Below are positions 1-64,000 of a stretch of 64,000 bases of DNA, piece by piece (position 1 is the stretch's first letter; the number at the start of each line of letters is the position of its first letter). Under the pieces are notes generated by a model that did no database searches, was not told the DNA's origin, and worked only from the letters and a program-made list of their open reading frames with translations. A program made the position numbers and the translations under genes. The stretch spans positions 273,268 through 337,267 of the forward strand of contig CAVPXI010000006.1 in assembly GCA_963709585.1 (NCBI GenBank), in the 5' to 3' direction. The DNA is from Candidatus Dormiibacterota bacterium. Lineage in GTDB: Bacteria; Chloroflexota; Dormibacteria; Aeolococcales; Aeolococcaceae.

Positions 1-201
1 CGCGGTGACGATGTGGAGCACCAGGAACACGAGCGTCATCAGGGCGAGGTCGCCGTGCACCGCCGCGCTGAGGAATCGCGGCCAGCCATGCGTTTCAAAC
101 CGCACGCGGGCGAGCAATCCGAGGACGACGACCGCACTCAGCAGCACGAGGCTGACAGCGCCCGCGCCGCGCGTGGTGTACCAGAGCAATTGGTCAGACA
201 T
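1..201 (-). CDS. Ferric reductase-like transmembrane (MsrQ/cytochrome b-type) protein, truncated by window edge
   Basis: Manual translation MSDQLLWYTTRGAGAVSLVLLSAVVVLG...WPRFLSAAVHGDLALMTLVFLVLHIVTA; W-Y-x-x-R-x-x-G start and two His in TM helices are typical; not in ORF track. Confidence 0.75.
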   Translation of the reverse strand, partial: MSDQLLWYTTRGAGAVSLVLLSAVVVLGLLARVRFETHGWPRFLSAAVHGDLALMTLVFLVLHIVTA

Positions 202-213
202 CGGCTCGAGCCC

Positions 214-1629
214 TCATGCTGCCGGAAGCTCGATCCGGAAGGTCGCGCCGCCGCCGGGCGTGTCGGTGACGCTGATCCTTCCGCCATGCGCGGTCACGAC
301 CGCGGTGGCGATGCTCAGTCCCAGACCGCTGCCGCCCTGGTCGCGACTGCGCCCCGGGTCCGCGCGGTGAAACCGCTCGAAGATCCGCTCGCGTTGCGCC
401 GCCGGAACGCCGGGCCCGTGGTCGATGACGTCGATGTCGACGTGTCCGTTCTGCGCCTGCAGGGCTACCTCCACCGGGCTTCCCGCCGGCGTGTGCACGA
501 GCGCGTTGCGTACGAGGTTGGCGACCGCCTGACGCAGCCTCAGGTCATCGCCGGTCACCACGATGGGCGCGTCGATGTGGGCGATCACCGCTCGTTCCGG
601 GTCGGCCGCGCGCGCGTCACTCACGGCGTCGTTGACCATCGAGGTGAGGTCGACCGGAGCCCGGTCCAGCGGGCGTCCCTGGTCGAGTCGCGCGAGCAGC
701 AGCAGGTCGTCGACCAGCACGCCCATGCGCCGGGTCTCGTCCTCGATGCGCCGGACCGCGAGCAGCACGTCGTCGCGGGTCATGTCCGGGTTGCGTTGCA
801 GCAGCTCCGCGTAGCCGCGCATCGATGTGAGTGGTGTCCGGAGCTCATGTGAGGCGTCCGAGACGAAGTGACGCAGTTTCTGCTCGGTCACATCGCGCTC
901 GTCGAAGGCTCGCTCGATCTGGCCGAGCATGGCATTGAGCGCGAGCCCGAGGCGTCCGACCTCGGTGCGCTCGTTCGACGGCGCGACGCGACGACCGAGG
1001 CCGCTCGCCGCTATCGAGCGAGCGGTTGCGCCCATGCGCTCCAGCGGACGCATGCCGCGGCGCACCAGCAACCACGTTGCGACCAGCACGATGATCGTGA
1101 TGCCACTACTGATTGCGATCTCAAAAATGAGCAGGGTGCTCAGGGTGGTGTTGACGCCATCGAGCGGAACCGCGACCACGACTGTGGACGTCGAGTCACC
1201 CGGAAACTGCGGTGGCTGCGAGCTGACCAACACCCTGTACGACTCCCACGACCCCTCCCCAGGAACGGTGAGCGCCGACCCGGCGTCTTTGGCGATATCG
1301 GAAGGAAAAACCGGATTCGACGACGAGCTGGGAGCCACGGTTCCGCCGTAAAGGTAGCCGGCCTGTGTGGTCACGCCGGACGCGCTCACGAGTTCGCCGT
1401 ATGTCCCCGCCGGAAAGGCATCCTGTTTTCCGAACCCTCCATCCGGTGGTCCACCCTGTTTGCTCGAATCAAGAACGGTCTGCGCGCCGGGCTCGATAAC
1501 CACGAGTTGTTTGTCAACGCCCTGGAGGAGTGACGTCTGCAGTGCGGCGTAGGTGCCGACGTCGGCGGCGGCGAGGCCGAGGATGAAGAGCGGCGCCAGG
1601 GTCAGCAGCAGCCTGAGTCGCAGGGACAT
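214..1629 (-). CDS. HAMP-domain sensor histidine kinase
   Basis: Two TM segments, HAMP, H-box SDASHELRTPL, N-box NLVRNA, G-boxes DHGPG / GGSGLGL. Confidence 0.95.
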   Translation of the reverse strand: MSLRLRLLLTLAPLFILGLAAADVGTYAALQTSLLQGVDKQLVVIEPGAQTVLDSSKQGGPPDGGFGKQDAFPAGTYGELVSASGVTTQAGYLYGGTVAPSSSSNPVFPSDIAKDAGSALTVPGEGSWESYRVLVSSQPPQFPGDSTSTVVVAVPLDGVNTTLSTLLIFEIAISSGITIIVLVATWLLVRRGMRPLERMGATARSIAASGLGRRVAPSNERTEVGRLGLALNAMLGQIERAFDERDVTEQKLRHFVSDASHELRTPLTSMRGYAELLQRNPDMTRDDVLLAVRRIEDETRRMGVLVDDLLLLARLDQGRPLDRAPVDLTSMVNDAVSDARAADPERAVIAHIDAPIVVTGDDLRLRQAVANLVRNALVHTPAGSPVEVALQAQNGHVDIDVIDHGPGVPAAQRERIFERFHRADPGRSRDQGGSGLGLSIATAVVTAHGGRISVTDTPGGGATFRIELPAA

Positions 1630-1661
1630 CTACGGCCCTGAGCACATGGTGGGCGCGCCGC

Positions 1662-2375
1662 TCACGCGTGCGCCGATGTCGTGCGCGGAACACGGATGAC
1701 GTATCCCACTCCACGAACCGTGTGAATGAGCGGCGGGGTGACCGTGTCGACCTTGCGGCGTAGGTAGCTGATGTACGTCTCCAGCACGCTCGCGTCGCCG
1801 CCGAAATCGTAGTCCCAGACGTGATCGAGGATCTGCGAGCGCGAGAGCACGCGGCCGGTGTTCATCATCAGGTAGCGCAGCAGGCGGAACTCCGTGCGGG
1901 TCAACTCGATCGGCGCCCCGGCGCGGAAGACCTCGTGGGTCTCGTCGTCGAGCTCGAGGTCGTGGAGCACCAGCTTGCCGCTCGCGGCGGCGCCGTCAGG
2001 ATTGTGACGCCGGAGCACGACCCGGATTCTCGCCACCAGCTCCTCGATGCTGAACGGCTTGGTCACGTAGTCGTCGCCGCCGATCGTCAGCCCGTGGACC
2101 TTTTCCTCGGTGGCGTCGCGGGCGGTCAGGAAGATCACCGGGACCTTGACGCCGTCGCTGATCAGACGCTGCACGAGCGTGAAGCCGTCGTCGTCCGGCA
2201 ACCCGACGTCGAGGATCATGAGGTCGGGGCGGAAGTCCATCACAGCGTGGCGGGCCTGCTTCGCGGTGCCCGCGGTCTGCACCGAGAAGCCCTCGTACTT
2301 GAGCGCCATCGCCACGAGATCGGTGATTGCCCGCTCATCGTCGACGACCAGGATTCGATTCGGCTCTGTGGTCAC
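1662..2375 (-). CDS. OmpR/PhoB-family response regulator
   Basis: RILVVDDE, LDVGLP phosphoacceptor, GGDDYVTKPF, winged helix ending IHTVRGVGY; GTG start at 2375 preferred over extended ORF. Confidence 0.95.
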   Translation of the reverse strand: MTTEPNRILVVDDERAITDLVAMALKYEGFSVQTAGTAKQARHAVMDFRPDLMILDVGLPDDDGFTLVQRLISDGVKVPVIFLTARDATEEKVHGLTIGGDDYVTKPFSIEELVARIRVVLRRHNPDGAAASGKLVLHDLELDDETHEVFRAGAPIELTRTEFRLLRYLMMNTGRVLSRSQILDHVWDYDFGGDASVLETYISYLRRKVDTVTPPLIHTVRGVGYVIRVPRTTSAHA

Positions 2376-2425
2376 CGGGCCATCTTCGCGCGGAAGTCTG
2401 GGAAAAGGCTCAGAGGATGTTGGGG

Positions 2426-3265
2426 CTACGCCGGGCGTTGCACCGCATCGCGCGCCCGCCCGCGCTCCCCGTCGCCGAGCGGAAGCGAGAGGCAGCGCAC
2501 CCCGCCGCCCGCCTTGAGAAACTCCCCCATGGCATGGGGGATCGGCGTGTAACCCGCGGCCCGGAGCGGTGCCTCCAGCTGCGAGATGGTCAGCGACGAG
2601 AGCACGAGCCGGCCGAGCGGCATCGCGTTGCAGGCAAAGCCCGCGGCGACCTCGACGGGCACCTCGATGAGATTCGGCACCAGCTCGCGGATCAGTCGCA
2701 TCGAGGCGGGGGCGAACGCGTCCGGAGCAGCCAGGACGTTGGTGGCATCGAGCGGACAGAAGCAGGTGTCCAGATGATAGAAACGCGGGTCGACAAGCTC
2801 CAGGGACACGACGTCGACCTCGAGGATGCGCGCCACCGGGTGGTGGGCTTCGCGATCGGTTCGAAACCCATAGCCGCAGAAGAGCCGGTCGCCGACGAAC
2901 AATGCATCTCCAGCGCCTTCGAATGACAGCGATCGTGGCAGTTCGTGGACATCGAAGCCCAGCCGCTCGAGCTCCCGGCGCCAGTGCACCTCCTCCCCCT
3001 GCCGCTCGGGGTGATGGAAGTTGCTCAGGACGGCGCGGTTGTCCCACAACACGGCCGCGTTGGCCGTGAAGACCATGTCGGGCAGACCCGCGACCGGTGC
3101 AGCCAGTTCGATCTCAACACCGAGGTCGACATAGGTGCGATAGAGCGCGTCCCATTGCGCCGTGGCCAGCTCGTGGTCGACCTTGACCGCGACGTGCATC
3201 CACGGGTTGATCTCGTATTCGATGCCGAAGTGGTCCGGTCGGCACATTAGGACCGTTGCGGTCAT
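2426..3265 (-). CDS. Amidinotransferase/pentein-family enzyme (DDAH / arginine dihydrolase-like)
   Basis: MCRPDHF..YEINPWM, DMVFTAN, FEGAGD, YHLDT, GGGVRCL catalytic Cys motif; ATG overlaps upstream stop (ATGA). Confidence 0.88.
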   Translation of the reverse strand: MTATVLMCRPDHFGIEYEINPWMHVAVKVDHELATAQWDALYRTYVDLGVEIELAAPVAGLPDMVFTANAAVLWDNRAVLSNFHHPERQGEEVHWRRELERLGFDVHELPRSLSFEGAGDALFVGDRLFCGYGFRTDREAHHPVARILEVDVVSLELVDPRFYHLDTCFCPLDATNVLAAPDAFAPASMRLIRELVPNLIEVPVEVAAGFACNAMPLGRLVLSSLTISQLEAPLRAAGYTPIPHAMGEFLKAGGGVRCLSLPLGDGERGRARDAVQRPA

Positions 3266-4374
3266 CGAGTCGCCTGGGGCAGCGCGGCTCCGTCGCCAAG
3301 CGGTAGCGGCATGAGGAGTGTCGGCGAGAATCGCGTCCCCGCGTGCAGCTCGATCGGGCCCGCCACCGCGGGTCGCTGCACGCACCAGCGAGGATCGACG
3401 TCGTCGCGAATCGCAAGCAGCTCCGGCCGAAGCAGCGACCCCGCGGAGCTGCGACCCTGATGCCGGACGGTCGCGGTGAGCGCGGGACGCAGCCAGGTCG
3501 CGGTGACCGGCTGCACGCCATCCAGGGGCGCGTCGCTGACGGTCAGGTCGGCAACGCGTTGCGCTAGCCAGCCGGCCACGAGTTGATCGTTCGGCCCGTC
3601 CACATGCCCCGCGAACGTCAGGCGGCCGGCGACATGCTCGCCGAGGATGAGCCGGGTGCCGCCACGCCGGCGCGCGACGATACCCGCGACGACGCAGGTG
3701 GCCTGATCCGTCAGCCCGATGCGCAGACGATCGGGCGAGGCGACCCCGGGGCGGTAGGGAGCGTTCGCGCGCCGGGCGAGCAACGCAGCGAGACCCCTTC
3801 CCATTGCGGCGGCCGCGAGCGCCTCGCCACGCCCACGCACATGGTCCGGTACCTGGAGAGCATCGCTCTGCCCGGCCAGGTCTCCGAGGGCATCGAGGCG
3901 GCGATCGAGGGGCCAGCCGAGCGTCGACCGTCCGTCGAGATGCAGGAGGTCAGAGCCCAGATACACGGCCGGCAGCTCGTGCGCCGCAGCGGGTCCGGCG
4001 GCGAGACGCCGCCCGAACCCCGCCAGGTCGGGACGTCCCTCGGGGTCGAGGACCGTGATGACACCGTCAAGTACCGCGCCCCGGCCACCCCGCACCGCTG
4101 CGGGCGCGGCAACGTCGGGGAAACGCCGTGCGAGATCGCCGGGCATCTCACCCTGGATCCGGACGGCCCCGACCGGGTCGAGGAAGAGCAGCGCCCGGGC
4201 TCCATCCCAGTCGACGCTGAACAGCCAGTCGCGGTCGTCGAACGGCGCGGCGCAGGGAACCGACGCCTCGATCGCGATATACCTGGAGAGCTGGGGTGGG
4301 GTCGGGGATCGAAAGGGCAGAGGATCGCCGGACGCTGCCAGGGCGGCACGAGACAGGCCTGCTCTCCCGGCCAC
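3262..4374 (-). CDS. ATP-dependent DNA ligase-fold protein (LigD/LigC-like) with degenerate catalytic motifs
   Basis: Colinear by eye with the ligase+OB domain of neighbouring LigD (WDGxR, LDGxI, DLLxLDG, YRPG, WLRP), but motif I KxDG is DWDG. Confidence 0.8.
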   Translation of the reverse strand: MAGRAGLSRAALAASGDPLPFRSPTPPQLSRYIAIEASVPCAAPFDDRDWLFSVDWDGARALLFLDPVGAVRIQGEMPGDLARRFPDVAAPAAVRGGRGAVLDGVITVLDPEGRPDLAGFGRRLAAGPAAAHELPAVYLGSDLLHLDGRSTLGWPLDRRLDALGDLAGQSDALQVPDHVRGRGEALAAAAMGRGLAALLARRANAPYRPGVASPDRLRIGLTDQATCVVAGIVARRRGGTRLILGEHVAGRLTFAGHVDGPNDQLVAGWLAQRVADLTVSDAPLDGVQPVTATWLRPALTATVRHQGRSSAGSLLRPELLAIRDDVDPRWCVQRPAVAGPIELHAGTRFSPTLLMPLPLGDGAALPQATR

Positions 4375-4391
4375 GCCCGACCCGCGGAGCC

Positions 4392-5252
4392 TCAGGAGGC
4401 CCGGCGCCGGCGCGCCGGTTCCAGCGCGGAGGCGTCGTCGGCGGCGGATTCCTCTGCGTCGGCGCCCTCGGCTCGGCGCGATTTCGCCGCCTCGACCGAC
4501 GCTTTGAGCGCGGCCATGAGGTCGGTGACCTTGCCGGGCTCGCGCACCTCGGGCCGCTCGAGCGGCTGGTTGGTCAGCTTGGAGTCCACGACCTGGATCA
4601 ACGCCTCACGGTAGTCGTCGTGGTAGCGCGCCGGGTCGAAGTGGGCGCTCATGTTCTCCACCAGCATCACCGCCATGTCCAGCTCTTTCTTGGGGACCTC
4701 AGGACCTTGCTCGGGTATCGCCAGCTCGCCTGCCGAGCGGATCTCGTCCGGCCAGTGCAGGGTGTTGAGCAGCAGACCCTGGTCGTGGAGCGCCAGGCGG
4801 CACAGATGCTCGCGGTCGCGCAGGGCGATCTTCCCGATGGCGACGGTTCCGGTCTTCTCGAGCGCCTGGCGAAGCAGCGCGTACGGCTTGACTTCCACCG
4901 CCTCCGGTTCGAGGTAGTAGGCGCTCTTCAGATAGACGCCCGCCTCGATCTCCAAGTCCGGGCAGAACTCGACGATGTCGATGGTGTGCGTCGTGGTCAG
5001 GGGCAGGTTGTCGAGGTCCGAGTCGGTCACGATCACGTACTCGTCCTTGCCGACTTCGTAGCCCCGCAGCGCTTCGCTCCAGCCGATCTCGCGATCCTCC
5101 TCGGGGCACCAGCGTTTGTTGCGGACCGGAGTTTGGTCGTTCGGGCAGAGCAGCCGGAACGAAACGCTCTTCGATTCGGTCGCCAGGTACAGCCGCACGG
5201 GGATCGCCACCATGCCGAAGCTGATGGCGCCCCGCCACATGGATCGAGGCAT
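4392..5252 (-). CDS. ku: NHEJ DNA end-binding protein Ku
   Basis: MPRSMWRGAISFGMVAIPVRLY, RGYE, YYLEP, LHWPDEIR, DLMAALKASV. Confidence 0.97.
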   Translation of the reverse strand: MPRSMWRGAISFGMVAIPVRLYLATESKSVSFRLLCPNDQTPVRNKRWCPEEDREIGWSEALRGYEVGKDEYVIVTDSDLDNLPLTTTHTIDIVEFCPDLEIEAGVYLKSAYYLEPEAVEVKPYALLRQALEKTGTVAIGKIALRDREHLCRLALHDQGLLLNTLHWPDEIRSAGELAIPEQGPEVPKKELDMAVMLVENMSAHFDPARYHDDYREALIQVVDSKLTNQPLERPEVREPGKVTDLMAALKASVEAAKSRRAEGADAEESAADDASALEPARRRRAS

Positions 5253-5261
5253 CGCCGCTCG

Positions 5262-5267
5262 AGTATA
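5262..5267 (-). promoter_or_regulatory. Putative -10 element (TATACT) 9 nt upstream of ku start
   Basis: TAnnnT hexamer; no SD between it and the ATG. Confidence 0.5.
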
Positions 5268-5324
5268 GAGGCGCGGGATCGCAGTGCATGCGGCTCCTCG
5301 GGAGCCCGCCGGGCGCGCAGTCCG

Positions 5325-5846
5325 TCAGGCGGCGGCGAGCATCCGGTCGTACGCGGCTTTCAGTTCCGGGTAGCGCAGGAAGATGATGTGCGCGTACTCC
5401 TGCGTCAGCGGTACGGGTTTGCGCCGCAGCGAGAGCCCGACCTCCTCGGGCCGGTGGTTCGCCTTGCGCCAGTTGCACTTCCGGCACGCGATCACCACGT
5501 TCTCCCAGCGATCCGGCGCTCCGCCACGAGACACCGGGACGACGTGGTCGACGGTGAGCTCGGCCGCGTTGCCGAGGCGACCGCAGTACTGACAGGTGTG
5601 ATCGTCGCGGAGGAGGAGGTTGCGACGGTTGGGCCGGAGCAGCCGGCGCGGCACGTGGATGGTGCGCAACAGGCGGACGATGACGACTCCTTCCGGCAGC
5701 CTTCGCCCGGCGAGCGCCTCGGCTGCCGCTCGCTCTGCCGCCGCATCGACGAACGCCACCCGCTCCTTGGTGAGGAGCACAACCAGCCGCCGGTGACTGA
5801 TCACGTTGAGGGGCTGCATCGAGGCGTTGAGCAGCAGCACTGCCAT
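5325..5846 (-). CDS. HNH endonuclease (McrA-like, Zn-binding)
   Basis: VLLLNAS.QPL N-terminus; CQYCG, TVDHVVPVSRGG, WENVVIACRKCNWRK. Confidence 0.93.
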   Translation of the reverse strand: MAVLLLNASMQPLNVISHRRLVVLLTKERVAFVDAAAERAAAEALAGRRLPEGVVIVRLLRTIHVPRRLLRPNRRNLLLRDDHTCQYCGRLGNAAELTVDHVVPVSRGGAPDRWENVVIACRKCNWRKANHRPEEVGLSLRRKPVPLTQEYAHIIFLRYPELKAAYDRMLAAA

Positions 5847-5852
5847 TGCCGA

Positions 5853-5858
5853 ATTCTA
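5853..5858 (-). promoter_or_regulatory. Putative -10 element (TAGAAT) for leaderless HNH transcript
   Basis: TAGAAT-N6-ATG. Confidence 0.55.
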
Positions 5859-5884
5859 TTGGGAAGCGGGGATCTTCGCGTTGA

Positions 5885-6513
5885 TCACGGGTAGGGGCCG
5901 GCTTGATGGGCCCGACCTTGATCGCACCTCCGCACACCATGCTCGACTGGACGTCGGTCACGTCGGTCTGGAAGCGCGATGTCGGCAGCGTTACCCGCCA
6001 GAATCGGGGCCTCTCCGCCTGCGCCGCGGTACATGTGGCATCGGTCCAGGAGACGAGGAAATAGCCGTGCCCGGTCGCGCCGACGGCGCCGAGGGGTTCG
6101 GTGCCGGGCGGAAGATGGACCGGCCCGGGGGACGCCAGCGAGTTGTCGTTGGTCCAGCTGGTGTTCAGCAGACCGCCGCTCGACGAGAGCATCTGCAGCT
6201 TTGCGTAGCCGTTCTCGGTGCAGTCACTCGTCGACGTGTTGCGAACCTCGAAGGTCGCGTAGATGGTGCCTGCCGCGCCCTGGGTGTTGAGGATGTCGAT
6301 CTCGAACTGTCCGGGCATGCACGCAACTGGTGGGGTCGCGGTGGGATTCGGGGTCGAGGTCGGGGTCGAAGCGGGCGTCGGGGTCACAACCGGTGTCGGG
6401 GTCACCGGGATCGCAGTCGGCGAAGTGCTCGGCACCGGCGGAGACGACGACCCGCAGGCGGCGAGCAGGCCTGCGGCCACGAGCAGCACAGGCGGAACCA
6501 GCACCCGTCGCAT
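5885..6513 (-). CDS. DUF4232-like secreted lipoprotein; probable 1-nt deletion near the stop
   Basis: Lipobox LAAC, Pro/Thr linker, GAAG..F..RN.S..C...GY motif; adding one base to the G-run at 5894-5897 gives ..PIKPAPYP-stop instead of read-through across HNH and ku. Confidence 0.7.
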
Positions 6514-6551
6514 CGCGACGCAGGGTACCTGCAAACCGCGCTCGACGCGCG

Positions 6552-9500
6552 TCAGGGACGGCTCGGAATGTCCTGGTCAGCCTGCAGCACCGGGGCGAAG
6601 AGATCGCCCGTCGCAGCCACGCGCGCGGCGATGGTCGCGATGTTCCAGCGATCGGGGCGCAGGTCGGGATCGTCGAGCTCCGTCCATTCGATGGGGGTCG
6701 ATACCGGGGCACCCGGCGCGGGTCGGAGCGAGTAGGGGGCCGCCAGAGTCTTGTTGATGATGTTCTGGGTGTAGTCGATCCGGATCCGGCCTGTCCGCTT
6801 CGCCACCGCCCATTCCCAGCTCACGCGCCCCGGGGCAGCCTGGTCGATGGCTCTGCCGACCTCCTCCACCCAATGGCGCACGACCGCATAATCCGGGCCG
6901 CGACGAACCGGCACGTAGATCTGCAGCCCGGTCTGCCCGCTGGTCTTGATCACCCCATGCATGCCGTAGTGATCCAGGGCCGCCTTGACGAGCTTGGCAA
7001 TGTTGACGACGTCCTGGAACGTCGCCGGTTCGAACGGATCGAGGTCGAACACCGCCCAGTCGGGATCATTGGGCGCGTCGATCCGCGAATGCCACGGGTG
7101 CAGATCGATGACCCCCGCGTTGGCCACCCACGCCAGCGTCGCGACCTCGTTGACGACGATGTACGTCTTGGTCTTCTCGCCCTGATACGTCCAGGACTCG
7201 ATCCACGTCGGGGCGTGGGCCGGTTTATCCTTGCGCCAAAAGGATTTTCCATCGATGCCGTCGGGAAACACCTGCATCGACAGGGGACGGTCGCGCAGGT
7301 ACGGCAACATGTACGGCGCCATCCGGACGTAGTACTCGATCATGTCGCGCTTGGTGATGCCATCGGCGGGCCACAGCACCTTATCGAGATTCGTGAGGGG
7401 AAGTCTGCGTCCCGCGATTTCCCAGTGCGCGTTGCCTTTGAGCGTTCTCAGCTGCGCCAGTGCTTGCAAGTCCTCCGGGTCCTGTCGCGGTGGGGGCCCC
7501 TCGCCACCTGCGGGTCGGGTCTCCTGGGGCTTGTCGTCTTTTCTGGTGGGTGACGCGTCCTCGGAGCCCGGCCCTCCGGTGGCGCTGCTCCCCACCGCGC
7601 CACCCGGAGGTCGGTGTGCCATAGCGGGCGTCTGGACTCCCTGTGCTCTGCGCTTCGTGCGGGGGGTGGCCGCAGCCCCCTCCCTTGGTGGCCGGGGCGC
7701 TTTGGCCGGCGCAGCGTGGGACGGACCGGTACTCGGTCTTGGACGTGCTGACTGTTGCGCCTGCGTGCCACCTTCCCTTGCTGATTTCTCGCTGGGCGTT
7801 GCATCGGCGATGGGCGGGGTGTTCCCGGCACGGATGGCGGCGCGGGAAGGGGTCGGGCCGTCTGCGGGCTCGGTCTTGAGAAAGGCTTCTCGCATGCAGT
7901 CTTCGGGGCGTTGGTCGGGGCGGAGGGTGCGGAAGGCGGGGTGGCGGAGGATGCCGTCGCGCGTCCAGCCGGCGAAGCGGACTTCGCAGACGAGCTCTGG
8001 TCTGACCCAGGTCGCGGGTTCCGAGGTTTTCGGGGTGACGTCGAGTGGACACGTGTTCACCTCCAGGGGGCGGAGGCGGTCCCTGAGGTCGCGCAAGGCC
8101 TTCTCGTCGAAGCCGGTGCCGACCTGTCCGCAGTGGACGAGGCGGGTACCGTCGAGCACGGCGAGGATGAGCGCGCCGAGCTGGCTGGTCCGGCGTCCGC
8201 GGCCGGCCGTATAGCCGGCGATGACGCACGACTGGCTGAGCCAGGACTTGATCTTCACCCAGTCGGGCGTGCGCACTCCGGGGCGGTAGAGAGAATCGGC
8301 TCGCTTCCCGACGATGCCTTCGATGCCGGACTCGCGCGCGATCTCGAAGAGCGATGTGCCATCTCGCTCGACGTGCTCGGCAAAGAGGATGTACGGCGAG
8401 TCGACGACGGTTTCGCGAAGCGTCTTCTTGCGAATGCGCAGCTCGGTGCTGAGCAGGTCGCGGCCCTCGAGCTCGAGCAGGTCGAATGCGATGAACGTCA
8501 CCGGATGTTCGGCCGCGACCCTGCGCACATCCGCATCGCGCACCACGTTGATTCGCTGCTGCATGCGCTCGAACGACGGCCGGCCGTCGGCGTCGAGGAC
8601 CACGAGCTCGCCGTCGACGATTGCCTGGCGGGCGCGGATGCCTGCCCGGATCGCCACGGCCTCCGGGTAGCGCCTGGTCTCGTCACCGCCACGCCTGCCG
8701 GTGAGTCGGACAAGGTCCCCGGCGACGCTGACCATCGCGCGGATGCCGTCGTACTTCAGCTCGAACAGCAAGCCATCCCTCGAAAACGCGTGATCCATGG
8801 GCGTCGCGAGCATTGGTGGCGGCGCCTCGGCGAGGGCCGGGGAAGCGACCGTGGGAGCAGCCGCAGTGGCCGCCGCCGTCGTGGCGACGGCTGGGGCGTT
8901 TCGAGCACGAGCGGCGCGACGCGTCTCCCGGGGGTCGCCGCCGCCCTCATTGGCAATCTGCGCCAGGCTTCTGCCGGTTTTGACTGAAACGTCGAGGTCG
9001 ATGGCTTCGAACCCCTCCACAACCGAGGCGTCGCGCTTCTTGATCATCAGCCAGTTCTTGTCACCATCGCTGCTGCCGCCGTATCGCCGGCCGCGCTCGC
9101 CGATGTGAACGAGCGCGAACTCGCCCGAGAGCTTGGTGCCCTGGAGGCGGAACTTGACGTCCCCTTTGAGCCGGGAACGGTCGTAATCCTCGGCGAACTC
9201 CTTCACCCACTCGAAGGTGCCGATGTCCCAGAGCATCACCGTCCCAGCGCCATATCCCGACGGGATGACGCCCTCGAACTCACCGTAATCGATCGGATGG
9301 TCCTCGGTCTGCACTGCCAGGCGCTTCTTGGCCGGATCCAGGCTCGGGCCCCTTGGAATCGCCCACGACAGCAGCACCCCGTCGTGCTCCAGCCGGAAGT
9401 CGAAATGCATGCGTGTGGCTCGATGTTTCTGAACGCAGAACCGCTTCCCGTGGGGCAGCTGCTCCCACGCCGAGCGCTCCGCCTCGGCACGCGGAGTCGG

Positions 9501-9572
9501 GTCGCCGCTGGGCTCCGGGGTCTGATTGAAATCACGCTTGCGGCGGTACTCTTCAAGGGTGGGTATTGGCAT
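6552..9572 (-). CDS. ligD: NHEJ DNA ligase D (phosphoesterase-ligase-polymerase/primase domain order)
   Basis: YRRKRDF..TPEP and QKHRATRMHFDFRLE (PE); ELKYDGIR, EGIVGK, WVKIK (LIG); LTNLDKVLW, VFDLDP, KTSG.TGLQIY, APYSLR (POL). Confidence 0.96.
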   Translation of the reverse strand: MPIPTLEEYRRKRDFNQTPEPSGDPTPRAEAERSAWEQLPHGKRFCVQKHRATRMHFDFRLEHDGVLLSWAIPRGPSLDPAKKRLAVQTEDHPIDYGEFEGVIPSGYGAGTVMLWDIGTFEWVKEFAEDYDRSRLKGDVKFRLQGTKLSGEFALVHIGERGRRYGGSSDGDKNWLMIKKRDASVVEGFEAIDLDVSVKTGRSLAQIANEGGGDPRETRRAARARNAPAVATTAAATAAAPTVASPALAEAPPPMLATPMDHAFSRDGLLFELKYDGIRAMVSVAGDLVRLTGRRGGDETRRYPEAVAIRAGIRARQAIVDGELVVLDADGRPSFERMQQRINVVRDADVRRVAAEHPVTFIAFDLLELEGRDLLSTELRIRKKTLRETVVDSPYILFAEHVERDGTSLFEIARESGIEGIVGKRADSLYRPGVRTPDWVKIKSWLSQSCVIAGYTAGRGRRTSQLGALILAVLDGTRLVHCGQVGTGFDEKALRDLRDRLRPLEVNTCPLDVTPKTSEPATWVRPELVCEVRFAGWTRDGILRHPAFRTLRPDQRPEDCMREAFLKTEPADGPTPSRAAIRAGNTPPIADATPSEKSAREGGTQAQQSARPRPSTGPSHAAPAKAPRPPREGAAATPRTKRRAQGVQTPAMAHRPPGGAVGSSATGGPGSEDASPTRKDDKPQETRPAGGEGPPPRQDPEDLQALAQLRTLKGNAHWEIAGRRLPLTNLDKVLWPADGITKRDMIEYYVRMAPYMLPYLRDRPLSMQVFPDGIDGKSFWRKDKPAHAPTWIESWTYQGEKTKTYIVVNEVATLAWVANAGVIDLHPWHSRIDAPNDPDWAVFDLDPFEPATFQDVVNIAKLVKAALDHYGMHGVIKTSGQTGLQIYVPVRRGPDYAVVRHWVEEVGRAIDQAAPGRVSWEWAVAKRTGRIRIDYTQNIINKTLAAPYSLRPAPGAPVSTPIEWTELDDPDLRPDRWNIATIAARVAATGDLFAPVLQADQDIPSRP

Positions 9573-9683
9573 GATTAACGACCCTCTCGACGAGGACAGC
9601 GGGGGGCGGAACGGACAGCGTCCTTCACGCTCCTGATGCTAGTGCAGCGCACTGCGCGAAACGAGCGAAATGACGCGCCGGGC

Positions 9684-9692
9684 TGGTAGAAT
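9684..9692 (+). promoter_or_regulatory. Putative extended -10 promoter (TGGTAGAAT) for gyrB operon
   Basis: TGn-TAGAAT about 140 nt upstream of gyrB in the divergent ligD/gyrB spacer. Confidence 0.5.
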
Positions 9693-9833
9693 AGACGTAC
9701 GTGGAACGGCCGATTTGAGCGGTCCCCGCTGGAACAGTCGAGCGGTTTCATCATTGGCCCCCTCTCTCACACTCACGTCACAACCGGAGCAGCACAGATA
9801 ACCGACACCGCACGCCCCGAACGCCCCGATGAG

Positions 9834-11825
9834 GTGGCGATCGAGCCAGAGACGAGCCCAACGACCAGCGTTGGAAACGGCAATCCGGATCCGCGCCCCG
9901 CAGGCTCCGGCCGGGTCGGCAAGGACACGTACTCGGCCGACCAGATCCAGATCCTGGAGGGTCTCGAGCCGGTTCGCCGCCGCCCCGGGATGTACATCGG
10001 GTCCACAGATCTCCGTGGTCTTCACCACCTCGTGGTCGAGCTCGTTGACAACAGCATCGACGAGGCTCTCGCCGGTTGGTGCGACACGATCAAGGTGGTC
10101 CTCCACGCGGACAAATCCGTGTCGGTGCTGGACAATGGTCGCGGCATCCCGGTGGGGATGCATCCGACCGCCAGGAAGTCCGCGCTCGAGGTTGTGCTGA
10201 CCACCCTCCACGCGGGTGGAAAGTTCGGCGGCGGAGGCTACAAGGTCTCCGGCGGACTCCACGGTGTCGGTCTCTCGGTCGTCAACGCACTCAGTGAGCG
10301 TCTGCTGGTCGAGGTGTACCTCGATGGTGAGACGCATCGCCAGGAGTACACCCGGGGCGTGCCCGACGGCCCCGTGGCCGTCGTCGGGACGACCGATCGC
10401 CGCGGCACCTACGTGCGGTTCTGGCCCGACCCCGAGATCTTCCCGGAGATCGAGTTCTCGTGGGACACGGTCTGCGATTCGCTGCGCAGCTACGCCTTTC
10501 TCAACAAGGGCATCACCATCCAGCTGGGCGACGAACGCGACGCCCGCGCGTACACATTCCATTTCGAGGGCGGCATCCAGTCGTTCGTCAGGTATCTCAA
10601 CGCAAACCGCAACGTCATCAACCAGAAGCCGATGTACGTGGAGCGGGAGATCGATGGCAATGTCGTCGAGATCGCGCTCCAGTATCAGAACACGGTGTTC
10701 ACCGAGCACGTCCTCGCGTTCGCCAACAACGTCCACACCGAGGAAGGTGGCGCGCACGTGACCGGGTTCCGCAGCGCGTTGACGGCGACACTCAACAAGT
10801 ACGCGCGCAAGGCCGCCATCCTCAAGGAGCAGGACCCCAACCTCAGCGGTGATGACGTGCGCGACGGATTGACCGCGGTGATCAGCGTCAAGCTGCGCGA
10901 GCCCCAGTTCGAGGGTCAGACCAAGACCAAGCTGGGAAACAGCGAAGTCGCGGGCCAGGTCTCGACGGTGCTGAGCGAGGCGCTCATGCAATACCTCGAG
11001 GAGAATCCGACCGACGGCCGCAAGATCATCGACCAGTCGCTCACGGCTGCGCGAGCGCGCCAGGCGGCCGCCAAGGCGCGCGACCTCGTCCAGCGCAAGT
11101 CGCTCCTCGAGTTGGCCACGCTGCCGGGGAAGCTCGTGGACTGCAGTGAGCGTGACCCGGCGCACTGCGAGATCTTCATCGTCGAAGGATTGTCCGCCGG
11201 CGGCACCGCCAAGGAGGCGCGCGAGCGCCGCAACCAGGCGATCCTTCCGCTGCGCGGCAAGATCCTCAATGTCGAGAAGGCGCGAGCCGACAAGATCCTC
11301 GGTAACGAACAGATCAAGGACCTGATCATGGCGCTCGGCGGTGGATTCGGCGAGACCTTCAGCGTCGACAAGCTGCGCTATCACCGCATCGTGCTCATGG
11401 CCGACGCCGATGTCGACGGCTCGCACATCCGCACCCTGTTGCTCACGTTCTTCTGGCGTCATCTGCGGCCGCTCGTCGACGGTGGGTTCCTCTACCTCGC
11501 GCAGCCACCGCTGTACAAGCTCGAGAAGGGCAAGGGTCGGAACAAGCAGACCGAGTACGCCTTCAGCGACGACCAGCGGGATGACAAGGTCAAGTCCATG
11601 GGCCGCGATACCGAGGTGTCGCGCTACAAGGGCCTCGGCGAGATGATGTCCGAGGAGTTGTGGGCAACCACCATGGACCCGGATCGCAGGGTTCTGCTCC
11701 AGGTCGGCGTTGCGGATGCGCTCAAGGCCGATGACATCTTCGACCGCCTGATGGGGTCGGACGTCGAACCCCGCAAGCGTTTCATCCAGACCCACGCCAC
11801 GAGCGTGCGCAACCTCGATATCTGA
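9834..11825 (+). CDS. gyrB: DNA gyrase subunit B (short type)
   Basis: [66 protein letters not shown]-terminus. Confidence 0.96.
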
Positions 11826-12837
11826 TGCCGCTTCCGATCGCGGTCGACGCGATGGGCGGCGACCAGGCCCCAGCCGAGATCGTCCGCGGCGCGCTCCGCG
11901 CAGTCAACGAGCACGGCATCGCGGTCACCCTGGTCGGCCAGCGCGAAGTGGTCGAACAGGAGCTTCGCGCAGCGGGGGCCTCCACTCCAGGTGGGATCGA
12001 CATCGTCGACGCCCGCGACGTCATCGAGATGAACGAGCACCCGGCGAGCGCGGTGCGTGCCAAGCGCGACTCGTCGCTGGTGAGCAGCTGCGCCCTGGTC
12101 GCCGGCGCCCGGGCGCGTGCGGTCGTCAGTGCCGGCAACAGCGGGGCAATGCTCGCCGCCGCGCTCTTCACCATCAGGCGGATCCCCGGGGTTGCCCGGC
12201 CCGCCATCGGCGCCTCCTTCCCCAGCGATGCCGGGCAGACCTTCATCCTGGATGTTGGTGCCAACACCGACTGCAAGCCGGAGTGGCTCGCGCAGTTCGC
12301 GCTGATGGGTGACGTCTACGCTCAGACCATGCTCGCCATCCCCCGTCCCCGTGTCGCGTTGCTCAGCAACGGCGAGGAGGCCGAGAAGGGTTCGGAACTG
12401 GTCCAGGCGGCTCACCCGCTGATCGCGGCGCTGCCGATCCAGTTCGTCGGCAACGTCGAAGGCAAGGACATCTTTCGCGGCTCGTGCGACGTGGTGGTCA
12501 CCGATGGTTTCACCGGTAACGTCGTGCTCAAGGCGGCCGAGGGTATCGGCGAGTTCCTGTTCGCGAGCATCGCCCGCGAGGCACGCAAGTCGTTCGCCGG
12601 CAAACTCGGCGGCGCGCTCCTCAAGCCGAGATTGCGCCCGCTGCGCGACCGGATCGACTACCGGAAGACCGGCGGAGCGCTCCTACTCGGTGTCGCCGGC
12701 GAGGTCGTGATCGCCCACGGGCGATCCGATGCAGAAGCGACCATGAACGCGATTCGAGTCGCTGCCCGCGCGGCCGAACAGGGTGTCAGCAAACTGATCG
12801 CGGGCGCAGTGAGCAGCCCAGCGGAGGTGCCCGCGTA

Positions 12838-12838
<1 letters not shown>
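11825..12838 (+). CDS. plsX: Phosphate acyltransferase PlsX
   Basis: IAVDAMGGDQAP, SAGNSGA, LDVGAN, GNVEG, DGFTGNV, GGALLLG, HGRS. Confidence 0.96.
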
Positions 12839-15292
<2,454 letters not shown>

Positions 15293-15296
<4 letters not shown>

Positions 15297-16966
15297 CCGA
15301 GATCTTCCGTCTCGCCAACTCGTACGTCGACGAGCTCTGCGCGCTCGACCCATTCACCGCCACCTACCTCGGCCGACCCGAGCACGACGACGAGGTCACC
15401 GACTACTCGCCCGACGGCGTCGATGCGCGGGTCGACCTTGCCGGCCGGACGCTTCGAGCCCTCGCCCAGGCGACCGTCGAGAACGATGCCGATCGCATCG
15501 CCGCGGCGGTCATACGCGACCGGCTGGAGGCCGAGGTCGAGGGGTACCAGGCAGGCGCCCCATGGCGCCAGCTCTCCAATTTCAACTCTCCGATCTCCTT
15601 CATCCGGATGGCGTTCGACCTTTGCCCTCGGGATATGCCCGAGGACTGGGAGCGGATCGCGACCCGCATGAGCCGGATTCCCGACGCGCTCGACGGCTTC
15701 ACCGCATCACTGCGGCATGGGCTCGCGAACGGTTTGATCGCCCCGCGCCGCCAGGCCATGGTCTGCGCCGGCCAGGCTGCAACGCTCGGTGGTCTCGACT
15801 CCGATGACCCGCCCTACTTCGCCGGCATCGCCGCCGAGGTGGCGCACGACGACGCGATGGCCCGCAGGCTTCGCCAGAGCGCGCAAGCGGCAACCTCGGC
15901 CTACGCGGCGATGTCGACCTTCATGCGCGAGGAGTACGCGCCGCAAGCCCCCGTGGGTGACGCCGTCGGGCGCGAGCTCTATGCCATCGGCATGCGTCGG
16001 TGGCTCGGCATGACCCGCGACCCGGAGGAGATCTACGCCTGGGGCTGGGACGAGCTGCACCGCATCGAAGCCGAGATGGCCGTGACCGCCGAGCAGATCG
16101 GTCCCGGCGCCGGTGTCGCCGGCGCGATGGCGGTGCTCCGCGACGACCCCGCGCGCAGCATCGAGGGCATCGACAGGCTGCTCGCCCATCTCCAGGAGTT
16201 GACCGATCGGACCATCGCGGATCTCGACGGCACGCATTTCGACATCCCCGAGCCGCTGCATCGCGTCGAATGCCGGGAGGCGCCTCCGGGCACCGCGGCG
16301 GCGATGTACTACACAGCACCTTCGGCGGACTTCAGCCGGCCGGGGCGCACGTGGTACCCGGCCAAAGGGCAGACCCGGTTTCCGCTCTGGACCGAGGTGA
16401 CCACCGCATACCACGAAGGCGTTCCCGGGCATCACCTGCAAATCGGGCTCTGCATGACGTTCCAGGAGCGGCTGGCCACGTTTCAGCGCCAGCTGGGAAC
16501 GTATGCCGGTCACGGCGAGGGATGGGCGCTGTACGCCGAGCGGCTGATGCAGGAGCTCGGCTACCTCCAGAACCCCGATTACCTGCTCGGCATGCTCGCC
16601 TCCCAGGCGTTCCGCGCCATGCGCGTCATCGTCGATATCGGGCTGCACCTCCAGCTCCCGATTCCGACCAACGAGACCTACCGTCCCGGGCGGGTCTGGG
16701 ACTGGGATACGGCGCTGCCGTTCGTCAGCCGGTATTGCGGGTTCGCGGGACCCGATATGGCGCGTAGCGAGCTCGAGCGCTATTGCGGGATGCCCGCCCA
16801 GGCGATCAGCTACAAAGTGGGCGAGCGAGTCTGGCTCGACGTCCGCGCCCAACTCCGAGCCAGGCTCGGCTCGGCGTTCGACCTGAAGCGATTCCACATG
16901 GAAGCGCTCAATGTCGGATCGCTGCCACTCGATCGGCTCGAGCGGGAGTTGCTCGGAACCAACTGA
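15293..16966 (+). CDS. DUF885-family protein (metallopeptidase-like)
   Basis: YHEGVPGHHLQ, EGWALYAE, PAQAISYKVG, FDLKRFH. Confidence 0.9.
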
Positions 16967-17074
16967 CCCGCGCCCGTCGGGTCAGGGAGGGTTGGTTTGG
17001 GGGCGCTCCTGCACCCCGTCACCAGTCCGAGTGTGCCGGGCCGGACGCTCATGCCCGGGCCTGGCGGACGATCG

Positions 17075-17221
17075 CTAGGCGGCCTTGCCGATCTTGAAGA
17101 TCTTGGTGCCGCAGACGGGGCAGGTGCCGGTGGTCGCCGGTTTGCCGTTCTTCATCGTGATCGCCTCAGCGCCCTTGATCTCGCGCTGTTCCTTGCATTT
17201 GAGGCAATAGCCAGTGGCCAT
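17075..17221 (-). CDS. 48-aa basic Zn-ribbon protein (DUF5679-like)
   Basis: MATGYCLKCKEQREIKGAEAITMKNGKPATTGTCPVCGTKIFKIGKAA; strong SD GGAGGAG; below ORF-track cutoff. Confidence 0.85.
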   Translation of the reverse strand: MATGYCLKCKEQREIKGAEAITMKNGKPATTGTCPVCGTKIFKIGKAA

Positions 17222-17363
17222 GTGCTCCTCCGGGGTGGTGGGGGTGGTTCTGCGACTGCTCGGAGGCAGGTTGCGGGCATTCTAAGCACATCAGGCCCGA
17301 ATTGGAGCCGAACTCAGCCCGGGGCCCCGGCCGGGGCCGTCAGATAAGCCCCTGCGGGCGTGG

Positions 17364-18068
17364 TCACACCGGGGCAACCGTGGTGGCGAGATGAGTCCGG
17401 AAGAAGGCTCGAGTCCGGTCCCAGGCCAGGCGCGCGGCGTCCGCGTCGTGGACATCCGGGCGGGTGTCGTTGAAGAACGCGTGATCGGCACCCGCGTACC
17501 AGAAGAACTCGACATCGACGCCGGCGCCGCGAAGCTCGGCCTCGAGCGCATCGACCTGCTCAGGCGTATATGCCTCGTCCTTTTCCGCGAAGTGGCCGAG
17601 CACCGCGCCCTTGATCTTGGTGACGTCCGGCTTGGCAGCGGCAGTGACGCCCATGTATGGATAGAACGGGACCACGGCCGCGAAGACGTCGCTCAGGGTT
17701 GCGGCGTAGATGGCGAGGGCGCCGCCCATGCAGAAGCCGACGATGCCGACCCGGTCCCCGGCGGTGCGCTCGCTCGCTGCCAGCCACTTGCCGGCCCCGA
17801 GCATGTCGCGCGCGGCCTCGGCGAGGTCGAGTTCCATGAGCAACTTGCCCGCCTCATCCGGCTCCTTGGTCTCCTTGCCGTGGTACAGGTCCGGAGCCAG
17901 GGCGACGAACCCTTCGGCGGCAAACCGGTCGCAGAGATCGCGGATGTGCGCGTTGACTCCCCACCACTCCTGGATGACCACGACGCCCGGTCCCCGGCCG
18001 CTCGGAGGGGTCGCGAGGTATCCGCCGCAGGTGTGTCCGTTGCTGGGAAACTCAACCGTCTCGCCCAT
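17364..18068 (-). CDS. Dienelactone hydrolase family protein
   Basis: IQEWWG, APDLY, GFCMGG, HAFFN. Confidence 0.93.
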   Translation of the reverse strand: MGETVEFPSNGHTCGGYLATPPSGRGPGVVVIQEWWGVNAHIRDLCDRFAAEGFVALAPDLYHGKETKEPDEAGKLLMELDLAEAARDMLGAGKWLAASERTAGDRVGIVGFCMGGALAIYAATLSDVFAAVVPFYPYMGVTAAAKPDVTKIKGAVLGHFAEKDEAYTPEQVDALEAELRGAGVDVEFFWYAGADHAFFNDTRPDVHDADAARLAWDRTRAFFRTHLATTVAPV

Positions 18069-18144
18069 TGCTCACTCCTTCATCGCATGCAGTTCTCTCG
18101 CGTCACTGTGGCGCAGCCCGGCGACCGCGAGCGCGAACGCCGGC

Positions 18145-20220
18145 TCATGCTGCCGAATGCTCGTTGGTGTGTGTCTCGATGAGCTTTTGAGCGACGTGCG
18201 CCGGCACCTCCTCGTAGCTCGAGAATGCCATCGAATATCTGCCGCGCCCCTGGGTCATCGCGCGCAGTTCGACCGGGAATGTGTACATCTCCGCTTGGGG
18301 GACATGCGCGTTGATCTCGGCTCGCCCGTCACCGAGAGGATTCACGCCACCGACGCGACCGCGCTTTGAGTTGAGCAGTCCCATGATGTCGCCCGTGAAG
18401 CGCTCGGGGACGGTGACGTTGACGTTCATGATCGGTTCGAGGATGACCGGGGAGGCCTTCTGTACCGCTTCGCGCATCGCCATCGCCCCCGCGATCTGAA
18501 AGGCGATGTCCTTGCCGTCAACGCTGTGCGTCGAGCCATCGACCAGGCGCACCCTGATGTCGACGATCGGGTTCCCGGTCACCGCTCCCTGCTCCATGGT
18601 CTGGCGAACACCCTTCTCGACCGACGGCCGGAACTGGTGGGGGATCGATCCGCCGAAGATCTTGTCCTCCCATTCGTAGCCGCCACCGCGAGGCAGCGGC
18701 TCGATCTCGATCGTCGCGTCGCCGTAGAGGCCGGCGCCGCCCGACTGCTTCTTGTACTTGTGGCCGACGCGAGCGGTGCCGGTGATGGTTTCGCGATACG
18801 GGATCTTGGGCGGATGCAGCTCGGCGTCCACGCCGAACTTTCGCTTCATACGCTCCAGCGCGACATCGAGGTGCACGTCGCCGAGGCCGTGGACGAGGAC
18901 CTCGTTGGTCACCGGGTCGCGGTCGGTGGAGAAGGTCGCGTCCTCCTCCGTCAGACGAGCGAGCGCGCTCATGATCTTGTCCTCGTCGCCCTTGGAGCGA
19001 GCGACGATCGCCGCCGAGGCGGTCGCGGCCGGCCACGGCAGCGGTGCCAGCAGCACCGGGGCATCCTTCGCGCAGAGGGTGTCGCCGGTCTGCGTATGGG
19101 TCAGCTTGGTGACCACGCCGATGTCGCCCGCGACCACCTCGGTGGCGGTGACGATCGCTTTGCCGTTGGGCTGGCCGAGCTGCGCGAAACGTTCCTCCTG
19201 ACCGAGGCGCGCCGTGATCGGATGGCTGTCGCCGCGCATGGTGCCGCGCAGCACCTTGAAGAACGAGACCTTGCCGAAGGTGTCGACGGTGGTCTTGAAG
19301 ACGAACGCACACAGCTTGCCGCTCGGGTCGCACGCGAGGGCGACGTCGTTGCCCTTCGGGTCCTGGCCGGCACGCGTGCGCTCGGTCGGCGCCGGGAGAT
19401 ATCGAACGATGCTGTCGAGCACCATCGCAGCGCCCTTCTCCGTCGCCGCGGATGCGCACACGATCGGCACCAGCGTGCCGCGCGCGGTCGCGGCGTGGAG
19501 CGCGCCCCGCACCTCGTCGTCGGTGAGCTCGGTGCCCTCGAGATACTTCTCGAGCAGCGCATCGTCACTCTCGGCGGCGGCGTCGACGAGCGCGGCGTGC
19601 GCTCGTTCGATCTCGATGCTCATCTCGTCCGGCACGGCTGTGTCGGTGGCGCGGCCGTGGTCGTCGAAGGCATGCGCGCGGTCGTCGACGAGGTCGACGT
19701 ATCCCCGGAACCCATCGGCCGCCCCGATCGGCACCGCAACCGCGATCGGCTTTCGCGAGAAGGCCTCGCGGAGCGCGTCGACGGTCGCTTCGTAGGCGGC
19801 GTTCTCCTTGTCCATGCGGTTCACCACGATCAGCGCGGGGACCCCGGCCGCCTGGATCATCTCCCAGGCCATCTCGGCGCCCACCGGTACGATCCCGGTG
19901 GCGGCGACGACCAGGATGGCCGCGTCGGCCACGGCCAGGCCCTCGACCACCTCGCCGGCGAAGTCCTGGAACCCGGGAGCGTCGATCAGGTTCACCCGGG
20001 AGCCGTCCCAGTCGCAGTGCGCGACCGACAGCCCGATGCTCATCGAGTGGCGCTGCTCCTCGGGCTCGTGGTCGAAGAGCGACGTCGCCTGCTCGGTCGA
20101 GCCCATGCGCTGGGTTGCGCCGGCGGTGTGCAGCAACGCCTCGCAGAGAGTCGTCTTCCCGTCGTGGCTGTGACCGACGACGGCGACTGTGCGGATGCGA
20201 TCAGGTGTGGGCGTCGGCAT
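18145..20220 (-). CDS. Elongation factor G paralog (EF-G2 / FusA2-like)
   Basis: GHSHDGKTT, DAPGF, NRMD, GLGDVHL, IPYRETI, KKQSGG, LVDGSTH, LEPIM; not in an rpsL-rpsG-tuf operon. Confidence 0.9.
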   Translation of the reverse strand: MPTPTPDRIRTVAVVGHSHDGKTTLCEALLHTAGATQRMGSTEQATSLFDHEPEEQRHSMSIGLSVAHCDWDGSRVNLIDAPGFQDFAGEVVEGLAVADAAILVVAATGIVPVGAEMAWEMIQAAGVPALIVVNRMDKENAAYEATVDALREAFSRKPIAVAVPIGAADGFRGYVDLVDDRAHAFDDHGRATDTAVPDEMSIEIERAHAALVDAAAESDDALLEKYLEGTELTDDEVRGALHAATARGTLVPIVCASAATEKGAAMVLDSIVRYLPAPTERTRAGQDPKGNDVALACDPSGKLCAFVFKTTVDTFGKVSFFKVLRGTMRGDSHPITARLGQEERFAQLGQPNGKAIVTATEVVAGDIGVVTKLTHTQTGDTLCAKDAPVLLAPLPWPAATASAAIVARSKGDEDKIMSALARLTEEDATFSTDRDPVTNEVLVHGLGDVHLDVALERMKRKFGVDAELHPPKIPYRETITGTARVGHKYKKQSGGAGLYGDATIEIEPLPRGGGYEWEDKIFGGSIPHQFRPSVEKGVRQTMEQGAVTGNPIVDIRVRLVDGSTHSVDGKDIAFQIAGAMAMREAVQKASPVILEPIMNVNVTVPERFTGDIMGLLNSKRGRVGGVNPLGDGRAEINAHVPQAEMYTFPVELRAMTQGRGRYSMAFSSYEEVPAHVAQKLIETHTNEHSAA

Positions 20221-20297
20221 GGTGAATCAACTCCAGACAGGATTCCCGGACCGAAGGAACGAATGGTAGCGGCTCGCACGGCCCGTCGAGGGGCGCG

Positions 20298-21149
20298 TCA
20301 GTGCTGCCGGCGGCGCGCCACCACGAGCACCGTTTCGGAGAGCGCATGAGCCGCCGAGCCGCTCCACCCGTCGAACATCGTGACGTCGGGAAGCCCGGCT
20401 CGGGCGAAGAGGCGCGGGATCGATCCGAAGGGGCACAGCCAGCCGCTCGTCTGCCGCACCGACACCGAGCCGTCATCGAAGATCGCGACCTCTCGAAGCA
20501 CGTAGGTGTGGCGGCGCTGGTCGTAGACGGCGTCGCCGAGGAGCAGGTGGCGCCGGTCGGACAGCAGCGAGTTGGGCACTACGTCCCACCAGTCGATCCG
20601 GCCGGGCGGCTGCTCCGGGCGGAGGCGCAATTCCGCGATCAGGGACCCGTGCGGCGCGAGGGACGCCGCGATCCGAGCCAGCACCTTGGGCTGCTCCAGC
20701 CGCGAGAACGCCTCGAGGACGAAGTACACGAGCAGCGCCGCGTCGAATCGCCCGGCTGGGAGCGGTACATCGCGCAGGTCCCCGGCGACGAAGCGAGCTC
20801 TCCCGAGCAGAGGCGCGTCCCGCGCCAGGCCGCGCGCGTGGCGGAGCGCGGCGGTGCTCACGTCGATGCCGGTCACATCGTGACCCAGGGCGGCGAGCGG
20901 CACCGCGTACAGCCCTGGGCCGCATCCGGCGTCGAGGATCCGCGCCGGCGGTGTCGGGAGGAGCCGGCGCAGGCGTCGAACCTGCCCGGCAATCACCGAC
21001 CGCCTCCGGCTCGCGCCGTCGTGGGATTGGTCGAGGTGCTCACGCAGCAGGCGTCGCGCGAACTCCGGGCGTCCCCAGTCCAACTCTGCAGCGAAGTCGA
21101 AGGGGACGGGCCACGGCGGGATGGTTGTCGGACGGAGCCTGCGCGGCAT
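20298..21149 (-). CDS. Class I SAM-dependent methyltransferase
   Basis: ILDAGCGPG, GIDVS, GDLRD. Confidence 0.88.
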   Translation of the reverse strand: MPRRLRPTTIPPWPVPFDFAAELDWGRPEFARRLLREHLDQSHDGASRRRSVIAGQVRRLRRLLPTPPARILDAGCGPGLYAVPLAALGHDVTGIDVSTAALRHARGLARDAPLLGRARFVAGDLRDVPLPAGRFDAALLVYFVLEAFSRLEQPKVLARIAASLAPHGSLIAELRLRPEQPPGRIDWWDVVPNSLLSDRRHLLLGDAVYDQRRHTYVLREVAIFDDGSVSVRQTSGWLCPFGSIPRLFARAGLPDVTMFDGWSGSAAHALSETVLVVARRRQH

Positions 21150-21181
21150 GTCCGCGGCAGCGTAGGCCACAATCCCCGGCG

Positions 21182-21793
21182 ATGGGCGGCGTCATCGGCC
21201 AGTGGGTGACCAGCGGAGGACTGTTCATCGTGCTCGTGCTGATGCTCGTCAACAGCTGCGGCGTGCCCTTCCCGAGCGAGGTGATCATGCCCGTGGCGGG
21301 GGTGCTCGCGGCCGCCGGTCACTTCAGCATCGTCCTGGTGATCATTGCCGGGGTCGCCGGCAACTGGCTCGGGGCGCTGCTTGCGTATTCGCTGGCCCGG
21401 CGCTTCGGCCGCCCCCTGCTGCTCGGTCCGGGACGTCGCATCGGCATCAAACCGAGACACCTCGACCTCGCCGACCACTGGATCGACCGCTACGGGCTGG
21501 CAGCGGTCTTCTTCGGGAGAATGCTCCCGGTGATCCACACGTACATCTCGTTCCCAGCCGGGCTCGCGAAGATGCAGCCGGTCTGGTTCGCCGGGCTTTC
21601 GCTGCTCGGATCCACCGTCTGGGTCACCTTTCTCGCGATCCTCGGGTACGAGGTCGGGGCGAACTACACCAAGGTGTCGGGTCCGATCGGCACGGCAGCA
21701 ATCGTTATCGCTGTGATCGTGGTGGTCGTGGTGGTCGTCTGGTACGTCCGTGGTCGGGGACGAGACGCACCACCGTCACCCGCCGGCGGTTAG
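21182..21793 (+). CDS. DedA-family membrane protein
   Basis: PFPSEVIMP.AG, FFGRMLP, ISFPAG. Confidence 0.93.
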   Translation: MGGVIGQWVTSGGLFIVLVLMLVNSCGVPFPSEVIMPVAGVLAAAGHFSIVLVIIAGVAGNWLGALLAYSLARRFGRPLLLGPGRRIGIKPRHLDLADHWIDRYGLAAVFFGRMLPVIHTYISFPAGLAKMQPVWFAGLSLLGSTVWVTFLAILGYEVGANYTKVSGPIGTAAIVIAVIVVVVVVVWYVRGRGRDAPPSPAGG

Positions 21794-21800
21794 CGCCGGG

Positions 21801-22016
21801 TCAGGACATGTCCGGCCACGGGCTCGCGGCGTCTGCTTCGCCGTCATCACCCTCGGCCCGCTGGCGGTAGCGGTCGGCGACCATCTTGTACGCGACCGTC
21901 TTGGGGAGGCCCAGCTTGACGAGGCTCTTGACCTCGTCGGCCATCACCTTGTCGCGGGCGGTCTCGATCGACGCGACGAGATCCTCAATGGAAACTGTGG
22001 AAGCGCGCTTGGACAT
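21801..22016 (-). CDS. Small hypothetical helical protein (71 aa)
   Basis: MSKRASTVSIEDLVASIETARDKVMADEVKSLVKLGLPKTVAYKMVADRY...; host-like codon usage; fills the DedA-gcvPA gap. Confidence 0.6.
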   Translation of the reverse strand: MSKRASTVSIEDLVASIETARDKVMADEVKSLVKLGLPKTVAYKMVADRYRQRAEGDDGEADAASPWPDMS

Positions 22017-22121
22017 CACCTGCAGTCTACCAACGGTTCGGCGGAGCAAACCTCCCGGCCCTGAGCCGGGCGGTGGGCTCGCGCCTCCCGGGCACCTCCC
22101 GTGGCCCGGCATACTTTGAGC

Positions 22122-23495
22122 ATGGCGTATCTCCCCAACTCCGATGCCGAACGTCGCGAGATGCTCGATGCGGTCGGGGCGGCGTCGGACGCGGACCTGT
22201 TCACCACGGTTCCAGCCGTCCTGCGCAACCCTCGCATCGACCTCCCGCCCCCGCTCTCCGAGCAGGACCTGGTCGCCGAGCTCGAACGGCTCGCCGCGCG
22301 AAACCGATCGCTGAGCGTCTTCGACAGCTTCCTGGGCGCCGGCGTCTATCGCCGCTTCAGCCCGGCAATCGTGCGCGGCACGATCTCGCGGCCCGAGTTC
22401 TACACGGCGTACACGCCGTACCAGGCCGAGGCGTCGCAGGGGACCCTGCAGACGATCTTCGAGTTCCAGTCGATGATCTGCGCGTTGACCGGGCTCGACG
22501 TCGCCAACGCCTCGCTCTACGACGGCGCCACCGCAGCCGCGGAGGCGATGGTCATCGCCGTCCAGGCGACCGGTCGCACCCGTATCGCCGTCGCCGACAG
22601 CGTCCATCCCGAGACCATCGCCGTGCTCCGCACCTTCGGCGAAGGACGGCATATCGCCATCGATGTGATCGCAACCGGCGACGGGGTGCTCGCGCTCGAG
22701 ACCGTTCGCGAGACGCTCACCGCGGAGCACGCCGCGCTCCTGGTGCAGTACCCGAGCTTCGCGGGCACGATCCAGGACCTCGCACCGCTCGCCCAGGCCG
22801 CCCACGATGCCGGCGCTCTGGCCATCTGCGCGACCGACCTGCACGCCTGCGCGCTCCTGACGCCCCCCGGTGAGAGCGGATTCGATGTCGCCGTCGGGGA
22901 CGGACAGCCACTCGGTATCCCGGCCTCGTTCGGCGGACCGCACGTCGGCTTCATGGCGGTCGCGCAGGCGCAGATGCGACGTATCCCGGGTCGCCTCGTC
23001 GGCATGACGTTGGACCACAACGAGCGGCGCGCCTACACCCTGACCCTGCAGGCGCGGGAGCAGCACATCCGCCGCGAGCACGCGACTTCCAACATCTGCA
23101 CCAACCACGCGCTGATCGCGCTCGCCGCCACGGTGTACATGGCGCACATGGGCGCCGGCGGGATGCGTGCGGTTGCCGAGGTGAGCGCACAGCGCGCCCA
23201 CCACCTTGCGGATCGCCTCAGCGCCATCGACGGACTCTCGCTCGCCAATCCGTCGACTCCCTTTCTCTGGGAGTTCGTGCTACGCACGCCTGGCAGCGCG
23301 TCGTCGTTCGCGAGCGCGTTGCGTCAGCGTGGCATCGTCGCGGGATTGCCGCTTGGACGCATCGACGCCACGCGTGAGAACGAGCTGCTCGTGTGTTGCA
23401 CCGAGCTCACGACCCCGGCGGCGATCGACCGTTACGCCGCCGCGGCTGCAGCCGTGGTTGCCGCGGAACGCACAGTTGCGATGGCACACGCATGA
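22122..23495 (+). CDS. gcvPA: Glycine dehydrogenase (decarboxylating) subunit 1
   Basis: FLGAG, YTAYTPYQAEASQG, NASLYDGATA, FGGPH, REQHIRRE.ATSNICTN. Confidence 0.95.
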   Translation: MAYLPNSDAERREMLDAVGAASDADLFTTVPAVLRNPRIDLPPPLSEQDLVAELERLAARNRSLSVFDSFLGAGVYRRFSPAIVRGTISRPEFYTAYTPYQAEASQGTLQTIFEFQSMICALTGLDVANASLYDGATAAAEAMVIAVQATGRTRIAVADSVHPETIAVLRTFGEGRHIAIDVIATGDGVLALETVRETLTAEHAALLVQYPSFAGTIQDLAPLAQAAHDAGALAICATDLHACALLTPPGESGFDVAVGDGQPLGIPASFGGPHVGFMAVAQAQMRRIPGRLVGMTLDHNERRAYTLTLQAREQHIRREHATSNICTNHALIALAATVYMAHMGAGGMRAVAEVSAQRAHHLADRLSAIDGLSLANPSTPFLWEFVLRTPGSASSFASALRQRGIVAGLPLGRIDATRENELLVCCTELTTPAAIDRYAAAAAAVVAAERTVAMAHA

Positions 23496-24984
23496 ACGGC
23501 GCGATTCCCGACGTGACCCGGGAGGCCAGGTGGGCGGTTGACGAGCCGCTCGTCTTCGAGCTGAGCACCAACTACACGAGCGGCCCCGCAGTGACCGCCG
23601 CCGGCGTTCCGCCGACCGGCGGCCCCACGTCGGTGCCTGAGTCGCTGCTGCGCACCACGCCGCCGACCGTGCCCGCGGTGCCGGAAGCCGTGCTCGCGCG
23701 CCATTTCGGACGCCTTGCGCGGCGCAATCACAACCTCCACGAGGGGATGTACCCGCTCGGCTCGTGCACGATGAAGTACAACCCCGTGGTCGACGAGCAG
23801 CTCGCGTGGCTCGACGGCTTTGCGCAGTTGCACCCGTACCAGGACGAGGGGGACACCCAGGGCGCGCTGCAGTTGATGTGGGAGCTTGACCGCCTGCTCG
23901 CGTCGATCACCGGCATGGCGCGCATGTCACTCCAGCCCGCGGCCGGCGCGCACGGTGAGTGGACGGGTCTGCGCATGATCCAGGCGTACCACGCCGATCG
24001 TGGGGACACAGCTCGCACCCGCGTGCTCATCCCCGACTCGGCCCACGGCACCAACCCCGCGTCGGCCGCGGCGTGCGGCCTCGAGGTCGTGACCGTGAAG
24101 AGCAACCACGATGGCACGGTCGACGTCGAGGATTTCTCGAGCCACCTCGACGCCACCGTGGCGGCGGTGATGCTCACCAATCCCAACACGCTCGGCGTCT
24201 TCGAGAAGGACATCGTGGAGATCGCCAAGCTCGGCACACGACGCCGGAGCGCTGGTGTACTACGACGGCGCGAACCTCAACGCGCTGGTCGGGATGGCGC
24301 GCCCGGGCGACATGGGCTTCGACGTCGTCCACCTCAACCTGCACAAGACGTTCTCGACCCCCCACGGTGGCGGCGGTCCCGGGGCCGGGCCGGTGGGCGT
24401 GGGCGATCGCCTGGTCGACTTCCTGCCGACCCCAACCGTCGAACGCGATGGCGAGCGTTACTTCCTCGACTACCAACGGCCGAAGAGCGTCGGGAAGGTG
24501 CGCTCCTACTACGGCAACTTCGGGATGCTCGTCCGCGCCTACGCGTATATCCGCGCCTACGGCGACCATCTTCCCTGGGTCGCGCGCGACGCGGTGCTCA
24601 ACGCGCGCTACCTGCAGTCAAAGCTGGCCGGCCTGTTCGCAATGGCGGTCGAAACCCCATGCATGCACGAGTTCGTCGCCACCACCAAGGGCGGCCGTGT
24701 CGAGGGATTGCGCGCCATGGATGTCGCCAAGCGCCTGCTTGACTACGGGGTGTACGCGCCGACGGTGTACTTCCCGCTCACCGTTCCCGAGGCGCTGATG
24801 TTCGAGCCCACCGAAACCGAGTTCGAAGCAGAGCCTGGACGCATTCGCCGGCATCTGCGCGGCCATCGTCGACGAGGCGGAACGCGACCTCGCGTTCGTG
24901 CAGAACGCGCCTCATGACACCCCGGTGAGCCGCGTCGATGAGGTGCGCGCGGCGCGCCACCCCGTCTTGCGCTGGACTCCGTGA
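23492..24984 (+). CDS. gcvPB: Glycine dehydrogenase subunit 2, with two 1-nt insertions (about 24233 and 24822)
   Basis: [59 protein letters not shown]; removing one base at each site gives a continuous ORF ending [10 protein letters not shown]. Confidence 0.9.
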
Positions 24985-25556
24985 CGACCGCGACCGACAC
25001 CGACCTGCGTGAGGAGCTGCGCGAGCTCGTCGCCGTCAGGGCGTTCACGTACGGGACCTTCACGCTCACCAGTGGTCGCAGCAGCGATTACTACGTCGAC
25101 GGCAAGCAGGTGACGCTCGACGGACGCGGGCTGTATCTGGTGGCGCGCTTCACGCTCGAGCATTGCCGCGAGCAGGGCATCGATGCGGTCGGCGGGTTGA
25201 CGCTGGGCGCGGACCCGATTGCCGCCGCGACCGCTGCGCTGAGTGGCGACACCGATCATCCGTTGACAGCCTTCATCGTCCGCAAGGAGGTCAAGGCGCA
25301 CGGCACCGGTCGCGCCATCGAGGGACCTGACCTGCGCCCAGGCCTGCGCGTGTTGCTCGTCGACGACACCATGACCACCGGCGGCACCTTCCTCCAGGCG
25401 CAGGAAGCAGTCGTGGCCACGGGTGCGACGATCGCCGGCGCACTCTGCGTCGTCGATCGCGAGGAGGGAGGGCGCGAGGCTCTCGAAGCTGCGGGGATCA
25501 CGCTGCATGCGCTGTTTCAGCGCAGCGAGTTCAGCCCCCGAAAATCCCCCGCATAA
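24981..25556 (+). CDS. pyrE: Orotate phosphoribosyltransferase
   Basis: FTLTSGRSSDYYVD, RKEVKAHG, LVDDTMTTGGT, VDREEG. Confidence 0.93.
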   Translation: MTTATDTDLREELRELVAVRAFTYGTFTLTSGRSSDYYVDGKQVTLDGRGLYLVARFTLEHCREQGIDAVGGLTLGADPIAAATAALSGDTDHPLTAFIVRKEVKAHGTGRAIEGPDLRPGLRVLLVDDTMTTGGTFLQAQEAVVATGATIAGALCVVDREEGGREALEAAGITLHALFQRSEFSPRKSPA

Positions 25557-26289
25557 CGCCACCGGTGACCGCGCCCGCGGCACCCGCCTCCACCGCCTGA
25601 CCCGGCGAGAACTCACCGAGCGACTGCGCGAGCTTCTGGAGGGGTAGGGACTGCAGCCACACGCGGCCCGGTCCGGTGAGCAGCGCCAGGAAGATGCCGT
25701 CGCCACCGAAGATCTTGTTCTTGATGCCCTTGATGGTCGTGATGCTGAACTGCACGGTGTCCTGGAACAGACCGACGTGGGCCGGGTGCACGCGCAGGCT
25801 CTCGCCCGGCTTCAGGTCGTAGGTCAGGACCTCGCCGCTGAGCTCACACCACGCGCGTCCCTGGCCGGTGATCTTCTCGAGCCGGAACCCGTCACCGCCG
25901 AACAATCCAGCACCGAGGTGCTGCTGGAATCCGACCGAGAGCTGGACTCCGTGAACCCCGCAGACGAATGAATGCCGGTGTCCGAGGAAGCCCATTCCCG
26001 GTTGGGGCGCGACGTCGAGCGGAAAGATCATGCCGGGGAGACGGGCCGCGAAGGCGACCATGCCCGGTTGTCCCTGCGCCGAGTATTCGCTCATGAAGAT
26101 CGAGCTGCCCCCGAGGGCGCGCTTGAACACGCCCCCGACGCCGCCAGCACCGCCCATCTGGGTCGAGGTCTGCATGACGATCGACTGCGTCATCCAGGAG
26201 AGCTCTCCAGACTCGGAGAAGATCGCCTCGCCCGGGTCGAGGGTGATCTCGAGTACGGGCATGGTGGAGCCGATGATCCGGTCCTGCAT
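25531..26289 (-). CDS. AIM24/TIGR00266-family protein
   Basis: L.PGE...SESG, LFGGDGF, TGPGRVWLQSLP. Confidence 0.88.
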   Translation of the reverse strand: MQDRIIGSTMPVLEITLDPGEAIFSESGELSWMTQSIVMQTSTQMGGAGGVGGVFKRALGGSSIFMSEYSAQGQPGMVAFAARLPGMIFPLDVAPQPGMGFLGHRHSFVCGVHGVQLSVGFQQHLGAGLFGGDGFRLEKITGQGRAWCELSGEVLTYDLKPGESLRVHPAHVGLFQDTVQFSITTIKGIKNKIFGGDGIFLALLTGPGRVWLQSLPLQKLAQSLGEFSPGQAVEAGAAGAVTGGVMRGIFGG

Positions 26290-26355
26290 CAGATAGTCCT
26301 CCCAGCTGCTGGTGTCGTGCGGAGTTTATCCGGGCGTAGTGCCATCGGAAGCGAT

Positions 26356-27579
26356 TCAGGCCAAACCGCGTCCCTGGTGGTCGAATCGGGTGTGGTGCTC
26401 TCCCAGGAGGTCGGCGCCGTAGTCACCGCCATTCGGCGTGCGAATGATGGTGTGGATGTGATGCCGCGACGGCTCGGGATTGTCGAATGCCACACCGGGA
26501 AGGTGCTCGAACTCGATCAGCACGACGGGGCTGTGCAGCCGGTAGTAGAAGGGGTCGGTGGGACCGGTGCCGCCCATCCAGGCGAACCAGGTCTCGTCGA
26601 GATGCTGGGCAACTTCGGCCATCTTCACCGTTGCGTAGCCTTCCTCCGTCCACCCGACATAGGCGCCGACCGCGTCCACCAGTCTGGCCCGCTGGGCATC
26701 CGAGAAGCCGTCGGCTCGGATACCGCAGTCTGGAACCACGGCGTTGTCGCGGAAGGCACCGGTCTGCGTCAGGTTGTCGACTGGATGCCGCAAGTGGGCT
26801 GGAACTGCCTCCGGCATGATCGACGCATATCGGACCGCCGCCTGTTGCTGATCGGCATCGAGCGACCGGATCAGGTCGAGGCCGGCACGCTCCTCGACAT
26901 CGAGCACTCGAATCCCGGCAAATTGACCGGCTCGGCCTGCGCACGGCTCAGAACCCATGAATATCGGCGTCATCGCCAATTCGTTGCCGACGACGACGCA
27001 ATTGATCGCCAGGTGGTGCCCGTCGAATTGGAATCCCCACGGCGCATCCACAGCGGGCACGCCAAAGAAGGACGCGAAATACGGCCACTCCCCGTAATCT
27101 TCGGCCCGTCCGGTCAACTCGGCCAGCAGGTCATTGAGGCGCATGATCCCGCGAGCCTGCGAATAGCCACGGGTCGACAGCGTGACCCGGAGCAAGTCGA
27201 GGAATGCGTTCCGCTGAATTGTCGAGAGCTCCTCGAGCATGACGCCGTGTCGATACACGTTGATGTGCGGGTTGAACCATGTCCGCCATTGGTTCGACCC
27301 AAACGGAAAGCTCAAGCGCGAGCGCGTCGGTGTGTCCAACAAACCCAGAAATCGCGCGGCAGCCTCTCGGATCGCTTCGGTCGCCACGCCTGTGCGCATC
27401 CGGCTGCGAGTTGGAACGACACCATCGGTCGTGACCCCGCGGAATGGTTCAGCGAGCGCGGCATCGTTCTCTGCGAGAAACGGCGCAAAGATCTGAGCCA
27501 CTTCCGGAATCTCTCGAACCGGCGAACGCGCCGACATCGACGGGGCCTCGCGAACACCGAACTCGGTCCAATCGCTCAA
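26356..27579 (-). CDS. DUF3500-like protein
   Basis: WGFQFDGHHLAIN, TPIFMGSEP, FAWMG, YYRLHSP.VLIEF, HIHTIIRTPNGGDYG; start uncertain (27579 TTG or 27537 ATG). Confidence 0.8.
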   Translation of the reverse strand: MSDWTEFGVREAPSMSARSPVREIPEVAQIFAPFLAENDAALAEPFRGVTTDGVVPTRSRMRTGVATEAIREAAARFLGLLDTPTRSRLSFPFGSNQWRTWFNPHINVYRHGVMLEELSTIQRNAFLDLLRVTLSTRGYSQARGIMRLNDLLAELTGRAEDYGEWPYFASFFGVPAVDAPWGFQFDGHHLAINCVVVGNELAMTPIFMGSEPCAGRAGQFAGIRVLDVEERAGLDLIRSLDADQQQAAVRYASIMPEAVPAHLRHPVDNLTQTGAFRDNAVVPDCGIRADGFSDAQRARLVDAVGAYVGWTEEGYATVKMAEVAQHLDETWFAWMGGTGPTDPFYYRLHSPVVLIEFEHLPGVAFDNPEPSRHHIHTIIRTPNGGDYGADLLGEHHTRFDHQGRGLA

Positions 27580-27753
27580 TCTCTCGCTCCGTCTCGGTAC
27601 AACTCATGCTGATCGAGACCGAAGATCCGGCCGCGAACGGCAAAGCGCAAGGTTACCTGTCTGGCGGGGGTCGGCACGGAACACCAAAGGGAATCCCTTC
27701 GCCCTTGGTGGTGGGTACCATTCCGGACGATCGGGCTTTGGTAGGAGGCGCGG

Positions 27754-30700
27754 GTGGTCTGTTCCAACTGCGGTGGTAGCAATGCTCCCGAGCGCAAGTT
27801 CTGTGGCGAATGCGGGGTAGCCCTGGCTCGGGTCTGCGCAGCGTGCGGTGCAGCGAATGCAGTTGCCGTCAAATTCTGCGGTGAGTGCGGAGCCCCCATG
27901 GGAGCGCTCGGCGAGGCGGACCAAACCGCACCACCAAGACCTGCCGCGCCTGTTCATCGGCCCGCCGCCGTCGTTGCCGAGATCCGTTTGGTCTCGGTGC
28001 TGTTCGCGGACCTCGTCGGGTTCACAGCGCTCTCGGAGTCTCGGGATCCTGAGGAGGTACGGGAGCTGCTGTCCCGGTACTTCGACGTCTGCCGTGAGCT
28101 GATCGAGCGCTACGGGGGCACGGTCGAGAAGTTCATCGGGGATGCTGTCATGGCGGTGTGGGGCGCACCGGCGGCCACGGAGGATGACGCCGAGCGAGCG
28201 GTGCGGACCGCGCTGGAACTGGTTGCGGCGGTAGCGTCGCTCGGCGCCGAGGTCGGCGCCCCCACCCTGCGCGCCCGGGCGGGAGTGCTGACCGGAGAAG
28301 CAGCGGTGACGCTGGGCGCAACCGGCCAGGGCATGGTCGCCGGGGACCTGGTGAACACCGCGTCCCGTTTGCAGGCCGCTGCCGAGCCGGGCAGCGTGCT
28401 GGTGGGCGAGGCGACCAGGCGCGCCGCCGGCCAGGCGATCGCCTTCACCGACCTCGACCCGCTCACCCTCAAGGGCAAGGCGGAGCCGGTACCGGTCTGG
28501 CGGGCCGAGCGAGTGGTGGCCCAGCGCCGAGGGGTGGGCCGATCAGAGCGAGCCGAGCCGCCCTTTGTCGGCCGGGAGGAGGAGCTCCGTCTCCTCAAGG
28601 AGTTACTCCACGCCACCATTCGAGAGCAGCGTGTCCGACTGGTGTCGGCGACCGGTCTCGCCGGGATCGGCAAGAGCCGTCTCGCGTGGGAGTTCCTCAA
28701 ATACGTGGACGGTCTGGCCGCCACCGTCTACTGGCAGCAGGGCCGCTCCCCGTCCTACGGTGAGGGGATCACCTTCTGGGCGCTCGGGGAGATGGTTCGC
28801 ATGCGGGCGGGGATCACCGAGGGTGAGGATCCCTCCGAGGCGCGCGCCAAACTGGCCGCCTCGGTGGGCGAGTTCGTCTCGGAGCCAGAGGAACGCCGCT
28901 GGGTGGAGCAGGCGCTCGGCTCCCTGCTGGGGCTCGCCGACGCGCCCGGCGGCGACCGCGAGGAGCTCTTCTCCGCCTGGCGCACCTTCTTCGAGCGCAT
29001 CGCCGAACGCGGTCCGACGGTGCTGGTGTTCGAGGATCTGCAATGGGCGGACCCTGGATTGATCGACTTCATAGAGTCGATCGTCGAGTGGTCGCGGACC
29101 CGGGCCATCTTCGTGCTCACCCTGTCGCGACCGGAGCTGCTCCAGCGGCGCCCCACCTGGGGGGCGGGGCAACGCTCATTCACCGCCCTGCACCTCGAGC
29201 CGCTGGCGCCGGGGGCAATGGCAGCGTTGCTGCGTGGCTTCGTCGCGGGGCTGCCGGAGAGGGTGGTGGAGCAGGTGCTGCAGCGCGCCGAAGGAGTGCC
29301 CCTCTATGCCGTGGAGACGATCCGGATGATGGTCGACAGAGGGCAGTTGGCGGAACGCGACGGGGTGCTGACCGTGACGGGAACGCTCGGGGCGCTCGAG
29401 ATTCCCGACACGCTGCATGCGCTCATCGCATCTCGCCTCGACGGGGTGTCTCCCGTCGAACGGTCACTGCTTCAGGACGCCGCCGTGCTCGGTCAGAGCT
29501 GCTCGATCTCCGCGCTGGCGGCGGTGTCGGGCCGAGACCCCGCCGCCCTTGCGACGCCGCTTAGGGACCTGGTGCGCAAGGAATTGCTGGCGCTCGACAC
29601 CGACCCCCGCTCCCCGGAGCGAGGCCAGTACGGCTTCGTCCAGGGGCTGATCCGGGAGGTCGCCTATGGCACGCTGGCGAAGCCGGAGCGCCGGGCCAAG
29701 CATGTCGCCGCAGCCGGGTACTTCGAGGGCTTGGATGACGAGGAGCTGGTGGGCGTAGTGGCGACGCACTACGCCGAAGCGCAGCGCGCCACCGCCGAGG
29801 GCCCGGAGCGGGACTCGCTGGCGGCACGGGCCCGTGAGTGGCTCACCCGCGCGGGGCGACGAGCATTGGCGCTGGGGTCGCCGGAGCAGGCCCTCACCTA
29901 CCTGGAGCAGGCGCTGGCGCTGACCCAGGACCCGGCGGAGCGGGCGGCGCTCCTGGACACAGCCGGCGACGCCGCCTTCCGAACCGACGCATTCGAGCGC
30001 GCTGTGGCTCACCTAGAGGCTGCGATCACGGCACACAGGGGCGCAGCGGACGCTGACGCCGTCGGTCGCAGCACAGCCCGGCTCGTCGAGGTTCTCGGCA
30101 TCGGACTGGAGCGAATCGCCGACGCCATCACCCGGGCGCAGGATGTCTTCACCGAGCTCGGAGATACGGGAAGCGAGCGAGCCCGAGCCGACCTGGCTGC
30201 CATGATTGCCTCACTGCGGAGCGGCTCCGGGGCGTCTGAGCAGGCCCTCGCCTGGGCGGAGACCGCCTGCACGCTCGCTGAACGCCTCGACGACACAGAT
30301 CTGCTTGGGCGCGCCATCGGTGCGAAGTCCGCAGTGCTGTTCCGTGTCGGGCGCCACCGTGAGGCCGTGATGCTGGCTCGCGGGCGCATGGCCCTCGCCG
30401 AGTCCGCCGGCTCCCTCGTCGAGCAGGCGTTGGCGAGCCTGTACGTGTCCATCTTTGCGCTCGATGAGGATCCCCGCGAGGCGATCAGACTGCAGCTCAC
30501 GTCGGCTGAACTGGCGCGACGAGCCGGCGTTCGCAACCTCGAGACCGTGAACCTGCTTAACGCCGCGGAGGGAGCGACCAACCTGGGGCAATGGGACGAC
30601 GCCCGAGCGGCGCTGATCGCCCTCCGCCAGCGGGAGCTGCCCAGTCCACGCCAAACCCAGCTCGAGCTCTGCGAAGCGGTGCTGACGGCGCTCAGCGGGG

Positions 30701-31266
30701 ACACTGCCCTTGCCTTCGAGCGGCTGGAGGCGACCGCCGACGCCGATGGGAGCGAGGACATGACGGCGCGCGCCAACGGCCATCTTGCTCGAGCCGAAGT
30801 GTTTCTGGCCACCGGCGATCTCGAAACGGCCCACCGTCACGCATCCGCCGCGCTGGCGGCTGAGCCGTCGGGGATCAACAGCCCAGCGGCTCTGGCGATC
30901 CAACAGCGCGCAGCACTGTGGCTGGGCGACCTCGAGCGAGCTCGCGAAGCGCTCACAGGCATGCAGGCCTTTCGCGGCCGCTGGATGGCGGCAGTACGGA
31001 TGACTGCGGAGGCAGGGGTCGCGGCCCTCGAAGAGCGGCACGACGAGGCGGCGACGGCCTACGCCGGCGCCCTCGACGCCTGGCGCGCGATCAACTCGCC
31101 TCTCGATCTCGCCCTCTGCGCCCTCGACCGGGCAACACTCCGCGGGTCCGACCCCGCTGCGGGAGGCGAGGACGACGAGGCTCGAGAGATCTTCACCAGG
31201 ATCGGTGCCGCCCCGTTTCTCGCGCGACTCGATCGGGCCGCCGCCGCCGCACGCAAGGCCGGGTGA
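27754..31266 (+). CDS. Class III adenylate/guanylate cyclase fused to double Zn-ribbon, STAND-type AAA ATPase and TPR-like repeats
   Basis: CxxC/FCGECG twice; FADLVGFT, EKFIGD, GDLVNTASR; Walker A GLAGIGKS, Walker B LVFEDLQWAD, GVPLY; helical C-terminus; SD AGGAGG. Confidence 0.92.
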   Translation: MVCSNCGGSNAPERKFCGECGVALARVCAACGAANAVAVKFCGECGAPMGALGEADQTAPPRPAAPVHRPAAVVAEIRLVSVLFADLVGFTALSESRDPEEVRELLSRYFDVCRELIERYGGTVEKFIGDAVMAVWGAPAATEDDAERAVRTALELVAAVASLGAEVGAPTLRARAGVLTGEAAVTLGATGQGMVAGDLVNTASRLQAAAEPGSVLVGEATRRAAGQAIAFTDLDPLTLKGKAEPVPVWRAERVVAQRRGVGRSERAEPPFVGREEELRLLKELLHATIREQRVRLVSATGLAGIGKSRLAWEFLKYVDGLAATVYWQQGRSPSYGEGITFWALGEMVRMRAGITEGEDPSEARAKLAASVGEFVSEPEERRWVEQALGSLLGLADAPGGDREELFSAWRTFFERIAERGPTVLVFEDLQWADPGLIDFIESIVEWSRTRAIFVLTLSRPELLQRRPTWGAGQRSFTALHLEPLAPGAMAALLRGFVAGLPERVVEQVLQRAEGVPLYAVETIRMMVDRGQLAERDGVLTVTGTLGALEIPDTLHALIASRLDGVSPVERSLLQDAAVLGQSCSISALAAVSGRDPAALATPLRDLVRKELLALDTDPRSPERGQYGFVQGLIREVAYGTLAKPERRAKHVAAAGYFEGLDDEELVGVVATHYAEAQRATAEGPERDSLAARAREWLTRAGRRALALGSPEQALTYLEQALALTQDPAERAALLDTAGDAAFRTDAFERAVAHLEAAITAHRGAADADAVGRSTARLVEVLGIGLERIADAITRAQDVFTELGDTGSERARADLAAMIASLRSGSGASEQALAWAETACTLAERLDDTDLLGRAIGAKSAVLFRVGRHREAVMLARGRMALAESAGSLVEQALASLYVSIFALDEDPREAIRLQLTSAELARRAGVRNLETVNLLNAAEGATNLGQWDDARAALIALRQRELPSPRQTQLELCEAVLTALSGDTALAFERLEATADADGSEDMTARANGHLARAEVFLATGDLETAHRHASAALAAEPSGINSPAALAIQQRAALWLGDLERAREALTGMQAFRGRWMAAVRMTAEAGVAALEERHDEAATAYAGALDAWRAINSPLDLALCALDRATLRGSDPAAGGEDDEAREIFTRIGAAPFLARLDRAAAAARKAG

Positions 31267-31285
31267 TCCGTGCCGGGTCAGCCGA

Positions 31286-32479
31286 TCACAACCCCAGCGC
31301 CGTCTTGGCGATGATCTCCTTCATCACCTCGTCGGTGCCGCCGCCGATGCGGACGAGGCGCGAATCGCGGAAGTATCGGGAGATAGCGGTCTCGGCCATA
31401 TAGCCCATGCCGCCATGGAGTTGCAGACACGTGTCGGCGACGAGCGTCGTGACCCGTCCGACCAGGAGCTTCGCCATCGAGATCTCGGTCACCGGGTATT
31501 CGTCGCGGTTCCAGCGCTCGGCGACGCTGTAGACGAAGTTCTTGGCAACCGTGATCTCGGTGTAGAGGTCGACGAGCTTGTGGCGGTTGACCTGGAGTTT
31601 CCCGATCGGCCGGCCGAACGCCTCGCGCTCCTTGCACCACGCCAGGGTCTCCTCAAAGGCCACCTCGGCGCCGGCGATCGAGCCCGCAGAGCCGATCAGG
31701 CGCTCGCCCTGCAACTCCCACATCAGGTTGTAGAAACCCTGTCCGACCTCGCCGAGGACCGCGTCGTCATCGACCTCGACATCGTTGAAGGAAAGCTCGG
31801 CCGTGTCGCTCGAATGCATGCCGAGCTTCTTCAGCTTTCGCGAAACGGTGAAGCCCGGAAGGTTCTTGTCGACGAGGAACAGCGTGATCCCGTGAGCACC
31901 GTCAGCCTGCGCGCCGGTGCGCGCGACCAGCAGGATGAAGTCGCAACGCACCCCATTGGTGATGTAGAGCTTGCTGCCGTTGATCCGCCAGTGGCCGTCG
32001 ACGCGGTCGGCGCGGGTCCGGATGCTCGCGACGTCGCTGCCCGCGTCGGGTTCGGTGATGCCCAGCGCGGCGATCTTCTCCCCCTTGATCGCCGGGACGA
32101 GGTATCGCTGCTTCTGTTCCTCCGTGCCCCATTTGAGGATCGGGGGCGTGGCCATCTCGCTGTGCACGCTGATCGCCATGCCGACCCCGCCCGATCCGCA
32201 GCGGGCCATCTCCTCGGCGAGGACGATGGCGCTGAAGTAGTCGCCCCCCTGGCCGCCGTACTGTTCCGGATAGCGCAGTCCGAGCAGCCCGAGCTCGCCC
32301 ATCCGTGTGAACACGCTGTCCGGAAAGCCCTCGGCCGCCTCCCATTCATCGGCATGCGGGCGCAATTCCCTGGTCACGAAATCGCGCACCGTCTCCCGGA
32401 GGGCGTCGTGCTCGGCCGAGAAATGCAAGAGCGAACGCCTCCTGGGCTGGACGATTGACCGCGATGCCAATTCTGTCAC
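31286..32479 (-). CDS. Acyl-CoA dehydrogenase
   Basis: ITEPDAGSD, NGSKLYITN, KLG...SDT, REAFGRPI, QLHGGMGY, IGGGTDE. Confidence 0.95.
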   Translation of the reverse strand: MTELASRSIVQPRRRSLLHFSAEHDALRETVRDFVTRELRPHADEWEAAEGFPDSVFTRMGELGLLGLRYPEQYGGQGGDYFSAIVLAEEMARCGSGGVGMAISVHSEMATPPILKWGTEEQKQRYLVPAIKGEKIAALGITEPDAGSDVASIRTRADRVDGHWRINGSKLYITNGVRCDFILLVARTGAQADGAHGITLFLVDKNLPGFTVSRKLKKLGMHSSDTAELSFNDVEVDDDAVLGEVGQGFYNLMWELQGERLIGSAGSIAGAEVAFEETLAWCKEREAFGRPIGKLQVNRHKLVDLYTEITVAKNFVYSVAERWNRDEYPVTEISMAKLLVGRVTTLVADTCLQLHGGMGYMAETAISRYFRDSRLVRIGGGTDEVMKEIIAKTALGL

Positions 32480-32518
32480 GCGCCGATTGACGCCGAGGCT
32501 GCCCCTAGGATGGTGAGG

Positions 32519-33235
32519 ATGCCTCGGACCCGGTCCCCCGTCCTCTGGCTCGCCGGCGTCACCCTGGTGCTCCTTGCAGCCTGCTCGGGGGCGCCCACGC
32601 CGACGCCGCCGACCCGGCGCGCGACGCCGACGCCCACCCCAACGCCGTCGCCCACGCCACTTCCCGCAGACACCATGTCAGTCGGAGTGCTGGGGCTCGG
32701 CGTCGGAACGTTCGACCTCGCTGCGATCCCGGTCGCCACCCTCAAAAACAACGCCAGGTTCCACGGGGCTTCAGCGGTGGTCGTCCACTTCGTGACCCGA
32801 CGCTCCGGCCGGACGCTCGGTTCCCTCGATTCGGTGCCAGTCAACCTGGGGCCCGGCGAGACGCTGGCGGTGACCGCCGACTGCACCGACGCCTGCAACG
32901 GCGCCACCGGGGTCAAAGCGACGGTCACGGTCGCCTCGTGGCCGACCAGCCTTGGGCCTGTTTTCACCGCAGCCTCGGTCGCCTACGCCTGCCAGCCATG
33001 CCACTCGGGTCACGGCTACGGCGAGGTCAGGGCGACGCTGACGCCTTCGCCGGCAGTGTCGGCCGGTGTGGCGGTGGTCGGATTCGCGGTCTGCGAGAAC
33101 CGCGCGGGGGTGATCCTGGGAGGAGGCTCCGAGCAGTTCGTCTGGGTGGCGGGATCGACGCTAGAGGCGGACGTCCCGGTGGTGCTCAACGCGGCGCCAT
33201 CCTCCTGCTCGCTCGGCGCGTCCACCGGCTGGTAA
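32519..33235 (+). CDS. Putative lipoprotein of unknown function
   Basis: Lipobox LAAC, PT linker, two beta-rich Cys-containing halves. Confidence 0.75.
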   Translation: MPRTRSPVLWLAGVTLVLLAACSGAPTPTPPTRRATPTPTPTPSPTPLPADTMSVGVLGLGVGTFDLAAIPVATLKNNARFHGASAVVVHFVTRRSGRTLGSLDSVPVNLGPGETLAVTADCTDACNGATGVKATVTVASWPTSLGPVFTAASVAYACQPCHSGHGYGEVRATLTPSPAVSAGVAVVGFAVCENRAGVILGGGSEQFVWVAGSTLEADVPVVLNAAPSSCSLGASTGW

Positions 33236-33297
33236 GACGCGAGCGCTCCGTTTGGGAGAGTTGCAGCAGCAAGTACCCGGTGTGATAGGGTCGCCGA

Positions 33298-33398
33298 GGT
33301 TCAGGTCCGCCTGGGTGTCGTCGAGACGAGAGTCTCCAGAGGGGCATCAGGGGGCCGAGTTCAAGCCCGGTCAGGGGTGAGATGGCCGGAGCCCGACC
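33298..33398 (+). ncRNA. Candidate structured cis-regulatory leader upstream of Rpf-like gene (family unassigned)
   Basis: GAGAC-GAGA-GTCTC GNRA hairpin within a longer stem; CCGGTCA/TGGCCGG stem; GGTTC/GAGCC closing helix; TG-a-TAGGGT promoter-like element at 33283-33291. Confidence 0.4.
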
Positions 33399-33416
33399 AA
33401 ACAGGAGTGATCCGCC

Positions 33417-33992
33417 TTGCATTTACCCAAGCGGGCACGTGGACTGGTTCTTGGCTGCCTCATGATGGTGGCGGGACCGGCGACCGCAGTGCTCATCACG
33501 ACGCCCACCCAGGGGGCACCGACGTCGGCTGCACTCGTCCGTTCGTCAGTCGGTGAGGTCGATCGCCTCGCCAACGTGACCACCCACCCGATGATGCTTC
33601 GGGTTCGCTCCGCGATGCTCGTGAGCGTCGCATTGCCCGTCGCCAAGCCCAAGCCTGCGGTCCGGCGGCACCCCCGCGTGGTCCGTCCGGGCTTCGTGGT
33701 CCCGAGTGGCCTGTCGGTCAGTCAGGCGCAGGTCGTCGCCGACATCACCGCCGCCGCCGAGCACTGGGGTGTCAGCGTCACCTGGATGCTCAAGACGGCC
33801 AACTGCGAATCGCACTTCCACTGGAATTCGGTCAATCCGAGCGGGCCGTACATCGGCGTCTTCCAGTTCCTGATGTCGACGTTCATCGCCAACGGCGGGA
33901 CCGCGGCAACGATCTGGAATCCGGTGGCACAGGCCAATATCGCCGCGAAGATGTTCGCCCACGGTCAGGCGCACGAGTGGTCCTGCGCCTGA
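33417..33992 (+). CDS. Secreted lytic transglycosylase (Rpf/SLT lysozyme-like fold)
   Basis: N-terminal signal; TANCES catalytic Glu; G.FQF..STF; QANIAA; W.C end; TTG start with SD AGGAG. Confidence 0.82.
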   Translation: MHLPKRARGLVLGCLMMVAGPATAVLITTPTQGAPTSAALVRSSVGEVDRLANVTTHPMMLRVRSAMLVSVALPVAKPKPAVRRHPRVVRPGFVVPSGLSVSQAQVVADITAAAEHWGVSVTWMLKTANCESHFHWNSVNPSGPYIGVFQFLMSTFIANGGTAATIWNPVAQANIAAKMFAHGQAHEWSCA

Positions 33993-34021
33993 ATCCCTCG
34001 TAGGGGCGTCACACTCAGACG

Positions 34022-34585
34022 GTGATCACAGATCCGGGAGCCACGGAGCATCTTCGGGAGACCCAGACGTCCCGGCGCGTCATCTACACCGGCCGGCTGC
34101 TGACCTTCTACGAGGACGACGTGCGCCTCGCGGACGGGACCCGCGCGCAGCGCGAGGTCGTGGCCCATCCGGGTGCGGTCGCGATCGTCGCCATTGACGA
34201 TGCCGACAGGGTGGTCCTGGTGCGTCAATGGCGCCACGCCGTCGACCGGGCGCTCTGGGAGTTGCCCGCGGGCACGCGCGACCGTGAGGAGGCGCCGGCA
34301 CGGACCGCCGAACGCGAGCTCGCCGAGGAGACGGGGCTGCGCGCCGCGCGCATCAGGCCGCTGGCCACCGCCCCGCTCACCCCGGGATACTCGACCGAGG
34401 TGATGCACTTCTTCCTGGCAACCGGCCTCACCCAGGGACCGACCGACCGTGACGCCGACGAGCGAATGGACGTCGAGCGCTTCGCTCGCGACCAGATCTC
34501 GGCCCTGGCCCGCGACGGCGAGCTGGACGTCAAGACCATCGGCGGCCTCGAACTCGCCGGCTGGAGCACCGCTGTCGATGGCTGA
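34022..34585 (+). CDS. NUDIX hydrolase (ADP-ribose pyrophosphatase-like)
   Basis: REVVAHPGAV, ELPAG...TAERELAEETG, TPG. Confidence 0.92.
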   Translation: MITDPGATEHLRETQTSRRVIYTGRLLTFYEDDVRLADGTRAQREVVAHPGAVAIVAIDDADRVVLVRQWRHAVDRALWELPAGTRDREEAPARTAERELAEETGLRAARIRPLATAPLTPGYSTEVMHFFLATGLTQGPTDRDADERMDVERFARDQISALARDGELDVKTIGGLELAGWSTAVDG

Positions 34586-34970
34586 TCGACCGCTTCGCGA
34601 CCCCGTCGACGCGGACCGCCTGATCGCGCGCGCCATCGAATCCGTCCTCGACGCCGTGCCCGAGATTCCGGGCGGTGACCTGCTCGCCGTCGAGGCCAGC
34701 CCCAAGGCTCAGCCGTGGGCGGAGACGGCCGCGCCTCCCGCGAGCGACAAACGACCGCTCGAAGCAGTCCTCGCCGAGTACGAGGCGCGGGTTGCTTCGG
34801 CGCCGGGCGCTCGCGCGGGTCATCCCAACGAGCCGCACCCCGGGGAGGCGTATCTCGACAAGCTGTCGCCGGCGCCGCGAAGCACCGGTAAGCGACCGAA
34901 GCGCCGCTGGCAGGGCGGACGCAAGCGGCGCGGTCGGGGCGGTCGGGGTGGAGGTGGCGCGCCCGCGTGA
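34578..34970 (+). CDS. Hypothetical protein with Arg/Gly-rich C-terminus
   Basis: Overlaps both neighbours (translational coupling); ends KRPKRRWQGGRKRRGRGGRGGGG. Confidence 0.6.
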   Translation: MADRPLRDPVDADRLIARAIESVLDAVPEIPGGDLLAVEASPKAQPWAETAAPPASDKRPLEAVLAEYEARVASAPGARAGHPNEPHPGEAYLDKLSPAPRSTGKRPKRRWQGGRKRRGRGGRGGGGAPA

Positions 34971-35743
34971 CCGGCGCCGGGGAAGAGCAGCGGCGCCGAA
35001 TCGACGGCGTCCTCTTCGACTACGGCGAGACGCTCGTAGCATTCTCGCGTCCGCATGAGGCGATCGCTGAGGCGGAGCGGCGGATTCTCGCTGTTCTGGC
35101 GACGGCGGGCCGGGCGGCATCGGGCCCGGTGGCGACGTCGACGGCCACGGTCCGCGCGGTTTTCGACCGAATCGATCGGGAAGTCGTCGCGCACCAGCGC
35201 GGCGGCGCCCTCGAGGAGATGGACCTGGCGGCGGCCTCCGTCCGCGCCTACGCCGACGCCGGTTTCGTTCTCGACGATGCCCTGCTCGACGAGGTGCTGC
35301 GCATCGAGCAGGAGGCGTGGTGGCGCGGCGCGCACGTTGACCCGGAGGCGGTTCCCCTGCTGGAGTTCCTCCGGGGTCGCGGAATCCGCGTCGGACTCTG
35401 CTCGAACGCGCCGTACCGAGTCCGATCGCTGCACGCGCAACTTGCCTTTCTCGGGCTCGACAGCCATCTCGACGCGGTGAGGTTCTCCGCCGAGGTGGGG
35501 TGGCGCAAACCCTCCCCACGCATCTTCGAGGCGGCGATGCGAGCGCTCGGGACGGGCGCCGCCCGCACCGTCATGGTGGGCGACAGCGAGACCGCCGACG
35601 TCGCCGGCGCACAGGCGGCCGGCATGCGCGCGGTACTCCTCAGCAGGAGCGGCGACAGCGGCTCCAGCAGGGCCGACGCGGTGATTACGGCACTTCGAGC
35701 ATTGCCGGGTGCGCTGCGGAACATGGGCATATACTTGGACTAA
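34967..35743 (+). CDS. HAD-superfamily hydrolase
   Basis: FDYGETL, CSN, KPSP.IF, MVGDSETAD. Confidence 0.9.
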   Translation: MTGAGEEQRRRIDGVLFDYGETLVAFSRPHEAIAEAERRILAVLATAGRAASGPVATSTATVRAVFDRIDREVVAHQRGGALEEMDLAAASVRAYADAGFVLDDALLDEVLRIEQEAWWRGAHVDPEAVPLLEFLRGRGIRVGLCSNAPYRVRSLHAQLAFLGLDSHLDAVRFSAEVGWRKPSPRIFEAAMRALGTGAARTVMVGDSETADVAGAQAAGMRAVLLSRSGDSGSSRADAVITALRALPGALRNMGIYLD

Positions 35744-35745
35744 GC

Positions 35746-35997
35746 GTGGAGTTCAAGGAGTACATCAAAGAACGGTGCGCGGAGAGGGGGATTTCCCTGC
35801 ACCGGCTCGCCCTTCTGTGCGATCTGAATCAGATTTATTTCTATCAGAGCGTCAACAAGAACAAGGACAATCCACCGCCATGGGTGTTGCGTCGCGCCGC
35901 ACCTCACCTGGCGGTTCCGTACATGGAACTGATGATTCGCGCAGGCTACGTGCGTGAGGCGGACATCGATGAGTGGAGGCGTCACACCGGCAACTGA
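35746..35997 (+). CDS. Small XRE-like helix-turn-helix protein (83 aa)
   Basis: EFKEYIKERCAERGISLHRLA...LRRAAPHLAVPYMELMIRAGY resembles XRE HTH pattern. Confidence 0.7.
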   Translation: MEFKEYIKERCAERGISLHRLALLCDLNQIYFYQSVNKNKDNPPPWVLRRAAPHLAVPYMELMIRAGYVREADIDEWRRHTGN

Positions 35998-36021
35998 GGC
36001 CGCGCGCTGTTGGGCGTCCCT

Positions 36022-37230
36022 GTGACCGACCGCGCAATCATCCACCTCGACCTCGACGCGTTCTATGCATCGGTCGAGCAGTTGCGACGCCCGGAGTTGC
36101 GCGGACTCCCGGTCATCGTCGGCGGCGCACCGTCCGGCGACGGCACCGCGCAGTTGAACCGCGGGGTGGTCAGCGCCGCATCGTACGAGGCCCGCGCGTT
36201 CGGGGTCCATTCCGCGATGCCGCTGCGCACGGCGCTGCGCATGTGCCCGCAGGCCGTGGTGGTGCCGGTCGACTTTCGCGCCTATCGCGACGCATCCAAA
36301 GCCGTCTTCGACATTGCGCGCGACTACACCCCGGTCATCGAGCAGCTGTCGCTCGATGAAGCGTTCCTCGAGCTTACGGGCTCGACCCGCCGATTCGGGA
36401 CCTCGCAATACATTGCCGGGGAGATTCGAGATCGGGTCCTGGCCGCGACCGGGCTCCACGCATCGTTCGGTGTCGCGACCTGCAAGACCGTGGCCAAGAT
36501 CGCCTCCGACCTTCGCAAGCCACGAGGCTTCGTGGTAGTGGACCCCGGGAACGAGGCCGCCTTTCTCGCCCCGCTGCCCCTGCGCAGGTTGCCCGGCCTC
36601 GGGCCGGCTACCGAGCGAGCGTTGAGCGGGTTGGGAATATCGACGCTCGGGCAGCTTGCCGCTCTCTCACTCGACACGGTGCAGCGGCGGGTCGGCCGCG
36701 CCGCCGGAACGTCGTTGTGGGAGCGCGCGCGGGGCATCGACACGGCGCCGGTGACCGTCCCCGGGGCACCACGGAGCGTCTCGCGCGAGGAGACGTTCGC
36801 GCGTGACGTGGCGCAGCGTGAGGCCCTGCACGCGCGCATCGGCGAGCTCGCGAGCGACGTCGGCGCCCGTCTTCGCACCGGAGGGTGGACGGCACGCACC
36901 GTCACCCTGAAACTGCGCTACTCCGACTTCACCACGATCACACGTCAGGAGACGCTGGCGTCCTCGACGGCGACCGACACCGCCGTCCGCGACGCCGCGC
37001 TCGCCTTGCTCGACACCGCCTGGACGGGTGATGCGGTACGCCTGCTCGGCGTGGGCGTGAGCGGGCTCGCCGACGCGCCCCAGCTGGACCTGTTCGACCG
37101 GCCGGCCGTCGATCGAATCGACCACACACTCGACCGCCTGCGTGAGCGCTTCGGGCACGGTGCGATCCGCCGCGGTACCGGCGAGGGTCTGCACGACCTC
37201 GACTGGCGTGGCGACGATCTTCGCCGTTGA
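36022..37230 (+). CDS. dinB: DNA polymerase IV (Y family)
   Basis: HLDLDAFYASVE, SAASYEAR.FG, SLDEA, AKIASD..KP, LKLRYSDF, VRLLGV. Confidence 0.95.
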   Translation: MTDRAIIHLDLDAFYASVEQLRRPELRGLPVIVGGAPSGDGTAQLNRGVVSAASYEARAFGVHSAMPLRTALRMCPQAVVVPVDFRAYRDASKAVFDIARDYTPVIEQLSLDEAFLELTGSTRRFGTSQYIAGEIRDRVLAATGLHASFGVATCKTVAKIASDLRKPRGFVVVDPGNEAAFLAPLPLRRLPGLGPATERALSGLGISTLGQLAALSLDTVQRRVGRAAGTSLWERARGIDTAPVTVPGAPRSVSREETFARDVAQREALHARIGELASDVGARLRTGGWTARTVTLKLRYSDFTTITRQETLASSTATDTAVRDAALALLDTAWTGDAVRLLGVGVSGLADAPQLDLFDRPAVDRIDHTLDRLRERFGHGAIRRGTGEGLHDLDWRGDDLRR

Positions 37231-37245
37231 GCGAGGCCTCGGCGC

Positions 37246-37821
37246 CTACTCCTCGTCGATGTCGTCGAGGTATTCGACGATCTCACTGTCGTAGCGGGCC
37301 CGCGCCTCGCCGAGCATCGCCCCGACGATGGCCACGCGCTCCTCCGGCCAGCCCAGCTCCGCGGCAAGCTCGACCACGGTCGGCTCCCTGCCGAACTCGT
37401 GACGGGCCCGGACCTCGGCTGCTTCGTAGATCTCGGTGTCGCGGACGAACGCCGCGTCGCTCGCACGCTCGATCGCAGCGAGCTCGATGGTGTCGTCCAT
37501 GTGGGAGGCGACGAGCCGCCCGACGAACCTGCCCAGGCCCGACGCGGGGCCACCCTGGCCCGCGTACTCCATGACCGCCACCACGCCTGCGATCGTCCCC
37601 TCCTGGGCGAGGTCGCCGACCTCGACGCCCTTGCCACGCCGGGCTTCGGCGAGCTCGAGGATGGCCGCAAGCTGGTGCTCGACCAGCTCGTCGAGCGCCG
37701 GGCCCCTCCCCTGGATCCGCACCTCGGCGAGCAGGTCGGCGGTCGCCGGCTCACTCAGCGGGGGAAGCGACCGCACCTTGGCGTCGAGGATCTCGCGGTC
37801 GGTCAGCTCGCTCCTGGTCAT
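37246..37821 (-). CDS. Truncated, divergent sigma-70-like protein (regions 1.2/2/3, no region 4)
   Basis: GKGVEVGDLAQEG (region 2.2), FGREPTVVELAAELG (region 3); 191 aa only. Confidence 0.72.
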   Translation of the reverse strand: MTRSELTDREILDAKVRSLPPLSEPATADLLAEVRIQGRGPALDELVEHQLAAILELAEARRGKGVEVGDLAQEGTIAGVVAVMEYAGQGGPASGLGRFVGRLVASHMDDTIELAAIERASDAAFVRDTEIYEAAEVRARHEFGREPTVVELAAELGWPEERVAIVGAMLGEARARYDSEIVEYLDDIDEE

Positions 37822-37825
37822 CCGC

Positions 37826-38287
37826 TCACCCCGCGGCCCGCTCCACTCGGCCGCTCTTGCGCCCGAACCGCGCGGCGAGCTGCTCGCAGGCGCGGGCCGT
37901 CTCGCGACGCGCGGGACCCTGCGAGGCGAGTTCCACCGCGCCGGCGAACGGACGGCCGCTGAGCGAGTATCGCGCCGACATCACGACGGTGCAACCACCC
38001 ACAACCTTGCGGATGGCGACCTCGACGGTCAGATCCAAACCCTCCTCGAGGGTTAGCACCATGCGTTTGGGCGGGGTCAGCTCGCTGCAGACGAGCACCC
38101 CGCGCAGGTGGCGGCCGACCAGCCCCGCCTCAACCTCATAGCGCGCGCCGACGCCACCCGACGGCCCGCTGATATGGCGGAGCCGCCGGATGGCAGGGAG
38201 CCAGTCGGCGTGCTCGATGTCGGCCACGACCGCGAAGGCTTCTTCGGGCGGGACTGGAAGGGTGACCTCGGCACGTGTCTCGATCAT
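37826..38287 (-). CDS. SRPBCC/polyketide cyclase-like protein
   Basis: PPEEAFAVVAD....WLP, GVGARY; about 150 aa. Confidence 0.8.
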   Translation of the reverse strand: MIETRAEVTLPVPPEEAFAVVADIEHADWLPAIRRLRHISGPSGGVGARYEVEAGLVGRHLRGVLVCSELTPPKRMVLTLEEGLDLTVEVAIRKVVGGCTVVMSARYSLSGRPFAGAVELASQGPARRETARACEQLAARFGRKSGRVERAAG

Positions 38288-38298
38288 GGTGTCTGCGC

Positions 38299-39123
38299 CT
38301 AGTACATCACTGTCGCGAACGTATCCGCCGGCTTGAACCCGAGCCGCGCGTAGACGCGCTGCGCGATCACGTTGTACTGGTTGACGTAGAGGCTGCAGCG
38401 CGGCACGTCGTTGAAGACGTAGGCGCAGACTGCGGCAAGCCCGGCGCGCGCGATCCCCTGGCCTCGGTACTTCGGCGCGGTGTACACGCCCTGGATCTGC
38501 ACGACGTCCGGGGTCCATGCCGAAAGCTCGGCCTTGAACAGCACCTCACGGTCGCGCATCCAGATCCAGCTCCAGCGTCGCTCGATGAGGCTGAGCATGC
38601 GCATCCGCCACGCCGCCGCGTCGACGGCAAGCGGATCGACGCCCATCTCCTCGCGGTGCATCCGCGCCGCTGCGACGATCAGCGCTTCGAGGTCGGCTCG
38701 CGTCGAGAGGCGTACGTCGTCGGATGGTATGGCTCGAAGATCGCCACGATCGAGGACCATCAGCGGCTGCGGGTCACGCAGCTCGCGCGCCGGGCGAGGC
38801 GGTCGAAAAGCGTTGTGCAGCGCCATCACCGACGCCCTGTGGCCGACGACCATTCGCGGCTGCGCGCCGGCACCGAGGGCTTGCGCAAGCGGCGCTGCGG
38901 CATCGAGGTCGGGGATGTAGGGCACCACCAACGACCACCCGAGTACCACCGAGGTCAGCTGGTCCTCTTCGAAAGCGCCCCACCAGTCGCCTGCCTCGAA
39001 CCCGAGCCGCAGCTCGCTGCGCAGATAGACGTTGGTGATCGGCTCATGATCGATGAGCGCGCCGAGTTGCCCTGCGTGTGCGGGCCCCAGGCGGGTGACT
39101 CGGAGTGCAGAGCGCGTTGCCAT
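38299..39123 (-). CDS. GNAT acetyltransferase (DUF4081-associated type)
   Basis: FKAE, IQGVYTAPKYRGQGIA, SLYVN..N..A.RVY.RLGF. Confidence 0.88.
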   Translation of the reverse strand: MATRSALRVTRLGPAHAGQLGALIDHEPITNVYLRSELRLGFEAGDWWGAFEEDQLTSVVLGWSLVVPYIPDLDAAAPLAQALGAGAQPRMVVGHRASVMALHNAFRPPRPARELRDPQPLMVLDRGDLRAIPSDDVRLSTRADLEALIVAAARMHREEMGVDPLAVDAAAWRMRMLSLIERRWSWIWMRDREVLFKAELSAWTPDVVQIQGVYTAPKYRGQGIARAGLAAVCAYVFNDVPRCSLYVNQYNVIAQRVYARLGFKPADTFATVMY

Positions 39124-39185
39124 GCGTGCGATTGTCCTCGCATCGACACCTGCTCAGGCGGGATGGCTCGGCTATCCTCGGTAGC

Positions 39186-39770
39186 GTGACCTTGCCTTCC
39201 CCCTGCACGCGCGCCCTCGCGGCAGGCGCGTGCGTCGCGACCCTGCTCGTGAGCGCATGCGGATCGACCACCGCGATCGTGACCCCGAGCACCAGACCTG
39301 CGGCGTCCGCGGTCCCCTCAGCGACGCCGCAACCGTTCGCTGGAAGCGGATTCCGCACCGACATCCCGGCCGGTTGGCAGGATCAGACGACGAACCCGAG
39401 CGCCGTCGCCGCGCTCACCGGGAGTGGCACCGTCCTCATGCTCCTTGCCTCGCCCGATCGCGGCGTGATCGTCGCGAGAACGACGCCACAGCCGGTTGCG
39501 GACGACCAGCTCGCGCAGCACCTGACCAGCATCGTTACGCCGGGCGCGATCGACGTGAGCCCGGCGGAGCCCGTCGACGTCGACGGCGCCTCCGGTGTGG
39601 TGATCACATTTGTAGTCATCCCCACGGGCGCCGAGGCGCAGGAGGACGAGGAGATGGTGGTGAACCAGGCGGGCAACACCTATGAGATCGCGCTCCACAC
39701 TTCGCAGGCGAGCTTCGCCCGCGACGCCGCGCTGCTGCAGCAAGTCCTGAACAGCTGGAGGTGGGCGTGA
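39186..39770 (+). CDS. Putative lipoprotein (PsbP/DcrB-like fold)
   Basis: Lipobox VSAC, F...P.GW, VDG, ..LNSWRW C-terminus. Confidence 0.7.
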   Translation: MTLPSPCTRALAAGACVATLLVSACGSTTAIVTPSTRPAASAVPSATPQPFAGSGFRTDIPAGWQDQTTNPSAVAALTGSGTVLMLLASPDRGVIVARTTPQPVADDQLAQHLTSIVTPGAIDVSPAEPVDVDGASGVVITFVVIPTGAEAQEDEEMVVNQAGNTYEIALHTSQASFARDAALLQQVLNSWRWA

Positions 39771-39795
39771 CCCCTGCTTCTCGTAGGATCAGGCA

Positions 39796-40848
39796 ATGCT
39801 GGTGGTCATGAACGTGCAGGCGACGCCCGAACAGGTCGCCAATGTCATCAGGCACGTGCGCGAGCGCGGCTTCGAGCCGATCGAGCTGCCCGGGGCCGAC
39901 CGCCTGGCGATCGGGGTCCTCGGCAGCAACCCGGGGTCGATACGCGACGCTATCTGCGACCTCCCCGGGGTCGTCGACGCGATCCCGGTGAGCAAGCCGT
40001 ACAAGCAGGTCACCCGGGAGTGGCATCCTGAGCCCACAGTGGTCGATGTCTCCGGCGTGCGGTTCGGCGACGGATCGTTCGTCGTCATCGCCGGACCGTG
40101 TGCCGTCGAGAGTCGCGAGCAGTTGCTGGCGACCGCGCGAGCTGTGGCCCGCGCCGGAGCGACGATGTTCCGCGGCGGTGCGTTCAAGCCGCGCTCGTCG
40201 CCGTACTCGTTTCGGGGGCTCGGACTCGACGGGCTGCGCCACCTCGCTGAGGCACGTGAAGCGACCGGGCTGCCGATCGTCACCGAGGTCCTCACCCCCG
40301 CGGACGTCGAGTTGGTGTCGGAGTACGCCGACATGCTCCAGGTCGGTACCCGCAACGCGCAGAACTTCGCCCTGCTCGAGGCCGTCGGCGGGGCTCGCCG
40401 GCCGGTGCTCCTGAAGCGCGGGCTGAGCAACACCATCGAGGAGTGGCTGCTCGCCGCCGAGTACGTGGTCGCCCATGGCAACGGCAACGTGGTGCTGTGC
40501 GAGCGCGGCATCCGCACGTTCGAGGCCGCGACCCGCAACACGCTCGACCTGAGCGCCGTGCCCGTGGTCAAGTCGCTCTCGCACCTGCCGGTGATCGTCG
40601 ATCCGTCCCACGCCACCGGCCACCGTCATCTGGTTCCCCCGATGGCCCGCGCCGCCTTCGCCGCGGGCGCAGACGGGCTCATGATCGAGGTCCATCCCGA
40701 TCCCGAGAACGCCCTGAGCGATGGCGCCCAGTCGCTGACGCCGGCGGCGTTCGCGGAGTTGATGGGATCCATCCAACGCCTCGCGACAGCCCTCGATCGG
40801 CAGGTCGCAACAGCTCCGTCACCGGTCAGGGCTGCAACCCCGGGGTAG
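39796..40848 (+). CDS. aroF: 3-deoxy-7-phosphoheptulonate (DAHP) synthase, type Ib with N-terminal ACT-like domain
   Basis: [51 protein letters not shown]. Confidence 0.95.
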
Positions 40849-40872
40849 GATCGTCCCCGTGGAGCCTCGCCG

Positions 40873-41562
40873 ATGACCACCGTCTTCCAACCCACCCCGC
40901 AGGGCAACGGCCTCGTCATGGCCCCGGCCATTCCCTGCTCCCTCCGCGGATGCGCCAACACCGACGCGCAGGTGTGCGCCTACCGCGATCGTCGTGGCCG
41001 CCGCTGTCAGACCGCCTTCTGCCCAGCGCACAGGGTGTCCTTCTCGGGTATCGGCTACTGCCGCCGCCATGCCAGCACCGTGCAGGCGATCGGCGAGCTC
41101 GCCAAGGACCCGAACGGATTTCCCGACCTCAACGATCGCGCGCCGTCGCTGGTCGACTGGGTCGCGCGCGATCTCGATCAGAGCATCCGGCGCCTCCTGG
41201 GCCGCGCAGCTCGGAACGGCGAGAGCGTCATCGTCGACGAATCCGTCCGGCTGGCTCACGACCCGGCTCGCAAGGCTCGCTGGGAACGGAGCTGGCGGAT
41301 CGTCGAGCACACCGGTCTCGTCCTCAAGGTCACCGTGCACGTGAGCGAGGATGAGGACGCGCTGGTGCACGTGAAGGTGGGCACCGAGATGGTCGCCGAC
41401 GGCGTTCCACCCTGGATCGCGCGCCGCCGCGAGGGTCACGAGGTCGAGGCCGCGATCGACGTGTCGCAGCGACAGCTCTTCTACCGGTACCTCGAAGAGA
41501 ACATCTCCTCCGCCGTGCTCCGCTTCCGGTTGCGAGGCGACCGCCCGCCCTGGGGCGACTGA
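40873..41562 (+). CDS. Hypothetical protein with N-terminal Cys/His-rich putative zinc finger
   Basis: C-x4-C-x7-C-x9-C-x4-C-x2-H-x9-C-x2-H. Confidence 0.7.
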   Translation: MTTVFQPTPQGNGLVMAPAIPCSLRGCANTDAQVCAYRDRRGRRCQTAFCPAHRVSFSGIGYCRRHASTVQAIGELAKDPNGFPDLNDRAPSLVDWVARDLDQSIRRLLGRAARNGESVIVDESVRLAHDPARKARWERSWRIVEHTGLVLKVTVHVSEDEDALVHVKVGTEMVADGVPPWIARRREGHEVEAAIDVSQRQLFYRYLEENISSAVLRFRLRGDRPPWGD

Positions 41563-41566
41563 CCAC

Positions 41567-42757
41567 TCAAGCCGGCGCCTCCGCGCCGAGAATCCCAAGC
41601 AACCGCCCGAGCAGCTGCTGACCCTCGGTGCCCGGCGCGGCGCCCGCCGTGCCACTGGAAAGCTCGCGCGCGACGGCGTCGAGCTCGTCGAGCGCCCCGG
41701 GCGTGTCGAGGTCGTCGTCGAGGCGCTCGAAGAATCGCCGCTCGTGCCGCTCCGCCGCCTCGTGAGCGAGCGTGCCACCCGCCTGCATCGCGGCGAGATA
41801 GCGGCGATACCGCGCCGCCGCCACCTCGACCTCGCCGTCGTCATACGCCCATGACTGCCGGTAGTGGTGCGACGCCAGCAGCAGGCGCACCGCAGCGGGC
41901 GGCACTCGAGCCACCAGGTCGCGTACGAAGATGAGGTTGCCGAGCGACTTGCTCATCTTCCTGCCCTCGTGGTCGACCATCGCCACATGCGTCCAGTGCC
42001 TGACGTAGGGTGCGACCCCGGCGGCCTCGGCCTGGGCGATCTCCGATTCGTGGTGAGGGAAGATCAGATCGTCGCCACCGCCGTGGATGTCGATGGGGTG
42101 CCCGAGCGCGCCGGTCGACATCACGGTGCATTCGATGTGCCACCCGGGACGGCCCGCGCCCCACGGGCTGGGCCAGCTCGGCTCGCCCGGGGCCGACGAC
42201 TGCCAGAGCACGAAATCGAGCCGGTGCCGCTTGCGCGGGTCGTCGGGGTCGGCCCCTCGCTCGCGGCTGAGCTCGATCAGGGTCGCATGGTCGAGGCGGC
42301 TCAGCCGCCCGTAGTCGGGGTACGCGCCGAGTTCGAAGAAGACCCAGCCGTCGACGGCGTAGGCATACCCGCCGTTGACGAGCCGCGCGTTCCAGTCGAC
42401 CATCTCCTCGACGTGCTCGGTCGCGCGCGGCGCCACGTCGACCGGGAGGAGACCGATCGTCGCCATGTCGTCGTCGAAGATGCGCGCCTGGTCGGTGGCG
42501 AGCTCTCGGAAGTCGACGCCGCGCTGGCGGGCGACGCGCAGGATGTCGTCGTCGACGTCGGTGAGATTGCGCACGCTGCGCACCGCGATACCCGCGTCGC
42601 GGAAGCGTCGATTGAGCACGTCGAACACGTGGTAGACGAACGCGTGGCCGAGGTGCGCCGCGTCGTACGGTGTGATGCCGCACACGTAGATGCCGACCCG
42701 CCCGCCCCGCGGTTCGAAAGGCACCACCTCCTGGCGGGCGGTGTCGAACAGTTGCAT
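41567..42757 (-). CDS. mshC: MshC-like cysteine ligase (CysRS paralog lacking the anticodon-binding domain)
   Basis: CGITPYDAAHLGH and ERGADP (MshC-type), GRPGWHIEC, FPHHESE, KMSKS; 396 aa. Confidence 0.72.
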   Translation of the reverse strand: MQLFDTARQEVVPFEPRGGRVGIYVCGITPYDAAHLGHAFVYHVFDVLNRRFRDAGIAVRSVRNLTDVDDDILRVARQRGVDFRELATDQARIFDDDMATIGLLPVDVAPRATEHVEEMVDWNARLVNGGYAYAVDGWVFFELGAYPDYGRLSRLDHATLIELSRERGADPDDPRKRHRLDFVLWQSSAPGEPSWPSPWGAGRPGWHIECTVMSTGALGHPIDIHGGGDDLIFPHHESEIAQAEAAGVAPYVRHWTHVAMVDHEGRKMSKSLGNLIFVRDLVARVPPAAVRLLLASHHYRQSWAYDDGEVEVAAARYRRYLAAMQAGGTLAHEAAERHERRFFERLDDDLDTPGALDELDAVARELSSGTAGAAPGTEGQQLLGRLLGILGAEAPA

Positions 42758-42768
42758 GCGGCCCGATT

Positions 42769-43245
42769 CTACGGCGCGCTCGAGAGCGTCCCTCGTGGTG
42801 GTTCGCCCTCGAGCAGGCTCCGTGCCGCGTCGAGGACCGAGACGCTGTTCTTGAAGCTCAGCCGCGCCTTCGCCTCGTCGAAGCCGAGCCAGGCGGCTTC
42901 GGCGATCTCGGCCGGATCGGGATGCAGCGCCGTGCCTTCCGGGACCTCGACGACGAAGTGATGGACGCGCTTGAAGACCAGGGCACCGTGGTTGCGGCGG
43001 CGGTACACGTACTCGGACGGCGGCAGCGGGGCCCGGAGCACGAGCGATTCGAGCGCGATACCGGTCTCCTCGGCGATCTCGCGCAGCGCTGCAGCCTCGG
43101 GGGTTTCGCCGGCCTCGATGTGGCCCTTGGGGAAACCCCAGTGCCGCCCATCGCTGACCACGCAGACCTCATACCGCTCCGCGGCTCGCCGCACCACCAC
43201 GCCTCCCGACGAGATCTCGTTGGGGCGCATGGGCCGGCGGGGCAT
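42769..43245 (-). CDS. NUDIX hydrolase (Ap4A hydrolase-like)
   Basis: WGFPKGHIEAGETPEAAALREIAEETG. Confidence 0.9.
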   Translation of the reverse strand: MPRRPMRPNEISSGGVVVRRAAERYEVCVVSDGRHWGFPKGHIEAGETPEAAALREIAEETGIALESLVLRAPLPPSEYVYRRRNHGALVFKRVHHFVVEVPEGTALHPDPAEIAEAAWLGFDEAKARLSFKNSVSVLDAARSLLEGEPPRGTLSSAP

Positions 43246-43334
43246 GGTTGCACCGTACTCCGGTCCGCCCGGAGCGAGGACGTGCACGTTGGTCCGGTTC
43301 GCTGCGAGCCCGATTGCTATCATCGGGTGCTTCC

Positions 43335-43413
43335 GGCCCCGTGGTGTAGCCTGGTTTAACACGCCACCCTGTCAAGGTGGAGATCGTCGGTTCAAATCCG
43401 ATCGGGGTCGCCA
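43335..43413 (+). tRNA. tRNA-Asp(GTC)
   Basis: Acceptor GGCCCCG/CGGGGTC, anticodon arm CCACC-CTGTCAA-GGTGG, T-loop GTTCAAATC, discriminator G and encoded CCA. Confidence 0.96.
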
Positions 43414-43450
43414 CGCGCGTGCGTGGGCGCGGTCAGCGCTGACCCGAAAG

Positions 43451-43498
43451 CGGGGGATTCCCCCCCCATAAACAGGGGGCTCACGGGGGATTCCCCGT
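43451..43498. repeat. Two copies of near-palindromic CGGGGGATTCCCC, 33 nt apart
   Basis: At 43451-43463 and 43484-43496 between convergent tRNA-Asp and ppk2. Confidence 0.6.
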
Positions 43499-43501
43499 GT
43501 G

Positions 43502-44305
43502 TCAGGTAATCTTGATGCCGGCGAGATCGGGCGGCTCCGGGTACTTCGGATCCATCTCGGTGAGCGTCTCGATGAGCAGCCGGCTCACCGCCCAGTTGCG
43601 GTACCACTTGTGGTCCGACGGGATCACGTACCATGGCGCGTCCTTGGTCGATGTGCGCGCGATCGCCTCCGAGTATGCCGCCTGATATTCCTTCCACAGC
43701 GCGCGATCCTCGAGGTCGCCACGCTGGAACTTCCAGCGTTTCTGTGGATCTCTGAGACGTTCCTCGAGACGGCGACGCTGCTCGTCCTTGGAGATGAGCA
43801 GGCAGCATTTGATGATCGTCATGCCACCCTGATGCAGCAACGACTCGAAGGCCGTGATGTCGTCGTAGCGCAGCTTCCACACCGATTTGGGGACGAGCTT
43901 GCGCACGCGCGCCACCAGCACATCCTCGTAGTGGGATCGGTTGAAGATACCGATCTCTCCGGCGCGTGGCATCGCCAGGTGCACGCGCCAGAGAAAGTCG
44001 TGCGCGAGCTCTTCGGCGGTTGGCGGCTTGAACGAGGTGACGCGCGTCCCCTGCGGGTTCACGCCTTCGAAAACGTGAGCGATCGTGCCGTCTTTCCCCG
44101 AGGCATCGGTGCCCTGCAGGACCAGCAGCAGGGAACGCGTGTGCTCCGCCCACATACGCGTCTGCAATTCGATGAGCGCTGCCTGATCACCGCGCAGCGC
44201 CTCGTCCGCGGCCGTGCGTCCCCCCTTCAGGGCTCCGGTATCCCCTGGATCGATGGTCGCGATATTGACTTTTGACCCGGGCTTGACGGACCACACTTCG
44301 CGCAT
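43502..44305 (-). CDS. ppk2: Polyphosphate kinase 2 family protein
   Basis: QGTDASGKDG, FKPPT.EE..HDFLWR, FNRSHYE, WKF...D, PWYVIPSDHKWYRN. Confidence 0.93.
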   Translation of the reverse strand: MREVWSVKPGSKVNIATIDPGDTGALKGGRTAADEALRGDQAALIELQTRMWAEHTRSLLLVLQGTDASGKDGTIAHVFEGVNPQGTRVTSFKPPTAEELAHDFLWRVHLAMPRAGEIGIFNRSHYEDVLVARVRKLVPKSVWKLRYDDITAFESLLHQGGMTIIKCCLLISKDEQRRRLEERLRDPQKRWKFQRGDLEDRALWKEYQAAYSEAIARTSTKDAPWYVIPSDHKWYRNWAVSRLLIETLTEMDPKYPEPPDLAGIKIT

Positions 44306-44332
44306 CGCTCTGGAACTCTAGTCCGCCGCGGG

Positions 44333-45193
44333 TCAGGTGAGGTGCGACCCTAGCCAGCCGGTCAGGTCGCTGAGGACGTGGTCGCGCTCGGGTTCGTTGA
44401 AGATCTCGTGCCAGAGGCCGTCGTACATCTTCAGCGTCTTGTCGATGGACCCCGCACGGTCGTAGACGTGGGGTCCGCACCCCGGATCGACGATACCGTC
44501 GGCGGTGCCCTGCATCACCAGCAGCGGGACGCGCAGCGACGGCAGTCCGGCGTCGACCTGATCCATGGCGACGAGCATCTCCGCACCGAGCCGCGCGCGG
44601 ATCGGCGTTCGAAAGACCAGCGGATCGTTGTTGTACGCGTCCACCACCGCCGGGTCGCGGCTGATCCGGTTGAGTGGGACGCGCAGGACGCCGGTGTTCG
44701 GGGCGATGCGCGACAGCGCGTGGCCGACGATGAGGGTGAGCTTCGAGAGGTCGCGCGGGCACGCCGCTGGTGCGGAGAGCACGAGACCGTCGATCGGAGC
44801 GCCCGGGCGCACCGCGAGATCGAGGGCGATCAGCCCGCCCATGCTGTGTCCGAGCAGGACGAGACGCAGCGAGGGCCAGCGCGCGCGTGCCTGCGCGATC
44901 ACCGTCGTCAGATCGTCGACATAGTCGTCGAAACGCACGACGCTGGTCCGCTTGCCCTCACTGAGCCCGTGGCCTCGATGGTCGGCGACCCGCACGGCAA
45001 GGCCTTGGTCCACAAGCCGCTCGGCCACCGCAGCGTATCTGCCGCCGTGCTCGGCGAACCCGTGCGCGACGACGACGACGCCGGTGGGCGCGCCGGCGGG
45101 CAGCCATGTCCTCACATGGATCTGGACGCCGCGAACTCCGACGAAGGTGTCCTCCTCAGCCCGCATGCCCGCGCTCCCTTCGGTCACTTGCAC
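44333..45193 (-). CDS. Alpha/beta hydrolase (monoacylglycerol lipase/lysophospholipase)
   Basis: HGFAEHGGRY, DHRGHG.S.G, GHSMGG, HEIFNEP. Confidence 0.92.
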   Translation of the reverse strand: MQVTEGSAGMRAEEDTFVGVRGVQIHVRTWLPAGAPTGVVVVAHGFAEHGGRYAAVAERLVDQGLAVRVADHRGHGLSEGKRTSVVRFDDYVDDLTTVIAQARARWPSLRLVLLGHSMGGLIALDLAVRPGAPIDGLVLSAPAACPRDLSKLTLIVGHALSRIAPNTGVLRVPLNRISRDPAVVDAYNNDPLVFRTPIRARLGAEMLVAMDQVDAGLPSLRVPLLVMQGTADGIVDPGCGPHVYDRAGSIDKTLKMYDGLWHEIFNEPERDHVLSDLTGWLGSHLT

Positions 45194-45265
45194 CGCACGA
45201 GCCTAGCCAATCCGGACCGCTCTCAACAAGCCACAAAGGCGCGTAGTGGCGCTGATACACTGCCG

Positions 45266-46303
45266 ATGAGGAGATTGCCGCATTCCGTGGACAACGCGAC
45301 CAACGTACTCGAAATCGATGGTTTGAAGACCTACATCCGGTTGTCCCGGACGACGGTCCGCGCAGTGGACGGCATCTCCATGCACATCGCCCCCGGAGAG
45401 ATATTGGGGCTGGTGGGCGAATCCGGAAGCGGCAAGAGCATCACCGGGATGTCGATCATGAAGCTGCTCCCGTCCGGGGGCAGCATTGTGGAAGGGAGCA
45501 TCAAGCTCAACGGGCGCAACGTCGTGCCCCTCGACGAGAAGGCGATGCGCGACATCCGCGGCAATGAGGTCGCGGTCATCTTCCAGGACCCCATGACGTC
45601 GCTGAACCCGACGATGACGATCGGCGACCAGATCGGCGAGGCGCTCCACATCCATCGGGACATCAACGACGACGAGACCCGCGAGCGCTGCACCGAAGTC
45701 CTCGGCCTGGTCGGGATGCCTCGCCCCAAAGAGCGCCTCCATGACTACCCGCACCAGCTGTCCGGAGGTCTGCGCCAGCGCGTGATGATCGCGATGGCAT
45801 TGGTCTGCGACCCCAAGCTGCTCATCGCCGACGAGCCGACCACCGCGCTCGATGTCACCATCCAGGCGCAGATCCTCGACCTCCTGGACGATCTTCGCCG
45901 TCGTCTGCACATGGCGGTGCTGCTGATCACGCACGACATGGGTGTGATCGCCGGCCGCGCGGACCGGGTCGCGGTCATGTACGCGGGCAAGATCGTCGAG
46001 TCGGCGGAGACGCGGAGGTTGTTCAAAGGCATGCGCCATCGGTACACCGAGGCGCTCGTCGAGGCGATCCCGAGGCTGGACCAAGATGCCGCCACCGGGC
46101 TGTACAGCATCCCCGGTCTGCCGCCGGACCTGACCGCGCCTCCACCGGCGTGCCGCTTCGCCGCGCGCTGCAGGTACGACACCGCAATATGCCACGCTGA
46201 GGAACCGTTGCTCGTCGAGCACGAGACTGGTCATTACTACGCGTGCCATCACCCCGCCGGGGTCGACAGTCCGGTCGTCTCGGAGACCGTCCCGGTCGGA
46301 TGA
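45266..46303 (+). CDS. Peptide ABC transporter ATP-binding subunit (OppD/DppD-like)
   Basis: [36 protein letters not shown]-terminal Cys cluster; start may be GTG 45287. Confidence 0.93.
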
Positions 46304-47349
46304 CGGTCACGCCGGCGACTCCGACCGCGACACCGGTCGCGTCCAATGGCAGCAAGCCATTTCTCGTGGTGAAGAACCTCGTCAAGGAGTTTCCGGTCAC
46401 CAAGGGGGCAGTCCTGCAGCGGCGAGTCGGCGCGGTGCATGCGGTCTCCGACGTCTCCTTCGAAGTGCTCCCCGGCGAGACCTTCGGACTCGTCGGCGAG
46501 TCGGGATGTGGCAAGACGACCACGGGGCGAATGATCGTCGCCCTCGAGCCGCCGACCTCGGGCTCGATCGTCATCAACGGCGAGGACATCGCCCACATGG
46601 GAAGGGGGAAGCTCCGCACCAAGCGCCGGGACATGCAGATGATGTTCCAGGACCCCTATGCATCGCTGGACCCGCGCATGCGCGTGGTCACCATCCTGCG
46701 CGAGCCGCTCGCGATCCAGGGCATCGGCAAGAAGTCGCAGCAGATCGAGCGTTGCGCCGAGCTGCTCAACGACGTCGGCCTCGCGCGCGGTGCGCTCGAC
46801 CGGTATCCGCACGAGTTCAGCGGCGGTCAGCGGCAGCGCATCGGTCTGGCAAGAGCGCTTGCGCTCAATCCCAGTCTCATCGTCGCGGACGAGCCGGTGT
46901 CGGCACTTGACGTCTCCATCCGCTCGCAGATTCTCAACATGATGAACGCCCTGCAGGAGAAGTACGGGCTGACCTACGTGATCATCTCCCACGATCTGTC
47001 GATCGTGAAGTACATGTCCGATCGAATCGGCGTCATGTATCTCGGCAAGCTGGTCGAGATCGGCAGCGGCGCCGAGCTGTACTCGCTGCCCGCGCACCCA
47101 TACACGAAAGGTCTGGTCAGCGCGATCCCGATCCCCGACCCCGACGTCGAACGTGGCAAGGACATGGACGCACCCAAAGGCGAGATCCCATCAGCGATCA
47201 ACCCGCCTTCGGGCTGCCGCTTCCGCACCCGATGCCCCTACGCGCAGCAGCTGTGCGCCGAACAGGAACCCCCACTCCGAGCCTTCGGCGAGCACCACCA
47301 AGCCGCCTGCCACTTCCCGCTCAGGCCACCGCTGGAGACCGCGGCCTAA
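46300..47349 (+). CDS. Peptide ABC transporter ATP-binding subunit (OppF/DppF-like)
   Basis: GESGCGKT, FQDPYASL, FSGGQRQR, DEPVSALD, PPSGCRFRTRC. Confidence 0.94.
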   Translation: MTVTPATPTATPVASNGSKPFLVVKNLVKEFPVTKGAVLQRRVGAVHAVSDVSFEVLPGETFGLVGESGCGKTTTGRMIVALEPPTSGSIVINGEDIAHMGRGKLRTKRRDMQMMFQDPYASLDPRMRVVTILREPLAIQGIGKKSQQIERCAELLNDVGLARGALDRYPHEFSGGQRQRIGLARALALNPSLIVADEPVSALDVSIRSQILNMMNALQEKYGLTYVIISHDLSIVKYMSDRIGVMYLGKLVEIGSGAELYSLPAHPYTKGLVSAIPIPDPDVERGKDMDAPKGEIPSAINPPSGCRFRTRCPYAQQLCAEQEPPLRAFGEHHQAACHFPLRPPLETAA

Positions 47350-47609
47350 GCAAGAACTGTCACCGCGAGAGTTGCGCTGACGGCTTTCGCCACGACGCTG
47401 GTGACCACTTTCGGCGGGCGCCGTCCGGGTGGCGGCTTGGGGGGCAGCGCCACCGCAGGGTCGGGCGCCGAGGACGCGTCGCCCCCCAACCACAACCAAC
47501 TCACCACAGGCGACCCGACCCGGAGCGTGACGAGGGGACCCCAAGCCGACAGGACCCGGACGAGAGTGCGGCACCTACGAGCGCGCCGAAGCGTCACGAC
47601 GAGCCGAGG

Positions 47610-48560
47610 TCAGCGCTTCTGGAGCCGCACCTCGAGCGCATCCCGAAGCGCATCCCCGATGAAGTTAAAGGCAACCACCGTCAGGACAATCGCAATGCCT
47701 GCGGGGTAGATCAACCACCACCAACCGTTGGCGATGTAGGTCGTGCCATCGGAGAGCATCGCGCCCCAGTTGGTGGCCGGCGGCGCGATGCCGAGGCCGA
47801 GGAAGTTGATCGCCGCAACCAGCAGGATGGCGTCGGCAACCTGGAACGTGGCGTTGACCATGATCGTCCCGATGGAGTTGGGAATGATGTGGCGGAGGAC
47901 GATCCGGAAGCCGCCACCGCCCATCATGGTGACCGCCTGAACGTACTCGCGGGTACGCAGCGTGAGCGCCTCGGCTCGCACCAGGCGTGCCGGGATGAGC
48001 CACGCGGTGACCGCGACCACGAGGATCAAAGTGAAGACGTTGCGCGGGAACGCCACTGCCAGGAACAGGAGGAGGAACAGCGCGGGGATCGCGAGCATGA
48101 TGTCGACGAAGCGCATGAGCAGGTTGTCCACCCAGCCGCCGAAGAACCCCGCAACCGCCCCCCAGAGGACGCCGAACACCGTGGCGATGAGGGCTGCGGC
48201 GATCCCGATCTCGAGTGAGGTCTGACCGCCGATCATCAACCGCCCGATGATGTCGAAGCCGAGTTGGTCGGTACCGAGCAAGTGCGTCCGCGACGGAGCC
48301 AGGAATTCGTTTACGAGGTTCGTGTCCACCTGGTTCGTGTGGTAGATGAGCGGCCCCACGAAACAGAACAGGACCATGAACACCACGATGCCGACGCCGA
48401 CCACGGCGAGCCGGTTCTCCACGAAAACGTTGAACGCGAGCCGCCACACGCCCTGAGCCTCGAAAGCCGGGACGATGTCCTGGACTTCCGCCGGTTTCTC
48501 CTGGGTAGATCCGCCAGGGACAGGAAAAGCGATGGATTGCGGTTGATCCAACGTGCTCAT
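47610..48560 (-). CDS. Peptide ABC transporter permease (OppC-like)
   Basis: HLLGTDQLG, REYVQA, FLGLG..P...WG, GDALRDAL. Confidence 0.93.
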   Translation of the reverse strand: MSTLDQPQSIAFPVPGGSTQEKPAEVQDIVPAFEAQGVWRLAFNVFVENRLAVVGVGIVVFMVLFCFVGPLIYHTNQVDTNLVNEFLAPSRTHLLGTDQLGFDIIGRLMIGGQTSLEIGIAAALIATVFGVLWGAVAGFFGGWVDNLLMRFVDIMLAIPALFLLLFLAVAFPRNVFTLILVVAVTAWLIPARLVRAEALTLRTREYVQAVTMMGGGGFRIVLRHIIPNSIGTIMVNATFQVADAILLVAAINFLGLGIAPPATNWGAMLSDGTTYIANGWWWLIYPAGIAIVLTVVAFNFIGDALRDALEVRLQKR

Positions 48561-49513
48561 GCTCGGTGATACCTCACGCGCGGGTCGGCGATCGCGTACA
48601 GGACATCGGCCATCAGCGAACCGAGGACGGTCGCGAAGCCGGTCACGACGATCACGCCGAGGATGATCGGATAGTCGGTCTGCAGCGTCGCGTTCCAGAA
48701 GATGTAGCCGACCCCCGGGTAGTTGAAGAGCGCTTCGGTGATCAGCGCACCGCTGAAGACGTAGCCCACCGAGAGCCCGATCAGGGTGAGGATCGGGATC
48801 ATCGCGTTGCGCAGCACGTGCACGAACAGCACCCTCGAGTTCGAAGCGCCCTTCGCCCGCGCGGTCCGCGTGTAGTCCTGCACCATGTTCTCCAGCGTCG
48901 ACGACCGCATGTAGCGGCTGAATGACGCGATGGTCACCAGGGACAGCGTCGCGACCGGCAGGACGAGCGAGCTCAACTGGTTGAGGTCATCGGTGACGTA
49001 GGCGCCCTGGGGTCCCTCTGCCGGAAACCAGTGGAGGATGAAACTGAACAGGACGATGAGAATGATGCCGAGCCAGAACACCGGCATCGAGTAGAGGACG
49101 AACGACGCACCGGTGAAGACGTAGTCGTCCACCTTGTTGCGCCGCACGGCCTGGTAGATCCCGAGCGGAATCGCGATGACAATCGCAACGACGTACGCCA
49201 GGCCGAGCAACAGCAGCGTCTTGGGGAGATACTGGAGCAGGATCGACGCGACGGTCTGGTTGAGCTTGTACGAGAACCCGAAGTTCCCATGCAACAGCTG
49301 CCAGAGGTAGGTGAGGTACTGCAGCGGTAGCGGCTGGTCGAGGCCGTTGTCGTGGTTGAACTGGGCGATTTGAGCGGCGTTGGCTCGGGGGCCGAGGACG
49401 TTCCGGGCGACGCTGCCCCCTGGGATGAGGTGCAGCATGATGAAGACGATCAGCGTTACCCCGATCGTGATCAGGATCGCCTGCAGTACCCGCCGGATGA
49501 TGTAGCCGAGCAT
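48557..49513 (-). CDS. Peptide ABC transporter permease (OppB-like)
   Basis: YIIRR, GLDQPL..QY, DYTRTARAKG, HVLRNA, YAIADPR. Confidence 0.93.
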   Translation of the reverse strand: MLGYIIRRVLQAILITIGVTLIVFIMLHLIPGGSVARNVLGPRANAAQIAQFNHDNGLDQPLPLQYLTYLWQLLHGNFGFSYKLNQTVASILLQYLPKTLLLLGLAYVVAIVIAIPLGIYQAVRRNKVDDYVFTGASFVLYSMPVFWLGIILIVLFSFILHWFPAEGPQGAYVTDDLNQLSSLVLPVATLSLVTIASFSRYMRSSTLENMVQDYTRTARAKGASNSRVLFVHVLRNAMIPILTLIGLSVGYVFSGALITEALFNYPGVGYIFWNATLQTDYPIILGVIVVTGFATVLGSLMADVLYAIADPRVRYHRA

Positions 49514-49562
49514 GTGCTCCTACCTCGCCCTGACGCCCATTGCATGAAAGAGTAGCGGAACG

Positions 49563-49599
49563 GACGGGGGGACGCCGGCCGGAGCCGGCATCCCCCGTC
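49563..49599 (-). terminator. GC-rich hairpin between substrate-binding and permease genes
   Basis: GACGGGGGATGCCGGC / GCCGGCGTCCCCCCGTC stem downstream of the substrate-binding gene stop. Confidence 0.65.
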
Positions 49600-49631
49600 G
49601 AGGCCGTAAAAGTTGGCTTAGAGGGCCTGGC

Positions 49632-51470
49632 TCAGGACCAGCGCCAGTTCTCCGGGTAGATCTGGAGGAGCGGGTCCAGCGGCTGGGTGCCCTTCAGATT
49701 CTTGTTGATCATGTTCAACTGCGCGTAGTTGACCGGCATCCAGATGACCGGAAGCTGCTTCGCGAGGTAGTCCTCGTAGGTGTACATCGCCTGCACGTTG
49801 CTGCTTGTTTCAGTCGCGAGGATGTCGGCCTGGGCCTGCGGGTCGCAGTAGCCGCCGAAGTCCGAGCCCGCGTACTGCACGTTGGCGCCGGTTCCGGTGC
49901 ACGACCAGAGCTCATCGCCGGTCGGCTCGTAGTCGGGCGCGTAGATCCAGCCACCGCCCCAGAACTCCATGTCCCAGGTGTGGTCCGTCGGCGTCGCGTT
50001 GCCGATGACGGTGTTGAAGGGTGCGGTCTGAAGGTCGATCGCGATCCCGGCAAGACCGTAGTCCGTCTTGAACTGCGCCATCTCCTGGTCCAGAGACGAT
50101 GACCCACTTTCGTACTGGAGCTTGAACTCGGCCTTGGCGCCCTTGGGGATGCCGGCACCGCACTGGCCGGTGCCGGTGCCCGCGCTGGTGCACACGCTCA
50201 CCCCGCCGGCGTTGACGGTCCACCCGTTCGCCTGGAGCAGCGACACAGCCTTGGTCGGGCTGTACGGGTACGGATTACTCCGCTCGAACGCGTCCACGAA
50301 GTTCGAGGACGGCTTGGTCGGCACCGGACCGTAGGTCGGGTAGCCGTAGCCGAAGAACGCCTTGCTGATGAAGGTGTTCTGGTCGACCAGGTCCTGCATC
50401 GCCTGCCGGAAGTACAGCTGGCTGAAGATCGGACCGCTGGTCGGGTTGGTGAAGTTCTCCGGGAAGTAGGTGATCTGCCAGCCCGCCCATGTCGAGAAGT
50501 TGTAGATGTTGGCAAGCGAGGCTTTCTGCAACGAGTCAGCGTCCGGGATGTAGCCCCAGTCGATCGTGGTGTTGGTGACCGACGTTGCTGACTTGAGCTG
50601 GTCGAACTCGGCGGTGTCCTTGGTGAACGGAACCTCCTTGAACAGCTTGAGGGTCGGCTTGACCGGTCCGCTGTAGCCGGGGTTGGGCACCATCGAGATG
50701 TTGCCTGCGGTGTCCATCGAGAGCAGCTTCCACGGACCCGAGACCACCTGCCAGAGCGGGTTGGTGTCATACGTCGCGATCGACTTCGACTGCGCGTCGA
50801 GGAACTTGTAAACCGCCTGCGCACCGGCCGGGGTCTGGTCGTAATTGCCGACCGCGCCGGTTGCCAACTCCTTGTCCCAGAGGTGCTGGGGGAGCGGGGT
50901 GATCTGGCTCAGCTCGTTGTAGGTGAAGAAGTACGAGCCGTACGCCTGGGTGAGGTTGAAGGTGATCTGCAGCGGGTTGGTCGGGCTGATCGTCGTGCTG
51001 GTCACGTTGTCGGGATACTCGCCCGGCGAGAAGCCCGCCCAGTTGGTCTTGTTTGCGGTGACCATGTTCTGCCAGAACTGAACGTCACGCGCGGTGATCT
51101 GGGTGCCGTCCGACCACTTCCAACCCTTGAGGGTGATGGTCACCGATTTCCCGTCCGAGGAGTAGACGGGCGTATCAGCGAGGCTGAGGCTTGTGTTCAA
51201 CTGGACCTGGCCGTTGGTGCCGAACCAGTAGAGCGGCCGGTACATCAGGAACTGGAACTGGCTGAGGTTGGCGACGCTGAAGTACGCCAGCGACGCGAGC
51301 GGGAAGATGTAGTTCGGTTGGGCACCCTGACCCTCAGCGAACGTCGCCTCGGTCTTGGTCACCGCGGGGCCTGTGGTGGCGGTGCTGGTGCTCCCGCACG
51401 CGGCGAGAACGATCGCCCCCAGACCGATGACGGCGGGCACCGACTTGGCCCGCCAACTCCGAAAGGTCAT
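49632..51470 (-). CDS. Peptide ABC transporter substrate-binding lipoprotein (family 5)
   Basis: Lipobox LAAC, LK.WKWSDG..ITARDV.F, SGPWK, FRQA, A..LL..NGW; SD AAGGAGG. Confidence 0.9.
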   Translation of the reverse strand: MTFRSWRAKSVPAVIGLGAIVLAACGSTSTATTGPAVTKTEATFAEGQGAQPNYIFPLASLAYFSVANLSQFQFLMYRPLYWFGTNGQVQLNTSLSLADTPVYSSDGKSVTITLKGWKWSDGTQITARDVQFWQNMVTANKTNWAGFSPGEYPDNVTSTTISPTNPLQITFNLTQAYGSYFFTYNELSQITPLPQHLWDKELATGAVGNYDQTPAGAQAVYKFLDAQSKSIATYDTNPLWQVVSGPWKLLSMDTAGNISMVPNPGYSGPVKPTLKLFKEVPFTKDTAEFDQLKSATSVTNTTIDWGYIPDADSLQKASLANIYNFSTWAGWQITYFPENFTNPTSGPIFSQLYFRQAMQDLVDQNTFISKAFFGYGYPTYGPVPTKPSSNFVDAFERSNPYPYSPTKAVSLLQANGWTVNAGGVSVCTSAGTGTGQCGAGIPKGAKAEFKLQYESGSSSLDQEMAQFKTDYGLAGIAIDLQTAPFNTVIGNATPTDHTWDMEFWGGGWIYAPDYEPTGDELWSCTGTGANVQYAGSDFGGYCDPQAQADILATETSSNVQAMYTYEDYLAKQLPVIWMPVNYAQLNMINKNLKGTQPLDPLLQIYPENWRWS

Positions 51471-51483
51471 GTAACGCCTCCTT

Positions 51484-51515
51484 GTGACGGCGAATGTCCG
51501 TGACGGCGAATGTCC
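51484..51515. repeat. Perfect 16-bp tandem repeat GTGACGGCGAATGTCC x2
   Basis: 51484-51499 and 51500-51515, immediately 5' of the SD of the substrate-binding gene. Confidence 0.85.
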
Positions 51516-51621
51516 GCTGGCGTACCTTTGCCCCAGCACGCAGTTCGTAGCGTAGCGATTTGTCACCCGCTCGATCAGCGTTCGGGCCGAAATTCACCCT
51601 GCTGGGTGAGATCGCCGGTCG

Positions 51622-52563
51622 CTAGGCGGCCCTCGCGTCCGGCCAGCGCCCCTCGATTCGCGCCAAGGCGAGGTCGTAGACGGGCGAGACGCGAAGCCGG
51701 CGCGGCATCGCCGGCGCGGTGAGGCGCATCGAACGGGTGAGCGACGAGAAGGAAGCGGCGTGGACCGGGGTCCACAGGAGCCCGTAGCCGCGGCGCAACT
51801 CGGACGGCAGCAGCCCGGTCGATATGAAGGCGACCGTGTCCATGCTCGGGCGGAGCAGCGGCGATCTGACCGGAGGGTGAAGGACCGTCTCCGCCACCTC
51901 CCGCGAGCCGGCGCCCGGAAGTGCCTCACCCCGGCGCACCTCCTGGTCGACGTACCTGCGAAGCGCCGAGGCATCCTGCCAGCACCGGCGCCGCGGCAGC
52001 CCCATGAGCCGGCCCACCACGTCCCATTCGCGGACGAATGCGTCGCGCTCTGGGGTGCTGAGGCCGCCGATGAGCGCGTCGTGCGCGACCAGCATGGTGT
52101 CGACAAAGGATGCGTGGACCCAGCGCAGCAGCCTGGGGTCGCTCGCGGAATAGGGAGTCCCGGCCGGGACCCTCGAGGTCGCGTTCGCCCCGGGCAAGGT
52201 TCCCGAGACCGGCCGGTGCAGGGTGCTCACGCCGCCGGAGACTCGCTCCGCCTCCCGGGTCGTCCCGAAGCAGACGACCGTCACCCACCGGACGGTTCGT
52301 TCCAGGCGTCCGTAGGGATCGGACTTATACGTGCTGTGCTCGATCGCGCCCTGGGCGACCAGCGGGTTCGCCGCCTGGAGGAGCAGCGCCCGCCCGGCGG
52401 CGAGCAGGAGCCGCGGCTCGCGCATGACGACCCATGTCACCGAGTCGGGTCCGAACAGTCCGGGGTCGGGCGTCGGATCGCGTAGCGGCAGCGGTCGCGA
52501 CGATGACGCGCCCGGGCGAGCGAGCAGCCGCTGCACCGCCGACGGGACGGGGATTCCGAGCAC
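51622..52563 (-). CDS. Oxygenase MpaB/DUF2236-family protein
   Basis: GLFGPDSVTW, RALLLQ, DPYGRL.RT, YSASDP.LL.WVH. Confidence 0.88.
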   Translation of the reverse strand: MLGIPVPSAVQRLLARPGASSSRPLPLRDPTPDPGLFGPDSVTWVVMREPRLLLAAGRALLLQAANPLVAQGAIEHSTYKSDPYGRLERTVRWVTVVCFGTTREAERVSGGVSTLHRPVSGTLPGANATSRVPAGTPYSASDPRLLRWVHASFVDTMLVAHDALIGGLSTPERDAFVREWDVVGRLMGLPRRRCWQDASALRRYVDQEVRRGEALPGAGSREVAETVLHPPVRSPLLRPSMDTVAFISTGLLPSELRRGYGLLWTPVHAASFSSLTRSMRLTAPAMPRRLRVSPVYDLALARIEGRWPDARAA

Positions 52564-52566
52564 GGC

Positions 52567-53071
52567 TCAGGGTTCCGCCGTCTCGCCGGTCGCGAGCACC
52601 CGGCGCAACGCAGCGGCCAGGTGGGGCCGCGGCTCGCCGCCGTCGGTGGCCATGCGCAGGCGGTAGGTTAGGACGTCGCCGTCGAGCTCGAAGTCGCGCT
52701 CCAGCCCGGTGACCGTCTTGGCGGTCGGCGTGCATTCCACGGTCGCCGCGCGCAGGGTCAGGCGGTTGCCCTCCCATCGCCCGGTCTCGATCTCGACGAC
52801 GCCGATGGGATGAGTCGATCGCGACCTCAACGGCGCCGTCCGGGAGTGCTCGCCAGTAGCCGGTTTCGGCGTGCAGCGGGCGACCGTCGTCGGCCGCGGT
52901 CGTTCGCTGCGCGTAGGCGACGAATGGCTTGCCGTTGTGCCCGAAGGTGACCAACTCGAGGTAGCGGAACGGCTCACCCGAAGCCCACTGCCCCTCGCCT
53001 TCACCACGCCACTCACCGAGCAGCTCGGCGAGGCGTCCCAGGTCCGGGTGCGTGGTCGGATCCGGAGGCAT
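52567..53071 (-). CDS. Nitrobindin/FABP-like (DUF1794) protein, 1-nt frameshift at about 52815
   Basis: LLGEWRGEGEG, GKPF..Y.QRT, PLHAETGYWR; then in another frame HPIGVVE...AK.V..L.R, PHL.A.L. Confidence 0.8.
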
Positions 53072-53132
53072 GCACCGAGTCTCGCACGGGCCGGAGGGGC
53101 TCCGGCGTCCGCTTTGGCTACCATCCTTCAAA

Positions 53133-53861
53133 GTGTCAGAGATCGACGGAATCGAACGCGTCCTGGTGGTCGTCGCCCATCCCGATGACTGCGACTTCGG
53201 CAACGCGGGAACCACCGCGAAGTGGACCGACGCGGGTGTGACCGTCTCCTACTGCATCGTGACCGACGGCGACGCCGGCGGGTCCGACCGCAGCATCACG
53301 CGCGAGCAGATGGCCGGCATCCGGCGCATCGAGCAGACCGCCGCGGCCGCCGAAGTCGGCGTGACCGACCTCACGTTCCTCGGATACGCGGACGGACGGC
53401 TCACGCCGAGCATCGAGCTGCGCCGCGACATCTCGCGGGTGATCCGGGTGAAACAGCCGCAGCGCGTGATCACGCAATCACCGGTGCGCAACTTCACGCG
53501 CATCTTCGCCAGCCACCCCGACCACCTTGCCGCCGGCGAGGCGGCGCTGTGCGCCGTGTATCCCGACGCCCGCAACCCTTTTGCGCACCGGGAACTGCTC
53601 GAGGTCGAAGGGCTCGAACCCTATTTGGTTGCCGAGGTGTGGATGAGCGCCGTGATGAGCGCCGGCCAGGAGGTCCGGGTGGTCGATGTCACCGATACCG
53701 CGGATCGCAAGCTGGCCGCGCTGCGCTGCCACCGCAGCCAGTACAGCGACTGGGACGCGCTCGAGGAGCGGGTGCGCGGCTGGCTCGAGGCCACCGCGAA
53801 GATGAACGGACTCGAACCCGGGCGCCTCGCGGAGCAGTTCGTCGTCGTTCCAACCGCGTGA
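53133..53861 (+). CDS. PIG-L/LmbE-family deacetylase
   Basis: AHPDD, T.GDAG, R..EQ, Y.DG.L, HPDH, K..AL.CH.SQ. Confidence 0.9.
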   Translation: MSEIDGIERVLVVVAHPDDCDFGNAGTTAKWTDAGVTVSYCIVTDGDAGGSDRSITREQMAGIRRIEQTAAAAEVGVTDLTFLGYADGRLTPSIELRRDISRVIRVKQPQRVITQSPVRNFTRIFASHPDHLAAGEAALCAVYPDARNPFAHRELLEVEGLEPYLVAEVWMSAVMSAGQEVRVVDVTDTADRKLAALRCHRSQYSDWDALEERVRGWLEATAKMNGLEPGRLAEQFVVVPTA

Positions 53862-55780
53862 CCCGGCACGCTGGAGACACCTTCACCCCGTCGGCCGTCT
53901 GGCCGTCGCCGATCACCGCCCAGGGCGCCGCTGCGAGCCGGATTCGGCTCCTCGATGTGCAGCTCAGCGATGGCGATGCCTACTGGATCGACGGTCGTCC
54001 CGTCGAGCACGGCCGCTGCGTGATCGTGCGCGAGCACCACGGGGTCATTGCCGACCTCATCGACGCGCCGTACTCAGCGCGCACCTGGGTGCACGAGTAC
54101 GGGGGCGCGGCCGTGGTTGCGCACGGCGGGAGCGTGTTCTTCTCCAACGCCGGCGACGGCCGGATCCACACACTCGTCCCAGGCGCCGCTCCTGAGCCGT
54201 TGACACCGGTTGACCCCGGACTGCGCTATGCGGACTTCGAGATCGATGATGCGCGAGACCGGCTCATCTGCATCGTCGAGGACCACCGTGGTGCAACCGT
54301 GATGAACGACGTCCGCGCGATCCCTCTCCGCGGCGGCGAGCCGGTCTCGCTCGTGTCCGGCAACGACTTCTACTCAACGCCCCGGGTGAGCCCGGACGGC
54401 ACCAGCATGCTGTGGCTCACCTGGAATCACCCCAACATGCCCTGGGATGGATGCGAGCTCTGGGTTGCCCGCGTCGACGAGTTCGGTATGCCCCGGGATG
54501 CGCAGCTGGTTGCCGGTGGACCCGCCGAGTTGATCTTTCAGCCATCCTGGTCTCCGGAATCTGTCGTGCATTTCACGTCGGACCGGACGAGGTGGTGGAA
54601 CCTCTATCGATACGACGGCGCGAAGGTCGATGCGCTCGCCCCGATGCAGGCGGAATGCGGGGCGGCGCAATGGGTGTTCGGGCTTTCCACGTATGCGTTC
54701 TGTGGCGACGGCCGCATCGTCCTGTGGGCGTGCCGCGACGGCGCATGGGAGTTGTTCTCGCTCGACGCCTCGGGCGAGCCGGCGCGCCTGGACGTTCCGT
54801 TCACCGAGTTCGGGCTGCACGTCAGAGCGACGGGCGACGACGTGCTCTTTCTCGCCGGAGGTCCGGACCGGCCGCAGGGTGTGATCCGCTTCAACCTCGC
54901 GACCGGCGCACACCGGACCGTGCGGTCCGATAGCGATGTCGCGGCCATCGACGAATCGATCCTCTCGCGTCCGCGGCACGTGACCTTCCCGGGATATGGC
55001 GGCGAGACTGCGCATGCCTGGTACTACGCGCCCCGCAACGACGCCGTCGAGCCGGAGCCCGGTCGCAGGCCGCCATTGCTGCTGCGCGCGCATGGCGGCC
55101 CGACGTCGTCGACGAGCTTCGCCCTCGATCCCTCGGTGCAGTTCTGGACGAGCCGCGGCTTCGCATACCTCGACGTGGATTACGGCGGCAGCACCGGCTA
55201 CGGACGCACCTACCGGGATCGCCTCAACGAACAGTGGGGCGTGGTCGACGTCGGGGATTGCCTGGCGGGCGCCCGATATCTCGTCGACGTCGGTGACGCC
55301 GATCCCGACCGCCTGTTCATCCACGGCGGGAGCGCGGGTGGGTACGTCGTGCTCTGCGCGATGACGTTCCACGATCTGTTTCAGGCCGGCGCGAGCCTCT
55401 TCGGCATCGCCGACCTCGAGGCGCTGTTCGCGCAGGCAGGGCACAAGTTCGAGTCGCATTACGACGCGCCGCTTCCCAAAGGCCGCGGGATGTACGACCG
55501 CTCGCCGGTGCATTTCATCGATCGGGTGCGTGGCGCTGTGTTGCTGCTCCAGGGTCTGGACGACCCGGTGGTCCCGGCGAACCAGGCGGAGATGATGTTC
55601 GCGGCGCTGCGCGGCGCCGGCGTTCCCTGTGCGTACATCGGATACCCGGGTGAGCAGCACGGGTTCCGCGAGGCTGCAAACATCGCGCGGACGCTCGAGG
55701 CCCAGCTCTACTTCTTCGCCACGGTGACCGACATGACCCTCGCCGAGAGCATCGAGCCGGTCGAGATCCTCAACCTCTGA
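53858..55780 (+). CDS. S9-family prolyl oligopeptidase/acylaminoacyl peptidase
   Basis: W.SPITA, VHEYGG, HGGPT, DYGGSTGYG, GGSAGG, QG.DD.VV, GEQHGFR. Confidence 0.93.
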   Translation: MTRHAGDTFTPSAVWPSPITAQGAAASRIRLLDVQLSDGDAYWIDGRPVEHGRCVIVREHHGVIADLIDAPYSARTWVHEYGGAAVVAHGGSVFFSNAGDGRIHTLVPGAAPEPLTPVDPGLRYADFEIDDARDRLICIVEDHRGATVMNDVRAIPLRGGEPVSLVSGNDFYSTPRVSPDGTSMLWLTWNHPNMPWDGCELWVARVDEFGMPRDAQLVAGGPAELIFQPSWSPESVVHFTSDRTRWWNLYRYDGAKVDALAPMQAECGAAQWVFGLSTYAFCGDGRIVLWACRDGAWELFSLDASGEPARLDVPFTEFGLHVRATGDDVLFLAGGPDRPQGVIRFNLATGAHRTVRSDSDVAAIDESILSRPRHVTFPGYGGETAHAWYYAPRNDAVEPEPGRRPPLLLRAHGGPTSSTSFALDPSVQFWTSRGFAYLDVDYGGSTGYGRTYRDRLNEQWGVVDVGDCLAGARYLVDVGDADPDRLFIHGGSAGGYVVLCAMTFHDLFQAGASLFGIADLEALFAQAGHKFESHYDAPLPKGRGMYDRSPVHFIDRVRGAVLLLQGLDDPVVPANQAEMMFAALRGAGVPCAYIGYPGEQHGFREAANIARTLEAQLYFFATVTDMTLAESIEPVEILNL

Positions 55781-56846
55781 GACGAGGCCGGAGCTGCCAG
55801 ATCGACAGGGGAATCACCAGGATCAGCGTTCCCGCGATCAGCAACGCGGGGAAGAGCAGGTCGGACGCGTCGGGCGAACCGGGAGTCGCGCCGGTCGTTC
55901 CGAGGTCCGCGAGCGTGGATCCGAACGAGGTGAGCCGGATGACGTTGTCGGCTCCGACGCCGAGATCGTAGGTGACCCGCGCCCCGGGTGCGTTCAGCGT
56001 GAGATAGGTCATGTATCCGTTCGCCGGCACCCAGGACATGTTGCGGTCGATGGAGAGGTCGTGGTGAAGGCTCGCGTTCATCGCCTCCGCGCCCGCCACG
56101 GTGAATCCCGCTGCACTGTCCAGCGTGGTGCCGTCGGTGAGCCTCGACGTCACCGCCACGCCGTTCGCGGTGCGCAGCGGGCCGTCGGTGAGCAGGAACA
56201 GATCGGCATTCACCGGGACTCCGTCGGTCGCGAGAATCTCGAGCGGGATCCACAGATGCGGCGTATGCATGGTGATCAGCAGGGGTACACCGTCGCCCGA
56301 TTGCTGATGACGCTGCAACGCCAGGGACGTGTTGTATTTCGCGGCCATGAACACCGGGCTGGACGACGCGTAGCGGAGCAGGTGGGCCTTGATCTCCGCC
56401 GAGACGAGGAACCCGTTGTGCGTGCACCAGTCGATGACCGCCTGGCCGCTCCCCTTGAGGACGGTGACGTCGAGCGCCTCGACCTGCACCTGCTCGATCA
56501 CGATCGCCGGAGCCCCGTGCGCCGGTGCGGCGTCGACGGCAAGCTGGAGCAGCTCGGGTGGGGCGAACTCACGCTCCAGCCGCTGCAGGGTCCACGCGCC
56601 GGCCTCGGTGATCGATGTCGGAACCGCGGGGAGGGGCACGATCCAGCCCACATCGGTCACAGCGCCGGTGAAGGCGAAGCTGGTGACGTAGTGCTCGACG
56701 CCCGCAGACCAGGCGACGAATGTCGTCGCCTTGGCAAGCCGAACGTCGCCGTCGGGCGCGACCAGGCCGCCGCATGCGAACGCCGGCCCCGCCTGGAGAA
56801 CCACAGCGGCGGCAACGCCCATGCCAGCGAACAGGAACTTGCGCAT
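55770..56846 (-). CDS. DUF2330-like secreted/membrane-anchored protein
   Basis: Signal peptide then ACGG, GWIVPLP..P, W...NGF; C-terminal TM helix. Confidence 0.72.
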   Translation of the reverse strand: MRKFLFAGMGVAAAVVLQAGPAFACGGLVAPDGDVRLAKATTFVAWSAGVEHYVTSFAFTGAVTDVGWIVPLPAVPTSITEAGAWTLQRLEREFAPPELLQLAVDAAPAHGAPAIVIEQVQVEALDVTVLKGSGQAVIDWCTHNGFLVSAEIKAHLLRYASSSPVFMAAKYNTSLALQRHQQSGDGVPLLITMHTPHLWIPLEILATDGVPVNADLFLLTDGPLRTANGVAVTSRLTDGTTLDSAAGFTVAGAEAMNASLHHDLSIDRNMSWVPANGYMTYLTLNAPGARVTYDLGVGADNVIRLTSFGSTLADLGTTGATPGSPDASDLLFPALLIAGTLILVIPLSIWQLRPRLRG

Positions 56847-56941
56847 CTCGGGGTCCTCCAGGCGGGTTCACATCGTGCGGAGACGGAGACGCGAAGACCC
56901 GTCGCCGGGTTCCCACGGGGTTGCGAGAGGGGCTTGCCAGA

Positions 56942-56968
56942 AACTTAGTTAGCCTATATAATCAATTT
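56942..56968 (+). promoter_or_regulatory. AT-rich MarR promoter/operator (TTAGTTAGCCTATATAAT)
   Basis: Perfect TATAAT at 56957-56962 within an imperfect palindrome directly upstream of marR. Confidence 0.6.
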
Positions 56969-56971
56969 CAG

Positions 56972-57412
56972 ATGAACCCCGCCGCCAGCAAGCCCGTCGA
57001 CGTCGCCAACCGGCTCCGTCCGGTGCTGCTCCACCTGAACCGCCATCTGCGCCGCGAGGTGCACACCTCTGGTGTCTCGCCCGGACAGCTCTCGCTCCTC
57101 GGTCTGATCGAAGGCACCCCCGGCATCGGGGTCGCGGAGCTGGCCGCTCGCGAAGGGACGTCGATGCCGTCGGTGTGCAGCCACATCGACCGTCTCGAGG
57201 CGTCCGGGCTGATCACCCGCCGGCAGGCGGAACGCGACCGGCGCCGTGTGGACCTCGAGGTCACCCCCGAAGGAAAGCGCGTGCTCAAGGCGATCCGCTC
57301 CAAGCGGACCGCATGGTTATCCGCCCGGCTCGGCAAGCTCGCCGACACGGACCTCGCCGCCGTCGCCGGGGCGATCGCGCCGCTCGAGGCGCTGCTGGCG
57401 CAAGCGGAGTGA
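56972..57412 (+). CDS. MarR-family transcriptional regulator
   Basis: QLSLL, ELA..E, IDRLE..GLI.R, DRR, TPEG. Confidence 0.92.
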
Positions 57413-58671
57413 GCCTCGGCATCGGCAACGCCACCGCGCGGACCTTCATGAGCCTGCGCCGGCATTACAACTACCGCCTCTATTTCTTCGGGCAGGTCGT
57501 GTCCATCAGCGGCACGTGGATGCAGGGCGTCGCCCAGGCATGGTTCGTCGTGCAGAACACCCACTCGCCGCTCGCGGTCGGCATCCTCGCGGTCTGCCAG
57601 TTCGGCCCCTACGGCCTGCTCGGATTCTTCGGTGGCGCGATTGCGGACAGGGTCGATCAGCGCAAGGTGCTGCTGGGCACGCAGGCCGCGTTCATGGCGA
57701 CGGCCGCGCTCCTTGCCGGGCTCACGCTCACCGGGCACGCGACAGTGTGGGAGGTCTACGTCATCGCAGCGATCACCGGATTGATCACCGTGCTCGACAA
57801 CCCGGTCCGGCAGGCGTTCACCATCCAGATGGTCGGACGCGACGAGCTCCCCAACGCCGTCGCCCTGAACTCCAGCCTCTTCAACGCCTCCCGCATCGTC
57901 GGGCCCGCGATCGCCGGCGCACTCATCGCCGTCGCCGGGGTCGGAATCTGCTTCCTGATCAACGCGCTCAGCTACCTGGCGGTGCTGGCCGCCCTCTGGT
58001 TGATGCGCGTGGACGACCTGTTTCCGGTTCGCAAGGATCAGCGCGACCAGAACCTCCTGCGCGGATCGCTCGAGGGTCTGAAGTTCGCGTGGCGCAAGCC
58101 GGTGATCCGCTCGGTGCTGGTGATGATGCTGGTGATCGCGACGGTCAGCATCAACTTCAACGTGCTCCTCCCGGTCCTCGCCTCGCGAACCCTCAACAGT
58201 GGGCCGGCGATCTTTGGCATTCTCTCGGCGCTCTTCGGCTTCGGCGCGCTCGTCGGCGCACTGTTCTCCGCATCACTCGGGCGGGCGAGCCGGCGCACCA
58301 TGGTCGTCGGCGCGGCCCTGTTCTCACTGTCGGAGCTCGCGCTTGCTCCGCTCCACGTCGCCTGGGCGGCAGGTCTCGCACTGGTGGTGACGGGCATCGC
58401 CTTCACGCTCTACTCGTCGCAGGCCAATGCGACCCTGCAGCTGGCGGTCACCGACCAGATGCGCGGACGTGTGCTCGGCATCTACGGGTACGTCTTCTTC
58501 GGTACCGCCCCGCTCGGCGGTCTCCTCGCCGGGTGGCTCGCCCAGGCCGGCGGCACCGGGCTCGCGTTCCTCGTCGCCGGGCTCATCGGCGGCGCAGCCA
58601 CCATCTACGGCTGGGCCGACACCGGGCGCGCGGCGCGCGGATCGACGCCGCCCATCGCTCAGGTGGCGTAG
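57409..58671 (+). CDS. MFS transporter
   Basis: [36 protein letters not shown]; about 12 TM segments. Confidence 0.92.
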
Positions 58672-58730
58672 GCAAACCCGCTTCGCGCATTCTTCCGGTC
58701 ACGGGGACGGTCGACATGGAGGTAAGGGAC

Positions 58731-61696
<2,966 letters not shown>

Positions 61697-61811
61697 CAAC
61701 AGACGTCCCGGGGATGTCCGGAGCCTCGCTCGATGATGGGCGGCTCCGCGTCGGGATGCAGCGCCGTCGCCACGGCGGCGCCCGCCCGACGTCCTCGAGA
61801 GGGGGGCGATC

Positions 61812-63498
61812 ATGCCCGAACTCGGTCCCGCTGCGCGGCAGCGCCTATCACCCCGCCGGAGGCATGCGCCCCGGCCACCGCAGCCTCCGGAAGCTCAATG
61901 AGTCGGAGTTGCACGCCGATGCCGGCGTCACGCTCCTGCTCCGCGAGCGCACCAGCGGGCCGACGACGGCAGAGAGCCTCGCCTGGCTGCAAACGCTCCC
62001 CGACCCGAGCGCGCGCCACCTCGACATCGCGCAGCTGACCGCGCGGCACGGTTTCGACGCGGCCGACCGGGATCGCGTGGTGCGCTGGGCGAGCGCCGCC
62101 GGCCTGCAGGTCTCCGGCGAGGACGCCCCGACCCGCCGCGTGATGCTGCGCGGAAGCGTCGAGCAGCTCGCCCGCGCGTTCGAGGTCGACCTGGAGCGAT
62201 TCGGCTGGCAGCGGCCGGACGGCCGCAGCGTCGAGTACCGCGGCCACCACGGCCCGGTGCGCCTCCCCGCCCACCTCGATGGCGTTGTCGAGGGCGCCTT
62301 CGGGCTCGATGACCGGCCGCTGGCACGTTCCCACGTTCGTGGCCTCGATGACGGCCGCGCCGCGGTGTTCTCCTACGACCCGCCCCAGCTGGCCGCGCTC
62401 TACGATTTCCCGCGCCTGGCCAACGGCGGCCAGGGTGTCGAGCTGGTCGCGGCGATGGTCGAGCTGGGCGGCGTCGTGCACCCGTTCGACCTCGCGGCCT
62501 CATTTGCGCGCCTGGGGCTGCCCGCGCCGGACATCACCAACGTCTGGCTCGACGGCGCCACTCCCACCCCGACCCGAACGGCGCGGACGTCGAGGTGGCG
62601 CTCGACTACCAGGTGATCGGCGGCATGGTCGCGGCGATGGCGCCCAGGGCCCACCTCACGATCATCAGCTACAACGCGCCCAACAGCGAGCGCGGCTTCA
62701 TCGACGCGGCGGCGACCGCCGCGAGCGACGCCATCCGCCACCCGGCGGCGGTGTCGATCAGCTGGGGCGCGCCCGAGGACCACTGGTCGCCGCAGGGGAT
62801 GCGCGGGCTCGACGCCGCCTTCGCCACCGGCGCGCTCCACGGCGTGACCTTCAGCGCAGCGGCGGGCGACGCCGGGTCCACCAACGATGAGGTCGACGGG
62901 TATCAGCATCCCGAGTTCCCCGCGTCCCGCCCGCATGCCTGGGCGTGCGGCGGCACCACGCTGCTCGCGGCTCGCGGCCACATCCGGACCGAGACGGTGT
63001 GGAACGAGCTTGCCCGTGGCGCGGCACGGCCGGCAGTGGGGTCAGCACCGTGTTCCCGGTTCCGGCGTACCAGGCGGCACTCGGGATCCGGCCGAGGTCC
63101 GCCGATGGCGGCGCGCTCGGCCGGGGGCTCCCCGATGGCTCGGGGAACGCCGACCCGCTGACCGGCTGGAACGTGATCGCGCTCCGGCGTCTCCGGTCCA
63201 CCGGCGGGACCAGCGCGGTGGCGCCGATGTACCGGCGCTCTGGACGCTCGTGTCCGCGCAGTTGGGGCACCGCGTCGGACTGCCACATCCTGCCCTCTAC
63301 GCCCGGCGCGGGCGGGGATTCAACGATGTCACCGCCGGCGACACCGGTGGGCCGTACCGGGCCGGGCGTGGGTGGGACCTGGCCAGCGGCTGGGGCAGTC
63401 CCGACGGCCGCCAGATCGCCCGCGACCTCGGAGTCCGTGTCCAGGGCCCGGACACCCGCCGGCCACGAATCGGCGGTGGGGAACGAGAGATCGCCTGA
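61812..63498 (+). CDS. S53 peptidase (kumamolisin/sedolisin-like), about 4 frameshifts
   Basis: Prodomain; EVALD (Glu/Asp), SISWG, AAAGDAG, GGT.L, GGTSAVAP (Ser), GWD..SGWGSPDG spread over three frames; indels at about 61824, 62568, 63022, 63232. Confidence 0.82.
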
Positions 63499-63500
63499 GC

Positions 63501-64000
63501 TCAGGTCCCGAGCAGGGCGGCCGAGCCTGTGGCCAGCGCCAGGGGGGGCCGTCGGCACCGAGAACCTCGGCGGTGCCCACCGTCAGGCTCCGGCCCCGGT
63601 GCACGACCTTGGCCCGGGCTTCGAGCGTGCTTCCATTTCCCCTCCCACGGGGCGAAGGAAGTTCACCTTGATGTCCACCGACGCCATCCCCTCCCCCTTG
63701 GACAGGGTTGTCTGGGTGGCCAGGGCGAGCGCGAGGTCGGCGAGCAGCACGATGAAGCCGCCCTGCCGCCATCCGAACGGTGTGGCCAGCCAGCCGCTCA
63801 ACGGCATCGCGCATGACGCCGCCCCCAGGGTGGCTTCGGTGGGGACGATGCCCAGGAGGTGGTGCATCGGCGGCAGCGGCAGCTCTCCGCGGATCTGCGC
63901 GCGGATGATCTCGACGCCGCTGCGCCGGAGGAATTCGTCCTCGTCGATCCGCTCACCCGCAGGCGGACGGAGGTACGGGTCGGGGCCGTCTTCGGCGTTC
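63501..64000 (-). CDS. PaaI/hotdog-fold thioesterase, start beyond window, frameshifted
   Basis: PPMHHLLG, QGG....LAD, DIKVNFLRP, VVHRGRSL.V..AEV; indels at about 63640 and 63545. Confidence 0.75.

Follow-up and report, generated by a model that had tools for sequence, protein, structure and literature searches.

A ku-linked DNA ligase paralog without catalytic residues in Dormibacteria, a candidate non-catalytic subunit of bacterial end joining

Directly downstream of ku in a Dormibacteria genome lies a gene, here called pslig, whose product is, judged from sequence, a pseudoenzyme: the loss of its catalytic residues is complete and fixed, and the gene is kept by purifying selection and is not decaying. 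The protein appears to be a folded pseudo-ligase, unable to form ligase-AMP, and is most likely a non-catalytic subunit of Ku/LigD end joining, a reading to which we assign a probability of about 0.55. A first-pass annotation of the same DNA had described an intact and catalytically degenerate ligase paralog linked to ku. This description, to which selection on the gene can now be added, is supported by the present analysis, and no test that was run refuted it. The accessory roles that it put forward, namely end tethering, a Ku/LigD scaffold or a competitive regulator, are conjectural. Beyond that annotation, the present analysis places pslig in an older paralog clade with repeated loss of the catalytic Lys, identifies a member of this clade that looks active, and points to conserved terminal tails. 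Coordinates refer to the window, i.e., the whole stretch of 64,000 nucleotides that was analysed, and are collected in Table 1.

Fold and motifs of the pseudo-ligase

The reading frame of pslig extends from a GTG start at 4374 to a TGA stop at 3262-3264 with zero internal stops. It begins 17 nt after the ku stop codon (4392-4394), and its own stop overlaps the start of the next gene, assigned to the in-frame ATG at 3265, as ATGA. The intact open reading frame of 370 aa, the 17-nt distance from ku and the ATGA overlap had all been pointed out in the first-pass annotation, and all are reproduced here.

Table 1. Features of the pslig locus in the window.
Feature	Position	Strand	Description
pslig (pseudo-ligase gene)	3262..4374	-	370 aa + stop; stand-alone homolog of the LigD ligase (NTase+OB) without catalytic residues
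pslig N-terminal tail	4270..4374	-	residues 1-35; predicted disordered, conserved; family consensus PLPxxxPxPPxLPG
pslig nucleotidyltransferase-like domain	3700..4269	-	residues about 36-225; degenerate motifs I, III, IIIa, IV, V
pslig Asp55 codon	4210..4212	-	position of the adenylated Lys in active ligases
pslig OB-fold domain	3370..3699	-	residues about 226-335; motif VI partly degenerate
pslig C-terminal tail	3265..3369	-	residues 336-370; predicted disordered, strongly conserved; FxPTxLxPLPL
ku	4392..5252	-	286 aa; TIGR02772 match, 283 bits
LigD	6552..9572	-	1006 aa; phosphoesterase, ligase and primase-polymerase domains; ligase motifs all intact (ELKYDGIR)
HNH endonuclease gene	5325..5846	-	between LigD and ku; conserved at the locus
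Dimethylarginine dimethylaminohydrolase-like (DDAH-like) gene	2426..3265	-	conserved neighbour downstream of pslig

BLASTP aligns pslig colinearly with residues 269-561 of the window's own LigD (295 columns, 34% identical, E 2e-35), which bears out the colinearity with the neighbouring ligase domain that had been proposed earlier. The NCBIfam model TIGR02779 matches pslig with an E value of 1.4e-31 and 109.8 bits, far under its curated cut-off of 227.75, and the M. tuberculosis LigD LIG chains 6nhx and 1vs0 match with E about 1e-19. From these values it follows that the homology to ligases is far above chance. In the Pfam search the sole match is the OB-domain model PF04679, with 26.7 bits slightly short of the cut-off of 27.5, and the adenylation-domain model PF01068 does not match. 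The predicted structure (AF2; pLDDT 85, pTM 0.83) has the LIG domain of M. tuberculosis LigD (6nhx) as its best Foldseek match, with E 7e-25 and TM 0.70 by target; other top matches include archaeal ligases in the closed form and human ligases. The NTase+OB fold is colinear with ligase domains, and the BLASTP and phmmer alignments agree on this. The folded core has a pI of 6.7, which is not obviously typical of a DNA-binding protein. In public databases, pslig proteins are annotated as 'hypothetical' or, wrongly, as 'bifunctional NHEJ protein LigD'.

The residue that becomes adenylated in active ligases is the Lys of motif I. When the two proteins of the window are aligned by BLASTP, motif I reads ELKYDGIR in LigD and SVDWDGAR in pslig, so that Asp55 takes the place of this Lys. 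In the same way DGE of motif III is replaced by DGV (LDGV), FDLL of motif IIIa by SDLL, EGIVGK of motif IV by AALLAR and WVKIK of motif V by RLRIG, and motif VI is partly degenerate, with LLRPELLAIRDD where LigD has LRHPAFRTLRPD. Motif I has thus lost its Lys, motif III its Glu, motif IV both Glu and Lys, and motif V its second Lys. The substitutions in motifs I, III, IIIa, IV and V are every one of them those listed by the first-pass annotation, and the position that it gave for the Lys-to-Asp codon agrees with arithmetic from the start at 4374. It was also considered whether the complete lack of Lys in pslig (0 of 370 aa; family median 1) is a special feature. This was rejected at a genome Lys frequency of 1.7%; among crude open reading frames of at least 300 aa in the same genome, 17 of 991 are without any Lys.

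Conservation, selection and descent

The residues that stand in the catalytic positions are themselves conserved. Among 120 listed pslig homologs, 47-95% identical, 106 have D in the Lys column of motif I and 4 have E; the other 10 have a gap there, so that the residue is D/E in 110/110 of the sequences that cover the site. In the same 120, the motif III Glu column has V in 115, the motif IV Lys column has R (R201) in all 120, and the first motif V Lys column has R (R218) in 115, while the second motif V position is variable. When one locus per species is taken (79 loci, 77 covering the site), the Lys site has D in 66 and E in 11, that is, in 77/77. W56, G58, R60, G104 and R216 are invariant in a 75-sequence pslig alignment, and the family, which reaches down to about 40% identity, has 22 invariant residues. 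Orthologs that keep KxDG would mean recent decay; in pslig orthologs down to about 40% identity, Lys never occurs at motif I.

That the pocket is so conserved suggests more than a filled-in cavity, and the near invariance of the replacement residues is what speaks for a pslig that has kept enzymatic activity, though of a chemistry different from lysine adenylylation. It could seal or de-adenylate pre-adenylated DNA ends, or a remodelled pocket could take a phosphate-bearing ligand, with the conserved Asp55, Asp57 and Asp103 and Arg60, Arg201, Arg216 and Arg218 as candidate residues. Lys-less mutants of the Chlorella virus ligase are indeed said to seal pre-adenylated nicks still. However, steps 2 and 3 of ligation also depend on residues that are all replaced in pslig, namely Glu of motif III, Glu and Lys of motif IV and the second Lys of motif V. 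The ligase-type acidic metal-binding pair is gone as well, and nothing points to a specific alternative reaction. A remaining enzymatic activity is therefore quite unlikely.

The first-pass annotation had called for dN/dS to be checked against 1. By maximum likelihood (ML), omega over 8 loci is 0.067 for pslig; the same 8 loci give 0.036 for ku, 0.046 for the ligase domain of LigD and 0.113 for DUF4232. Over 16 loci omega is 0.070 for pslig versus 0.027 for ku. The values for pslig lie well under 1 and are similar in magnitude to that of the LigD ligase domain. Median dN/dS values by NG86 are 0.145 for pslig, 0.138 for the LigD ligase domain and 0.113 for ku. Only DUF4232 is less conserved at the locus than pslig, which is also the fastest-evolving NHEJ gene there; to exemplify, at locus L055 pslig is 67% identical and ku 87%. 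Such rapid evolution, together with fragmented pslig matches in four of the 79 species-representative loci (L115, L130, L137 and L139), which could be frameshifts or assembly errors, is what would be expected if pslig were a remnant without function, decaying after the duplication of a ligase gene. Against this stand the omega values of 0.067-0.070, the intact frame or unfragmented match in 75/79 loci, the invariant residues that persist down to about 40% identity and the conservation of the substituted motif residues themselves. The selection and conservation data effectively refute the remnant, and decay is excluded by D/E fixed at the Lys site, low dN/dS and ku directly upstream in all species-representative loci that have upstream DNA.

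In a rooted tree, pslig belongs to a clade of ligase-domain paralogs (42 rows, SH-aLRT 95.6) which contains all ku-adjacent Dormibacteria paralogs, and outside which every sampled LigD and LigC ligase domain falls. When the clade is followed through the Dormibacteria families, the Lys site has K with all motifs intact in family f3, R in f4, A in f2 and D/E in f1. The ku-adjacent paralog of f3 has EVKWDG, DGE, EGxxAK and WLKVK and, since all of these motifs are kept, it is presumably an active ligase; in the literature searched it has no name. At two f3 loci (L006, L007) it directly follows ku; two others (L008, L010), both short, have no ku match. Genomes with the f3 paralog also carry a separate LigD. 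Parsimony on the tree, with the states K and non-K, requires three changes and cannot tell losses from regains; if it is assumed that the full motif set was never regained, the catalytic Lys has been lost independently at least four times in this one clade, to R, A, L and D/E. The K, R, A and D/E series among ku-adjacent paralogs of a single clade suggests that catalysis is dispensable for the main job of the paralog, in the sense that this job tolerates its absence or does not need it.

Related Lys-less paralogs, with Lys replaced by Arg, occur in another Chloroflexota family, f16. At the four f16 loci analysed, ku and LigD are absent within about 5-7 kb (4/4), and two of these loci have unrelated metabolic and transport gene contexts. 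The f16 loci thus rule out linkage to ku as a general trait of the wider clade.

Linkage to ku and candidate function

Within the pslig family itself the linkage is strict. Of the species-representative loci, 73 have 1 kb or more of DNA upstream of pslig, and in 73/73 ku stands directly upstream, so that the synteny holds wherever it could be read in this set, and the ku-pslig gap has a median of 18 nt over 72 measured loci. Among metagenome loci ku is upstream in 24 of 31, and in the remaining 7 the contig ends at most 541 nt upstream. LigD lies within 6 kb of pslig in 45/60 loci, and genomes without an adjoining LigD have a full LigD elsewhere in 5/5 cases. Contigs from RNA libraries (metatranscriptome runs X19 and X20), with more than 90% identity, cover ku and parts of pslig and span the ku-pslig junction (X20 record 26, 4301-4537; X19 record 21, 4337-4472). 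As these contigs are short, unstranded, derived from relatives and possibly contaminating DNA, and as they do not show transcript ends, they give a weak hint of ku-pslig transcription; the parts of pslig that they leave uncovered carry no information. A role in anti-phage defence was considered and dropped: PADLOC has no match for pslig, ku, DUF4232 or the DDAH-like protein, and for the HNH gene of the locus it gives generic HNH matches only.

The two terminal tails of pslig are under strong constraint. Omega is 0.040 over 30 codons of the N-terminal tail and 0.024 over 25 codons of the C-terminal tail, and P340, L357 and P358 in the latter are invariant. The ku-adjacent paralogs end in DLTRFPF (f3), LPQLPF, QLPRLPI or PTLLMPLPL (the D/E family, f1), and an L-P-hydrophobic motif is common to their conserved, predicted-disordered N- and C-terminal tails. 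None of the 30 ordinary stand-alone ligases with Lys that were listed has a tail of this type. The tails of pslig, conserved though predicted to be disordered, are the most likely docking elements of the protein, and they are treated here as candidates for such a role.

In the proposed mechanism pslig would be co-transcribed as the downstream partner of ku, and its product would be tethered to Ku (or LigD) by the terminal motifs. An alternative or additional tether could be the surface of the ligase domain, corresponding to that contacted by the Ku C-terminus in LigD (PMC13717202). The retained ligase clamp would then hold a DNA end or a nick without sealing it, and pslig would thereby promote or gate the true ligase, LigD. 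The contacts of pslig with Ku or LigD and with DNA, and whether it acts as helper or as brake, are matters of inference.

When the direction is taken to be purely negative, pslig becomes a decoy, which would occupy the LigD-docking arm of Ku or the nick and so limit mutagenic end joining until conditions change. According to PMC13717202, the C-terminus of Ku contacts the ligase domain of LigD as well as the polymerase domain, and pslig has the same scaffold as the domain so contacted. The same paper reports that the K579E mutation of M. tuberculosis LigD raised the affinity for Ku, and Asp161 of pslig aligns with K579, an observation that is weak since it depends on a hand-mapped alignment. 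The position 17 nt after ku, furthermore, favours matched expression of the two genes. All of these data fit a helper equally well, however, and in family f3 the position next to ku is held by a member with its catalytic motifs intact, which a working partner explains better than a pure decoy does. A solely negative regulator is for these reasons rather improbable.

The function of pslig might also lie outside end joining, with the adjacency to ku being merely inherited and the partner being the DDAH-like enzyme or a hub such as the beta sliding clamp. The DDAH-like gene follows pslig in 70/75 loci, with the overlap noted above in the window, and the ku-pslig synteny could reflect co-regulation with this gene; the f16 paralogs, moreover, are not near ku. 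On the other hand, beside the ku-adjacent paralogs of other Dormibacteria families ku was detected and the DDAH-like gene was not, in loci that are short, and the ku-pslig gap is tight across all measured loci. As for the clamp, its binding motifs follow a consensus of the QL[SD]LF type, and DinB of the same genome has the canonical QLDLF. Some paralog tails (QLPRLPI, LQSLPL) loosely resemble clamp-binding peptides, but the D/E-family tail PTLLMPLPL has no Gln and does not fit the DinB motif well, and clamp docking of pslig is kept as a minor alternative. Taken together, a function apart from end joining is very unlikely, and the non-catalytic end-joining subunit is preferred.

Implications and comparison with known systems

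In teaching and research alike, bacterial NHEJ is treated as a minimal system with two components, Ku and LigD. Tentatively, and with the odds somewhat against it, Dormibacteria, and perhaps other Chloroflexota as well, may instead join ends with a three-part machine of Ku, LigD and a peptide-docked pseudoenzyme that clamps the break or nick unsealed, where the paralog was structural before its Lys was lost. When Lys is lost repeatedly while the tails and the linkage to ku are kept, the primary role would have been structural even before the loss of catalysis. If so, a third, non-catalytic and class-wide component would mean that accessory scaffolds or regulators of end joining evolved in bacteria too, and ATP-dependent DNA ligases would join the enzyme families known to spawn pseudoenzymes. 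The conserved tail peptide is a candidate for the first bacterial docking motif in the NHEJ pathway, and the natural K, R, A and D/E series at one ku-adjacent position is a ready set of proteins for work on the non-sealing roles of ligase domains. Searches of openly accessible full texts turned up no report of a LigD-type paralog that naturally lacks the Lys, and neither did term look-ups in PMC8656161, PMC7719229, PMC7470946 and PMC5124664.

The closest known relative is the LIG domain of bacterial LigD, for example that of M. tuberculosis (PDB 1VS0, 6NHX, 6NHZ; TIGR02779), with which pslig shares the fold, the colinear sequence and the ku neighbourhood. It differs in being without the catalytic residues of motifs I, III, IV and V (110 bits versus the 228-bit cut-off), in standing alone without POL and PE domains and in having conserved disordered tails at both ends. 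The f3 paralog of a sister Dormibacteria family shares the clade and the C-terminal tail type, whereas pslig has lost all of the intact motifs that f3 keeps.

LigC is a stand-alone ATP-dependent ligase of Actinobacteria and others that serves as a backup in NHEJ and base excision repair. Like pslig, it is a stand-alone NTase+OB protein related to the LigD LIG domain. Contig C21 of the genome that carries pslig holds a LigC-like gene in which KFDG is intact. LigC-like genes, however, fall outside the pseudo-ligase clade, in a clade of their own (99*), and keep the catalytic Lys, and in the examined loci of the same genomes no ku match was found alongside them.

A ligase-dead mycobacterial LigD, mutated in the motif I Lys, reportedly still plays a structural part in NHEJ while LigC seals the break. 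By analogy, pslig would be another adenylation-defective LigD-type module that may still contribute to end joining, with the differences that the former is a laboratory point mutant of a multidomain protein and that pslig is natural, separately encoded, anciently fixed and far more degenerate. In eukaryotes, the non-catalytic NHEJ factors XRCC4, XLF and PAXX carry Ku-binding motifs, and they offer a working analogy for a non-enzymatic subunit that, through short terminal docking peptides, would support or gate the ligase at a Ku-bound break. Their folds are unrelated to that of pslig, since pslig is derived from a ligase domain, and no homology is claimed. If the proposed reading is correct, the pseudoenzyme would be the bacterial functional counterpart of these eukaryotic scaffolds.

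The pslig protein and its gene row

The protein pslig, whose gene follows ku directly, can be classed as a Ku-linked pseudoenzyme that derives from the ligase domain of LigD. Its residues 51-333 align to residues 269-561 of the LigD of the window with 34% identity (BLASTP, E 2e-35), and this alignment reproduces exactly the changes for which the first-pass annotation had called the paralog catalytically degenerate, i.e., ELKYDGIR to SVDWDGAR, DGE to DGV, FDLL to SDLL, EGIVGK to AALLAR, and WVKIK to RLRIG. The NCBIfam model for the NHEJ ligase domain matches pslig with 110 bits (E 1.4e-31), less than half of its 228-bit cut-off, Pfam finds the OB domain alone, slightly below threshold, and the solved structures nearest in sequence are entries for the M. 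tuberculosis LigD ligase domain. An AlphaFold2 model built on a 75-sequence family alignment has a mean pLDDT of 85 and a pTM of 0.83, with high confidence over about residues 30-340 and low confidence at residues 1-30 and 340-370. Its Foldseek matches are the LigD ligase domain 6nhx (E 7e-25) and archaeal ligases in the closed form. From the sequence matches and the predicted fold follows that the nucleotidyltransferase (NTase) and OB scaffold is retained, while the active site is not.

Features of the minus-strand gene row, with NG86 median dN/dS and maximum-likelihood (ML) omega from codon alignments of metagenome loci (ML: GY+F3X4, same 8 loci)
Feature	Position	Strand	Description	NG86	ML omega
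LigD	6552-9572	-	1006 aa; phosphoesterase, ligase, primase-polymerase domains		
LigD PE				0.113	0.046
LigD ligase domain				0.138	0.046
LigD POL				0.060	0.026
DUF4232	about 5880-6534, starts at 6534	-	lipoprotein gene	0.212	0.113
HNH	5325-5846	-	endonuclease, 173 aa, between LigD and ku	0.050	0.019
ku	4392-5252	-		0.113	0.036
pslig	3262-4374	-	370 aa, GTG start	0.145	0.067
DDAH-like	2426-3265	-	dimethylargininase-like	0.111	0.034
Response regulator and histidine kinase genes		-			

The GTG of pslig follows the ku stop after 17 nt, and its TGA shares an ATGA with the ATG of the DDAH-like gene. The latter, which may also be described as arginine-dihydrolase-like, scores 281 bits against NCBIfam NF045659, under the 300-bit cut-off. 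No protein of the locus is better conserved than the HNH endonuclease (identity 94-100%, omega 0.019); PADLOC returns generic HNH (PtuB-like) matches only, and the protein is a possible end-processing nuclease of the NHEJ locus. The DUF4232 gene of the window has no stop where the proteins of seven relatives end with ...GPIKPAPYP; it shifts phase to ...GPIKPAPTRDQ... and stays open over the HNH gene and ku to 4699, probably by a 1-nt indel that is either an assembly error or a true frameshift. The composition of pslig is very Arg-rich, with 40 Arg and no Lys. Since lysine accounts for 1.7% of residues genome-wide (crude set of 1469 ORFs) and is missing altogether from 51 ORFs with a length of 200 aa or more, the absence of Lys is unexceptional for this organism.

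Conservation and selection among relatives

A word-indexed search with pslig gives 176 proteins at E <= 1e-5, the best 120 of which are 47-95% identical and nearly all about 330-375 aa long. Among these best 120, the motif I position of the adenylated Lys is occupied by D in 106 and by E in 4, is a gap by truncation in 10, and is never Lys; 115 have V in place of the motif III Glu, all 120 have R in place of the motif IV Lys, and 115 have R in place of the first Lys of motif V. When 1.84 billion representatives were searched exhaustively with HMMER, a score gap separated the family (E <= 1e-45) from ordinary ligases (E >= 1e-39); no fused form was found among these representatives, every family member having at most 374 aa. 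Relatives are encoded in 143 stretches of GTDB species representatives. Of these, the analysis retained the 79 best distinct loci, whose record titles nearly all name Candidatus Dormibacteraeota, Dormiibacterota or Dormibacteria MAGs and a few others. In these best 79, the motif I site is D (66) or E (11) in all 77 loci that cover it, and two are truncated. The pslig match is fragmented in four of the 79 (L115, L130, L137 and L139), which may reflect frameshifts or assembly errors; the L137 contig, with its fragmented matches, carries an inverted duplication of the entire LigD-DUF4232-HNH-ku-pslig block, most likely an assembly artefact.

The position next to ku is conserved: in each of the 73 species-representative loci that extend 1 kb or more upstream, ku is the immediate upstream neighbour and has the same orientation (72 under a strict filter, the hits in L134 overlapping), with a median of 18 nt from its stop to the projected pslig start. 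The DDAH-like gene comes next in 70 of 75 loci. In metagenome loci the recurrent order is LigD, DUF4232, HNH, ku, pslig, DDAH-like and response regulator; in 24 of 31 of them pslig comes after ku, and in the remaining seven the contig ends at most 541 nt upstream of the match. Among species-representative loci, 45 of 60 have LigD-POL at a distance of no more than about 6 kb, and an HNH gene lies upstream of ku in 46 of the 60 with enough upstream DNA. Of the genomes without LigD near pslig, five of five examined have a complete LigD elsewhere. The genome of the window has three ligase-domain genes: besides pslig there are LigD and a LigC-like one that retains the Lys.

By amino-acid identity pslig evolves faster than its neighbour genes, and its dN/dS is below 1 by both estimates in the table. 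With 16 loci, omega is 0.070 for pslig and 0.027 for ku; within pslig it is 0.065 for the NTase and 0.087 for the OB domain, 0.040 for the N-terminal tail (30 codons) and 0.024 for the C-terminal tail (25 codons). Purifying selection clearly acts on pslig. Recent decay is effectively ruled out by this selection together with the D/E and other replacement residues conserved across relatives. Public records annotate the homologs as hypothetical or as "bifunctional NHEJ protein LigD", and full-text searches of freely accessible literature, with look-ups in NHEJ and ligase papers, found no description of a natural Lys-less LigD-type paralog.

Ku-adjacent paralogs in other families

In a phylum sample of 151 genomes, with all ligase hits examined within the same class, every sampled Dormibacteria family (f1-f4, f1 being that of the window) has a stand-alone ligase-domain gene beside ku and a separate LigD with intact Lys.

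Motifs and C-terminal peptides of the ku-adjacent copies
Family (loci)	Motif I	Other motifs	C-terminal peptide
f3 (L006-L008, L010)	EVKWDG, Lys kept	DGE, EGxxAK, WLKVK intact	DLTRFPF
f2 (L168, L171, L173)	FEVAWDG, Ala	III and IV kept, V lost	QLPRLPI or HLPQLPI
f4 (L013, L017, L018)	EVRWDG, Arg	III, part of IV, and V lost	(basic)-x-LPQLPF
f1 (window's genome)	D/E	all others lost	FxPTxLxPLPL (D/E family)

Judged by their motifs, these copies form a natural series in which the catalytic site appears to degenerate step by step while the genomic position stays the same. A quick IQ-TREE search without bootstraps (LG+C20 PMSF, 76 rows, a different ligase type as outgroup) recovers a clade of 42 rows with an SH-aLRT of 95.6, which unites the D/E family (pslig orthologs with Asp or Glu at motif I), the f2, f3 and f4 paralogs, an Arg-type group from f16, another Chloroflexota family, and a tail-less L/A/D/K group, and which leaves out every sampled LigD and LigC ligase domain. 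Monophyly of the D/E family has a support of 99 in a FastTree of 166 rows, in agreement with IQ-TREE. Parsimony on the IQ-TREE tree requires just three state changes; if the full motif set cannot be regained, this quick, bootstrap-free tree would imply at least four independent catalytic losses. Some of the row sets, that of the FastTree among them, include locus L020 from the unpublished genome G038, on which no statement rests, genome G013 having the same type. The f16 paralogs (L176-L179) bear tails, have Arg for Lys in ETRWNG or EVRWDC, and keep motifs III and IV; neither ku nor LigD was found near them, and their surroundings are unrelated transport and metabolic genes.

The ku-adjacent paralogs of f1-f4 extend past motif VI and end in a short hydrophobic, proline-containing peptide, and an N-terminal motif of the (D)LP(F/L) type is also present. 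A comparable C-terminal tail is absent from 30 ordinary Lys-bearing stand-alone ligases inspected. Although the region is predicted to be disordered, the D/E family shows no variation at P340, L357 and P358. The tails have features expected of docking peptides, for which they are candidates. DinB of this genome has the canonical clamp motif QLDLF, to which the D/E tail is not closely alike.

Proposed role and possible route to Ku

With motifs III, IV and V also gone, general ligase enzymology makes the later ligation steps unlikely in pslig. Ligase-AMP formation is impossible without the motif I Lys, as summarised in PMC8656161. A non-catalytic subunit or regulator of NHEJ, in line with the accessory role that the first-pass annotation had proposed, would best account for the fold that pslig keeps, the conservation of its replacement residues (acidic 55; Arg 60, 201, 216 and 218), its close association with ku and the presence of LigD alongside it. 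According to PMC13717202, the Ku C-terminus contacts the ligase and polymerase domains of LigD, and therefore a look-alike of the ligase domain has a plausible route to Ku. The protein might then act as a helper, in synapsis, end protection or hand-over to LigD, or as a restraint, in the manner of a decoy; the sequence fits both. Short contigs of two metatranscriptome runs (X19 and X20), more than 90% identical, cover ku, parts of pslig and the ku-pslig junction; being strandless sequences of relatives that may include DNA, they are only a weak hint of transcription.

In the Ku proteins of this lineage, the C-terminus (4392-4530, minus strand, in the window) has a helix that is conserved (VTDLMAALKASVEAAKSRR), followed by an acidic linker and by a basic end that looks invariant, EPARRRRAS. 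The helix corresponds to the LigD-binding region of Ku in mycobacteria as described in PMC13717202.
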